32,000 nt of DNA from Candidatus Iainarchaeum sp. Its GTDB lineage: Archaea; Iainarchaeota; Iainarchaeia; Iainarchaeales; JACQJH01. The notes beneath the pieces are model-generated. The model was not told where the DNA came from. It did not search any database and saw nothing but the letters and a program-made list of their open reading frames with translations. Below, piece after piece: positions 1-32,000 of the stretch. The translations under genes and the position numbers were made by a program. The stretch's first letter is position 1, and each line of letters starts with the position of its first letter. Location of the stretch: contig JACQJH010000001.1 in the NCBI GenBank assembly GCA_016205145.1, positions 510,001-542,000 of the forward strand, read 5' to 3'.

Positions 1-597
1 ATGCTTACTGGCTTTTGGGTGCAATCCAAGACCAGAAGGAAGGCAAGCATGTCTTCGACCAGATTTAAAGGCGGGCAAAGCCTACATGCTTTTTTCGCAA
101 ACCATTTGCCTTCAACCCGCAACGCCCTGCCCCGCAAACGGTTAAGGCATTGCCAGCAAGGGAGTTTAGTAGAAAAGCCCCGCATTTGCCTTCAAGCCAA
201 GCAGGAGCGCGGGCGCAAAAGCCTTGCAGTTGAAATTAAGCCATGCCAACAAAAGATTAACCATGCTGGCTGCGCGTCCATAAAATCATTTGCGAAAATC
301 GCAAGCCAAAAGGGCAGGAGTTGTGAGGCCATTTCTCATTAAGGCCTTAACACTTTTGAAAAGCGTTGACGAATACAAGCCCTTTCCCGAAAACCCTTTC
401 GACTATTCCAGCCAGCCCCTTGTGCAGAAAAGCCCCACAGAAGGCTTCAAGGCTTTCCACTTCACCGGCGAAAAATGCCTAAAGAATAGTTCAACATATG
501 CAGCAAAAACATTGCGCTTTTGAAAAGTGTTTGCCTTTCAATCAAAAGCCTTCAACGCTTCTCTAAAGGGTCAATTGTTTTTCATTCATTTCTCGTT

Positions 598-1446
598 TTA
601 TTGGAGTTGCACTTCAATTGGAATTGCTATTTCTGGAGTGCCACAAATAATAGAATATGGCGTCACTGAGTTGTCAACTTGTCCAACACAAATGGTAACT
701 GAGCCTGCTTCATTCTGGCTTGTAGAGCCATAACTCGAATAAGCTATTTTTAGTACAGTGCTTTGTTTTGGTCTTAAATTATATAACTCATCTTCGAACC
801 CTATAATACCAACGTTATGCGATGTGCTATTAATTGACGTTCTAATGCCCTGCACCTCAAAATCAGAATCGTTTGTTATTGTAAGTGTTTTTTCATCCTT
901 ATAGACCGTTTCTTTGATACTTGGTTCGTTTGGATAAACCGGCATGCTTTTCGGAGTCAAATCAATTTTTTTCGGGGCGACTTCCAGTTTTATTTCTGGC
1001 GGTGGAATTTGGAATGTTTTGCAGTCGGATGAATTAGACACGCAATAACGGATAGGGGAAATTTCTAGAGACTCTGATTGCAACAGTATGCCAATGAGAG
1101 AAGCTGAACAAACACTTTGTGGTTCACAAGAAATAGTGGTTGGCAAAGAGTCCACCGCGCTAATGCTATCATAATATATATTTAGCTCAATAGCTTTACC
1201 TTCATTTGACTTATTTTCAAATTTTACCTCTGCTGTTCCAATGGGTCTTATATCTTGTTTTGCGCCTATCGCCGCCATATCAATTGGATAGATAGATTTC
1301 CAGTTTGCCCCTTTAAATTCAATCGAGTCTATTTTAGGTTGGGCTTGTTGGATACAGCCGGTTAAAAAAATTCCTGTCAAAAAGACTGCAATCAAGATTA
1401 GCAAAATATTCCGGCCAGGTCCTAATTTTTCCCAATTATTGTTCAT
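598..1446 (-). CDS. Putative lipoprotein / secreted Cys-containing envelope protein, no family recognised
   Basis: 282-aa ORF. The N-terminal hydrophobic stretch ILLILIAVFLTGIFLTGC ends in a lipobox-like LTGC. The remainder is Ser/Thr/Asn-rich, looks beta-rich and has six more Cys. It lies in the low-GC island. Confidence 0.6.
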   Translation of the reverse strand: MNNNWEKLGPGRNILLILIAVFLTGIFLTGCIQQAQPKIDSIEFKGANWKSIYPIDMAAIGAKQDIRPIGTAEVKFENKSNEGKAIELNIYYDSISAVDSLPTTISCEPQSVCSASLIGILLQSESLEISPIRYCVSNSSDCKTFQIPPPEIKLEVAPKKIDLTPKSMPVYPNEPSIKETVYKDEKTLTITNDSDFEVQGIRTSINSTSHNVGIIGFEDELYNLRPKQSTVLKIAYSSYGSTSQNEAGSVTICVGQVDNSVTPYSIICGTPEIAIPIEVQLQ

Positions 1447-1473
1447 TATACCACACTCTTATTGTCAAAACCC

Positions 1474-1500
1474 AGTATAAATATGTTACGTTACTGTTAC
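1474..1500 (+). promoter_or_regulatory. TATA-like box (agtataaata) followed by three tandem GTTAC units; candidate promoter/operator of the wHTH gene
   Basis: gttacgttactgttac at 1485-1500 sits directly after a TATAAATA box, in the 89-nt divergent intergenic region between ORFs 598-1446(-) and 1536-1784(+). Confidence 0.3.
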
Positions 1501-1535
1501 TCTGGCTTTAATTTAGGGGTTCAGTCACTAATTCT

Positions 1536-1784
1536 ATGTCTGAGTATGACCTGTTGGCGCAGATTAGGCGCGGCAAGATTAAACCCCAAATCCTTAAGCT
1601 TTTACAAGAACCAAAAACGCCAACAGACTTGAAAAAGATTATCGGAGCCCATAGAGAAACAATCAGCAGAGCAATACTCGAAATGGAAGAAAAAGGCCTA
1701 GTAACTTGTCTGAACCCAAAACAACCAAACTTTAGGTACTATCAAATTACAAACAAAGGAAAAAACCTATTGAAGAAAGTATGA
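1536..1784 (+). CDS. Small winged helix-turn-helix DNA-binding protein (ArsR/MarR-like)
   Basis: 82 aa. The segment KTPTDLKKIIGAHRETISRAILEMEEKGLV followed by NFRYYQITNKG fits an HTH plus beta-wing layout. ATG start. Confidence 0.65.
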   Translation: MSEYDLLAQIRRGKIKPQILKLLQEPKTPTDLKKIIGAHRETISRAILEMEEKGLVTCLNPKQPNFRYYQITNKGKNLLKKV

Positions 1785-1802
1785 GAATTTCTTATTTGCA
1801 CC

Positions 1803-2756
1803 CTAGTTAAGTAATTTTTCGCATTCTGCACTTGATTCACGCCATATACAAAATGTTACTTCTTTTTCTAGGGGGTATGACTGTTCTGTGCAATTTTCAC
1901 AATAGAGGGATACATTTAATTTGTGTAAGCCCACGGGGACGTTTTCTGGGTTACACTTTTGTTTATGTGCCCCGTCTGGCCTCTCGCTGCAGGCATTGAA
2001 TGAAATTTTCATATCTCTTTTTGTGCTTTCTAATCCGCTTAGGTTTTGGATAGTACTTTCTAGTATTTGTGGCCAGAAAATGCTATTTACGCCATTGCTG
2101 TCCTTCTCATTTGCAAGCATAGTAATTATTCCGGTATCTGTAATACCAAGATTTTGCAGTTTAAGTTTTAACCAACCGCCCGAGATTTGTTTATAATTCC
2201 CATTTTCATCAGTTTCAAATTTTGCTATTTCGCTGGCACTAAAAAATAAATCTGTTTTTTCGTCACCAAAACTTGTTTGCAAGTATGGAATGATATGTGG
2301 CGTTCTATCTAAAGTTGTGGCTAAAAGCCGTGTTTGATTCGACATCTCTTCAACTGTTTTCTTGTTTTCATTTAAAAAAGAGGCATTGAAGTATGCGCCC
2401 ACGAGAAGCGCGGCTAGAGTTATTACTGCAACTACTTTTGAAATATTTAAAGAAAAATTCGCAATCTTTGAATTTTCTTCTGCTTTGTCAGCTAGTTTTT
2501 TTGCCGATTCTGCAATTTGTTTTGTTTCTTCCACCATACTTTTTGTTGCAGCTATATTTCTATCTTGTCTTTCTAGTGAGTGCCAAAATTTTCTTTTATT
2601 ATCTTCGGCTTTGAAAGGCTCAGCCCTGCTATCTGTGAGTTTGTAGGCAAAACGAACAACTAATTCGACTTCTTCGTCTGTGCAATCGGACATGTTTCTT
2701 TTGCCAGTCACTACACTGTTAGCAATCTCAATAGCTCTGTTTTCGTCACTGAGCAT
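1803..2756 (-). CDS. Bitopic membrane protein: charged helical cytoplasmic N-domain, one TM, ectodomain with a C-terminal six-Cys module
   Basis: ORF 1803-2765. The first ATG is at 2756 (MLSDEN...). The TM segment is VVAVITLAALLVGAYF. The KQIAESAKKLADKAEENSK stretch looks like coiled coil. The C-terminus has C at NAC, KC, YC, NC, FC and EC. It starts 14 nt downstream of the preceding ORF. Confidence 0.6.
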   Translation of the reverse strand: MLSDENRAIEIANSVVTGKRNMSDCTDEEVELVVRFAYKLTDSRAEPFKAEDNKRKFWHSLERQDRNIAATKSMVEETKQIAESAKKLADKAEENSKIANFSLNISKVVAVITLAALLVGAYFNASFLNENKKTVEEMSNQTRLLATTLDRTPHIIPYLQTSFGDEKTDLFFSASEIAKFETDENGNYKQISGGWLKLKLQNLGITDTGIITMLANEKDSNGVNSIFWPQILESTIQNLSGLESTKRDMKISFNACSERPDGAHKQKCNPENVPVGLHKLNVSLYCENCTEQSYPLEKEVTFCIWRESSAECEKLLN

Positions 2757-2770
2757 AAAAATCAATTAAA

Positions 2771-3331
2771 CTATGTTAAATCAAGTAAGTCCGTTTTGTT
2801 AGCAAGGTTGAGTAGGCCAGTGGAAAAAACCCAAGACGCAATCGCTAATGTGCCAAGTCCTGCCACTGCCAATATAACTTTGGCGATAAAAATTACTTGT
2901 GCTACAATAACCTGATTACTAAACAGCAACATTAATTTTACTAGAGGACTTTGATTAAACTCAGTTGTCGATAAATAAATTGTAGCATTAAAAAAAATTA
3001 ATCCGAAAATAAAAAGAATGGTGGAAGTAAAAAAGTTTTTTCCAGATTCTGTCGCAATTGTCTTTTGTTTTTTTTCATTCACTGCTCTGCTAAATTCAAA
3101 ACTTAGGAGGCTAAATGTTGTTGAAACAACAATTGCTGCTTCCCATAGCACGAAATATTCGGCAAATTCGTTCAATCTATTTATGTCTGGAATTAATCTA
3201 AGGATAAACGCAAATATTGCCAACGTAACTAAGCCGGCAATCATAACTGCCGACAATTTAATGGCAATTTTTATAATTTTGTTTATTTTTTTCTTAATAT
3301 TGGACTTGTCGAACTTTTTCAATAAAAACAC
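2771..3331 (-). CDS. Polytopic (about 4 TM) membrane protein, no family recognised
   Basis: 186-aa ORF with four long hydrophobic segments and a Lys-rich N-terminus. The start is GTG at 3331; an alternative ATG lies at 3244. Confidence 0.55.
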   Translation of the reverse strand: MFLLKKFDKSNIKKKINKIIKIAIKLSAVMIAGLVTLAIFAFILRLIPDINRLNEFAEYFVLWEAAIVVSTTFSLLSFEFSRAVNEKKQKTIATESGKNFFTSTILFIFGLIFFNATIYLSTTEFNQSPLVKLMLLFSNQVIVAQVIFIAKVILAVAGLGTLAIASWVFSTGLLNLANKTDLLDLT

Positions 3332-3377
3332 CTATTAATTTGGTTGAAATTTACGATTCAAATACGAAAATCAACAA

Positions 3378-4115
3378 TTATACTTTCAAAATGTATTGTT
3401 TATCCTTCTTTGTCCAGCGGCCTTTTAGGATTATTGGGTGCGCTCCTTTTTCGACATATTTGCCAGAATAATAGTTTAAATCTGCGCTTTCTCCAACGTC
3501 TAAAATTGCTACAATCAAGTCAGGATAAAAGTTTGTATATTCTTCTATTTGTGCCATTAGATTTCGCAAAACATTGTTGTTTTTTGCTATTTTGACTTCA
3601 ATGCCAATTCTTCTGTTTATGACCATGTCTATTTTTTCGCCATGCTCTAATGGCACTTCAGGTTCAACCTGCCAATGCGGTTTGCTTGCTTTTAACAATG
3701 TTTCCAAAACAAATGACAATTCCCGTTCATTTTGAAAAATTCTATCAGACTCAAATTTTTTTAATATCCCAAGTATTTCTAACACTTCTGAATCAATTGG
3801 TGTTTTTCTTTTGTAAACCCACAAATTAGCCCATTTATCAATACGCTCCATATCGGCCATAAGTCCTTTGAAAAAAGACACTGTTGGTATTGATAATAGG
3901 AATAATCCTAAAAGCAAGCTCAATAGGCTACTAACAAAATCTGTTTTGAACCCACCCCAACCAAAAATTCCAGCTAAACCCAAAAATACCGATATGACAC
4001 CAATAGCTAGTAAAACAACAAAAAGTTCTGTTTTGGTTATCTTTTTTTGTCGTTTTGAGGGTGTGTTATTCCATGTATTTTTAGGCCTGCGCGCAAATGA
4101 TTTGAACCTGCCCAT
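3378..4115 (-). CDS. Membrane-tethered PD-(D/E)xK (RecB/Cas4-like) nuclease-fold protein
   Basis: 245 aa. It has a basic N-terminus and two TM helices. The soluble domain then carries the ordered motifs NERELSFVLE, GEKIDMVI (D163), IGIEVK (E173-x-K175) and QIEEY (Q189-x3-Y193). A BRE/TATA-like box at 4138-4152 ends 22 nt upstream of the ATG. Confidence 0.6.
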   Translation of the reverse strand: MGRFKSFARRPKNTWNNTPSKRQKKITKTELFVVLLAIGVISVFLGLAGIFGWGGFKTDFVSSLLSLLLGLFLLSIPTVSFFKGLMADMERIDKWANLWVYKRKTPIDSEVLEILGILKKFESDRIFQNERELSFVLETLLKASKPHWQVEPEVPLEHGEKIDMVINRRIGIEVKIAKNNNVLRNLMAQIEEYTNFYPDLIVAILDVGESADLNYYSGKYVEKGAHPIILKGRWTKKDKQYILKV

Positions 4116-4137
4116 CTGCCAAAATTATGTCCTTCTA

Positions 4138-4152
4138 GTTAAAAAGTTTTTC
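4138..4152 (-). promoter_or_regulatory. BRE/TATA-like promoter box (minus strand reads GAAAAACTTTTTAAC)
   Basis: It ends 22 nt upstream of the ATG at 4115. The identical 15-mer occurs at 14641-14655, upstream of the GT2 gene. Confidence 0.45.
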
Positions 4153-4221
4153 GGCATTATTGGCTGTGGCTTTAAAGTTGTAGGTTGCATTTGAGCATTT
4201 AACAATTCAGTACAAGCAGAG

Positions 4222-4365
4222 TTAAAGTTCTCGCAATTCATAGTTTCCGGTCTTGTTTAAAACCCATTCTAGCTTTTGTCCGGCTTGCCAGCCTTTGGCC
4301 TTGACAAGCGGTGGCGCGATTGTGAGAACAAACGCCCCGCTTTGGTGTTGTTGGAGTTTTGGCAT
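4222..4365 (-). CDS. Small AbrB/SpoVT-like (swapped-hairpin) DNA-binding protein; not in the supplied ORF track because it is under 60 aa
   Basis: Hand translation gives MPKLQQHQSGAFVLTIAPPLVKAKGWQAGQKLEWVLNKTGNYELREL (47 aa, stop TAA at 4222-4224). The TIAPPLVKAKGWQAGQKLEW stretch resembles the AbrB/MazE motif (T-I-P-x-x-h-x-x-x-h-G-h-x-x-G-D/Q-x-h). A TATA-like aatataaag lies about 20 nt upstream of the ATG on the minus strand. Confidence 0.4.
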   Translation of the reverse strand: MPKLQQHQSGAFVLTIAPPLVKAKGWQAGQKLEWVLNKTGNYELREL

Positions 4366-4545
4366 TTCGGTTCACCAAAAAAACTTTATATTAGTATTGA
4401 CATTATATAAGATATAAAAGCAGGGGTTATAACGTAGAATTGTAATCAATCAGAACGCATTTTTTTATTTCGGCTACCCCGCATCATAATCTGATTCGTC
4501 ACTTGTGCATGGTCGTATTTTCTCTGGTTAATTTTTTTGGCGGCC

Positions 4546-4569
4546 AAAAGTTCTACGCGTAGAACTTTT
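4546..4569. promoter_or_regulatory. Perfect 24-bp palindrome AAAAGTTCTACG/CGTAGAACTTTT; candidate DtxR/MntR-type operator overlapping the mntR promoter
   Basis: I read it directly and both arms are exact reverse complements. The right arm runs into a TATA-like CTTTTTAAGC (4565-4574) that ends 22 nt upstream of the mntR ATG at 4597. Confidence 0.5.
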
Positions 4570-4596
4570 TAAGCTTATCTGTGTTCATAGTGCTTT

Positions 4597-4995
4597 ATGG
4601 TTAACCAATCCAGGCTGGATTATGTCCGGGCGATTTTCATTTTGTCCGGCAGGCTGGGCGAGGTTCGCGGCAAGGGCCTGTCGGAATACCTTGGCGTGAG
4701 CAAGAACACTGTTTCGACAATGCTGAAGCGCTTGAGGGCGCAGAAGCTTGTTTTGTATGAAGAGTATGGCGCGGTTTCATTGACAAAGAAGGGCGAGCGG
4801 CTGGCGAAAGACCTTACCGCAAGGCACAGGCTCATAGAGCTTTTTCTTACCAGGGTTCTCAAGCGCAATCCCAAGACAGTGCATGGCGAGGCCGACCTTT
4901 TGGAGCACGCTTTTTCCGAGCAGAGTTTGAAGTCGATGCGAAAGCTTTTGGGCAATCCCAAGTTTGACCCTCACGGGAAAACAATTTTCGTTTGA
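4597..4995 (+). CDS. mntR: DtxR/MntR-family metal-dependent transcriptional repressor (two-domain form, no SH3-like C-domain)
   Basis: 132 aa. It shows a DtxR-type N-terminal wHTH (LSEYLGVSKNTVSTMLKRLRAQKLV), a dimerisation/metal helix (ARHRLIELFL) and HGEADLLEH...DPHG metal-ligand-like residues. It lies directly upstream of an NRAMP gene. Confidence 0.85.
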   Translation: MVNQSRLDYVRAIFILSGRLGEVRGKGLSEYLGVSKNTVSTMLKRLRAQKLVLYEEYGAVSLTKKGERLAKDLTARHRLIELFLTRVLKRNPKTVHGEADLLEHAFSEQSLKSMRKLLGNPKFDPHGKTIFV

Positions 4996-5007
4996 GGCTG
5001 ATTTTGG

Positions 5008-6303
5008 ATGGTTTTACAACGCCTAAACAGGTTTACAGAGGCCTTGGGCAGGGTTTTGTCGAAGTTTCGCGTGTTCTCGGATCCGAAATTTTGGGCGTTT
5101 TTCGGCACCGGCCTGATTGTCAGCGTCGCGTACATGGATCCGGGCAATTGGGGAACCTCGATTGCGGCCGGCTCGGTTTACAATTACAGCCTGCTTTGGG
5201 CTATCTGGCTTGCAAGTGGAATGGCAATGCTTTTCCAGTATTTGTCCGGAAAAATGGGGATTGCAGGCTATTCTCTTGCCGAAGTCATTCATCTGCGCTG
5301 GAAAAACAGGTCGCTTGTGCTTGTTTATTGGCTGCTTGCAGAAGCCGCCATTCTTGCAACCGATCTTGCTGAGTTTTTGGGAATCGTCGTTGCACTAAAC
5401 CTTCTGTTCGGCGTGCCCTTGCTTTTAGGCGCGTTCATAGCAATGCTTGACGTCCTGTTGCTTTTGTTCCTTGCCTCCAAGAGCTTTCGCGCAATCGAAT
5501 ATGCTTTCATTCTTTTCGTTTCCACCATAGGCGTGGGCTATGTTTATGAAATTTTCATCACAAAACCGGACTTGCCCTCCATTTTGGTGCATTCTGTTGT
5601 CCCCGTCCTCAGCCCGGCAATGGTTTTGTTTGTCGTCGGCATTGTCGGCGCGACTGTGATGCCGCACGCGCTTTTCGTGCATTCCTGGCTCATCAAGAAC
5701 AAGATGAAGGAAAACAACGGCAAAATTGACGTAAAGACCGCCTTGTCCTACCACAAAGCCGACACAATTCTTTCCCTGCTTGTCGCCGGCCTAATCAATG
5801 CTGCAATCCTGATAATGGCTGCGGCGGCGTTTTACGGCCTGGCTTCAGGCATAGCAACGATTGATGCGGCATACCGCACGCTTACACCGCTTTTTGGTCC
5901 GCTCGCCTCAACTGTTTTTGCGGTCGCCTTGCTTTCGGCCGGCATCTCATCCTCGATAACCGGCACGCTGGCGGGGCAGAGCATAATGGAGGGCCTCACT
6001 GATTTCAAGCTCAGTCCCACTGTCAGGCGCCTGATAACAAGGGTAATAAACCTCGTTCCGTTGCTCATTGCCATTCTGCTGAACATCGAGCCGCTCCAGA
6101 TCCTGGTTTACAGCCAGGTCGTGTTAAGCATGCTCATTCCCCTTCCCCTGATTCCGCTCATATACTACACCGCGGACAAAAAGCTTATGGGCGGCCTTGT
6201 GAACAAAAAAGCAACGACTGTTGCGGCGGCAATCTTCGCTTTGCTCATTGTCGCCTTGAACGCTTATCTGCTCTACCAGACGCTTGCGCCGGGATTGGTT
6301 TAA
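5008..6303 (+). CDS. mntH: NRAMP-family divalent metal (Mn2+/Fe2+) transporter
   Basis: 431 aa and polytopic. It has the signature DPGN motif (AYMDPGNWGTSIAAGS) and a MPHALFVHS motif. Confidence 0.9.
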   Translation: MVLQRLNRFTEALGRVLSKFRVFSDPKFWAFFGTGLIVSVAYMDPGNWGTSIAAGSVYNYSLLWAIWLASGMAMLFQYLSGKMGIAGYSLAEVIHLRWKNRSLVLVYWLLAEAAILATDLAEFLGIVVALNLLFGVPLLLGAFIAMLDVLLLLFLASKSFRAIEYAFILFVSTIGVGYVYEIFITKPDLPSILVHSVVPVLSPAMVLFVVGIVGATVMPHALFVHSWLIKNKMKENNGKIDVKTALSYHKADTILSLLVAGLINAAILIMAAAAFYGLASGIATIDAAYRTLTPLFGPLASTVFAVALLSAGISSSITGTLAGQSIMEGLTDFKLSPTVRRLITRVINLVPLLIAILLNIEPLQILVYSQVVLSMLIPLPLIPLIYYTADKKLMGGLVNKKATTVAAAIFALLIVALNAYLLYQTLAPGLV

Positions 6304-6362
6304 AGGCATTGCTTGCCTGCCAAGCCAACTTTTAATTAGTGCTTTTGCATTACATTGTTTTA

Positions 6363-7145
6363 ATGCCTGACGCTGATTTTGTCGTTGACCTTGCCGGCCT
6401 GAGGCGGCTTTTCCGCGCGCGCGGCTTCAGGTTCAAAGATGGTTTTTGGGTCAACGATGGGACTGGCGCAAGGGCCGGTTTCGATGGAAAATCAAGGGCT
6501 TTGAAAAGCTTTGTTTTTTTTGACCCGGATGGCAGAAAATTTTTTGGCAGGAGCGCATTGGAACTTCTTGGCGTGCACCACCATGACATTATTCACACGT
6601 TAAAGTCCCATGAGAATGTACAAACCGGGCGCGGGGAGCTTTTGGTTGAAAATCATTCCGGAGGATTTCTTCTCGTTCCGGTTGATGGCTTGTGGGGCAT
6701 ACGGCGGAAATCGCGTTACAGCGCAGATCTGGGGTTTGATGTTGTGGCCAAAGCCACTGCGCATAACGCCAATCCTGTTTATTTTGCCGGCAACACGGGG
6801 TTGCTTGCATCTGGCGAATATGAATTTGAAAAAATATTTTTTTCGCCAGCCGGAACCGATTCCGGGCCGCGGCTTGAAATCGTTTTGTCCTATCGGCATC
6901 AAAGGTCTTTTGATCCTGAAAGGGCGCCCATGCAGAAAATCCCTTTGCGTTTTATTTTTGACGGAAGACTCTGGAAACCGGGTGGCAGGGAAACAGCGGA
7001 TTTCCTGCAAACGCACAAGGCTGTCCTCAAGCGCATTAACCGGAATTTTTCTGTCGACCGGTCGCCCGGCTGGAGAATCGCTTTCAGGGCGCCGGAAAGG
7101 CACGGCATCGCAAAACTGTTCGGGCGGGTTTCAAGAAGGCGCTGA
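6363..7145 (+). CDS. Hypothetical protein, no family recognised
   Basis: The ORF is open from 6339. The ATG at 6363 lies 25 nt after a TATA-like ACTTTTAATT (6328-6337). The product is Arg/Gly/Phe-rich with a basic C-terminus (RVSRRR). Overlapping shadow ORFs exist, so coding status is not certain. Confidence 0.45.
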   Translation: MPDADFVVDLAGLRRLFRARGFRFKDGFWVNDGTGARAGFDGKSRALKSFVFFDPDGRKFFGRSALELLGVHHHDIIHTLKSHENVQTGRGELLVENHSGGFLLVPVDGLWGIRRKSRYSADLGFDVVAKATAHNANPVYFAGNTGLLASGEYEFEKIFFSPAGTDSGPRLEIVLSYRHQRSFDPERAPMQKIPLRFIFDGRLWKPGGRETADFLQTHKAVLKRINRNFSVDRSPGWRIAFRAPERHGIAKLFGRVSRRR

Positions 7146-7160
7146 ATTATTTTAGTGTTA

Positions 7161-7568
7161 TTAGACGGTTATTTCGGTTTCAATTTTGCCTTTGCCTTTC
7201 CGTTTTTCCCATTCTTCGATTGCCTTTTGCAGCACGGTTTTCGCGAGCGTCGCGCATTTTATGCGCGTCTGTATGATGCCGCCGAGCATTTCAAAGACGT
7301 CCTTGTCTGAAATCTTTTTCACTTGGGCAAGGCTTTTTCCTTTCACGTGCTCGGTCAGCAGGGAAGCGGATGCCATGCTTATGGCGCAGCCTTTTCCAAA
7401 AAACTTTATGTCCGCGATTTTCCCGTTTTCGATTCTGAGGGTTATCTGCACTCTGTCACCGCAGCTTGGATTGCCGCCGCCGGCCCTGACGTCATAGTCT
7501 TTGAGTTCGCCGTGGTTGACGGGGTTCCTGTAAAGGTCGAGGATGATTTCGGAGTAAAGTTCGCTCAT
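7161..7568 (-). CDS. sufU: SufU/IscU-type Fe-S cluster scaffold/sulfur acceptor
   Basis: 135 aa with the three conserved Cys contexts NPSCGD, GKGCAIS and IKCATL. It overlaps the sufS stop by 4 nt. Confidence 0.85.
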   Translation of the reverse strand: MSELYSEIILDLYRNPVNHGELKDYDVRAGGGNPSCGDRVQITLRIENGKIADIKFFGKGCAISMASASLLTEHVKGKSLAQVKKISDKDVFEMLGGIIQTRIKCATLAKTVLQKAIEEWEKRKGKGKIETEITV

Positions 7569-8815
7569 TTTTCACGCCTTTCGCTTATTTTGAAAACGCG
7601 CTTGACTTCCCTGATTCCGTCAACGAGCGCCTGCACGTCATCCAAATCATTGTAAACGTAAAAGCTCGCCCTGGCAGTGCCGACAATTCCCATTTCATCC
7701 ATCAGCGGCTGGGCGCAGTGGTTGCCGCTCCTTATCGCAATGCCCTTTTCGTCCAGGACAGTTGAAACGTCGTGCGGGTGCACGCCTTTCACGTTGAAGG
7801 AAATTATTCCAAGCTTGTGCCTTGGTTCCGGGCCGTAGATTTCAACGCATGGAATGCGTTCGATTTCTGATGTCGCCTTTTCAAGCAGTTTTTTTTCGTG
7901 CCTTTCAATGCCGTCAAAGCCGATTTTTTCAAGGTAATCTATCGCGGCCGCCAAGCCTATTCCGCCGGAAATGTTCGGCGTTCCGGCTTCGAACTTCCAT
8001 GGCAATGAATTCCACGTGCTTTTTTCGAATGAAACCGTTTTTATCATGTCCCCGCCCGTAAGGAACGGGGGCATGCTTTCAAGCAATTCCTCTTTTCCGG
8101 AAAGCACGCCTATGCCGGTCGGCCCGAGCATTTTGTGGCCGGAAAACGCGCAGAAGTCCGCTCCGGTTTTTTTCACGTCGAGTTTCCTGTGCGGCACAAG
8201 CTGTGCGGCATCGAGAATCGTGGTTGCACCCGCATCCTTTCCCATGCGTGAAAGCCTTTTCACGTCATTGAGGGTTCCAAGCGCGTTTGACGCGCCGGTA
8301 AAAGAAAATATTTTCGGCTTGTGCGAAAGCTTTTCCTCCAGGTCTTTTTCGTCGAGCCTGCCCTCTCGCGTGACGTCAACCCATTCCAGCTTTACGCCTT
8401 TTTCCTTCAATTGCTGCCATGGCACTATGTTGGAATGGTGCTCAAGCTTTGTGATGAGGACGCGGTCGCCTTTTTTGAGCAGCATTTTGGAAAGAGAGTG
8501 GGCCAAAACGTTCAATGATTCGGTTGTGTTGCGCGTGAAGACTATTTCCTTCCAGCTGTTGGCGCCGATGAATTTCGCGGTCTTTTCGTGCGCCTTCTCG
8601 TACAGTTCGGAGCTTTCAAGGCTCAGTTCATATGCTCCGCGATGCACGTTCGCATTCGTGTTCCTGTAATATGCGCTTATCGCGTCGATGACCTGCAAGG
8701 GTTTCTGCGTCGTCGCGGTGTTGTCAAGATAGACAAAGCGGTGGCCGTTGATTTTCCTCTGAAGAATGGGAAAATCTTTCCTGATTTTTTTGACGTCGAG
8801 TGCCATATGATTCAT
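7565..8815 (-). CDS. sufS: Cysteine desulfurase, SufS (class V aminotransferase)
   Basis: 416 aa. It has the PLP-lysine context SGHKMLGPTGIGVL and the active-site RSGNHCAQPL. Confidence 0.92.
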   Translation of the reverse strand: MNHMALDVKKIRKDFPILQRKINGHRFVYLDNTATTQKPLQVIDAISAYYRNTNANVHRGAYELSLESSELYEKAHEKTAKFIGANSWKEIVFTRNTTESLNVLAHSLSKMLLKKGDRVLITKLEHHSNIVPWQQLKEKGVKLEWVDVTREGRLDEKDLEEKLSHKPKIFSFTGASNALGTLNDVKRLSRMGKDAGATTILDAAQLVPHRKLDVKKTGADFCAFSGHKMLGPTGIGVLSGKEELLESMPPFLTGGDMIKTVSFEKSTWNSLPWKFEAGTPNISGGIGLAAAIDYLEKIGFDGIERHEKKLLEKATSEIERIPCVEIYGPEPRHKLGIISFNVKGVHPHDVSTVLDEKGIAIRSGNHCAQPLMDEMGIVGTARASFYVYNDLDDVQALVDGIREVKRVFKISERREK

Positions 8816-8893
8816 CCGCTTTCAAGTGGTTTTAATTTTAATTGGCAGGCCTGCTTTAAAATCCTGCCTTTTTTTCGTCCCGGGTTGTCCGCC

Positions 8894-10018
8894 TTATTTT
8901 GCCGAAATTTTACGTTCAAGCAGGCCGGAAATTTTCCGCCTCGCCTCTTCGTCCGGAATGCCCTGCACTATGCCGTCGAGGAAGCCTTCAACCATTATTT
9001 TCTGCGCAAGTTCCCTGGAAAGCCCCCTGCTCCTGAGGTAGAAAAGCATCTGGTCGCTCAGCCTGCTTGTAGTGGCGCCATGCGATGCCTTCACGTCGTT
9101 GTTGTCTATGACGAGGCTTGGGATGCTGTTTGATTTCACGCCTTTCGACAAATGCAATACCCTGTCCTGCAGGAACGAATCGGTTCCTTTCGCGTCCTTG
9201 TCGATTTTTATGAGGCCCCTGTAAACCGTGCTGGACGTGTCGCGCAAGGCGCCTTTCACCACGATGTCGCTTTTCGTCTGGCGGCCATGGTGCAAAGCAT
9301 CGGTCGTTATGTCGAAGTGCTGGTCCTTGGTTCCGAAAAAAACCGTCTTGTGCGTTCCCGCATGGCTTCCGTCGCCGTTGAAATGCTGTTCCACTTTCAC
9401 GCGCGAAAACTTTCCGCCGATTTCAGCCTGCACCATGTTTGCGACGGCGTTCTTTCCAATCCTGAATTCGCGTGCAATCACGGAAAGCGTTTCATCACCG
9501 AAATTCTGCACCGGATAATAATTCAGCGTTGCGCCTTCGTCCAGCACGAAGACCGCCTTGCAGCCGAAAAAAATCTTTTCGTTTCCGGAAACGAATTCCT
9601 CGGAATAGTCGAGTTTTGCGTCTTTTCCGATTTCAACGACGGTCACGCATGCCGCCGAAGCCTGCGGGGAAAATTTTGCATGCGCTTTCGCCTTTGCGCC
9701 CTTTTCCACTTTAATGCGCATGAACGAGTTTGCGAACGCCTTTATCGCGGCTTCAACTTTGTCCGCTGCATTCCATGCAATTTCCGTCTGTTCAAAAGAG
9801 GCCTGCGCGTTTTCCGCCTTCACTTCCGGCCTGAACGCGGCGGCGAATTCCGCAAGGCCTTCAAAATCGCCTTCGGAGATTTTTGAAAATTTCCATTTTT
9901 CGTCCTTCTGGTCAGGAAACGCCATTTTTTCAAACGCGCTGAACTCCGCCTGCGGATGGCTTGCTTTTTGTTTCGCCTTTTCAAAATTGCGTTTGCTGAA
10001 CAGGGTTTGGAAAGACAT
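8894..10018 (-). CDS. sufD: Fe-S cluster assembly protein SufD
   Basis: 374 aa. It has the SufB/D C-terminal beta-helix and the motif DVKASHGATTSRLSDQMLFYLRSRGL. It sits between sufB and sufS. Confidence 0.85.
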   Translation of the reverse strand: MSFQTLFSKRNFEKAKQKASHPQAEFSAFEKMAFPDQKDEKWKFSKISEGDFEGLAEFAAAFRPEVKAENAQASFEQTEIAWNAADKVEAAIKAFANSFMRIKVEKGAKAKAHAKFSPQASAACVTVVEIGKDAKLDYSEEFVSGNEKIFFGCKAVFVLDEGATLNYYPVQNFGDETLSVIAREFRIGKNAVANMVQAEIGGKFSRVKVEQHFNGDGSHAGTHKTVFFGTKDQHFDITTDALHHGRQTKSDIVVKGALRDTSSTVYRGLIKIDKDAKGTDSFLQDRVLHLSKGVKSNSIPSLVIDNNDVKASHGATTSRLSDQMLFYLRSRGLSRELAQKIMVEGFLDGIVQGIPDEEARRKISGLLERKISAK

Positions 10019-10048
10019 TGCAACCGCCGGCCTGAAAGTTTTTGCCGT

Positions 10049-11485
10049 TCAGCCCACCGAGCCTTCCATTTCAAGGTCGATGAGCCTGTTCAATTCGACC
10101 GCGTACTCAAGGGGCAACTGCCTGATGAACGGGCTGATGAAGCCCTGAACAAGCATCCTTTTGGCTTCCTCTTCGGAAAAGCCGCGGCTTTCCATGTAGA
10201 AAAGTTTTTCCTCGTCGATTTTTGAAACGCTCGCCTCGTGCGAAACGCTTACGTCATCGTTCGCAATCGTCATGTACGGAACCGTGTCGGACGCGCTTTC
10301 CCCGTCGAGTATGAGCGCATCGCACTCGACGTTGCATTTCGAATTGTTTGCATTCGGGCCGATGCTGACGGTGCCCCTGTAAACCGTCCTGCCGCCGTCC
10401 TTGCTGATGGACTTGGAAATGATGTTCGAAAAAGTGTTGGGCGCGAGATGGTATATTTTCGCTCCGGCGTCCTGCTTCTGGCCTTTTCCTGCAAAAGCAA
10501 TGCTCGTAACTTCCCCGCGCGCCCCTTCTTCCATGAGCATTATGCACGGGTATTTCATGGTCACTTTGCTTCCTATGTTGCCGTCCACCCATTCCACGCG
10601 CGCGTTCCGGAAAGCCTTCGCCCTTTTCGTGACAAGGTTGTAAACGTCATTCGACCAGTTCTGTATTGTCGTGTACCTGACGTTGGCGCCTTCCATTGCG
10701 ATTATTTCGACGACCGCGGAATGCAATGCGTCAGTCGAATAAACCGGGGCGGAGCAGCCTTCAATGTAATGCACCGAGCTTCCGGGCTCGGCTATTATGA
10801 GCGTTCTTTCAAACTGGCCGAGGTTTTTTGCATTAATCCTGAAATACGCCTGCAGCGGAATCTCCACCTTCACGTCTTTCGGCACGAAAACGAACGAGCC
10901 GCCGCTCCAGACAGCTGTGTTGAGCGCGGCAAACTTGTTGTCGCCCGTCGGCACGACTGAGCCGAAAAACTTTTTCACAACCCCTTCGTATTCCCTGAGG
11001 CCGGAATCCATGTCAGTGAAAACGACTCCCTTCTCTTCAAGGTCTTTCCTTATTTTGTGGTAAATGACCTCCGAATCGTATTGCGCCCCGACTCCTGCAA
11101 GGAATTTCTGTTCGGCTTGCGGTATTCCAAGCTTGTCGAACGTGTTTTTCATTTCCTCCGGCACGTCCTCCCACCTGTCAAACTGCTTTTCGGCCGGTTT
11201 GCCGTAATAATGCATTGCCTTGAAGTCTATTCCGGACAAGTCTGAACCCCATTTGGGCAGGGGCGTGCCATCGAAGTGTTTAAGGCCGGCGAGCCTTCTT
11301 TCAAGCATCCAAGCAGGCTCGTTTTTCATTTCCGAAATCTGCCTCACGATTTTTTCGTTGAGGCCTTTCGGCGATTTGAATACAAGCTTTTCCTCGTCGT
11401 GGAAACCGTACTTGTATTCGCCTCCGAATTCCTGCTTGAGTTTTGTGTTTTCCATTTCGTTTACTTCCTTTACCATTCCATGCAA
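10049..11485 (-). CDS. sufB: Fe-S cluster assembly protein SufB
   Basis: 478 aa. It has [26 protein letters not shown] and conserved SufB core blocks (HYIEGCSAP). The start among M1/M4/M11 is not resolved. Confidence 0.92.
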
Positions 11486-11498
11486 GCTTTCATTTTGT

Positions 11499-12269
11499 TC
11501 ATTTAGCTTTTGCCGTAGCGGTTTCCGCTATTATCGGTTCGTATCCTTTTTTGTCAATTTCCAATGCGAGACCGAATTTTCCCGACTTGATTATGCGGCC
11601 ATTGTGCATTACGTGCACGAAATCCGGTTTCACGTGGTTGAGGATCCTTTCATAGTGCGTTATTATGGCAATCGCCCTGTCCCTGCTTCTCAACGCGTTT
11701 ATGCCGTCCGCAACGGATTTGAGCGCGTCCACGTCAAGGCCCGAGTCTATTTCGTCGAGAATGCAGAGCTTGGGCTCCAAAAGCATCATCTGCAGGATTT
11801 CGTTTCTTTTCTTTTCGCCGCCGCTGAAGCCCTCGTTGACGTTTCTCTCGGCAAGGCCTTCGGCGATCCTGAGCTTTTTCGCGTTTTCGTCGAGCACGCC
11901 GCGGAATTCCATGACCCCGATTGGCTCCAGGCCCCTCGATTTCCGGATCTCGTTCATTGCAGTGCGCGCAAACTTCGTCATTTTGACTCCCGTGAGTTCG
12001 CTCGGATACTGGAACGCCAAAAATATTCCGGCTTTCGCCCGCTCATCCGGGCTCATTCCGAGAACGTTTTTGCCTTCAAGCATTGCCTTTCCGGATTCGA
12101 CTTCATAGCTTGGATGGCCCATGAGCACGTTTGCGAGGGTGCTTTTCCCGCTTCCGTTCGGGCCCATGATTGCATGCACAGTGCCTTTCTCAATGGAAAG
12201 GTTCACTCCATTGAGGATGTGCTTGCCTTCCACGCCCGCCTTTAACTCTTTGATTTCCAACAACGGCAT
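11499..12269 (-). CDS. sufC: Fe-S cluster assembly ATPase SufC
   Basis: It has Walker [10 protein letters not shown], the ABC signature FSGGEKKR and Walker [14 protein letters not shown] chose the ATG at 12269 (MPLLEIKEL), which lies 12 nt downstream of the ArsR stop. The longer ORF to 12308 would overlap the ArsR gene. Confidence 0.92.
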
Positions 12270-12280
12270 TTTTCTTCGCC

Positions 12281-12610
12281 TCAGCACTGTTTGCAGTCGT
12301 TTCCGCAAAAATCCTTGATGTGGCTGTCAAGCAGTTCAAAAAGGTCCTTTTTGCCTTCCTTGTAGCCGGTAAGCAAATCGGACTTCAAAGAATATATGCG
12401 CTGCTTGCCATCGGGTTTGACTTCGACAAAATTGCATCTTTTGAGTATCTGGAGACTGTGGCTGAGCCTGCTTTGCTCTACATTGAGGTTCTTGCAGAGA
12501 ACCTGCACGCTTTTAGGTCTTTCCCCCAGCTCCCTGATGATCTGCAGCCTGAGCTCGTTGCCCAATGTTTCAAGGCAATGGCTGTACGGCTTCACGACAA
12601 ACTCTTTCAT
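12281..12610 (-). CDS. ArsR/SmtB-family wHTH regulator with a C-terminal C-x3-C-x2-C cluster; first gene of the suf operon
   Basis: 109 aa. The LRLQIIRELGERPKSVQVLCKNLNVEQSRLSHSLQILKRCNFV stretch is a typical ArsR HTH. The C-terminus reads FCGNDCKQC, and there is an N-terminal Cys in YSHCLE. Confidence 0.8.
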   Translation of the reverse strand: MKEFVVKPYSHCLETLGNELRLQIIRELGERPKSVQVLCKNLNVEQSRLSHSLQILKRCNFVEVKPDGKQRIYSLKSDLLTGYKEGKKDLFELLDSHIKDFCGNDCKQC

Positions 12611-12662
12611 ATGAAAGATTATTCATATTAGGCTTTTTAAAGTTTGCGGCAGGCGCGGCGTT

Positions 12663-12712
12663 GTGTATAAAGTCGTTTTTGTGTAAATAGTCACTAAACC
12701 GTGTAAAAAGTC
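12663..12712. repeat. Three direct copies of a 12-mer GTGTAWAWAGTC (gtgtataaagtc, gtgtaaatagtc, gtgtaaaaagtc), with starts 18 and 20 nt apart
   Basis: I read them directly at 12663-12674, 12681-12692 and 12701-12712. They lie upstream of the ArsR-suf core promoter (TATA-like box at 12633-12642 on the minus strand). Confidence 0.6.
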
Positions 12713-12728
12713 TTGGCCTTTTATTTGG

Positions 12729-13487
12729 CTATCTTTTGCCTCTGCTTCCGCCTCTTGCGCCGTGCTGTGGGCGTGAGCTTTGAATGGATGCGCGCGCATC
12801 CCTTGCGGGCGCCTTGTACCTGCTGGTTGTGTCGGGCCTGTATCCTGAGTCATTGCGGATTTTAAGGTTTGCCAAAATTGTGGGAAAACTGCTTTTGGTT
12901 TCTCTGATGGTCATGCGTATGTTGGGGTTTCCTTTCATGAACGGCCTTACAGTTTCCAGTATTTCCCGGCCTGCCCCGAGATACGGCCTGGCATTTTGCC
13001 ATGCCCTGTCCCGCACCTGGTTTGGCGTGCCTGAAAGCGCTATGAGTTCGGCGGCCAGAAAAAACTTTAATGGCGGCATGTTGTGTGCTCTGCAGAAACC
13101 GTGGATTTTTGCGACGTCCGGCACGCTGAACCTGCGCTTGTAAACATCCACGCTGCAGAACTCCATGTCGCCGGAATAAGTGTTTGGCCCGGTTGCGGCC
13201 ATTGCGCCTCTAATCTGTTCCTCGTACGGCGGCGCTATGGGTGGTGTGCCGATTGTTCCGGGCGAAGTATGCCATTCCTCTTGCGCTCGTTCGGCCGGCT
13301 CAGCACTTTTTGCCGGCGGTTTTGGTTGGACGGGGCTTTGCGATTGTTCCGGTATATTGCGAAGGAGTAATGCGCCTGTGGTTGCTATGATTGCGGCGCG
13401 GGCGAGTCTTCTGCCGCGCGAGGCACGCACTCGTGCCCGCACTTTTGGCATTCTTTGCAAGCGCTGTGATGGTGTGGGTCTGGCCAT
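12729..13487 (-). CDS. Hypothetical exported protein with a possible twin-arginine signal
   Basis: The ATG at 13487 (MARPTPSQ...) lies 23 nt downstream of the box at 13511-13525. SRGRRLARAAIIATTGALLL resembles an RR-plus-hydrophobic Tat signal. It has a Pro-rich linker and a basic C-terminal tail. No family recognised. Confidence 0.45.
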   Translation of the reverse strand: MARPTPSQRLQRMPKVRARVRASRGRRLARAAIIATTGALLLRNIPEQSQSPVQPKPPAKSAEPAERAQEEWHTSPGTIGTPPIAPPYEEQIRGAMAATGPNTYSGDMEFCSVDVYKRRFSVPDVAKIHGFCRAHNMPPLKFFLAAELIALSGTPNQVRDRAWQNARPYLGAGREILETVRPFMKGNPNIRMTIRETKSSFPTILANLKIRNDSGYRPDTTSRYKAPARDARASIQSSRPQHGARGGSRGKR

Positions 13488-13510
13488 GAGTAGAATAAAC
13501 ACTTACCCCC

Positions 13511-13525
13511 TATAAAAAGTTTTTG
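13511..13525 (-). promoter_or_regulatory. BRE/TATA-like promoter box (minus strand reads CAAAAACTTTTTATA)
   Basis: It uses the same AAAAACTTTTTA core as the boxes at 4138 and 14641. It ends 23 nt upstream of the ATG at 13487. Confidence 0.4.
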
Positions 13526-13549
13526 TGCCGGCTTTTGCCTTGGAATGTT

Positions 13550-13882
13550 TCATCCGTTGATTTTGCCGATTTTTGCCGCGAGAATGAAGTCGTTTTCGTG
13601 CAAGCCGTTGATTTTGTGCGTGTAGTTTGTCAGAGTCACGGTGCGGAATGAGATGAGCATTTCGGAATGATGCCCTTCCTCTTCGCAGATTTTTGCAACA
13701 TTGTTCGCGAATTCCATTGCTTTGGCAAAGCTTTCGAATCTGAATTCTTTGCGGATCTTCGAGGCGTTTTCGATGAGTTCCCAGCCTTCAACCTGTTTCA
13801 GCATTTCAGCTGCCTTGTCCGCGTCCATCGGTGGTATGCCGCCCCGGCATGGAACGCATTTGGCTTGCGATAATTCGGTCAC
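13550..13882 (-). CDS. Pterin-4-alpha-carbinolamine dehydratase (PCD/DCoH family)
   Basis: 110 aa. It shows the typical layout: C-x-P-C near the N-terminus, W.L......I.KEF.F..F..A..F, an EEGHHSEM block (the HHP-type active-site region) and LTNYTHKINGLHENDFILAAKI. GTG start. Confidence 0.85.
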   Translation of the reverse strand: MTELSQAKCVPCRGGIPPMDADKAAEMLKQVEGWELIENASKIRKEFRFESFAKAMEFANNVAKICEEEGHHSEMLISFRTVTLTNYTHKINGLHENDFILAAKIGKING

Positions 13883-13957
13883 AAAATCATCTGCAACAGA
13901 ATGGCTTTCCGGCTTTTTATTTTTTTTGCCATTTTTATGGTTTTGGCAAGGAATAAC

Positions 13958-14620
13958 TTAGAGCCTTCTGTGAAGGTCTCTCTGCTTGCGCGCAACGCCC
14001 CTCGCATGCACCCGTTCCCTGAACTGTTCCTCGGCATTTGAAGTCCTGAATGGCTTCAGCGTGGAAATGGCGTGCGGAACCTCTTCTGTTCTGCCCTTGA
14101 ATATCTCATTTAGGAATTGCTCCAGTCCGAAACCCTTTATTCCTGTTCTTGTCCTTGCTTTGTCTATAAGGTAGAGTCCCCTGTTGCTGAACGACCTTTG
14201 GCCTGAAATGTCGTATATGCTTTCGGGATTGCCTTCTTCGTTTTGGCATGCGATTGTCATGTGAACCCTTCCTTCGTGTGTGGCTTCTTCGGCGCTTGCA
14301 ACAAGCTTGTCGAGGCTGTTTTTCGGCAGGCCCGTGAGGTCCGCGTCGAGCATGACCGTGGCACGTGCATTCAGCCGTATCGCCCTTCTTATCCCTGCAA
14401 AGACCGCTGTTGCCTTTCCTGCATGGCGCGGCAGGTCAATGACTTCGCAGCCCATTGAATTCGCTATTTCGGCCGTCCTGTCGGAGCTTCCGTCGTTTAT
14501 GACGATTATGTGCGCGTCGATTCCGGTTTGCCGGATCAGGCTTATGGCATTGCCGATCTGTTTTTCTTCATTGTAAGCCGGAATCAGGATGACTGTTCCG
14601 GCTTCGGTTATTTCAGGCAT
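13958..14620 (-). CDS. GT-A fold glycosyltransferase (family 2-like, short form)
   Basis: 220 aa. It has ILIPAYNEEKQI, IIVINDGSSDRT and a DAD (DxD) motif in MLDADLTG. Confidence 0.8.
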   Translation of the reverse strand: MPEITEAGTVILIPAYNEEKQIGNAISLIRQTGIDAHIIVINDGSSDRTAEIANSMGCEVIDLPRHAGKATAVFAGIRRAIRLNARATVMLDADLTGLPKNSLDKLVASAEEATHEGRVHMTIACQNEEGNPESIYDISGQRSFSNRGLYLIDKARTRTGIKGFGLEQFLNEIFKGRTEEVPHAISTLKPFRTSNAEEQFRERVHARGVARKQRDLHRRL

Positions 14621-14640
14621 GACAGAATATGCCTTTGTCA

Positions 14641-14655
14641 GTTAAAAAGTTTTTC
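14641..14655 (-). promoter_or_regulatory. BRE/TATA-like promoter box (minus strand reads GAAAAACTTTTTAAC)
   Basis: It ends 20 nt upstream of the ATG at 14620. This 15-mer is identical to the one at 4138-4152. Confidence 0.45.
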
Positions 14656-14693
14656 TCCGGCACGCTGATATTGCCGGTAATGGAAAAGCAGTT

Positions 14694-15548
14694 TTACCTG
14701 TACGCGTCGATGAGCTTTTTCACGTCGATGTCGTTTCCGATTTTTTCCTTTGCCACCGGCCCTTTGATGTAGTTGGCGATGTCGAGATAGGATGGCTTGT
14801 CCTGTTTGTAAATCACGCCGAGCGGTATCTTGTCGGGGAATTCAAGCGCCTTGTCGATTGCCAATGCCATGTTTGTCGGGTCGTGGTCAGGGCCGAGCTT
14901 GTAAGCGCGCTGCTGAACCCACTGGTAAGTGTTAATCTTGTTGTAGGTCACGCATGGCTGCATGCAGTCAATCAATGAAAAGCCCTTGTGGTTTATGGCC
15001 TGTTTCAAAATGTCAGTGAAATGCCTGACGTCTCCCGCGAAGCCTCTTGCAACGAATGTTGCGCCGGACGCGATTGCCAAAAAAATCGGGTTGACGGGTG
15101 TTTCCGGGTTTCCGTGCGGCGTTGAAATCGTTTTCATGCCTTCCGCGCTTGTCGGCGAGGCCTGGCCTTTTGTCAGGCCGTAAATCTGGTTGTCCGCGAC
15201 CATGTAGGTCATGTCGACGTTTCTTCTCATTGAGTGGATGAAGTGGCCCATGCCTATTCCGTAACCGTCTCCGTCGCCGGCGTACATCAAAACAGTCAGC
15301 TCGGGATTTGCGAGCTTCACGCCGGTAGCCACTGGCAGGCTTCTTCCGTGGATGCTGTGAATGCCATAGGTTTGAACGTAATTCGGCAGATGCGAAGCGC
15401 AGCCTATTCCGCTTGCGATTACCACGTTTTCAGGGGGAATGCCAAGCTCGGATATTGCCTGCCTCACGCCCATCAACAGGCCGAAGTCGCCGCAGCCCGG
15501 GCACCAATGGGGCTTTGCTTCGGTTATGAGCTGTTTCAATTCAACCAT
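14694..15548 (-). CDS. 2-oxoacid:ferredoxin oxidoreductase beta subunit (TPP-binding)
   Basis: 284 aa. It has WCPGCGDFG and the TPP motif GDGDGYGIG...DNQIYGLTKGQ. Confidence 0.9.
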   Translation of the reverse strand: MVELKQLITEAKPHWCPGCGDFGLLMGVRQAISELGIPPENVVIASGIGCASHLPNYVQTYGIHSIHGRSLPVATGVKLANPELTVLMYAGDGDGYGIGMGHFIHSMRRNVDMTYMVADNQIYGLTKGQASPTSAEGMKTISTPHGNPETPVNPIFLAIASGATFVARGFAGDVRHFTDILKQAINHKGFSLIDCMQPCVTYNKINTYQWVQQRAYKLGPDHDPTNMALAIDKALEFPDKIPLGVIYKQDKPSYLDIANYIKGPVAKEKIGNDIDVKKLIDAYR

Positions 15549-15569
15549 TTTTCAACACCATAAAAAAAA

Positions 15570-17462
15570 TCATTTTTTGCGTTTTGGCTTTGCTTTCGCT
15601 TTTTTCTGCGCCGCTTTCGGCTTTGCGTTTTTTGCGTCAGGAAAGTTTTTCGCGGTTTTTGCTTTTTGCGATGCGATTTTTTTGATGTCTTCCGCCAAAT
15701 CGTCGGGGTCGAACGGCCTGCCATCATACCTGTTGACATGGTTTTCGAGCGGTATGCCGGTTTTTTCCCTGATGAGCTTTGCCATCTGCGACATCTTGTT
15801 GGTTTCGACGTTGACAATGAGCCCTGCCTTGTTCAGGAATTCCCCGACTTCCCTGTCCGGGAAGGGGTTTGCGTAGATTATCTGCAAAAACGCGATTTTG
15901 TGCTCTGCTTTCAGCATTTCCATCGCGTCCAAAATTATGCCTTTTGTCGAGCCCCATGAAACAATGCTGATTTCGGCGTCCCCGGCATTTCCTTCAAAGT
16001 TGGTGAAAACGTTCACTGCTTTCGTGTTTATGCCGATCGCCTTGATTGCGTCAATGCCGCCTTCAAGCTTCCTGAATCTCCTGTCAACTTGTTTTATGCG
16101 CTCGTCCGCGGGTTCGTGGCTTGTGATGTCGCCGAACTCGTCGTGCTCATCAGTTGTAGCGCGGTGGATGCCGAACTTCTGGCCCGGAATAGCGCGCGGC
16201 GAAATCCCGTCCTTTGTCCCGAACAGGCTTCTCTTGAAGCGGCTGTTTTCAAAGTATTTCTGCGCTTCCTCGTCGCTTACCATCCAGCCGCGGTTTATTT
16301 TGAGGTGGTCGAACCTGAATGGCGGAACGGTTTCAAGCGAGTCAGCCAAAAATTTGTCCGTCACAATCAAAACCGGCAGCTGGAAGTGTTCGGCGATGTT
16401 GAAAGAGTCAAAGCCTGCGTAAAAGCATTCGGTCGGGTCGCCGGGGCAGATGACAACCTTGTCGAATTCGCCGTGCCCCGCATTGAGGATCATCTGCAAA
16501 TCGCCCTGGTCCGTGCGGGTAGGCATGCCTGTGCTTGGCCCCGGCCTCATGGCTTCGACTGCGACAATCGGGGTTTCAAGCATGCCTGCCATGCTCAATC
16601 CTTCAACCATCAAATCGAAGCCTCCGCCGCTTGTGCCGGTCATGCTTCTCGCGCCTGCAAAGCTTGCCCCGACCACCATGTTCATTGCGGCAATCTCGTC
16701 TTCGGTCTGCTTGACCATGATGTTGTATTCCTTGTCGTGCGCTGCCACAAAATTTAGTATGCTGCTTGCCGGGGTCATTGGATATGCGGCGTAAAATTTG
16801 AGTCCGGCCTTGATCGCGCCGATTGAAATCGCGTCGTTGCCGTTGACCAGGATGTTGTCCTTCTTTCCCCTTTTTTCAAGCCTGTAAGCGAACGGCTCCT
16901 TGAATTCCCTGAAATTGTTTTTGATGAAATCGAATCCTGCGTGCGCGGCCTTGATGTTCAATTCGATTATCTTTTCGTCCTTGCCCGAAAATTGTTCCCT
17001 GAGCGCTTCTTCCAGGAAAGACATGTCGAAGCTGAGGATTGCGAAGCTTGCGCCGAGGCTTACCGTGTTGCGCACGATTTCGGGCGCGCCAAGCTGCCTT
17101 GTGATGTCAACCAATGGCACCGGATAAACGCGCACGTCTTTGCGTATGTGGCCGGTGTCCGGAACCTTGTTTGAATCGAATAAAATGCAGCCGTCCTTTG
17201 AAACCAGCGTCTGGTGCAATTTTATGGTTTCGTCGTTCAACGCCACCAGCACGCTGATGGGTTTCCTGTGCGCGGTTATCGGCTTTTCGTTTATGCGCAC
17301 GTGCAAAAAGTTGTGCCCGCCCCTGATAAGCGAAGGGTATTCGCTGTTCGCGTAAGCGTACAATCCCGCCCTTTGCGCGCATTTTGCGAGCATGCTGCCT
17401 GCTGAGAGTATTCCGAATCCCGCTTCTCCCCCGACGCGCCAGGTGAGGTCGTTGACTTTCAT
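15570..17462 (-). CDS. 2-oxoacid:ferredoxin oxidoreductase alpha subunit with a fused N-terminal gamma-like domain and a Lys/Ala-rich C-terminal tail
   Basis: The ATG at 17462 gives MKVNDLTWRVGGEAGFGILSAG (gamma-type start). The alpha-domain blocks follow (AAYPMTPAS). The last ~35 aa read ASQKAKTAKNFPDAKNAKPKAAQKKAKAKPKRKK. Confidence 0.9.
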   Translation of the reverse strand: MKVNDLTWRVGGEAGFGILSAGSMLAKCAQRAGLYAYANSEYPSLIRGGHNFLHVRINEKPITAHRKPISVLVALNDETIKLHQTLVSKDGCILFDSNKVPDTGHIRKDVRVYPVPLVDITRQLGAPEIVRNTVSLGASFAILSFDMSFLEEALREQFSGKDEKIIELNIKAAHAGFDFIKNNFREFKEPFAYRLEKRGKKDNILVNGNDAISIGAIKAGLKFYAAYPMTPASSILNFVAAHDKEYNIMVKQTEDEIAAMNMVVGASFAGARSMTGTSGGGFDLMVEGLSMAGMLETPIVAVEAMRPGPSTGMPTRTDQGDLQMILNAGHGEFDKVVICPGDPTECFYAGFDSFNIAEHFQLPVLIVTDKFLADSLETVPPFRFDHLKINRGWMVSDEEAQKYFENSRFKRSLFGTKDGISPRAIPGQKFGIHRATTDEHDEFGDITSHEPADERIKQVDRRFRKLEGGIDAIKAIGINTKAVNVFTNFEGNAGDAEISIVSWGSTKGIILDAMEMLKAEHKIAFLQIIYANPFPDREVGEFLNKAGLIVNVETNKMSQMAKLIREKTGIPLENHVNRYDGRPFDPDDLAEDIKKIASQKAKTAKNFPDAKNAKPKAAQKKAKAKPKRKK

Positions 17463-17610
17463 TTTTTGCAACCTTTTTTTGCTTGAATGCCTGCAATGCA
17501 CTGCATGAAACAGTGTGGAAGGCAATCAAAAATATTAGTCATTAGCCTATAAAAACCTTTTCAATTTTTTCGTTGTTCGGCAACCCAGTTTAAGGCAATC
17601 GCCGATTTAC

Positions 17611-17671
17611 GCGCTTTCGATCGCGTGTGCCGAAACTAAGGCGCATTGCTGTTGCAACGCGCCGAGTATGC
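17611..17671. repeat. Solo copy of the ~60-nt hairpin-bearing repeat also found three times downstream of tRNA-Arg
   Basis: The sequence is gcgctttcg-atcgcgt-gtgccgaaac-ta-[ggcgcattgc tgtt gcaacgcgcc]-gagtatgc. It shares an exact 12-mer cgccgagtatgc with 23200-23211. It lies in the 200-nt gap between the OFOR and epimerase genes. Confidence 0.55.
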
Positions 17672-17731
17672 TGTTGAGCATAAGTGCTGTTGCATCAGAA
17701 ACAGTGTGTAAGGGGTTTGCAGGGAGTCTGT

Positions 17732-18676
17732 TCAGGCTTCAGATTTTATCCATTCAGCCGTTTTTTTGAGCCCTTCGGAAAAGCCTTCCTTTGCTTCGAA
17801 GCCCAGCAGTTTTTTCGCTTTCGCCGGCGAGCCCCGTGTCTTTGGGACGTCGCCTTCGCGTTTCGGGCCGAAAACCGGCTTTAAGCTCGTGCCAAGAATT
17901 CCGTTCAGTGTTTTCACGATGTCAAGCAGGCTTGTGCTTTTTCCCGCGCAGACATTGAAGGTTTCACCGCAAGCCTTTTTGCCGGCAGTCATTGCTTTCA
18001 GGTTTGCCTCCACAACATTTGAAACATAGGTGAAGTCCCTCGCCTGCTTTCCATTGCCGTGCACTAGTGGCTGCTCTCCCGCAAGCATTTTTTTGGCAAA
18101 AATGGGTATGACGCCCGAATACTGCGATTTGGTGTCCTGCCTCGGCCCGAAGACATTGAAATAGCGCAGGCTAACCGTTTCGATTCCGAAAACGTCGTTG
18201 TAGAGCTTCAGGTATTTTTCGCCGCACAGCTTTGTCAGGGCGTAAGGCGAAACCGGCCAAGCCGCATCGGATTCCTTTTGCGGAAAGCTTTTTGCATTGC
18301 CGTAAACCGAGGAGGATGACGCGAAAACAATTCTTGAAACGCCTGTTTTCCTGCACGCTTCAAGCAGGTTCACTGTTCCGAAGTCGTTGACTTCCGCGAA
18401 TTCCGCCGGGTTTTTCATGGACAACGGCACGGACCGCAAGGCGGCTTCGTGCAGCACAAAATCCGCGCCTTTGCATGCGTCCAGCAGTTCTGGCATGCTG
18501 CGCAAATCGCCTCTTATGAACTCGGCGCCTTCAACGCCGTCAAGGTTTTCCATTTTGCCGTAGCTGAGATTGTCAAACGCCCTCACGGAAAAGCCTTTTT
18601 TGGCGAGCGCTTCGCACAAATGCGAGCCGATGAAGCCGCATCCCCCGGTCACAAGAACGGTTTCCTTCATCCGCAA
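17732..18676 (-). CDS. NAD-dependent epimerase/dehydratase (extended SDR; UDP-sugar 4-epimerase-like)
   Basis: 314 aa. It has a Rossmann VLVTGGCGFIGSHL, the catalytic SPYALTKLCGE (YxxxK) and FNVFGPRQD. Confidence 0.88.
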   Translation of the reverse strand: MRMKETVLVTGGCGFIGSHLCEALAKKGFSVRAFDNLSYGKMENLDGVEGAEFIRGDLRSMPELLDACKGADFVLHEAALRSVPLSMKNPAEFAEVNDFGTVNLLEACRKTGVSRIVFASSSSVYGNAKSFPQKESDAAWPVSPYALTKLCGEKYLKLYNDVFGIETVSLRYFNVFGPRQDTKSQYSGVIPIFAKKMLAGEQPLVHGNGKQARDFTYVSNVVEANLKAMTAGKKACGETFNVCAGKSTSLLDIVKTLNGILGTSLKPVFGPKREGDVPKTRGSPAKAKKLLGFEAKEGFSEGLKKTAEWIKSEA

Positions 18677-18727
18677 ATAATAAGTGCAAAACCTTTAAAT
18701 CTGCATTTGCGTTAAAATTTACCATAG

Positions 18728-19426
18728 ATGCCAAAGACAATAAGCCTGCTTATTCCGGCCTACAACGAGGAAAACCGGATAGAGCCTTTTTTGCGCGAAG
18801 TCCTCGGGTATGCGAAATCCCATCCGGATGTCTTGGAGGTAATTGTAGTCAACGACGGGAGTTCGGACAAAACCCGGAAAATACTTGAAAAATACTCCAA
18901 AAAAATCAGAATACTGCTGCACGCGCACAACAAGGGCAAGGGCGCAGCCATTAAAACAGGCTGCCTTGCAGCCAAAGGCGGCAAAATAATTTTCCTTGAC
19001 GCGGACGGCAGCATTCCGGCCAAGGAAATCCCCAAAATGGCGGGCGCGCTGGACAAATTTGAAATAGCCGTCGGTTCGCGCAAGGCCAAAGGCGCGAAAA
19101 TAACCGTGAAACAGCCGTTGCGCAGGGTAATCGCAGGCAAGGCCTTCAATTTCATTGTCAACATTTTGTTTCCGATAAACAATTTTGACACGCTCTGCGG
19201 CTTCAAGGGCATGAGAAAGCGCATCGGAAAGGAGATTGCCTCGGAACTCATTTCAACGGACTGGGTTTTCGACGTCGAAATCCTTGCGAGAGCGCAGAAA
19301 AAGGGAATTAAGGTCGGAGTGATTCCGCTTGAATGGAAGCACATGGACGATTCGAAAATGCGCCTTGGAGGCACGTCGCTGAAAATGTTCCTCAACCTGC
19401 TGAAACTCAGGAAAGCCCTGCGGTGA
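18728..19426 (+). CDS. Family 2 glycosyltransferase (dolichyl-phosphate hexose synthase-like)
   Basis: 232 aa. It has LLIPAYNEENRI, VIVVNDGSSDKT and FLDADGS (DxD). Confidence 0.85.
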   Translation: MPKTISLLIPAYNEENRIEPFLREVLGYAKSHPDVLEVIVVNDGSSDKTRKILEKYSKKIRILLHAHNKGKGAAIKTGCLAAKGGKIIFLDADGSIPAKEIPKMAGALDKFEIAVGSRKAKGAKITVKQPLRRVIAGKAFNFIVNILFPINNFDTLCGFKGMRKRIGKEIASELISTDWVFDVEILARAQKKGIKVGVIPLEWKHMDDSKMRLGGTSLKMFLNLLKLRKALR

Positions 19427-19432
19427 AAAATC

Positions 19433-21082
19433 TTGGACAAAATTTTCGGCTTCGGCAAAAAAACCTGCGCAATTCTTGCGCTGATTTCGCTTGCCGGCCT
19501 TGCAATGCGTTTCCTTCTCATAAATTCCACGGACATCACGCATGACGAGGCGTTCTACGTCATTCTCGCTTACAAGCTGTTCGCGGTTCTGTGGTCGAAC
19601 GCGGTTGTCCTCATCGCTTCGGCCGCACTGCTCGCCATTTTCCTCTATCTTTTCTTTGTCCGCAAGTCCTGGAAGCTTCTTGCGGCGGTTTTTGCGGTTG
19701 TCCTGTTTGTCAAATACTTTTTCAAAGTCCCGTACATCACGCACGCGCCGTCCGAATTTTTCTCCGTCGCGGTTTCAGTCGTGATTTTCCTGTCGCGCCT
19801 GCCGCCGAACGTTGCAGGCGAATTGCTCTCCTCGCTTGCGTCCATTGCCATCGCGTTCTCGGCTTTCCTGTTCGCAAGGCGCTGGTGGGGCGAGCAAACC
19901 GGTATTTTTGCCTTCGCCTTGCTCTCGCTTTCCCCTTACGCGGTTTTTTTCTCCACTGCGTCTTTCCTTGACGTTCTCGGCATGGCGTTCCTTTATTCCT
20001 CGGTTTTCCTTTTTTTCAAATCATTCGGAGACGCCAGGTTTTTTCCGGTTTCTGGCCTGCTCTTTTCGCTTGCAATCGCGACGCGCTTCACCGCCGTTCT
20101 GGCATTGCCGCTTTTCGCGCTGTTTTTTTTGGCGAAAAAAAATTCCCTGCAGAAGACTTTCCTGAACGGCGGCCGGAAGGAAGCCGCCTTGTTTGCAATC
20201 ATCGTGGTTTTCACAGTGCTTTTTTACGCCGGGCTGATGAAGGAACAGTGGGAAATTTCGGCGGGCAAGACAACGATTGAGAGGAATCCGCGCGTCGACA
20301 TCACTGAAGCGCATTATTCGCCTTTCGTTGCAGGCGCATTTCCGGAAAAAAGGGACGCGCTTGACCCCGGATTCATGCTGAAATTAATGGCCTTGTTTTA
20401 TTCGCCGATAATCCTTTTTTTCGGCGCGCTCGCCTGTCCGCGTTTCCTCGCAGTCTCACTGTCAAGGCGCGATTTTGAAAAGCTTTTCCTGCTCGCCCTG
20501 CTTTTCGGCTTTTTCGCCTATTTCTCGTTTTTATTGCACGACCAGCGCATCAATTACCTCACGGAAATTGAAATGCCGCTCCTGCTGTTTGTTGCCGGAA
20601 CGGTTTTCTGGCTTGGAAAAAGGTTTTTGCGCGCGGATTTCGCGTTCAAGGCGCTTGCCCTTGCCGCAATAGCGTTTTTTTTGGTGCAGTCTTTCGCAAT
20701 CATATCCGCGCCGCGCTTTTCGGGCCTCTCGCAATTCATGCAATCCGTTCCGGATGATGCGGTTGTCTTTGCATCGGGACCGCAGAACCTTGTCCTGCAC
20801 TATTACGCGAAAGCCTACGTTTATGACACGCAGATAACCAAGCCGTTCCTTGCGAAAATTCTCGGCCTGGACCTTGAACAGCTTGAGGAGTTCAGGAAAA
20901 AGGCGGACAGGATTTCCGGGAATGCGGGGGACCTAAGCGGAAAGAAGGCGGAGTTTGCGGTAATAAACAATTTCCTTGCAATGCCGGAAATCGACCTTTC
21001 CGCTTACAGGGAATGCAATGGAATCTGGTTTGAGGGCAAAAAAATGTTCAGGGTTTTCGCCCTCAACGAATGCCCGGCATGA
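19433..21082 (+). CDS. GT-C fold membrane glycosyltransferase (ArnT/PMT, GT39/83-like)
   Basis: 549 aa with more than 10 TM segments. An acidic first-loop motif ITHDEAFY follows TM1. It lies 7 nt downstream of a GT2 gene, the typical lipid-sugar donor/transferase pairing. Confidence 0.75.
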   Translation: MDKIFGFGKKTCAILALISLAGLAMRFLLINSTDITHDEAFYVILAYKLFAVLWSNAVVLIASAALLAIFLYLFFVRKSWKLLAAVFAVVLFVKYFFKVPYITHAPSEFFSVAVSVVIFLSRLPPNVAGELLSSLASIAIAFSAFLFARRWWGEQTGIFAFALLSLSPYAVFFSTASFLDVLGMAFLYSSVFLFFKSFGDARFFPVSGLLFSLAIATRFTAVLALPLFALFFLAKKNSLQKTFLNGGRKEAALFAIIVVFTVLFYAGLMKEQWEISAGKTTIERNPRVDITEAHYSPFVAGAFPEKRDALDPGFMLKLMALFYSPIILFFGALACPRFLAVSLSRRDFEKLFLLALLFGFFAYFSFLLHDQRINYLTEIEMPLLLFVAGTVFWLGKRFLRADFAFKALALAAIAFFLVQSFAIISAPRFSGLSQFMQSVPDDAVVFASGPQNLVLHYYAKAYVYDTQITKPFLAKILGLDLEQLEEFRKKADRISGNAGDLSGKKAEFAVINNFLAMPEIDLSAYRECNGIWFEGKKMFRVFALNECPA

Positions 21083-21119
21083 CCAGTTTGCTTTTGATCC
21101 ATTCTGGCCTGATGGCTTT

Positions 21120-21809
21120 TCAGCCGAAAATTCTTTTTGAAACCAGGTCTAACGCAATCCTTATTCCGTCGGTTATGCCCGTGCCCTTTCCATGGTCGAG
21201 GTATTTTGACGAAACCGGGACTTCGACAAAGCGCAATTTGTGCCGCTGGATTTCGCCGAAAACCTCTGCAAGCAGGCCGTACCTGTCGATTGTAAGCTTC
21301 ATTGAATCGATTGCCCTGCGGTTGAATGCGCGGTAGCCTGACTGCGTGTCAGAACACCTGATGCCGTAAAGCAGAAGCACCAGCAAATTCAGGCCGGCAT
21401 TGCCCAGCTTTTTCACCACCGGCATGCGGAAATCCTTTTTCAGGAAACGCGAGCCGATTGCGATGTCGGCTTTTCCTTCAAGCACCGGCGCTGCGAGCCT
21501 CATAAGCTCTTCCGGAAAATGCTGTTCGTCCGCGTCAAGCGTGACAAAAACCCCGCTGCCAAGGGACTTTGCCTTTTCAATGCCCGTTATCGTGGCAGCG
21601 CCGACTCCCCTGTTGACCGGATGCCTCAAAGCGATGGTCCCGGCTTTTGACGCGGCTTCGAAGGTTCTGTCCGAGCTGCCGTCGTCGACCACTATGACAT
21701 TGAACCTTGCATCCGGATTTTTTTTGGCAACCGAAAAAACCCTTTCAAGCACTTTGCCGATGCGCTTTTCCTCGTTGAAAGCCGGCACAATGACGCTTAC
21801 GGAACCCAT
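21120..21809 (-). CDS. Family 2 glycosyltransferase (dolichol-phosphate mannose/glucose synthase-like)
   Basis: 229 aa. It has VIVPAFNEEKRI, VIVVDDGSSDRT and LDADEQ. Confidence 0.85.
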   Translation of the reverse strand: MGSVSVIVPAFNEEKRIGKVLERVFSVAKKNPDARFNVIVVDDGSSDRTFEAASKAGTIALRHPVNRGVGAATITGIEKAKSLGSGVFVTLDADEQHFPEELMRLAAPVLEGKADIAIGSRFLKKDFRMPVVKKLGNAGLNLLVLLLYGIRCSDTQSGYRAFNRRAIDSMKLTIDRYGLLAEVFGEIQRHKLRFVEVPVSSKYLDHGKGTGITDGIRIALDLVSKRIFG

Positions 21810-21932
21810 TTTGACAACTAGGATTTTTGGGAAAACGCCTTAATTAATGCTTTGTTTTCCGGCGCCACGGCATTGGCGCAAAAAAATTAAATACCTGTTC
21901 CGTCCAATCATTTGCATTGCCTTTTGCGGGGG

Positions 21933-22394
21933 ATGGCACTGCCTGGAAACGGTTTCACAAGCCAAATGCACGAGATTGTCCTCAAAGAGCTTGAAAGCCC
22001 GTGGGCAAGGGACTCTTATGGCATAAAAGCCGTGCTCGAGGAAGCCCCTGTGCAACTGGCAAAAAACGGCTCGCATTGCATGGGCAAATTCGACTTCTTG
22101 GCTGAAACAAAAAACGGTTTCATCGGCTTCGAAGTTCTCACAAGGCCGACAAAAGGCAAAATCCTGGAAAAGATGGCGTACGCCGACACCGTCGACAGGT
22201 TCGTCTTCGTTTTTCCTGAAGGCAGCCTCGGCCTTTACAGGAAACCGGCGCAAAAAATCTTTGTCAAGCAATCAAAGCTCAACCGCCTTGAAAAAAAATT
22301 CTCACGCGAAAACGTCTTCGTCTGGATGCTTGACGTCTACTCGAAAAAATTCACGCAGAAAGGCAGGATTTCGGAAGTCTTCAACGTGAAATAA
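21933..22394 (+). CDS. Hypothetical protein with a possible degenerate PD-(D/E)xK-like core
   Basis: The ORF is open from 21912 (TTG), and the first ATG is at 21933. GKFDFLAETKNGFIGFEVLTR has the same hhhD-x9-IGhEV layout as ORF 3378-4115, but the ExK lysine is replaced (E-V-L). The start is uncertain. Confidence 0.4.
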   Translation: MALPGNGFTSQMHEIVLKELESPWARDSYGIKAVLEEAPVQLAKNGSHCMGKFDFLAETKNGFIGFEVLTRPTKGKILEKMAYADTVDRFVFVFPEGSLGLYRKPAQKIFVKQSKLNRLEKKFSRENVFVWMLDVYSKKFTQKGRISEVFNVK

Positions 22395-22457
22395 CCGCTT
22401 CGGCAATCGCAGAAAAAACGCTTAGGCTTAAAACACTGCTTTCTGCCTTTCGATTCC

Positions 22458-22694
22458 ATGGAAATCAGGTTTGTGCGGCATGCGCTTGAACGGATACGGG
22501 TCTATGGGATTTCCGCCGGATTTGCCGAAAACTGTCTGAAAAAACCCGATAGAATTTTTGATGGAAAGAACGGCCGCAAAATCGCCCAGAAAAGGTTAAA
22601 TGGCTATGTAATGAGAATTATTTACGAAGAAAAAGAGCATTCGCTTACAGTAATAACCGTCTACAAAGCAAGGGCTGAAAGGTATGAAATATAA
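22458..22694 (+). CDS. DUF4258-family protein (toxin-like partner of DUF2283)
   Basis: 78 aa. MEIRFVRHALERIRVYGIS...IAQKRLNGYVMRIIYEEKEHSLTVITVY matches the characteristic DUF4258 pattern. It overlaps the next ORF by 11 nt. Confidence 0.7.
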   Translation: MEIRFVRHALERIRVYGISAGFAENCLKKPDRIFDGKNGRKIAQKRLNGYVMRIIYEEKEHSLTVITVYKARAERYEI

Positions 22695-22884
22695 GTACGA
22701 CAAGGAATCCGACATTCTGCTAGTTTCACTTGGCAATGAAAAGCCGGACTTTGCCGAACAGAAAGGCAACATCATAGCGCACTATTCCAAGGACAGAAGA
22801 CTCGTTGAAATTGAAATCCTTGACGCTGGCAGAACAACAGCCAAAATGCGCAACGCCGTCCTGGAACAAGCAGCGAATGCATGA
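22684..22884 (+). CDS. DUF2283-family protein (antitoxin-like partner)
   Basis: 66 aa. MKYKYDKESDILLVSLGNEK...RRLVEIEILDAG matches the characteristic Y-D-x-E-x-D-x-L ... G-h-E-I-L pattern. Confidence 0.7.
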   Translation: MKYKYDKESDILLVSLGNEKPDFAEQKGNIIAHYSKDRRLVEIEILDAGRTTAKMRNAVLEQAANA

Positions 22885-22957
22885 AACCCAATCAAGCCGG
22901 TTTGGCAAGACAACAACCTTTTAAACAATCCAAACCCAAATTACTATTTGAACATTT

Positions 22958-23030
22958 GGGCCTGTAGCCTAGCGGATAAGGCGCCTGCCTTCTAAGCAGG
23001 AGATCGGGGGTCCGAATCCTCCCAGGCCCG
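22958..23030 (+). tRNA. tRNA-Arg (anticodon TCT), no intron, CCA not encoded
   Basis: I folded it by hand. The acceptor stem is GGGCCTG/CAGGCCC. The D stem is GCCT/AGGC. The anticodon stem is CCTGC/GCAGG with loop CTTCTAA. The variable region is AGATC. The T stem is GGGGG/CCTCC with loop TCCGAAT. The discriminator is G. A TATA-like CCTTTTAAAC (22917-22926) lies 31 nt upstream. Confidence 0.9.
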
Positions 23031-23277
23031 CTTTCGCGCGGGCGTGACGAAACTGACGTGCCTTGCGCGGCAAGGCACCGCGTATGCCGATTAAAGCTTC
23101 AGGGGGTTGCAAGGGGCGAATGCCCCTGCGCGCAAATCCTCCAAGGCCCGAGCCGTCGCGTCCGGCTGGTGCGAACCAAGGCGTTCTGCTATCGCAGAAC
23201 GCCGAGTATGCAAAAATGCGCTTTCGTGCGGATGGTGCGAAACTGGGGCATCCGCGCTTCGCGTGACAGCCAGTATT
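23028..23277. repeat. Three tandem degenerate copies (about 23028-23087, 23155-23211, 23218-23277) of a ~60-nt unit: GCTTTCG - GTGnCGAAAC - 9-10 bp hairpin - GnGTATGC
   Basis: Hand alignment. The hairpins are gtgccttgc-gcg-gcaaggcac (23058-23078) and ggcgttctgc-tatc-gcagaacgcc (23180-23203), plus an imperfect one in copy 3. The stem sequences differ between copies but pairing is kept. Confidence 0.55.
23135..23150 (+). repeat. 16-nt direct copy of the tRNA-Arg 3' end (AATCCTCCaAGGCCCG versus AATCCTCCcAGGCCCG at 23015-23030)
   Basis: 15/16 identity read directly, lying exactly 120 nt downstream of the original. There is no matching 5' acceptor strand, so it is not a second tRNA. Confidence 0.6.
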
Positions 23278-23385
23278 CTTTTGCAATGCTTTCATGCGCA
23301 TGGCTGACTAATGCATTATTGTTAAACCGCAATACGCCGAGCAAACTAATTTTGTAAATAAACGGACCGTGCTCTGTCTCGCCGG

Positions 23386-23808
23386 TCAGCGTTTCAGTAT
23401 TATCCCAAAACGCCCAAGCCTTTCAACTATGTTTGCTTCCCTGGCCTGCATGTTTTCGTCATCGGCCGCAAATTGCCTTACTTGCCTCAACTCGTGGATT
23501 TCTTCCGTAAGTTTCATTATTTCGTCGGGACGAAGCAGTTGCAGGGCGCCAAGTGCCGCCATATTGAGTTGAAGTATTCTGGAATCGTTAATGGCCCGCC
23601 CAAGCCGGATAAGGGCGCCTCTTCTTCGTGCCAAATAGGTTTGTTCTTTTCCTGGACGCGTATTGGCTTCAGCATTCTTTGCCGCTTTTCCGCGCGTTTC
23701 GCTCTTGCGTCTTCTTACCCGCACTGCCCGTACAATACTTCTCTGTGTCCTTCTGGCCCGGTTTGGCTTTCTTGGTCTAAACATTTGATACACTTTGTTC
23801 TTTTTCAT
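23386..23808 (-). CDS. Hypothetical, very basic protein (Arg/Lys-rich N-terminal half, helical C-terminal half)
   Basis: 140-aa ORF. A TATA-like GTTAATAAA overlaps the first ATG, so the ATG at 23784 (MFRPRKPN...) may be the real, leaderless start. A competing 157-aa ORF lies on the plus strand, so coding status is uncertain. Confidence 0.4.
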   Translation of the reverse strand: MKKNKVYQMFRPRKPNRARRTQRSIVRAVRVRRRKSETRGKAAKNAEANTRPGKEQTYLARRRGALIRLGRAINDSRILQLNMAALGALQLLRPDEIMKLTEEIHELRQVRQFAADDENMQAREANIVERLGRFGIILKR

Positions 23809-23843
23809 TTATTAACTTTTGCGGATTCGCCCCGCGCCCTGCC

Positions 23844-23866
23844 TTTTTTTGCGGACCGCAAAAAAA
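23844..23866. promoter_or_regulatory. Perfect 23-nt palindrome TTTTTTTGCGG-A-CCGCAAAAAAA in the divergent region upstream of the ATP synthase operon
   Basis: Read directly. It lies about 70 nt upstream of a TATA-like CTTTTTTAAA (23933-23942). Confidence 0.4.
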
Positions 23867-24049
23867 CATTTGTTTTCCGTATTTTAAGTGTTTTCACGAA
23901 TGCGTTCGCGCGTTTTTTCCCTTGGCCGGGAACTTTTTTAAACTGATTGCGGTTTGAGTTCTTTTACGTTTTTTTTGTTGCGGCCTGGCTTTTCAGGCCT
24001 TATTATCATGTTTGGATTGTTGTTTTTGCAGGGTTGGGGGTTGTTTTTG

Positions 24050-24403
24050 ATGTCAGGGCATGATGTTGGCGAAGCATCCGATTTTGGTTCCTTGGACAGC
24101 ATAAGCGGGGCCGAGGAAACGGCCGACAGGATTGCCGTGGAAGCGCAGAAAAAGCGCGAGCGGCTGCTTGAAAAGGCCAGGCTTGACGCCGCAAGCCTTG
24201 TGGAAAATGAAAAGCGGAATGCGCTCGCCGGCAGGGAAAAGAAAATAGTTGAGCTGAAAAAAAGCCTTGAAAAGGAGAAGGCTGCGATGGAATCCGAAAC
24301 GGAAAAAAGGGTTTCCGAAATCTCGAAAAAAGCCAAGGCGCAGTCCGCAAAGGAAGTTTCGTTTCTGGCCGGCAAGTTTTTGGATGAGATAAAAAATGTT
24401 TAA
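24050..24403 (+). CDS. atpH: A-type ATP synthase subunit H
   Basis: Charged coiled-coil sequence (AVEAQKKRERLLEKARLDAASLVENEKRNA...) in first position of the operon. I chose the ATG at 24050, which is preceded by a GGGGG run. The ORF is open from a TTG at 23954, and an ATG at 24008 is also possible. Confidence 0.7.
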   Translation: MSGHDVGEASDFGSLDSISGAEETADRIAVEAQKKRERLLEKARLDAASLVENEKRNALAGREKKIVELKKSLEKEKAAMESETEKRVSEISKKAKAQSAKEVSFLAGKFLDEIKNV

Positions 24404-26183
24404 GCCTAAGGCGATGGCAAAGGTCAGGATAACCGGCGTGAATTCAGGCATAAAGCCGGTCATTGAAACCCTTTTTGACCTGAAAATGCTGCACCTTGTC
24501 GACTTTGAAAAAGGGCATGCCGGCGTTCTGGATTTCGGAAAGCCGCTTGCGGACGCCGACGAATATTCCGATTTGATTGTCAAGGCCGGCTCGGTAGTTT
24601 CGCATTACCATCTGAAAGGCGAAGCCGTGCAGGTCGGGAATTTTTCCTCTGCAAAGCACAAATTTTTGCTCTTGTTCTCGGATTTTTCATCCGCGGCAAC
24701 GGAACTTGCTTCGCTGAATGAAACGCGCAAAGCACTGCTGGACCGGCTCCTGGAACCCATGGCAAGGCTTTCAGTTCCGCAAAAATTCCTGCGCGAATTT
24801 TCGCATCTTTCGGTTTTCAAGGGAATTGCAAAAAAATCCGCAAGGCTCCCGCTCAATTCTGCGGGCATCCCTTTCGAGGGCACGGAAAGAAAAGCCGGCA
24901 ATGATTTTGCCATGGTTTTGTTTGTCGCAAAAAGGGACGCGCAGGCAACGCGCGAAGTCCTGTCCGGCATAGGCTTTTCCGAGCAGGATTTGCCGGAAAA
25001 CTTTTCCGAAAGTTCCCTGCGGAACGAGCTTGTTTCAACGGAAAGGAGAATCGCGGAAAAGCAGGCCATAATAGAATCCATCGGAAAAAACAATTCCGGC
25101 TTCCTGCTCGACTTCGCGTTTTCAGTGAAACGGCTCAATGAAATAGCCGAAACGCCTTTGCGCTTCGGTTCCACGAAAAACGCGTTTGTCGCAACCGGCT
25201 GGGTTTTGCAGGAAAAAGCGGATGCTTTGAAGGCAAGGCTCGGCAGGTTCGAAGGCAGGGTTTCGGTTGAATTTTCCGGTTCCAAGGCGGGCGCGCCGAT
25301 TGCATTGGACAATCCGAAGGTTGTCAGGCCGTTCGAGTTTTTCCTCGACCTTTACACTTTTCCGAGATACGGCGAAATCGACCCTTCGATAATAGTTTTC
25401 ATCACGTTCCCTTTGTTCTTCGGCTTCATGCTCGGAGACGTGGGCTATGGCGTTGTTTCACTCGCATTGTTTGCATTCCTTGCGAAGAAAATGAAGGGAA
25501 AGGCGAAAACTCTGCCGCTCATCCTCATGTGGGCGTCGATTGCCTCGATTATTTTCGGATTTGTTTTCGCGGAATTCTTCGGATGGGAATTCATGCATCC
25601 CCTGATTCCGAGGGCGCATGAGCCGACGCTCATGCTCGGCATTGCCGTGCTTGTCGGCGCAATCCATTTGAATCTCGGCCTGCTCATCGGCTTTTACAAT
25701 GAACTGCAGTCGCATGGCTTCAGGCACGCCTTTTTCGCAAAAATTTCCTGGATTGTTCTGCAGGCGGGCGTCGCATTGCTCGCGCTTGACGGCACGGGCA
25801 TAATGAAAGTCGGCTTTGTTCCCGGCATGGTTCTGGTGCTTGCGGCAGTGGCAATGCTTTACCTTGGAGAGGGCGCAAAGGGCATAGTTGAATTGCCCGC
25901 GATTTTTTCAAACATGCTTTCGTATGCGAGGCTGTTTGCGGTCGGATTGTCGTCGGTGAGCATTGCGTTGGTCGTCAACAAGATTGCAGGTTCGCTTGTG
26001 CCGATGGGCCCGGTTGGATGGGTTGGCGTGGTTGTTGTCCTGTTCATAGGGCACACCCTGAATCTCGGCCTCGGCATTCTCGGTCCCGGCCTGCATTCTT
26101 TGAGGCTGCATTACGTTGAATTTTTCAGCAAGTTCTTCCATGGCGGGGGGAAAAAGTTTTCGCCTTTCGGCGCGGAGGATTGA
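24396..26183 (+). CDS. atpI: A-type ATP synthase subunit I (membrane a-subunit homologue)
   Basis: 595 aa. It has the typical N-terminus MFKPKAMAKVRITG, a soluble N-domain, then a C-terminal polytopic domain containing LSYARLFAVGL and HSLRLHYVEF. Confidence 0.9.
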   Translation: MFKPKAMAKVRITGVNSGIKPVIETLFDLKMLHLVDFEKGHAGVLDFGKPLADADEYSDLIVKAGSVVSHYHLKGEAVQVGNFSSAKHKFLLLFSDFSSAATELASLNETRKALLDRLLEPMARLSVPQKFLREFSHLSVFKGIAKKSARLPLNSAGIPFEGTERKAGNDFAMVLFVAKRDAQATREVLSGIGFSEQDLPENFSESSLRNELVSTERRIAEKQAIIESIGKNNSGFLLDFAFSVKRLNEIAETPLRFGSTKNAFVATGWVLQEKADALKARLGRFEGRVSVEFSGSKAGAPIALDNPKVVRPFEFFLDLYTFPRYGEIDPSIIVFITFPLFFGFMLGDVGYGVVSLALFAFLAKKMKGKAKTLPLILMWASIASIIFGFVFAEFFGWEFMHPLIPRAHEPTLMLGIAVLVGAIHLNLGLLIGFYNELQSHGFRHAFFAKISWIVLQAGVALLALDGTGIMKVGFVPGMVLVLAAVAMLYLGEGAKGIVELPAIFSNMLSYARLFAVGLSSVSIALVVNKIAGSLVPMGPVGWVGVVVVLFIGHTLNLGLGILGPGLHSLRLHYVEFFSKFFHGGGKKFSPFGAED

Positions 26184-26224
26184 AAACTCATGTTTACCAT
26201 AACCGGTTTTTGGAGGTTGAAAAA

Positions 26225-26461
26225 ATGGTAGAATTGAACACAGGTCTTGTCGCGGTCGGCGCGGCAGTAGCAATCGCAGGAACCGCCTTTGCAGCGGCAT
26301 GGGCTGAAAAGGAAATCGGAACGGCTGGCATTGGCGCAATAGCCGAAAAGCCCGAATTGTTCGGAAACGTCCTCATACTGACGGTCATTCCGGAAACAAT
26401 CGTGATTTTCGGCTTGGTCATAGCGTTCCTGATTGTCGGATTGGGCGGCGGCGCGGCTTAA
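26225..26461 (+). CDS. atpK: A-type ATP synthase subunit K (c-ring proteolipid, single hairpin)
   Basis: 78 aa from the ATG at 26225. It has two TM helices, a loop GIGAIAEKPE, and the ion-binding carboxylate in VIPETIVIFGL. Confidence 0.9.
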   Translation: MVELNTGLVAVGAAVAIAGTAFAAAWAEKEIGTAGIGAIAEKPELFGNVLILTVIPETIVIFGLVIAFLIVGLGGGAA

Positions 26462-26507
26462 ACGCATCAGGAACATTTCCGCCCTTTTCGGGCAGGAAGG
26501 TCAGACG

Positions 26508-27074
26508 ATGTCATTGGACAAGGTAGCAAGGGAAATAATCGCGGAAGCCGAGGCAAGGGCTTCAGAGCTTGGCGGGCAGGCGGACGAAGAGGCAAGGCAG
26601 ATAATGGCTGAGGCCAAAAAGAACGCAGCAGTCCAGGCCGAAGAAATTGAAACGCATTCGCAGGCAAGGCTCGAGGATCTCAGGCGCACGGAGCTGTCCG
26701 CTTTCAGGCTTGAGCAGAACAAGCGCATAATAACGGAAAAAAAGCGCGCATTGGAGGAAATTTTTTCCGGGGCCGAAAAGGAAATTTCCGGCATGGATTC
26801 CAAAAAGCGCGCCGAAATAACCGTCAAGCTGTGCAGGAAAGGCCTGCTTGAACTGCCGGACGCAAAATTCGTTTACTCGAACGCAAAGGACAGGGAAATT
26901 GCGTCAACAGTCAAGGGCCTGAAATTCAAATCAACCATTGACTGCCTCGGCGGCGTAGTGCTCGAAAACGAGGATGGAAGCGTGCGCGTCAATTGCACGT
27001 TCGAGGAAATTTTCGCAAAGGTTAAGGAGGAAAGCCTTGATGCAGTCGCCCAAAGGGTTCTCGGAAAAGCCTGA
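26508..27074 (+). CDS. atpE: A-type ATP synthase subunit E
   Basis: 188 aa from the ATG at 26508. It has a long charged N-terminal helix (IIAEAEARASELGGQADEEARQIMAEAKK) and a C-terminal globular part (GGVVLENEDGSVRVNCTFEEI). Confidence 0.85.
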   Translation: MSLDKVAREIIAEAEARASELGGQADEEARQIMAEAKKNAAVQAEEIETHSQARLEDLRRTELSAFRLEQNKRIITEKKRALEEIFSGAEKEISGMDSKKRAEITVKLCRKGLLELPDAKFVYSNAKDREIASTVKGLKFKSTIDCLGGVVLENEDGSVRVNCTFEEIFAKVKEESLDAVAQRVLGKA

Positions 27075-28134
27075 AGGCAAACTTCTTTCCGGCAGGGCCG
27101 GCGGGTTTGCCGCGCAAGCGCAGGAAACGCCCGCGCCAAGGCGCTTTGCAAGCCGCAAGGCGGGCTTCTGGGACAGGCTTCGCATTAGTGCGGCGGAAAA
27201 AAAGTTTGCGGCGAAAAAATTCCTCAAAAAACTCGGGGGAACTTCGGGCTACCCTTACACTAACACGCGCGTCAGGGTAATGAAGACAAGGCTCCTGAAG
27301 GAAAACGATTTCCGCAAAATGCTGAAAATGTCTGTGCCGGAACTCGCAGCATACCTGAACGGTTCGGATTACGGCCGCGAAATTTCAGGGCTTGCGCCGA
27401 TGTTCGAGGGTTCCAATCTTCTGGAATACAGCCTTAACCGCAATCTTGAGAACACTTTCAACAAAATCCTCACGTTTTCAATCAAGTCGCCCGGAGAGCA
27501 GGCAAAGCTTTACCTTAAACGCTTCGATATTTTCAATGTCAAGACTTTCCTGAGGGGAAAGTTTTCCGGCAAATCCAACGAAGACATCCTCCTCGAACTG
27601 GTTTGTGCCGGCAGCCTGAAGCGCGAATTCTTCGAAAAGGCATGCAGGGAATCGGATGGCTTGGAAGGGGCGGTTGCGCAGTTGAAGGCAACGGAATTTT
27701 TTGAAATCGCCACGGCATTCAAGAAAGATTTGTCAAAGCTTGAGGACGAGCTTGACAAATACTATTATGAAAAGGTTTTCGTGGAATCGGAGGCCGAGCT
27801 TGAAAACTTCATTTCCGACGAGATTTTAGTGAAAAACACGCTCAACAGGCTGAGGGCAAGGAAAAGCGAGTTGAAAATGGCGCAGCTGCCGCGCGGGTCT
27901 AAAAGGAAAATCGTCCTGCCAAAGGAAGGCGATTGCGTCGAAAACAGGGTTTTCCTGAAACAGTTCCTGCTCAAGCGCGGCTATGAAATGGTGAACATGT
28001 ACAAGCGTAGCATCAGGCCGGTTCTCGGCTATTTCATTGCAAAGGAAAATGAAATAGGAAACATCAGGATGATTGTGAGGGGCAAGTCTTCGGGCCTTGC
28101 CGCGGAAATGATTGAACAGCAATTGGTGTTTTGA
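27040..28134 (+). CDS. atpC: A-type ATP synthase subunit C (V-type d homologue) with a basic N-terminal extension of ~70 aa
   Basis: The conserved start block YPYTNTRVRVMKTRLL lies 70 codons after the only in-frame ATG/GTG/TTG (the ATG at 27040). It overlaps the atpE 3' end by 35 nt. Confidence 0.8.
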   Translation: MQSPKGFSEKPEGKLLSGRAGGFAAQAQETPAPRRFASRKAGFWDRLRISAAEKKFAAKKFLKKLGGTSGYPYTNTRVRVMKTRLLKENDFRKMLKMSVPELAAYLNGSDYGREISGLAPMFEGSNLLEYSLNRNLENTFNKILTFSIKSPGEQAKLYLKRFDIFNVKTFLRGKFSGKSNEDILLELVCAGSLKREFFEKACRESDGLEGAVAQLKATEFFEIATAFKKDLSKLEDELDKYYYEKVFVESEAELENFISDEILVKNTLNRLRARKSELKMAQLPRGSKRKIVLPKEGDCVENRVFLKQFLLKRGYEMVNMYKRSIRPVLGYFIAKENEIGNIRMIVRGKSSGLAAEMIEQQLVF

Positions 28135-28162
28135 AAATGGCTGTTTTGATTGGGGTGTTTTT

Positions 28163-28459
28163 ATGCAGATAGCGGTTCTGGGCAGCGACGATTTTGTCAC
28201 GGGCTTCAGGCTTTCAGGCGTGTCCCACGTTTTTTCATCCGAGGGAAAGCTTGACGGAAAGGTTGAGGAAGCCCTTGGCGTCAGGGAAATCGGAGTGCTT
28301 GTCATGGAAGAAGGCGCGTTCGGCGCCCTGAACAACAGGACGAAAAAAAGGCTTGAAAAGCTTGTCAAGCCCGTCATTGTCACGGTTTCAGGCAAGGGCA
28401 AGGAAACGAACCTGAGGGAAATGATTAAGCGGAGCATCGGGGTGGATTTATGGAAATGA
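28163..28459 (+). CDS. atpF: A-type ATP synthase subunit F
   Basis: 98 aa. [20 protein letters not shown] is the typical subunit F N-terminus. Confidence 0.85.
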
Positions 28460-30243
28460 CTTCAACCAAAAGCAGGGAAAGCAAGGCGAAAATTTACAGG
28501 ATTTCCGGTCCGGTCGTGGTCGCGGAAGGCCTCAACGCAAGGATTTACGACCTTGTCAAGGTCGGCGACGAAAAACTTTTGGGCGAAGTCATCCAGATCA
28601 ACGGCAGCCGAACCACAATCCAGGTTTACGAGGAAACAACCGGCCTGAGGCCCGACGAGCCGGTTGAAAACACCGGCGCGCCGCTTTCAGTTGAACTCGG
28701 CCCCGGCCTGCTTTCGCAGATTTATGATGGAATTCAGAGGCCATTGCCAAGCCTTTCGAAAATAATGGGTGATTTTATCAAGCGCGGCGTCTCCGTGCCG
28801 GCCTTGGACGAGAAAAAGAAATGGGAATTCAAGCCGACTGCAAAAAAAGGCGACAATGTTTCCGGTGGCGACATTCTCGGCACGGTGCAGGAAACAAAGT
28901 TCATTTCCCACAAAATACTGGTGCCGCCGAAGGTTTCGGGAAAAATCAAAGGCATTTCTTCCGGCAATTTTACGATCCGCGAATCCGTTGCCGAGCTTGA
29001 CTCCGGCGAAAAGCTTTTCCTTTCGCACAAGTGGCCTGTCAGGAAACCGAGGCCCGTTAAGGAAAAACTCCTGCCCGAAATCCCGCTCATAACCGGGCAG
29101 AGGATTCTTGATGCGCTGTTCCCGATTGCAAAGGGCGGAGCAGGCGCGATTCCCGGCCCATTCGGCTCGGGAAAAACCGTTACACAACAGCAGCTTGCGA
29201 AATGGTCTGACGCTGAAATCGTCGTTTACATCGGCTGCGGCGAGCGCGGAAACGAAATGACAGAGGTTTTGACGGAATTCCCGGAACTGCAGGACGTCAG
29301 GACCGGTGCGCCGCTGATGGAGCGCACTGTGCTGATTGCAAACACTTCCAACATGCCGGTTGCCGCGCGAGAGGCTTCTGTTTACACGGGCATGACGATC
29401 GCGGAATATTTCAGGGACCAGGGCTTTGACGTTTCATTGATGGCTGATTCCACTTCAAGGTGGGCGGAAGCAATGCGTGAAATTTCCTCGCGCCTGGAAG
29501 AGATGCCGGGCGAGGAAGGCTATCCCGCTTACCTTGCCGCAAGGCTTGCGGAATTTTATGAAAGGGCCGGTCGCGTAATTTGCCTTGAAAGCGGAAATGC
29601 CGGAACCGGCAAGGATGCAAAGCGCGTTGGCAGCGTTACGGCGATCGGCGCGGTTTCTCCGCCGGGCGGGGATTTTTCCGAGCCTGTGACGCAGAACACG
29701 CTGAAAATCACAAAGGTTTTCTGGGCACTGGACGCGAAGCTTGCGCAGAGGCGCCATTTTCCAGCAATCAACTGGCTCAACTCTTACAGCCTTTACACCA
29801 ACTTTTTGGAAAAATGGTATTCCGACAACATTGCGCAGGATTTCGGCGAAGTGAGGGCAAACGCAATGCGCATTCTCCAGCAGGAATCTTCGCTGCAGGA
29901 AATCGTGCAGCTTGTCGGCAGCGATGCCCTGCCTGAAAAGGAACAGCTTACGCTGGAAGTGGCACGGCTGATACGCGAAGGCTTTTTGCAGCAGAACGCC
30001 TATCACGAGGTTGACAGTTTCTGCAGCCTCAAAAAGCAGTATGCGATTCTCAAGGCGATAATAAGGTACTTTGACCTTGCGCAGGCCGCGCTTGAATCCG
30101 GCGCGCAGGTTTCGTCCATTGCGGGATTGGAAAGCAAGTCCAGGCTCGCAAAAGTCTGCCTTGTCGAGGAATCGAAGTTTGCAGCGGAACTCAAAAAAAT
30201 CGAGTCCGAAATGGAATCCGAATTCAGGAACATTGCGGTTTAA
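28450..30243 (+). CDS. atpA: A-type ATP synthase catalytic subunit A
   Basis: 597 aa. It has the P-loop GPFGSGKTV, the non-homologous-region insertion typical of A subunits, and a Walker [10 protein letters not shown] block. Confidence 0.95.
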
Positions 30244-30257
30244 GGGAGTTGACGAAA

Positions 30258-31862
30258 ATGAAGGAATACAGGACAATCACAAGGGTTGCAGGGCCGCTGG
30301 TTTTTGTTGAAAAAACGCACAATGTCGCGTACGGCGAACTCGTCGAAATAGACCTTGGCGGCGAAAAGAAAAACGGCCAGGTCTTGGACACGTCAAAGGA
30401 CATCGTTGTGGTGCAGGTCTTCGAGGGCACATCCGGCATTGAACGCAGTTCAATCGTGAAGTTCACCGGCAAGACAATCAAGCTGAACTGCTCGAAGGAA
30501 CTGCTCGGCAGGGTCTTGTCCGGCCTCGGAAAGCCCTTGGACAACGGCCCGGAAATCATTCCGGATGAAAAGCGCGACGTGAACGGCGCCGCAATCAACC
30601 CGTTTTCAAGGGCGCCTCCGCGCGATTTCGTGCAGACCGGCGTTTCAACAATCGACGGCATGAACACTCTTGTGAAAGGCCAGAAGCTTCCGATTTTTTC
30701 CGCGGCAGGCCTGCCCCACAATGACATCGCATTGCAGATTGCAAGGCAGGCTAAAGTCGAGGGCAACTTTGCAGTTGTCTTTGCCGCAATGGGCATAACG
30801 AATGAGGAAGCCCAGCAGTTCATCCGCGACTTCGAGCAGACCGGCGCATTGGAACGCACGGTGGTCTTCCTGAACCTGGCTGACGACCCGGCAATTGAAA
30901 GGATCGTAACGCCAAGAATGGCGCTCACGGCCGCAGAGTATCTGGCTTACTCGCATGAAATGAACGTTCTCGTCATTCTCACGGACCTGACAAATTACTG
31001 CGAGGCATTGCGTGAAATCGGCGCTGCGCGCGAAGAGGTTCCCGGCAGAAGGGGCTATCCAGGTTACATGTACACGGACCTTGCGTCAATATATGAAAGG
31101 GCCGGCCTCATCAAGGGCAAGGCCGGAAGCGTAACGCAGATTCCAATTCTTACAATGCCAGGCGACGACATCACGCACCCTATTCCGGACCTGACAGGTT
31201 ACATCACTGAAGGCCAGATCGTGCTTGGCAGGGACCTTCACAGGAACGGCATATATCCGCCGATTGACGTCCTGCCATGCCTCAGCAGGCTGATGAACGC
31301 GGGCATCGGAAAGGGAAAGACTCGCGAGGACCACAAGGCCGTAAGCAATCAGATGTATGCCGGCTATGCGGAAGGCCGCTCATTGCGCGGCTTGGTTGCG
31401 ATTGTCGGCGAGGAAGCCTTGTCTGAAAGGGACCAGCGTTTCCTTGCATTCGCAAAGGCGTTCGAGGACAAGTTTGTCAGGCAGGGCAAATATGAAAACC
31501 GCTCAATAGTTGAAACCCTGAATCTCGGCTGGAAGCTGCTGACAATGCTGCCCAAATCCGAGCTGACGAGAATTGACGACGCGCTGATTGAAAAATATTC
31601 AAGGGAACTCGGCTTGAAGTTTTATGTTCCGAAGGGCAAGGAAGCGGAAGCGTCGTCCCAGGCCGGGCCGGAAAACGAAGCCGGAAAACCGGAAACAAAA
31701 GAGAATTCCGGAAAACATGAATCAACTGTCCGCGGCAAAGCGGAAGCAAAACAGCCTTCCGCGAATTCCGCAGCCAAAAAAAAGCCTTCGCCAGCCCAAG
31801 CGCCCAAAGCCGCGGCAAAAAAAGTTGCCGGCCATGCAAAAAAGAAAAATAAGCGAAAGTGA
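30258..31862 (+). CDS. atpB: A-type ATP synthase subunit B with a ~76-aa Lys/Ala/Glu-rich C-terminal extension
   Basis: [18 protein letters not shown] and the conserved B-subunit core run to about ...[20 protein letters not shown]...[16 protein letters not shown] then follows. The ATG at 30258 is 10 nt after AAGGGAG. Confidence 0.95.
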
Positions 31863-31867
31863 AACAA

Positions 31868-32000
31868 ATGTCCGACATCAAGCCGACACGCTCCGAGCTG
31901 ATCCAGCTCAAAAAAAAGGTGAAGCTTGCCCAGTCCGGGCACTCGCTTTTGAAAAAAAAGCGCGACGGCCTCATAAAGGAATTCTTCGGCGTGCTGAACG
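31868..32000 (+). CDS. atpD: A-type ATP synthase subunit D (5' part, truncated by the window end)
   Basis: Hand translation gives [44 protein letters not shown], the typical subunit D N-terminus. It is not in the ORF track because it runs off the window. Confidence 0.85.

What the first reader, a model, noticed from the sequence alone, without database searches (positions are those of the whole stretch)
570..4215. Sharply AT-rich island encoding only envelope proteins plus a small regulator
Hand counts of sampled 60-nt lines give 20-43% GC inside the island (lines at 1021, 2401, 3241, 3661). Three sampled lines outside (9001, 20041, 28501) each give about 57%. The encoded proteins switch from Ala/Arg/Gly-rich to Lys/Asn/Ile-rich. 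All five island ORFs are membrane or secreted proteins, apart from one wHTH. I see no integrase, transposase or clear flanking direct repeat. The island gene at 4115 uses a 15-mer promoter box identical to that of a core GT2 gene (14641-14655). That argues against a very recent, unadapted insertion. Possible explanations are an old horizontally acquired surface/defence cassette, a degraded provirus, or a host-interaction locus.
Basis: seen in the sequence. Interest (0 to 1): 0.65.

Follow-up and report, generated by a model that had tools for sequence, protein, structure and literature searches.

The report
AT-rich cargo of integrated archaeal element
The AT-rich island is real. It is the far end of a roughly 10-kb mobile element that an integrase inserted into a tRNA-Leu gene of a tiny DPANN archaeon, so it is an ordinary kind of feature in a host group where such elements are barely documented.

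Summary
Window 575-4215 has 35.7% GC against 51.2% for the rest, and GC3 of 0.30-0.41 against 0.58-0.68. Core membrane proteins keep host composition.

Two independent public assemblies are 100% identical to the window and extend 5.6 kb to its left. They show tRNA-Leu(GAG), then an intact tyrosine integrase, then about a dozen small ORFs.

The last 11 nt of the tRNA (GCTACCCCGCA) recur once in the window, at 4473-4483, between the island and mntR. Collinear inverted repeats lie just inside both ends. This delimits a 9,957-bp integrated element, and the island is its internal, least host-like module.

The module encodes:
- a lipoprotein-like protein;
- a small wHTH;
- a bitopic protein with a Cys-rich tail;
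- a 4-TM protein;
- a membrane-anchored PD-(D/E)xK nuclease, so not only envelope proteins.

The nuclease's closest relative is also a lone AT-rich gene in another mid-GC archaeal genome. The two ORFs searched in the large protein database have no homologues.

Virus, plasmid or cryptic element cannot be decided. Verdict: a new member of a known kind, of moderate interest.

The parts
1..68 (+). 3' end of a 174-aa element ORF that starts 456 nt left of the window. It belongs to the element's backbone operon.
   Evidence: Gene called on L078 at 3044-3568(-), which equals window -456..68. Frame +3 of the window ends in a stop at 66-68. There is no Pfam or PHROG match.
69..597 (.). A 529-nt non-coding spacer inside the element, with backbone-like GC of about 0.47. 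It forms the left border of the AT-rich module. It may be a regulatory or origin region, or a decayed gene.
   Evidence: No clean reading frame. The near-palindrome CTTTTGAAAAG occurs at 353-367 and 517-531, and CATTTGCCTTCAA(C/G)CC at 103 and 183. No Rfam match. Fold z-score is -1.1.
598..1446 (-). 282-aa lipoprotein-like surface protein. It has an N-terminal hydrophobic helix ending in LTGC, a beta-rich ectodomain and 7 Cys.
   Evidence: One TM segment at 14-32. GC3 is 0.31. No match in Pfam, PHROG, PADLOC or NCBIfam. No phage or IMG/VR match. The single-sequence AF2 model shows a helix then beta strands, but pLDDT is only 49.
1447..1535 (.). Divergent promoter region between the 282-aa gene and the wHTH gene. 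It holds TATAAATA at 1476-1483, TTTAATTTA at about 1507-1515, and three GTTAC repeats (1485-1500) lying between them as a candidate operator.
   Evidence: Read directly from the sequence. The operator role is inferred.
1536..1784 (+). 82-aa winged-helix DNA-binding protein, the likely local regulator.
   Evidence: Pfam HVO_A0261_N 6.3e-7, plus many wHTH families. It matches the C-terminal wHTH of Csa3/CasR/CARF models at 6e-8 to 4e-5. phrog_2440 transcriptional regulator scores 2.3e-8.
1803..2765 (-). 320-aa bitopic membrane protein (317 aa as called in public data). It has a charged N-terminal part, a TM at about 108-130, and a C-terminal ectodomain of about 190 aa with a Cys-rich tail. It is the last gene of the nuclease operon.
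   Evidence: TM segment and 7 Cys. The only hit among 5.8 billion proteins is the protein itself. No family or phage match.
2771..3331 (-). 186-aa polytopic membrane protein with 4 hydrophobic segments.
   Evidence: TM segments at 26-44, 60-78, 100-118 and 141-159. No family, phage or IMG/VR match.
3378..4115 (-). 245-aa membrane-anchored PD-(D/E)xK nuclease. It has a basic N-terminus, two TM helices, an amphipathic helix and a C-terminal nuclease domain (residues about 105-240) that is predicted to face the cytoplasm.
   Evidence: phrog_28707 'nuclease' at 2.3e-13. The family has 140 representatives. E130, D163, E173 and K175 are invariant in 40 sequences. 7 of 40 members hit Pfam REase_DpnII-MboI, and others hit PDDEXK_9 or PDDEXK_3. 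The AF2 domain has pLDDT 96-98 and an alpha-beta-beta-beta-alpha-beta core. BFVD fold matches are PD-(D/E)XK nucleases. TPV1 gp26 'nuclease' matches at 30% identity, 8e-9.
4137..4151 (-). BRE/TATA promoter of the nuclease operon (AAAAACTTTTTAACT on the minus strand), 22 nt upstream of the ATG.
   Evidence: An identical 15-mer lies at 14640-14654. The same core AACTTTTTAA precedes mntR at 4563-4572. Upstream regions of host genes show the same consensus.
4222..4365 (-). 47-aa AbrB/SpoVT/MazE-like small DNA-binding protein. Its GC (0.48) is backbone-like, and it is the last gene before the element's right end.
   Evidence: phrog_661 at 1.3e-5. The NCBIfam MazE match is weak, at 0.0046. TPV1 has an AbrB gene two genes upstream of its homologous nuclease.
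4414..4464 (.). Right subterminal inverted-repeat motifs: ATAAAAGCAGGGG (4414-4426) and CAGAACGCATTTTT (4451-4464). They are the reverse complements of CCCCTGCTTTTAT and AAAATTGCGTTCTG, which lie just inside attL. They are candidate integrase-binding sites.
   Evidence: Collinear local alignment scores 28, against 14.4 +/- 2.2 for shuffles, with 0 of 2000 reaching it. The direct-orientation control scores 16.
4473..4483 (+). attR core GCTACCCCGCA, a direct repeat of the last 11 nt of tRNA-Leu(GAG) at attL. It marks the right end of the 9,957-bp element.
   Evidence: It is the only copy in the 32-kb window on either strand, with 0.03 expected by chance. It is the longest match to the tRNA 3' half anywhere between the integrase and mntH.

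Best explanation
The AT-rich island is the internal cargo module of a 9,957-bp integrative mobile element. The element sits in the 3' end of a tRNA-Leu(GAG) gene of a DPANN archaeon, most likely from Micrarchaeota.

Order of the element in window orientation:
1. tRNA-Leu (attL).
2. An intact class-II (pNOB8-type, YxxR) tyrosine integrase with a C-terminal zinc ribbon.
3. Two tiny 2-TM ORFs.
4. A protein resembling the DNA-binding 'recombinase' domain of a serine recombinase.
5. An RHH/CopG protein.
6. About eight small ORFs, of which the four largest have no convincing family match.
7. A 529-nt spacer.
8. The AT-rich module (window 598-4115).
9. An AbrB-like gene.
10. Subterminal inverted repeats.
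11. The attR core at 4473-4483, followed by the host genes mntR and mntH.

Mechanism:
- Shown: the parts and their arrangement.
- Inferred from the family: a circular form recombines through an 11-bp identity with the acceptor-stem end of the tRNA, which rebuilds the tRNA.
- Shown: the composition of the AT-rich module (GC3 0.30) is far from both the host (0.63) and the element backbone (0.42-0.61), and the module is flanked on both sides by backbone-like sequence.
- Inferred: the module was acquired by the element later, from an AT-rich donor, probably a roughly 30%-GC DPANN lineage or its mobile elements.
- Inferred: the module is expressed from ordinary archaeal BRE/TATA promoters as two units. 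One is the operon nuclease, 4-TM protein, bitopic Cys-rich protein. The other is the divergent pair of wHTH and lipoprotein-like gene, with GTTAC repeats as a candidate operator.

My best guess at function is inference only. I read it as an accessory module that serves the element. It would remodel the cell surface and hold a PD-(D/E)xK nuclease at the inner face of the membrane. There the nuclease would cut incoming foreign DNA, giving superinfection exclusion or defence.
For: Contiguity:
- Logan contigs L078 and L079 come from two sequencing runs. They are 100% identical to the window over 3.1-3.4 kb and to each other, and they extend 5,645 nt to the left.

Integrase and tRNA target:
- tRNA-Leu(GAG) is immediately followed by a 373-aa tyrosine recombinase.
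- The recombinase scores Pfam PF00589 27.7 bits against a cutoff of 27.1, and phrog_1 integrase 1.2e-14.
- R165, K192, R258 and Y290 are invariant in an alignment with two relatives. The motif is YMSR, that is YxxR.
- It matches XerA weakly and the integrase of a pleolipovirus at 22.5% identity over 80% of its length.

Element ends:
- The tRNA's last 11 nt occur once in the window, at 4473-4483 on the same strand, in the 231-nt gap between the element's last gene and mntR. Only 0.03 copies per window are expected by chance.
- Two inverted-repeat motifs occur in the same order just inside both ends. The alignment score is 28 against shuffles of 14.4 +/- 2.2, with 0 of 2000 reaching it.

Composition:
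- The mosaic of GC and GC3 values across the element is shown.

Foreignness:
- No island gene occurs in 73 related loci.
- The 245-aa and 320-aa proteins have no homologue in the word-indexed search of 5.8 billion proteins.
- The nuclease family's members at native composition sit in roughly 30%-GC archaeal contigs. The closest homologue (P0003) is a single-gene AT-rich islet, with GC 0.285 in a 0.49-0.58 background.

Literature:
- Archaeal integrases prefer tRNA 3' ends, restore the tRNA, and can use att sites as short as the acceptor end (PMC8371274).
- Integrated elements mixed with defence and membrane proteins are the typical content of archaeal 'dark matter islands' (PMC4158269).
Against: - The att core is only 11 bp.
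- No empty site (attB) or circular junction (attP) was found. JGI metagenomes gave none and IMG/VR gave none. All three public samples carry only the integrated form.
- Relatives in GTDB are too distant (MntH at most 76% identity) for a synteny test. In one relative, ribosomal-protein genes follow tRNA-Leu(GAG).
- No replication, capsid or conjugation gene was recognised, so the type of element is unknown.
- The exclusion or defence role has no direct support. PADLOC matched nothing except the wHTH.
- The nuclease orientation is inferred only from the positive-inside rule and two predicted TM helices.
- The host phylum rests on one gene, MntH.
Confidence: 0.67

Rival explanations
1. The whole 10-kb element is a provirus of an undescribed enveloped (pleomorphic or spindle-shaped) virus of Micrarchaeota. 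Under this view the AT-rich module is its structural module: the lipoprotein-like and Cys-rich bitopic proteins act as spikes, and the 4-TM protein as an internal membrane protein.
For: - The size (10 kb), the many tiny ORFs and the RHH and AbrB regulators fit small archaeal viruses.
- The integrase's only hit among 50,697 virus records is a pleolipovirus integrase. The two share a C-terminal zinc ribbon.
- Short att sites at the acceptor end of a tRNA are known for the pleolipovirus SNJ2 (PMC8371274).
- The nuclease has a homologue in the spindle-shaped virus TPV1, which also has an AbrB gene close by.
- Four of the five module proteins are membrane proteins.
- Two further 2-TM mini-proteins lie next to the integrase.
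Against: - No similarity to VP3-like or VP4-like proteins, Rep or the NTPase of the pleolipovirus, nor to any other TPV1 protein.
- No PHROG structural or packaging hit.
- No match in IMG/VR or in the phage collection for the 282-aa and 186-aa proteins. The 320-aa protein matched nothing in the phage collection, and the 200-aa protein matched nothing in IMG/VR.
- A structural module would be expected to share the backbone's composition. This one is the part least like the backbone.
- One of its genes, the nuclease, occurs alone as an islet in another genome.
Confidence: 0.2
2. The island is an independent horizontal insertion that merely lies next to an integrase-bearing element or a chromosomal recombinase. 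Under this view the 11-bp match at 4473 is chance, and the element really ends left of about 575.
For: - The att core is short.
- The compositional break at about 575 is sharp.
- The 529-nt spacer at 69-597 could be an element end.
- A 9-nt match, CCCCGCAAA, to the attL junction lies at window 130.
Against: - The 11-mer is unique in 32 kb, on the correct strand, and sits exactly where composition returns to host values.
- The segment to the right of the island (4216-4472) has backbone-like GC. It carries both inverted-repeat motifs that match the attL side.
- The 9-mer at 130 includes element-side bases of attL, which a true attR would not share. Matches of 8-9 nt are frequent here.
Confidence: 0.08
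3. The island is a native, fast-evolving surface or host-interaction locus of the DPANN cell. Its AT-richness would then reflect local mutational or selective effects rather than transfer.
For: - DPANN genomes carry lineage-specific surface proteins.
- The module uses host-type promoters.
- It is identical in three samples.
Against: - GC3 differs from the host by about 0.3 in all five genes, including the soluble wHTH and the nuclease domain. Host membrane proteins keep host GC3.
- The tetranucleotide distance is far above any core segment (0.633 against a core maximum of 0.180).
- The locus lies inside att-bounded DNA next to an integrase.
- The nuclease's relatives sit at native composition in roughly 30%-GC genomes.
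Confidence: 0.03
4. The island is an assembly chimera, in which AT-rich DNA from another organism was joined into the Micrarchaeota contig.
For: Short-read assemblies of all three public runs break inside the island, at 3092-3391, or fail to span it.
Against: - The left junction at about 575 is spanned by L078 and L079. The right junction at about 4215 is spanned by L001 and L002. These are independent assemblies of two runs, each 100% identical to the window.
- L079 ends at 3378 and L001 starts at 3297, so the two overlap across the break region.
- The breaks coincide with the AT-richest stretch, including the 20%-GC line at 3241. That fits a coverage or low-complexity effect.
Confidence: 0.02

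Closest known systems
Archaeal integrated mobile elements with class II (pNOB8-type) tyrosine integrases in tRNA genes. Examples are the 9.5-kb ArcVen-P3 in tRNA-Ser (PMC4158269) and the iMGEs of Thaumarchaeota (PMC6563490). The field is reviewed in PMC8371274.
   Same: - The integrase gene is intact after integration and lies next to the tRNA.
- The motif is R...YxxR...Y.
- The target is the 3' end of a tRNA, which is rebuilt on integration.
- Direct repeats lie at both ends.
- The size is about 10 kb.
- Most genes have no recognisable function.
   Different: - The att core is only 11 bp. ArcVen-P3 has 55 bp, although the review notes that att sites as short as the acceptor end occur.
- The host is a DPANN (Micrarchaeota-like) archaeon.
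- The integrase carries a C-terminal zinc ribbon.
- No replication or structural hallmark gene was recognised.
- The internal compositional mosaic is strong.
Pleolipoviridae proviruses, for example Geoglobus acetivorans pleomorphic virus 1 (BK065156.1) and SNJ2.
   Same: - It is a small integrating genome of 10-13 kb.
- The integrases are related (22.5% identity over 80% of the length) and share a zinc ribbon.
- A membrane-protein module is present.
- SNJ2 also uses a short att site at the acceptor end of a tRNA.
   Different: - No VP3-like or VP4-like protein, Rep or NTPase homologue is present.
- The membrane-protein module has a composition foreign to the rest of the element.
Thermococcus prieurii virus 1 gp26. 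It is annotated as 'nuclease, distinct subfamily of RecB family nucleases' and has a neighbouring AbrB/MazE gene, gp28.
   Same: - The PD-(D/E)xK domain is homologous (30% identity, 8e-9).
- An AbrB-fold gene lies upstream on the same strand.
   Different: - TPV1 gp26 has a soluble N-terminal domain in place of two TM helices.
- A zinc-finger gene lies between AbrB and the nuclease in TPV1.
- No other genes are shared between the two.
Archaeal 'dark matter islands' (Makarova et al. 2014, PMC4158269).
   Same: It is a cluster of narrowly distributed genes that combines an integrated mobile element, a PD-(D/E)xK nuclease of the virus- or plasmid-associated type, and predicted membrane or secreted proteins.
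   Different: - That survey predates DPANN genome sampling.
- I did not test membership of its arCOGs (arCOG07102, arCOG09441).

Membership tests
tRNA-integrating archaeal element with class II (pNOB8-type) tyrosine integrase | It encodes a tyrosine recombinase with catalytic residues R...K...(Y/H)xxR...(H/W)...Y. | tested here: met
   - PF00589 scores 27.7 bits, against a cutoff of 27.1.
- phrog_1 integrase scores 1.2e-14.
- R165, K192, R258, G279 and Y290 are invariant in A3.
- YMSR corresponds to YxxR, and GH occupies the H/W position.
- The consensus is taken from PMC8371274.
tRNA-integrating archaeal element with class II (pNOB8-type) tyrosine integrase | The integrase gene stays intact after integration and lies beside one att site. 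| tested here: met
   The 373-aa ORF is uninterrupted and starts 61 nt after the tRNA 3' end (L078 7403-8524 against the tRNA at 8586-8668).
tRNA-integrating archaeal element with class II (pNOB8-type) tyrosine integrase | Direct repeats bound the element, and one of them overlaps the tRNA gene. | tested here: met
   The 11-nt GCTACCCCGCA lies at the tRNA 3' end and at window 4473-4483. It is unique in the window, with 0.03 copies expected. Subterminal inverted repeats support the assignment. The repeat is short.
tRNA-integrating archaeal element with class II (pNOB8-type) tyrosine integrase | Mobility is demonstrated by an empty attB site in relatives or by a circular attP junction. | tested here: inconclusive
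   - The attB junction is absent from JGI metagenomes.
- The attP junction is absent from IMG/VR.
- All three public samples show only the integrated form.
- GTDB relatives are too distant for the comparison.
- The raw reads could not be searched.
Pleolipoviridae provirus | It has a VP4-like spike or fusion protein and a VP3-like membrane protein. | tested here: not met
   tblastn of all 19 element proteins against GacPV1 found only the integrase. There are no PHROG structural hits. Sequence methods could miss very remote homology.
Pleolipoviridae provirus | It has a conserved NTPase and/or a Rep protein. | tested here: not met
   No P-loop, Rep or primase family appears in the Pfam or PHROG scans of the ten largest backbone ORFs or of the six ORFs in the window. 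Two 2-TM mini-ORFs and a 36-aa ORF were not scanned. The largest unassigned ORFs are 200 and 174 aa.
PD-(D/E)xK nuclease superfamily (245-aa protein) | The catalytic motif E...(P)D...(D/E)xK lies on an alpha-beta-beta-beta-alpha-beta core. | tested here: met
   - E130, D163, E173 and K175 are invariant in 40 family members.
- In the AF2 model, H130-144, E150-155, E161-166, E170-176, H180-193 and E199-206 form the core at pLDDT 96-98.
- BFVD hits are PD-(D/E)XK nucleases at probability 1.0.
- PDB hits are weak: CdiA-CT, EcoT38I and T7 endonuclease I.
PD-(D/E)xK nuclease superfamily (245-aa protein) | It matches a curated family model above threshold. | tested here: not met
   The query itself matches Pfam DpnII-MboI only at E 0.036, with 14 bits against a cutoff of 27. 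7 of 40 relatives match it at up to 7e-6. phrog_28707 matches at 2.3e-13. It is a divergent family of its own.
PD-(D/E)xK nuclease superfamily (245-aa protein) | It has nuclease activity on a defined substrate. | not testable with these tools
   This needs biochemistry.
Known anti-phage defence systems (PADLOC-DB 2.0) | The proteins match models of a described system. | tested here: not met
   Only the wHTH matches, and it matches the generic wHTH part of the Csa3/CasR/CARF models. The other five proteins have no hit.
Type II toxin-antitoxin pair (AbrB/MazE antitoxin plus nuclease toxin) | An adjacent, co-transcribed small antitoxin and toxin that are inherited together. | tested here: inconclusive
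   The AbrB-like ORF lies 106 nt upstream on the same strand. Its MazE match is far below threshold, at 17 bits against 130. The nuclease has its own promoter. The two genes also differ in GC, 0.48 against 0.35.

The most novel reading that the evidence does not exclude
The element is a provirus of an undescribed family of membrane-enveloped viruses that infect Micrarchaeota. A 2026 survey of 1,356 Micrarchaeota genomes detected no provirus at all (PMC13573593). Under this reading the AT-rich module supplies the envelope and host-recognition proteins, and it has been swapped in from viruses of AT-rich DPANN hosts.

A second, compatible novelty is the membrane-tethered PD-(D/E)xK nuclease. It may be a self-standing, horizontally hopping exclusion or defence gene, because it also turns up as a lone AT-rich islet in a second mid-GC archaeal genome.
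Probability: 0.2. Interest if true: 0.7.

Novelty: new member of a known kind. Interest (0 to 1): 0.4.

Why it matters
Mobile elements of DPANN archaea are poorly known, and Micrarchaeota most of all. A recent genome-wide survey found no provirus in 1,356 Micrarchaeota genomes (PMC13573593). Hallmark-based tools would miss an element like this one because nearly all its genes lack a recognisable function.

This element has defined ends, a known tRNA target and an integrase family that also occurs in a pleolipovirus. It therefore gives a concrete handle for finding more such elements. One could search for zinc-ribbon integrases next to tRNA genes, together with a repeat of the tRNA's acceptor end.

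The element also shows a mid-GC element importing an unameliorated AT-rich module. That module includes a membrane-anchored nuclease that also appears as a single-gene islet elsewhere. This hints at gene flow between AT-rich and mid-GC DPANN lineages.

None of this changes how such elements are understood in general.

Tried and rejected
Searches that found nothing:
- Word-indexed homologue searches for the 245-aa and 320-aa proteins returned only the proteins themselves.
- A profile search with the nuclease alignment in the same database returned only 3 proteins.
- PADLOC, NCBIfam and Pfam gave nothing for the 282-aa, 320-aa and 186-aa proteins.
- IMG/VR scans found no relative of the integrase, the 200-aa ORF, the nuclease alignment, or the 282-aa and 186-aa proteins.
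- The JGI metagenome scan for the integrase found no relative.
- The attB empty-site pattern and the attP pattern gave no match.
- Phage-collection tblastn for the 282-aa, 320-aa and 186-aa proteins gave no match.

Tests that were inconclusive:
- Synteny test in 73 MntH-bearing loci: only mntR-mntH is conserved.
- tRNA scan of 30 related loci: tRNA-Leu(GAG) lies near mntH only in L070, with ribosomal-protein genes in between.
- Single-sequence AF2 of the 282-aa protein gave pLDDT 49, which is unusable, so I ran no fold search on it.
- PDB Foldseek with the full-length nuclease model gave only weak hits. They mix clamp-loader hits with PD-(D/E)xK hits, probably because of the long N-terminal helices.
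- Sequence searches of the nuclease against the PDB found nothing meaningful.
- Rfam and folding of the 69-597 spacer found nothing.
- Contexts of two more nuclease homologues lie on contigs too short to inform.

Ideas considered and rejected:
- A membrane-protein composition effect.
- An assembly chimera.
- The motif GCCTTCAA as iterons. It occurs 13 times in the window, with only three copies in the first 570 nt and the rest scattered through the core, mostly on the plus strand.
- Flanking repeats bounding the AT-rich module itself. None was found.

Full report
**1. The observation**

A sliding-window profile shows a block of 32-39% GC from about 500 to 4250. The background is about 51%. Measured precisely, window 575-4215 has GC 0.357 and window 4484-32000 has 0.512. 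For 500-nt windows outside the island, the mean is 0.513, the sd 0.026 and the minimum 0.434. Inside, the maximum is 0.392.

The drop is strongest at third codon positions. GC3 is 0.30-0.41 in the five island genes and 0.58-0.68 in core genes. The core set includes the polytopic transporter MntH (0.62) and a 549-aa membrane protein (0.64). The idea that membrane proteins are simply AT-rich is therefore rejected. Tetranucleotide distance to the core is 0.633 for the island, against 0.159 +/- 0.014 for core segments of equal size. The island is 92% coding, in five intact ORFs.

**2. The host**

MntH, just right of the island, is 70-76% identical to proteins of Micrarchaeota MAGs and some MAGs labelled Aenigmatarchaeota. 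No species representative in GTDB is closer. The source contig is 612,963 bp. Promoters are of the archaeal BRE/TATA type. The host is thus a DPANN archaeon, probably Micrarchaeota. The phylum call rests on one gene.

**3. What lies outside the window**

Exact-protein look-ups found short-read contigs from three related runs, SRR12113383, SRR12113384 and SRR12113385. They are 100% identical to the window. Two of them, L078 and L079, come from different runs. They run 5,645 and 4,220 nt beyond window position 1 and agree with each other.

In window orientation this DNA holds the following:
- tRNA-Leu(GAG).
- Sixty-one nt later, a 373-aa tyrosine recombinase. It scores PF00589 27.7 bits against a cutoff of 27.1, and phrog_1 integrase 1.2e-14.
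- Two 2-TM mini-ORFs.
- A 150-aa protein that resembles the DNA-binding 'recombinase' domain of serine recombinases (phrog_7701, 4.5e-7).
- An RHH/CopG protein.
- About eight small ORFs, of which the four largest have no convincing family match.
- A 174-aa ORF that ends at window 68.

**4. The element's ends**

The last 11 nt of the tRNA, GCTACCCCGCA, occur exactly once in the 32-kb window, at 4473-4483. The copy is on the same strand and lies in the 231-nt gap between the last AT-side gene and mntR. Only 0.03 copies per window are expected by chance. It is the longest match to the tRNA's 3' half anywhere between the integrase and mntH.

Just inside both ends lie two motifs in inverted orientation and in the same order. 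They are AAAAnTGCGTTCTG and CCCCTGCTTTTAT. The local alignment scores 28, against 14.4 +/- 2.2 for shuffles, with 0 of 2000 reaching it. The direct-orientation control scores 16.

The core-to-core distance is 9,957 bp. This arrangement is the standard picture for archaeal integrated elements: an intact integrase beside a tRNA, a repeat of the tRNA 3' end at the far side, and a rebuilt tRNA. The review of archaeal tyrosine recombinases notes a preference for tRNA 3' ends. It also notes att sites as short as the acceptor end (PMC8371274). A 9.5-kb example in tRNA-Ser is described in PMC4158269.

**5. The integrase**

I aligned the integrase with its two detectable relatives. These are the integrase of Geoglobus acetivorans pleomorphic virus 1 (22.5% identity over 80% of the length) and one in a Micrarchaeota MAG (L038). 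The alignment shows invariant R165, K192, R258 and Y290. The motif YMSR stands where the relatives have HxxR. A C-terminal CxxC...CxxC zinc ribbon is shared. R...YxxR...Y is the pNOB8-type consensus, and an integrase gene that stays intact defines class II (PMC8371274). The protein matches XerA only weakly.

**6. The island within the element**

The element is a compositional mosaic:

| Segment | Measure | Value |
|---|---|---|
| Integrase | GC3 | 0.58 |
| Patch from about -4,000 to -3,288 | GC | 0.34-0.38 |
| Central small-ORF operon | GC3 | 0.42-0.61 |
| Spacer 69-597 | GC | about 0.47 |
| Island | GC3 | 0.30-0.41 |
| AbrB-like gene plus right terminal repeats | GC | about 0.48 for the gene |

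The island thus has backbone-like sequence on both sides and lies inside the att-bounded DNA. It is the part least like both host and backbone. I read this as a later acquisition by the element, which is an inference.

**7. The island's genes**

- Gene 598-1446(-) encodes a 282-aa protein. It has one N-terminal hydrophobic helix ending in LTGC, which is lipobox-like, followed by a beta-rich region.
- Gene 1536-1784(+) encodes an 82-aa winged-helix protein. It is transcribed divergently from the 282-aa gene. Three GTTAC repeats (1485-1500) lie between the two TATA-like boxes.
- Three genes follow one another on the minus strand with gaps of 46 and 5 nt. They sit behind the promoter at 4137-4151.
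  - Gene 3378-4115 is the nuclease.
  - Gene 2771-3331 encodes a protein with four TM segments.
  - Gene 1803-2765 encodes a bitopic protein with a Cys-rich C-terminal tail.

Neither the 245-aa nor the 320-aa protein has any homologue in the word-indexed search of 5.8 billion proteins. No island gene occurs in 73 related loci.

**8. The 245-aa protein is a membrane-anchored nuclease**

- An exhaustive HMMER scan found 140 representative relatives, all through residues of about 105-240.
- In an alignment of 40 of them, E130, D163, E173 and K175 are invariant. This is the PD-(D/E)xK signature.
- Seven of the 40 match Pfam REase_DpnII-MboI, and others match PDDEXK_9 or PDDEXK_3.
- The query matches phrog_28707 'nuclease' at 2.3e-13.
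- AlphaFold with this alignment gives pLDDT 96-98 for the domain. The core is alpha-beta-beta-beta-alpha-beta and carries those residues.
- Fold matches in BFVD are PD-(D/E)XK nucleases at probability 1.0. PDB matches are weak.
- The N-terminus is basic and is followed by two TM helices. By the positive-inside rule the nuclease domain should therefore face the cytoplasm. This is an inference.
- Many relatives have the same TM-plus-nuclease layout. Others have a soluble N-terminal domain, among them gp26 of the spindle-shaped Thermococcus prieurii virus 1 (30% identity, 8e-9). In TPV1 an AbrB/MazE gene lies two genes upstream. In this element an AbrB-like ORF (4222-4365, phrog_661 1.3e-5) lies directly upstream.

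**9. Where the module may come from**

Four contigs carry P0005, the closest full-length relative, and another carries P0011. All have about 30% GC, and there the gene has native composition (0.28-0.29). Neighbours such as NMD3, FtsZ and a beta-CASP nuclease mark the P0005 contigs as archaeal.

The closest relative of all is P0003, with 50% identity in the domain. It sits in a 0.49-0.58 GC archaeal genome as a single-gene islet of 0.25-0.30 GC, with the same basic-plus-TM N-terminus. The gene has thus entered at least two mid-GC archaeal genomes while still looking AT-rich. This fits recent transfer from AT-rich DPANN lineages or their mobile elements.

**10. The promoter argument**

The 15-mer is identical at 4137-4151 and 14640-14654. 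On the coding strand it reads AAAAACTTTTTAACT, a purine-rich BRE followed by a TATA box. The same core precedes mntR and several other host genes at 22-30 nt from the start codon. Any archaeal mobile element must use this consensus, so it does not date the insertion.

**11. What kind of element it is**

No replication, packaging, capsid, spike or conjugation gene was recognised. Apart from the integrase and the nuclease, nothing matches the pleolipovirus or TPV1. Nothing matches IMG/VR or the phage collection. I therefore call it an integrated mobile element of unresolved type. The provirus reading stays open at about 0.2.

Its mobility is not shown. No empty site or circle junction was found in the collections I could scan. 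All three samples carry only the integrated form.

**12. Comparison with what is known, and verdict**

This is a textbook archaeal 'dark matter island', combining an integrated element, a nuclease and membrane proteins (PMC4158269). It is carried by a class-II integrase element in a tRNA gene (PMC8371274). The modestly new points are these:
- The host group is one in which a 2026 survey found no provirus among 1,356 Micrarchaeota genomes (PMC13573593).
- The gene content has almost no recognisable function.
- The element contains an unameliorated AT-rich cargo module, including a membrane-tethered PD-(D/E)xK nuclease that also occurs alone as an islet elsewhere.

I rate it a new member of a known kind, with interest 0.4.

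Noticed in passing
window 22458-22884, next to tRNA-Arg(TCT) at 22958-23031: A DUF4258 (2.3e-7) and DUF2283 (2.2e-11) gene pair, overlapping by 11 nt. Pairs of these families are usually read as toxin-antitoxin systems. It sits in the only other lower-GC patch of the window (0.42-0.44), just upstream of a tRNA-Arg(TCT) gene. That tRNA is among the most frequently used integration targets in archaea (PMC8371274). It may be a remnant of another mobile element.
   Followed up: partly
window 69-597: A 529-nt stretch inside the element with no clean reading frame. It holds two copies of the near-palindrome CTTTTGAAAAG (353-367 and 517-531) and two copies of CATTTGCCTTCAA(C/G)CC spaced 80 nt apart. 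There is no Rfam hit, and folding is not unusual (z = -1.1). Its role is unknown. It could be an origin, a regulatory region or a decayed gene.
   Followed up: partly
L082 9900-10650 (GCA_030688545.1, contig JAUYHT010000002.1): The closest homologue of the island's nuclease is a single-gene AT-rich islet, with GC 0.25-0.30 in a 0.49-0.58 background. It lies between an FtsZ gene and a VTT-domain membrane protein gene. No integrase or tRNA lies beside it. A DUF4411 and Peptidase_M78/HTH gene pair lies about 2.5 kb away.
   Followed up: partly
left of the window, about -4,000 to -3,288 (L078 6400-7100): This is a second AT-rich patch in the element, with GC 0.34-0.38. It encodes a 58-aa 2-TM protein. 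On the opposite strand it encodes a 150-aa protein resembling the 'recombinase' DNA-binding domain of serine recombinases, without a catalytic domain (phrog_7701, 4.5e-7).
   Followed up: partly
L038 2401-3606 (Micrarchaeota MAG LacPavin_0419_WC90_MAG_54_17): A 401-aa integrase of the same zinc-ribbon family lies about 6 kb upstream of that genome's own mntR-mntH pair. Lower-GC DNA (0.45-0.48) lies on its far side. No tRNA was found in the locus. I did not examine whether this is another integrated element.
   Followed up: partly
window 1485-1500: Three GTTAC repeats lie between the two TATA-like boxes of the divergent promoter region. They are a candidate operator for the 82-aa wHTH.
   Followed up: no
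window 3092-3391: The short-read assemblies of the two public runs that reach this stretch end their contigs here, and the third run's contigs do not reach it. It is the AT-richest part of the island and includes a 60-nt line with 20% GC. Two of the contigs carry 19 nt of unmatched sequence at the end that falls in this stretch, and four carry such a tip at one end overall. This looks like a coverage or low-complexity effect rather than strain variation.
   Followed up: partly
window 23328-23341, and 5.6 kb left of the window (L078 8729-8742): The 14-mer CGCAATACGCCGAG is shared between two places. One is a hairpin (GGCGTATTGC...GCAATACGCC) about 60 nt upstream of tRNA-Leu. The other is a site about 300 nt downstream of tRNA-Arg. 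It may be a repeated terminator-like element.
   Followed up: no
window 12729-13502 and 22969-23301: Two long ORFs have odd composition: GC2 of 0.55-0.63 and a G/A/R/P fraction of 0.41-0.52. The second overlaps the tRNA-Arg gene. Both are probably not real genes.
   Followed up: no

Follow-up and report, generated by a model that had tools for sequence, protein, structure and literature searches.

A predicted membrane-tethered PD-(D/E)xK nuclease carried by a probable tRNA-Leu-integrated element of a DPANN archaeon

We analyzed a three-gene cluster in a 32,000-nt stretch of archaeal DNA (hereafter, the window), whose source was annotated by NCBI as a Candidatus Diapherotrites (DPANN) MAG. Sequence conservation and structure modelling support gene A of this cluster as encoding a membrane-tethered protein of the PD-(D/E)xK nuclease fold with a complete E...D...ExK...QxxxY motif set, and cleavage activity is predicted. 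The reading that we favor, at a probability of roughly 45%, is that A would work without partners as an endonuclease held at the membrane, with a role in mobile-element conflicts, by analogy with the bacterial nuclease SNIPE.

As described in the first-pass annotation, three ORFs were present on the minus strand. The features of this region and of the A protein are as follows.

3378..4115, minus strand: gene A, 245-aa predicted membrane-anchored PD-(D/E)xK nuclease (NCBI HY394_02570, hypothetical protein)
2771..3331, minus strand: gene B, 186-aa ORFan with four TM helices and a GTG start (ORF, hydropathy)
1803..2765, minus strand: gene C, 317-320-aa ORFan (NCBI HY394_02560, hypothetical protein)
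4138..4146, minus strand: TATA-like CTTTTTAAC, centered ~27 nt upstream of the ATG of A (read from the sequence)
3396..3797, minus strand: predicted nuclease domain of A, residues ~107-240 (conservation, AF2 and Pfam matches of family members)
3966..4022, minus strand: predicted TM helix 1 of A, residues 32-50 (hydropathy; helix 28-51 in the AF2 model)
3870..3926, minus strand: predicted TM helix 2 of A, residues 64-82 (hydropathy; AF2 model)
3726-3728, 3627-3629 and 3597-3599, minus strand: putative catalytic codons E130, D163 and E173 of A
3591-3593, 3549-3551 and 3537-3539, minus strand: putative catalytic codons K175, Q189 and Y193 of A

All three are long ORFs within DNA of 33-38% GC. The C protein has 320 aa when read from a TTG codon; NCBI starts it at the ATG at 2756, giving 317 aa. 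Of the two intergenic gaps reported earlier (46 and 14 nt), that between A and B is indeed 46 nt, while that between B and C is 14 nt from the ATG of C and 5 nt from its TTG. An alternative start of B is the TTG at 3322, which is preceded by a Shine-Dalgarno-like AGGTG. From its position, CTTTTTAAC may be an archaeal promoter, from which a leaderless or short-leader A-B-C transcript would be produced. A is not a chance ORF, as it is long, lies in low-GC DNA and has 140 database relatives. B and C are proposed as genes only from their ORF length, TM pattern and operon-like spacing.

The motifs E, hhhD, ExK and QxxxY, which had been read from the sequence of A alone, fell exactly on the conserved positions of its family. 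Among 132 homologues, D163 and E173 were invariant, E130 and K175 were each kept in 131, and Q189 and Y193 of the QxxxY motif were kept in 122 and 126, respectively. The AF2 model of A showed the canonical core of a restriction-endonuclease-like fold, as anticipated, with a pLDDT of 95.8-98 for the nuclease domain and a pTM of 0.88 for the domain model. This alpha-beta-beta-beta-alpha-beta core comprises a helix (130-144), three strands (150-155, 161-166 and 170-176), a second helix (180-193) and a further strand (199-206). In the model, E130 is located in helix 1, D163 in strand 2, E173 and K175 in strand 3, and Q189 and Y193 in helix 2.

Profile and structure searches agreed with a nuclease domain of this type. 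The PHROG 28707 'nuclease' profile matched residues 109-231 with E = 2.3e-13. The best Pfam match of A, searched with an E limit of 1, was REase_DpnII-MboI (E = 0.036; 14 bits against a curated cut-off of 27). Foldseek matched A with the nucleases EcoT38I, PspGI, CdiA-CT, XPF and FANCM (probability 0.93-0.99), the first three being the nearest solved structures, and with PD-(D/E)XK proteins of BFVD at E values of 1e-5 to 1e-4. In this search, the TM helices of the full-length model diluted the result, and a domain-only model sharpened the restriction-enzyme matches. No solved structure matched at E < 1e-3 and the best TM-score of the domain-only model was 0.49; thus, A was placed in no solved subfamily, and nothing is transferable from a close structural relative. 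A sequence search of the PDB with A returned only noise (TM helices of rhodopsin and a designed protein).

The basic N-terminus and the two TM helices attributed to A were borne out by hydropathy analysis and by the helices of the AF2 model. Ten of the first 31 residues, ahead of TM helix 1, are K or R. Under the positive-inside rule, the hairpin would adopt an N-in/C-in orientation, which supports, as a prediction, the earlier view that the soluble domain is cytoplasmic and held at the membrane.

Relatives of A were collected by an exhaustive representative search, which yielded 140 representatives. A word-indexed homologue search gave only self-matches for A and for C, and its profile version gave seven proteins, with low-complexity candidates dominating. 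A genome scan with a seven-sequence alignment of A returned nothing, and one with the alignment of a second subfamily identified 18 named genomes. The family was found across archaea, in lineages including the free-living Thermococci, Archaeoglobi and Desulfurococcales, and in Thermococcus prieurii virus 1 (TPV1). Its C-terminal nuclease is constant and its N-terminal region is variable: SAP/Rho_N-like in a few members (SAP domains in three) and coiled-coil in many. TM-anchored members account for 35 of the 140 representatives (~25%) and have one or two TM helices, always with a basic N-terminus. When 126 members were searched against Pfam (E limit 0.01, 25 commonest families listed), REase_DpnII-MboI was matched by 22, REase_MTES_1575 by eight and PDDEXK_9 by five, with a best E value of 7e-6; PDDEXK_3 and PDDEXK_4 were also matched, as was Tox-REase-9 in three members.

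Clustering of the neighboring genes revealed no conserved neighbor of the A relatives in 45 metagenome loci, 18 genome loci and others. The family of A is a solitary gene spread across archaea. Many of its members sit amid housekeeping genes, and no enrichment in defence islands was visible. The TM-form relatives in other DPANN genomes form low-GC islets amid housekeeping genes, two of which directly adjoin tRNA genes; no att repeats were found beside the tRNA-adjacent relatives (loci L005, L076, L078 and L021). The homologue in TPV1, a spindle-shaped virus, adjoins viral regulators, a second homologue is located on a virus-like contig of small co-directional ORFs, and a third adjoins ParB_N and DnaJ genes. 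The patchy distribution of the family points to horizontal transfer.

Judged from its surroundings, the trio is probably low-GC cargo at the distal end of a mobile element of ~10 kb, for which the 3' end of a tRNA-Leu gene served as the integration site. The genes of the element are ordered as tRNA-Leu/attL, tyrosine integrase, small ORFans, lipobox protein, winged-helix (wHTH) regulator, C, B, A and attR. The parts within the window are as follows.

560..4250: low-GC module of five genes (282-aa ORFan, wHTH regulator, C, B and A), 33-38% GC
598..1446, minus strand: 282-aa ORFan with a signal anchor, a lipobox-like LTGC and six further Cys, in the low-GC module
1536..1784, plus strand: 82-aa winged-helix regulator, convergent with C, in the low-GC module
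4473..4483, plus strand: putative attR GCTACCCCGCA, an identical 11-nt copy of the 3' end of the tRNA-Leu(GAG) gene
1..68, plus strand: 3' end of a 174-aa ORFan of the element

The GC content is 44-49% over most of the remaining element and ~50% in the host. The remainder lies to the left of the window (positions 3044-8668 of locus L010, where L010 x corresponds to window 3112 - x) and carries ~10 small ORFs, a DNA-invertase-like 158-aa protein, a 78-aa RHH protein and a 373-aa tyrosine integrase. The integrase (27.7 bits in Pfam, where the cut-off is 27.1; phrog_1 E = 1.2e-14) begins 62 nt downstream of tRNA-Leu(GAG), which is located ~5.5 kb left of the window (ARAGORN; Rfam 49.5 bits). GCTACCCCGCA occurs once in the 32 kb of the window (chance expectation, 0.03) and lies in the intergenic gap between A and the host genes, at the GC shift. 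As the repeat is only 11 nt, the direct-repeat boundary is probable rather than proven. On the side of the cluster away from the integrase, the flank consists of Fe-repressor/NRAMP/IscU housekeeping genes.

The winged-helix regulator is MarR/TrmB-like (Pfam HVO_A0261_N, 6e-7) and gave Csa3/CasR-type wHTH matches in PADLOC. The 282-aa ORFan had no family match in Pfam, NCBIfam, PADLOC and PHROG searches. The sequence GCYTTCAA at window 68-597 was considered as an iteron and rejected as a strong signal, since the motif is common throughout the window. A, B and C were without a PADLOC match, and the cluster is not covered by any model of PADLOC, Pfam or NCBIfam, in agreement with the first-pass statement that it carries no known defence hallmark. 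No location in a defence island was found; judged from its integrase-bearing and housekeeping flanks, the cluster appears as the terminal module of a tRNA-integrated element. Little is known of the mobile elements of DPANN archaea, and the locus documents a small one of this kind.

Residence on such an element raises a reading that we consider rather unlikely, in which the element is a provirus or an integrative plasmid and A is its own nuclease for replication, recombination, resolution or genome processing. The anchor would place A at the membrane site of replication or exit of the element, whose envelope or virion would contain B, C and the 282-aa lipoprotein. The homologues in TPV1, on the virus-like contig and beside ParB_N and DnaJ favor this reading, as do the three membrane or secreted Cys-rich proteins of the element; membrane-containing archaeal viruses likewise carry such proteins. 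However, no capsid, packaging ATPase or replication protein was recognizable in the element. Searches of IMG/VR, GenBank phages and PLSDB with B, C, the 282-aa protein and the integrase found no relative on viruses or plasmids, and no element protein had a relative in the first two of these databases. The genes of the element other than A gave no hint as to virus versus plasmid. Furthermore, a maintenance role leaves the mostly solitary, element-free members of the family unexplained.

It is very unlikely that A is a toxin or addiction nuclease that membrane attachment or a partner, for example B, keeps harmless and that would damage the host chromosome upon loss of the element or release of the protein from the membrane. 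The top nuclease match among solved structures was the CdiA-CT toxin domain, three family members match Tox-REase-9, the gene is carried by a mobile element, and SNIPE stripped of its TM segment is toxic (PMC13190303). Against this, the toxin-domain similarity is weak (TM-score 0.39-0.40; Pfam E = 1e-4), no conserved immunity-like small partner was found beside family members, and solitary chromosomal copies are common.

Hydropathy analysis agreed with the earlier description of B as a protein of about four TM helices and of C as a bitopic protein with a Cys-rich end. B has four TM helices and a basic N-terminus. In C, a charged N-terminal part is followed by a single TM helix (108-126), and the 194-aa C-terminal part, with six Cys between residues 259 and 315, is predicted to lie outside. 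B had no family match in Pfam, NCBIfam, PADLOC and PHROG searches, and C matched only itself among 5.8 billion proteins. Neither had a relative in GenBank phages or IMG/VR, and tblastn with B, C and the 282-aa protein gave no match in the ~75 loci holding an A relative; B and C were missing even beside the two closest relatives of A (50% and 42% identity). From these searches, B and C appear to be ORFan membrane proteins confined to this lineage, and their link to A is not conserved.

These results bear on the proposal of the first-pass annotation that A, B and C make up a single system of defence: C and B would sense envelope perturbation and switch on A, leading to abortive infection. The proposal draws on the shared strand, the gaps of 46 and 5-14 nt, the single TATA-like element, the Shine-Dalgarno-like site before B and the predicted membrane location of all three products. 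Its expectation that the trio recurs together failed at every A-relative locus examined, and the TM-form relatives stand alone between housekeeping genes. As B and C accompany A nowhere else, a three-gene system is unsupported, and its occurrence in a single genome is indistinguishable from chance adjacency of cargo genes. We regard it as highly improbable. Given the close spacing, the data leave room for a local functional link among A, B and C, which for ORFans would be invisible to comparison. The least probable reading takes up the DNA uptake/processing alternative of the first-pass annotation: A would serve DNA uptake or nucleotide scavenging, with host DNA imported by a DPANN episymbiont being processed at the membrane. 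A is a predicted membrane-anchored nuclease and DPANN archaea rely on hosts for nucleotides, but no DNA-translocation or pilus genes were found in the element or its flanks, A is accessory, low-GC and element-borne, and the family is widespread in free-living archaea and occurs in a virus.

The favored reading, a membrane-held nuclease in mobile-element conflicts, would have A work singly, with no three-part sensor acting on it. Its basic N-terminus and hairpin would keep the nuclease on the cytoplasmic side of the membrane and apart from most of the chromosome. It would cut DNA entering or handled at this site. The resident element and the cell would thereby exclude incoming viruses or plasmids. 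Self and non-self would be distinguished by location, as in SNIPE, using another nuclease fold. B, C and the 282-aa lipoprotein would most simply be further element cargo, destined for the surface or envelope and sharing a transcript with A. Points in favor are the conserved active site and modelled fold, the recurrence of the membrane tether in the family, carriage on a probable mobile element, the solitary occurrence of the gene, its low-GC islets in other DPANN genomes and its viral homologue as signs of mobility, and the precedent of SNIPE. The many relatives amid housekeeping genes and the lack of a PADLOC model for A are points against a role in conflict. A more specific version seems to us unlikely: A would be an archaeal PD-(D/E)xK counterpart of SNIPE, a lone nuclease cutting the DNA of viruses or plasmids during its passage across the membrane, forming a small low-GC cassette beside DPANN tRNA genes that rides integrated elements, with B and C as local adaptors positioning A at the entry site. 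If the proposed role fails, the locus is a cautionary case, in which an ORFan 'operon' on a mobile element does not amount to a system without evidence of co-occurrence.

We compared A with known systems. Among named proteins, TPV1 AEY69074.1 ('putative nuclease RecB family') resembles A over residues 115-230 (tblastn, 30% identity, E = 1e-10). Both have the same catalytic motif set and are found on mobile or viral DNA. Unlike A, the TPV1 protein has a soluble N-terminus with a DPLTG motif, SAP-like helices and an acidic coiled coil, and has no two-TM hairpin. The family to which both belong (TPV1 'RecB family nuclease', PHROG 28707, weakly DUF8371) is experimentally uncharacterized. The link to DUF8371 (PF28130) is one precomputed weak match on the closest homologue of A, and DUF8371 was not mentioned in the literature searched. 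A 2014 survey of 'dark matter' lists PD-(D/E)XK arCOGs associated with viruses or plasmids, and no tie between these and the family of A was established.

The restriction families REase_DpnII-MboI (PF18742), REase_MTES_1575 (PF18741) and PDDEXK_9, the best Pfam matches of A and its relatives, share the core fold and the placement of D/ExK with A; every match from the family of A that was examined individually was below the curated cut-off. In contrast to restriction enzymes, A has no methyltransferase partner in its cluster or element.

The 'RecB/Cas4-like' label of the first pass held in part. The motif order of the RecB family and Cas4 (acidic helix E, hhhD, ExK and QxxxY) is that of A, whereas the Fe-S cysteines and the matches to RecB/Cas4 profiles or structures were lacking. 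As A contains no cysteine, a 4Fe-4S cluster of the four-Cys Cas4/AddB type is impossible, and identity with Cas4 was ruled out. The PDDEXK_1 and Cas4 profiles matched neither A (E ≤ 1) nor its family among the 25 commonest families of the members, RecB, AddB and Cas4 structures were absent from the best 50 Foldseek PDB matches of A, and no helicase or CRISPR context was found around A.

Solitary Mrr-like type IV restriction nucleases combine an N-terminal DNA-binding module with a C-terminal PD-(D/E)xK domain. Like A, they are stand-alone PD-(D/E)xK proteins with a variable N-terminal module, no methyltransferase and a patchy distribution. In A, a membrane anchor replaces the DNA-binding module, and no match to the Mrr_cat profile was found.

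The functional parallel that we propose is SNIPE, for which membrane-bound anti-phage nuclease activity was experimentally shown in bacteria (Nature 2026, PMC13190303). SNIPE is a GIY-YIG nuclease and requires DUF4041, a DNA/tape-measure-binding domain (PMC13190303). SNIPE and A share an N-terminal membrane anchor, a cytoplasmic nuclease (predicted for A) and single-gene function (which we infer for A). In both families, the nuclease domain is conserved, the N-terminus is hypervariable and TM helices are present in part of the members. Unlike SNIPE, A is archaeal and has a PD-(D/E)xK domain, with neither DUF4041 nor GIY-YIG found. Membership of A in SNIPE was rejected because the nuclease folds differ, and the likeness is to be read as analogy, not homology. 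If the favored reading is true, it would give a first function to a widespread, unstudied family of archaeal and viral nucleases. Self/non-self discrimination by membrane location, a principle so far shown only for SNIPE, would then have a second, independent origin in archaea, based on another nuclease fold.

We analyzed three minus-strand ORFs, A, B, and C, on a 613-kb contig of a Candidatus Diapherotrites (DPANN) MAG.

ORFs of the proposed operon (window positions).
3378-4115, minus strand: A, nuclease, 245 aa, NCBI hypothetical protein HY394_02570
2771-3331, minus strand: B, 186 aa
1803-2765, minus strand: C, 320 aa from TTG or 317 aa from ATG at 2756, NCBI hypothetical protein HY394_02560

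All three ORFs were present with the anatomy described in the first-pass annotation, and hydropathy analysis agreed. In A, 10 of the first 31 residues are K/R; two TM helices (32-50 and 64-82) and a C-terminal part of 163 residues follow. B contains four TM helices, and C a single one (108-126) between a charged N-terminal part and a distal part of 194 residues, in which six Cys lie between residues 259 and 315. The intergenic gaps are 46 nt (A/B) and 5 or 14 nt (B/C). A TATA-like sequence, CTTTTTAAC, is located approximately 27 nt upstream of the A ATG, and AGGTG immediately precedes B; therefore, co-transcription of A, B, and C is plausible.

The best Pfam match of A was REase_DpnII-MboI (E=0.036); no match was obtained in NCBIfam or PADLOC, and PHROGs returned phrog_28707 'nuclease' (E=2.3e-13, residues 109-231). 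HMMER, run exhaustively against 1.84 billion representatives, identified 140 relatives of residues ~107-240. The motif residues previously pointed out in A (acidic-helix E, hhhD, ExK, and QxxxY) were invariant or nearly so in an alignment of 132 domains: D163 and E173 were kept in 132/132, E130 and K175 in 131/132, Y193 in 126/132, and Q189 in 122/132. D206 was kept in 104/132. AlphaFold2 with the family alignment gave pLDDT 96-98 over residues 110-240, and the domain modelled alone gave pLDDT 95.8 and pTM 0.88. The model places E130 at the start of helix 130-144, D163 on strand 161-166, E173 and K175 on strand 170-176, and Q189 and Y193 on helix 180-193, a predicted active-site layout that is canonical PD-(D/E)xK. 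Foldseek found no solved structure similar to A at E<1e-3. Its high-probability matches were nucleases of the same fold (EcoT38I, TM-score 0.49; PspGI, CdiA-CT, XPF/FANCM, YaeQ, BbvCI, and T7 endonuclease I), and viral models of PD-(D/E)XK proteins matched at E 1e-5 to 1e-4. Thus, the restriction-endonuclease-like fold proposed earlier was borne out by the modelled core, and sequence and model together confirm the predicted PD-(D/E)xK fold and active site of A.

The domain is a distinct subfamily without a close solved relative. Individually, 22/126 family members matched REase_DpnII-MboI and 8 matched MTES_1575, with further Pfam matches to PDDEXK_9/3/4 and Tox-REase-9. Of the earlier 'RecB/Cas4-like' label, only the motif order, common to RecB/Cas4 nucleases and A, could be retained; nothing in A is specific to RecB or Cas4. 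A contains no cysteine and therefore no Fe-S cluster, which rules out a Cas4-type Fe-S nuclease.

Named relatives of A occur in Thermococcaceae, Hydrothermarchaeota, Archaeoglobus, Geoglobus, Desulfurococcales, Thermodiscus, Woesearchaeota, and another Diapherotrites genome. A homologue is also encoded by the spindle-shaped Thermococcus prieurii virus 1 (TPV1), annotated by its authors as 'putative nuclease RecB family' (AEY69074). The closest homologue (50% identity) has a weak precomputed match to Pfam DUF8371, of which we found no mention in the literature. Throughout the family the nuclease domain is C-terminal and the N-terminal part is variable: SAP/Rho_N-like in a few members and commonly K/E-rich and coiled-coil-like. 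One or two TM helices follow a basic N-terminus in 35/140 representatives; thus, the membrane-anchored form is a recurrent variant and no one-off. A is a new membrane-anchored variant inside a PD-(D/E)xK family of archaea and viruses that is uncharacterised. A motif, Y-x-x-[ND]-P-x-T-G-x-[KR], sometimes duplicated, is found at the N-termini of both TM and soluble members (proteins P0011, P0026, and P0012; loci L076 5596-6426 and L078 5578-6393; TPV1 AEY69074, L004 2169-2903) and is absent or degenerate in A of the window.

We gathered ~75 loci with an A relative (the two closest relatives, 45 metagenome, 18 genome, virus, and others). B, C, and the 282-aa protein, a lipobox-like ORFan of the same low-GC module, had no tblastn match in any of them; among all module genes, only that of the generic wHTH protein gave a match, a single one. 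When all neighbour proteins were clustered, no partner common to unrelated loci emerged, and the genes downstream of A relatives were heterogeneous. Frequent housekeeping neighbours were MetRS, EPSP synthase, beta-CASP RNase, CBS, isochorismatase, UDG, and PEP-utilising enzyme; others were AAA_14/DUF4143 ATPases and HerA. C matched only itself among 5.8 billion proteins. The three-gene system proposed in the first-pass annotation is thus not supported. At four loci (L030 3068-4333, L045 7879-9162, L050 4752-6050, and L051), AAA_14 and DUF4143 ATPase genes lie one to three genes from soluble relatives; this link may be real or may reflect the mere commonness of these ATPases in archaeal variable regions.

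The A-B-C locus is probably cargo of an element integrated in a DPANN archaeon. GC content is 33-38% at ~560-4250 and ~50% in the rest of the window. Logan contigs of the same samples extended the sequence 5.6 kb past the left edge, where about ten small ORFans, a DNA-invertase-like protein, an RHH protein, and a tyrosine integrase follow the 282-aa gene.

Element left of the window (L010, the extending contig).
L010 3044-8668: rest of the element
158 aa: DNA-invertase-like protein (phrog_7701, 1e-6)
78 aa: RHH protein
68 aa: coiled-coil protein
373 aa: tyrosine integrase (Pfam 27.7 bits, cut-off 27.1; phrog_1, E=1.2e-14)
200, 174, 148, 87, 86, and 74 aa: ORFans without family match

No replication or capsid gene was recognisable in this part, and family profiles and searches for viral and plasmid relatives gave no marker of either virus or plasmid in the element. 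The integrase is preceded, at a distance of 62 nt, by the end of a tRNA-Leu(GAG) gene (ARAGORN; Rfam 49.5 bits). The window contains a single copy of the 11 nt that end this tRNA gene, GCTACCCCGCA; it lies at 4473-4483, at the GC shift and between A and the gene of the host Fe-dependent repressor, and 0.03 copies are expected by chance in 32 kb. The simplest reading is that a ~9.97 kb element has inserted into tRNA-Leu and that A, B, and C form the low-GC module at its distal end; this is probable only, because the att repeat is short (11 nt) and neither an empty site nor an excision junction was seen.

Within the element, ~530 nt (window 68-597) lack a convincing ORF and contain a 17-nt inverted repeat (349-365/515-531, 94% complementary) and three CATTTGCCTTCAA-like direct repeats (103-118, 183-198, and 543-558). 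This stretch may have a regulatory role or act as an origin of the element; the signal is weak because the core GCYTTCAA occurs often over the entire window. To the right of the putative element end lies a host metal-homeostasis and Fe-S cluster gene set (4597-8815).

Host genes right of the element.
4597-4995: Fe-dependent repressor
5008-6303: NRAMP
6339-7145: 268-aa ORF without Pfam match
7161-7568: IscU/NifU_N
7565-8815: putative cysteine desulfurase, judged from sequence

Farther on, GC skew changes sign at ~22900-24400. Around 23-24 kb, in the vicinity of tRNA-Arg(TCT) (22958-23031), the main gene orientation also switches from minus to plus. Either a replication-related switch or just a block of divergent genes could account for this.

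In other DPANN genomes, TM-form relatives resemble insertions of a single gene among housekeeping genes. In another Diapherotrites genome (L005 7729-8606), the gene has 28.8% GC against ~50% in the flanks, and a tRNA-Asn gene ends 118 nt before its start. In Woesearchaeota, a tRNA-Thr gene precedes one (L076 5357-6426; 49% GC against 55%) by 167 nt, and another genome carries one of 38% GC against 55-60% (L078 5578-6393). A search for att repeats at these sites gave none.

The data directly support an intact PD-(D/E)xK active site tethered by two TM helices and mobile-element carriage of A, whose family is solitary, patchy, and horizontally transferred, with a variable N-terminal region. We favor, at a probability of about 0.45, an element-borne membrane nuclease that acts alone and excludes incoming elements. 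The positive-inside rule suggests an N-in/C-in topology with the nuclease on the cytoplasmic membrane face. The anchor would hold A away from the chromosome, and A, working alone, may cut DNA as it enters at the membrane or is handled there, which would exclude incoming elements. Of this reading, the structural and contextual parts are highly probable; the exclusion mechanism is tentative.

Alternatively, A may be a nuclease that works for the element itself, in which case B, C, and the 282-aa protein would be envelope proteins. B and C matched nothing in GenBank phages or IMG/VR, and we consider this reading unlikely. A toxin or addiction function of A is improbable. The sensor-nuclease system of A, B, and C is very improbable, as B and C are absent from the related loci; from the first-pass interpretation, the membrane-anchored nuclease is retained and the three-gene system is not supported. 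DNA uptake or nucleotide scavenging by A is hardly credible.

An exclusion role of A would resemble that of SNIPE, a bacterial anti-phage protein composed of TM, DUF4041, and GIY-YIG parts, which acts as a membrane-held nuclease against incoming DNA (PMC13190303). The locus is of moderate interest, which would become high only with experimental proof of a SNIPE-like role. Like the A family, the SNIPE family pairs a conserved nuclease with an N-terminal region that varies and bears TM helices in only some members (PMC13190303), and the likeness is one of analogy only because the folds differ.
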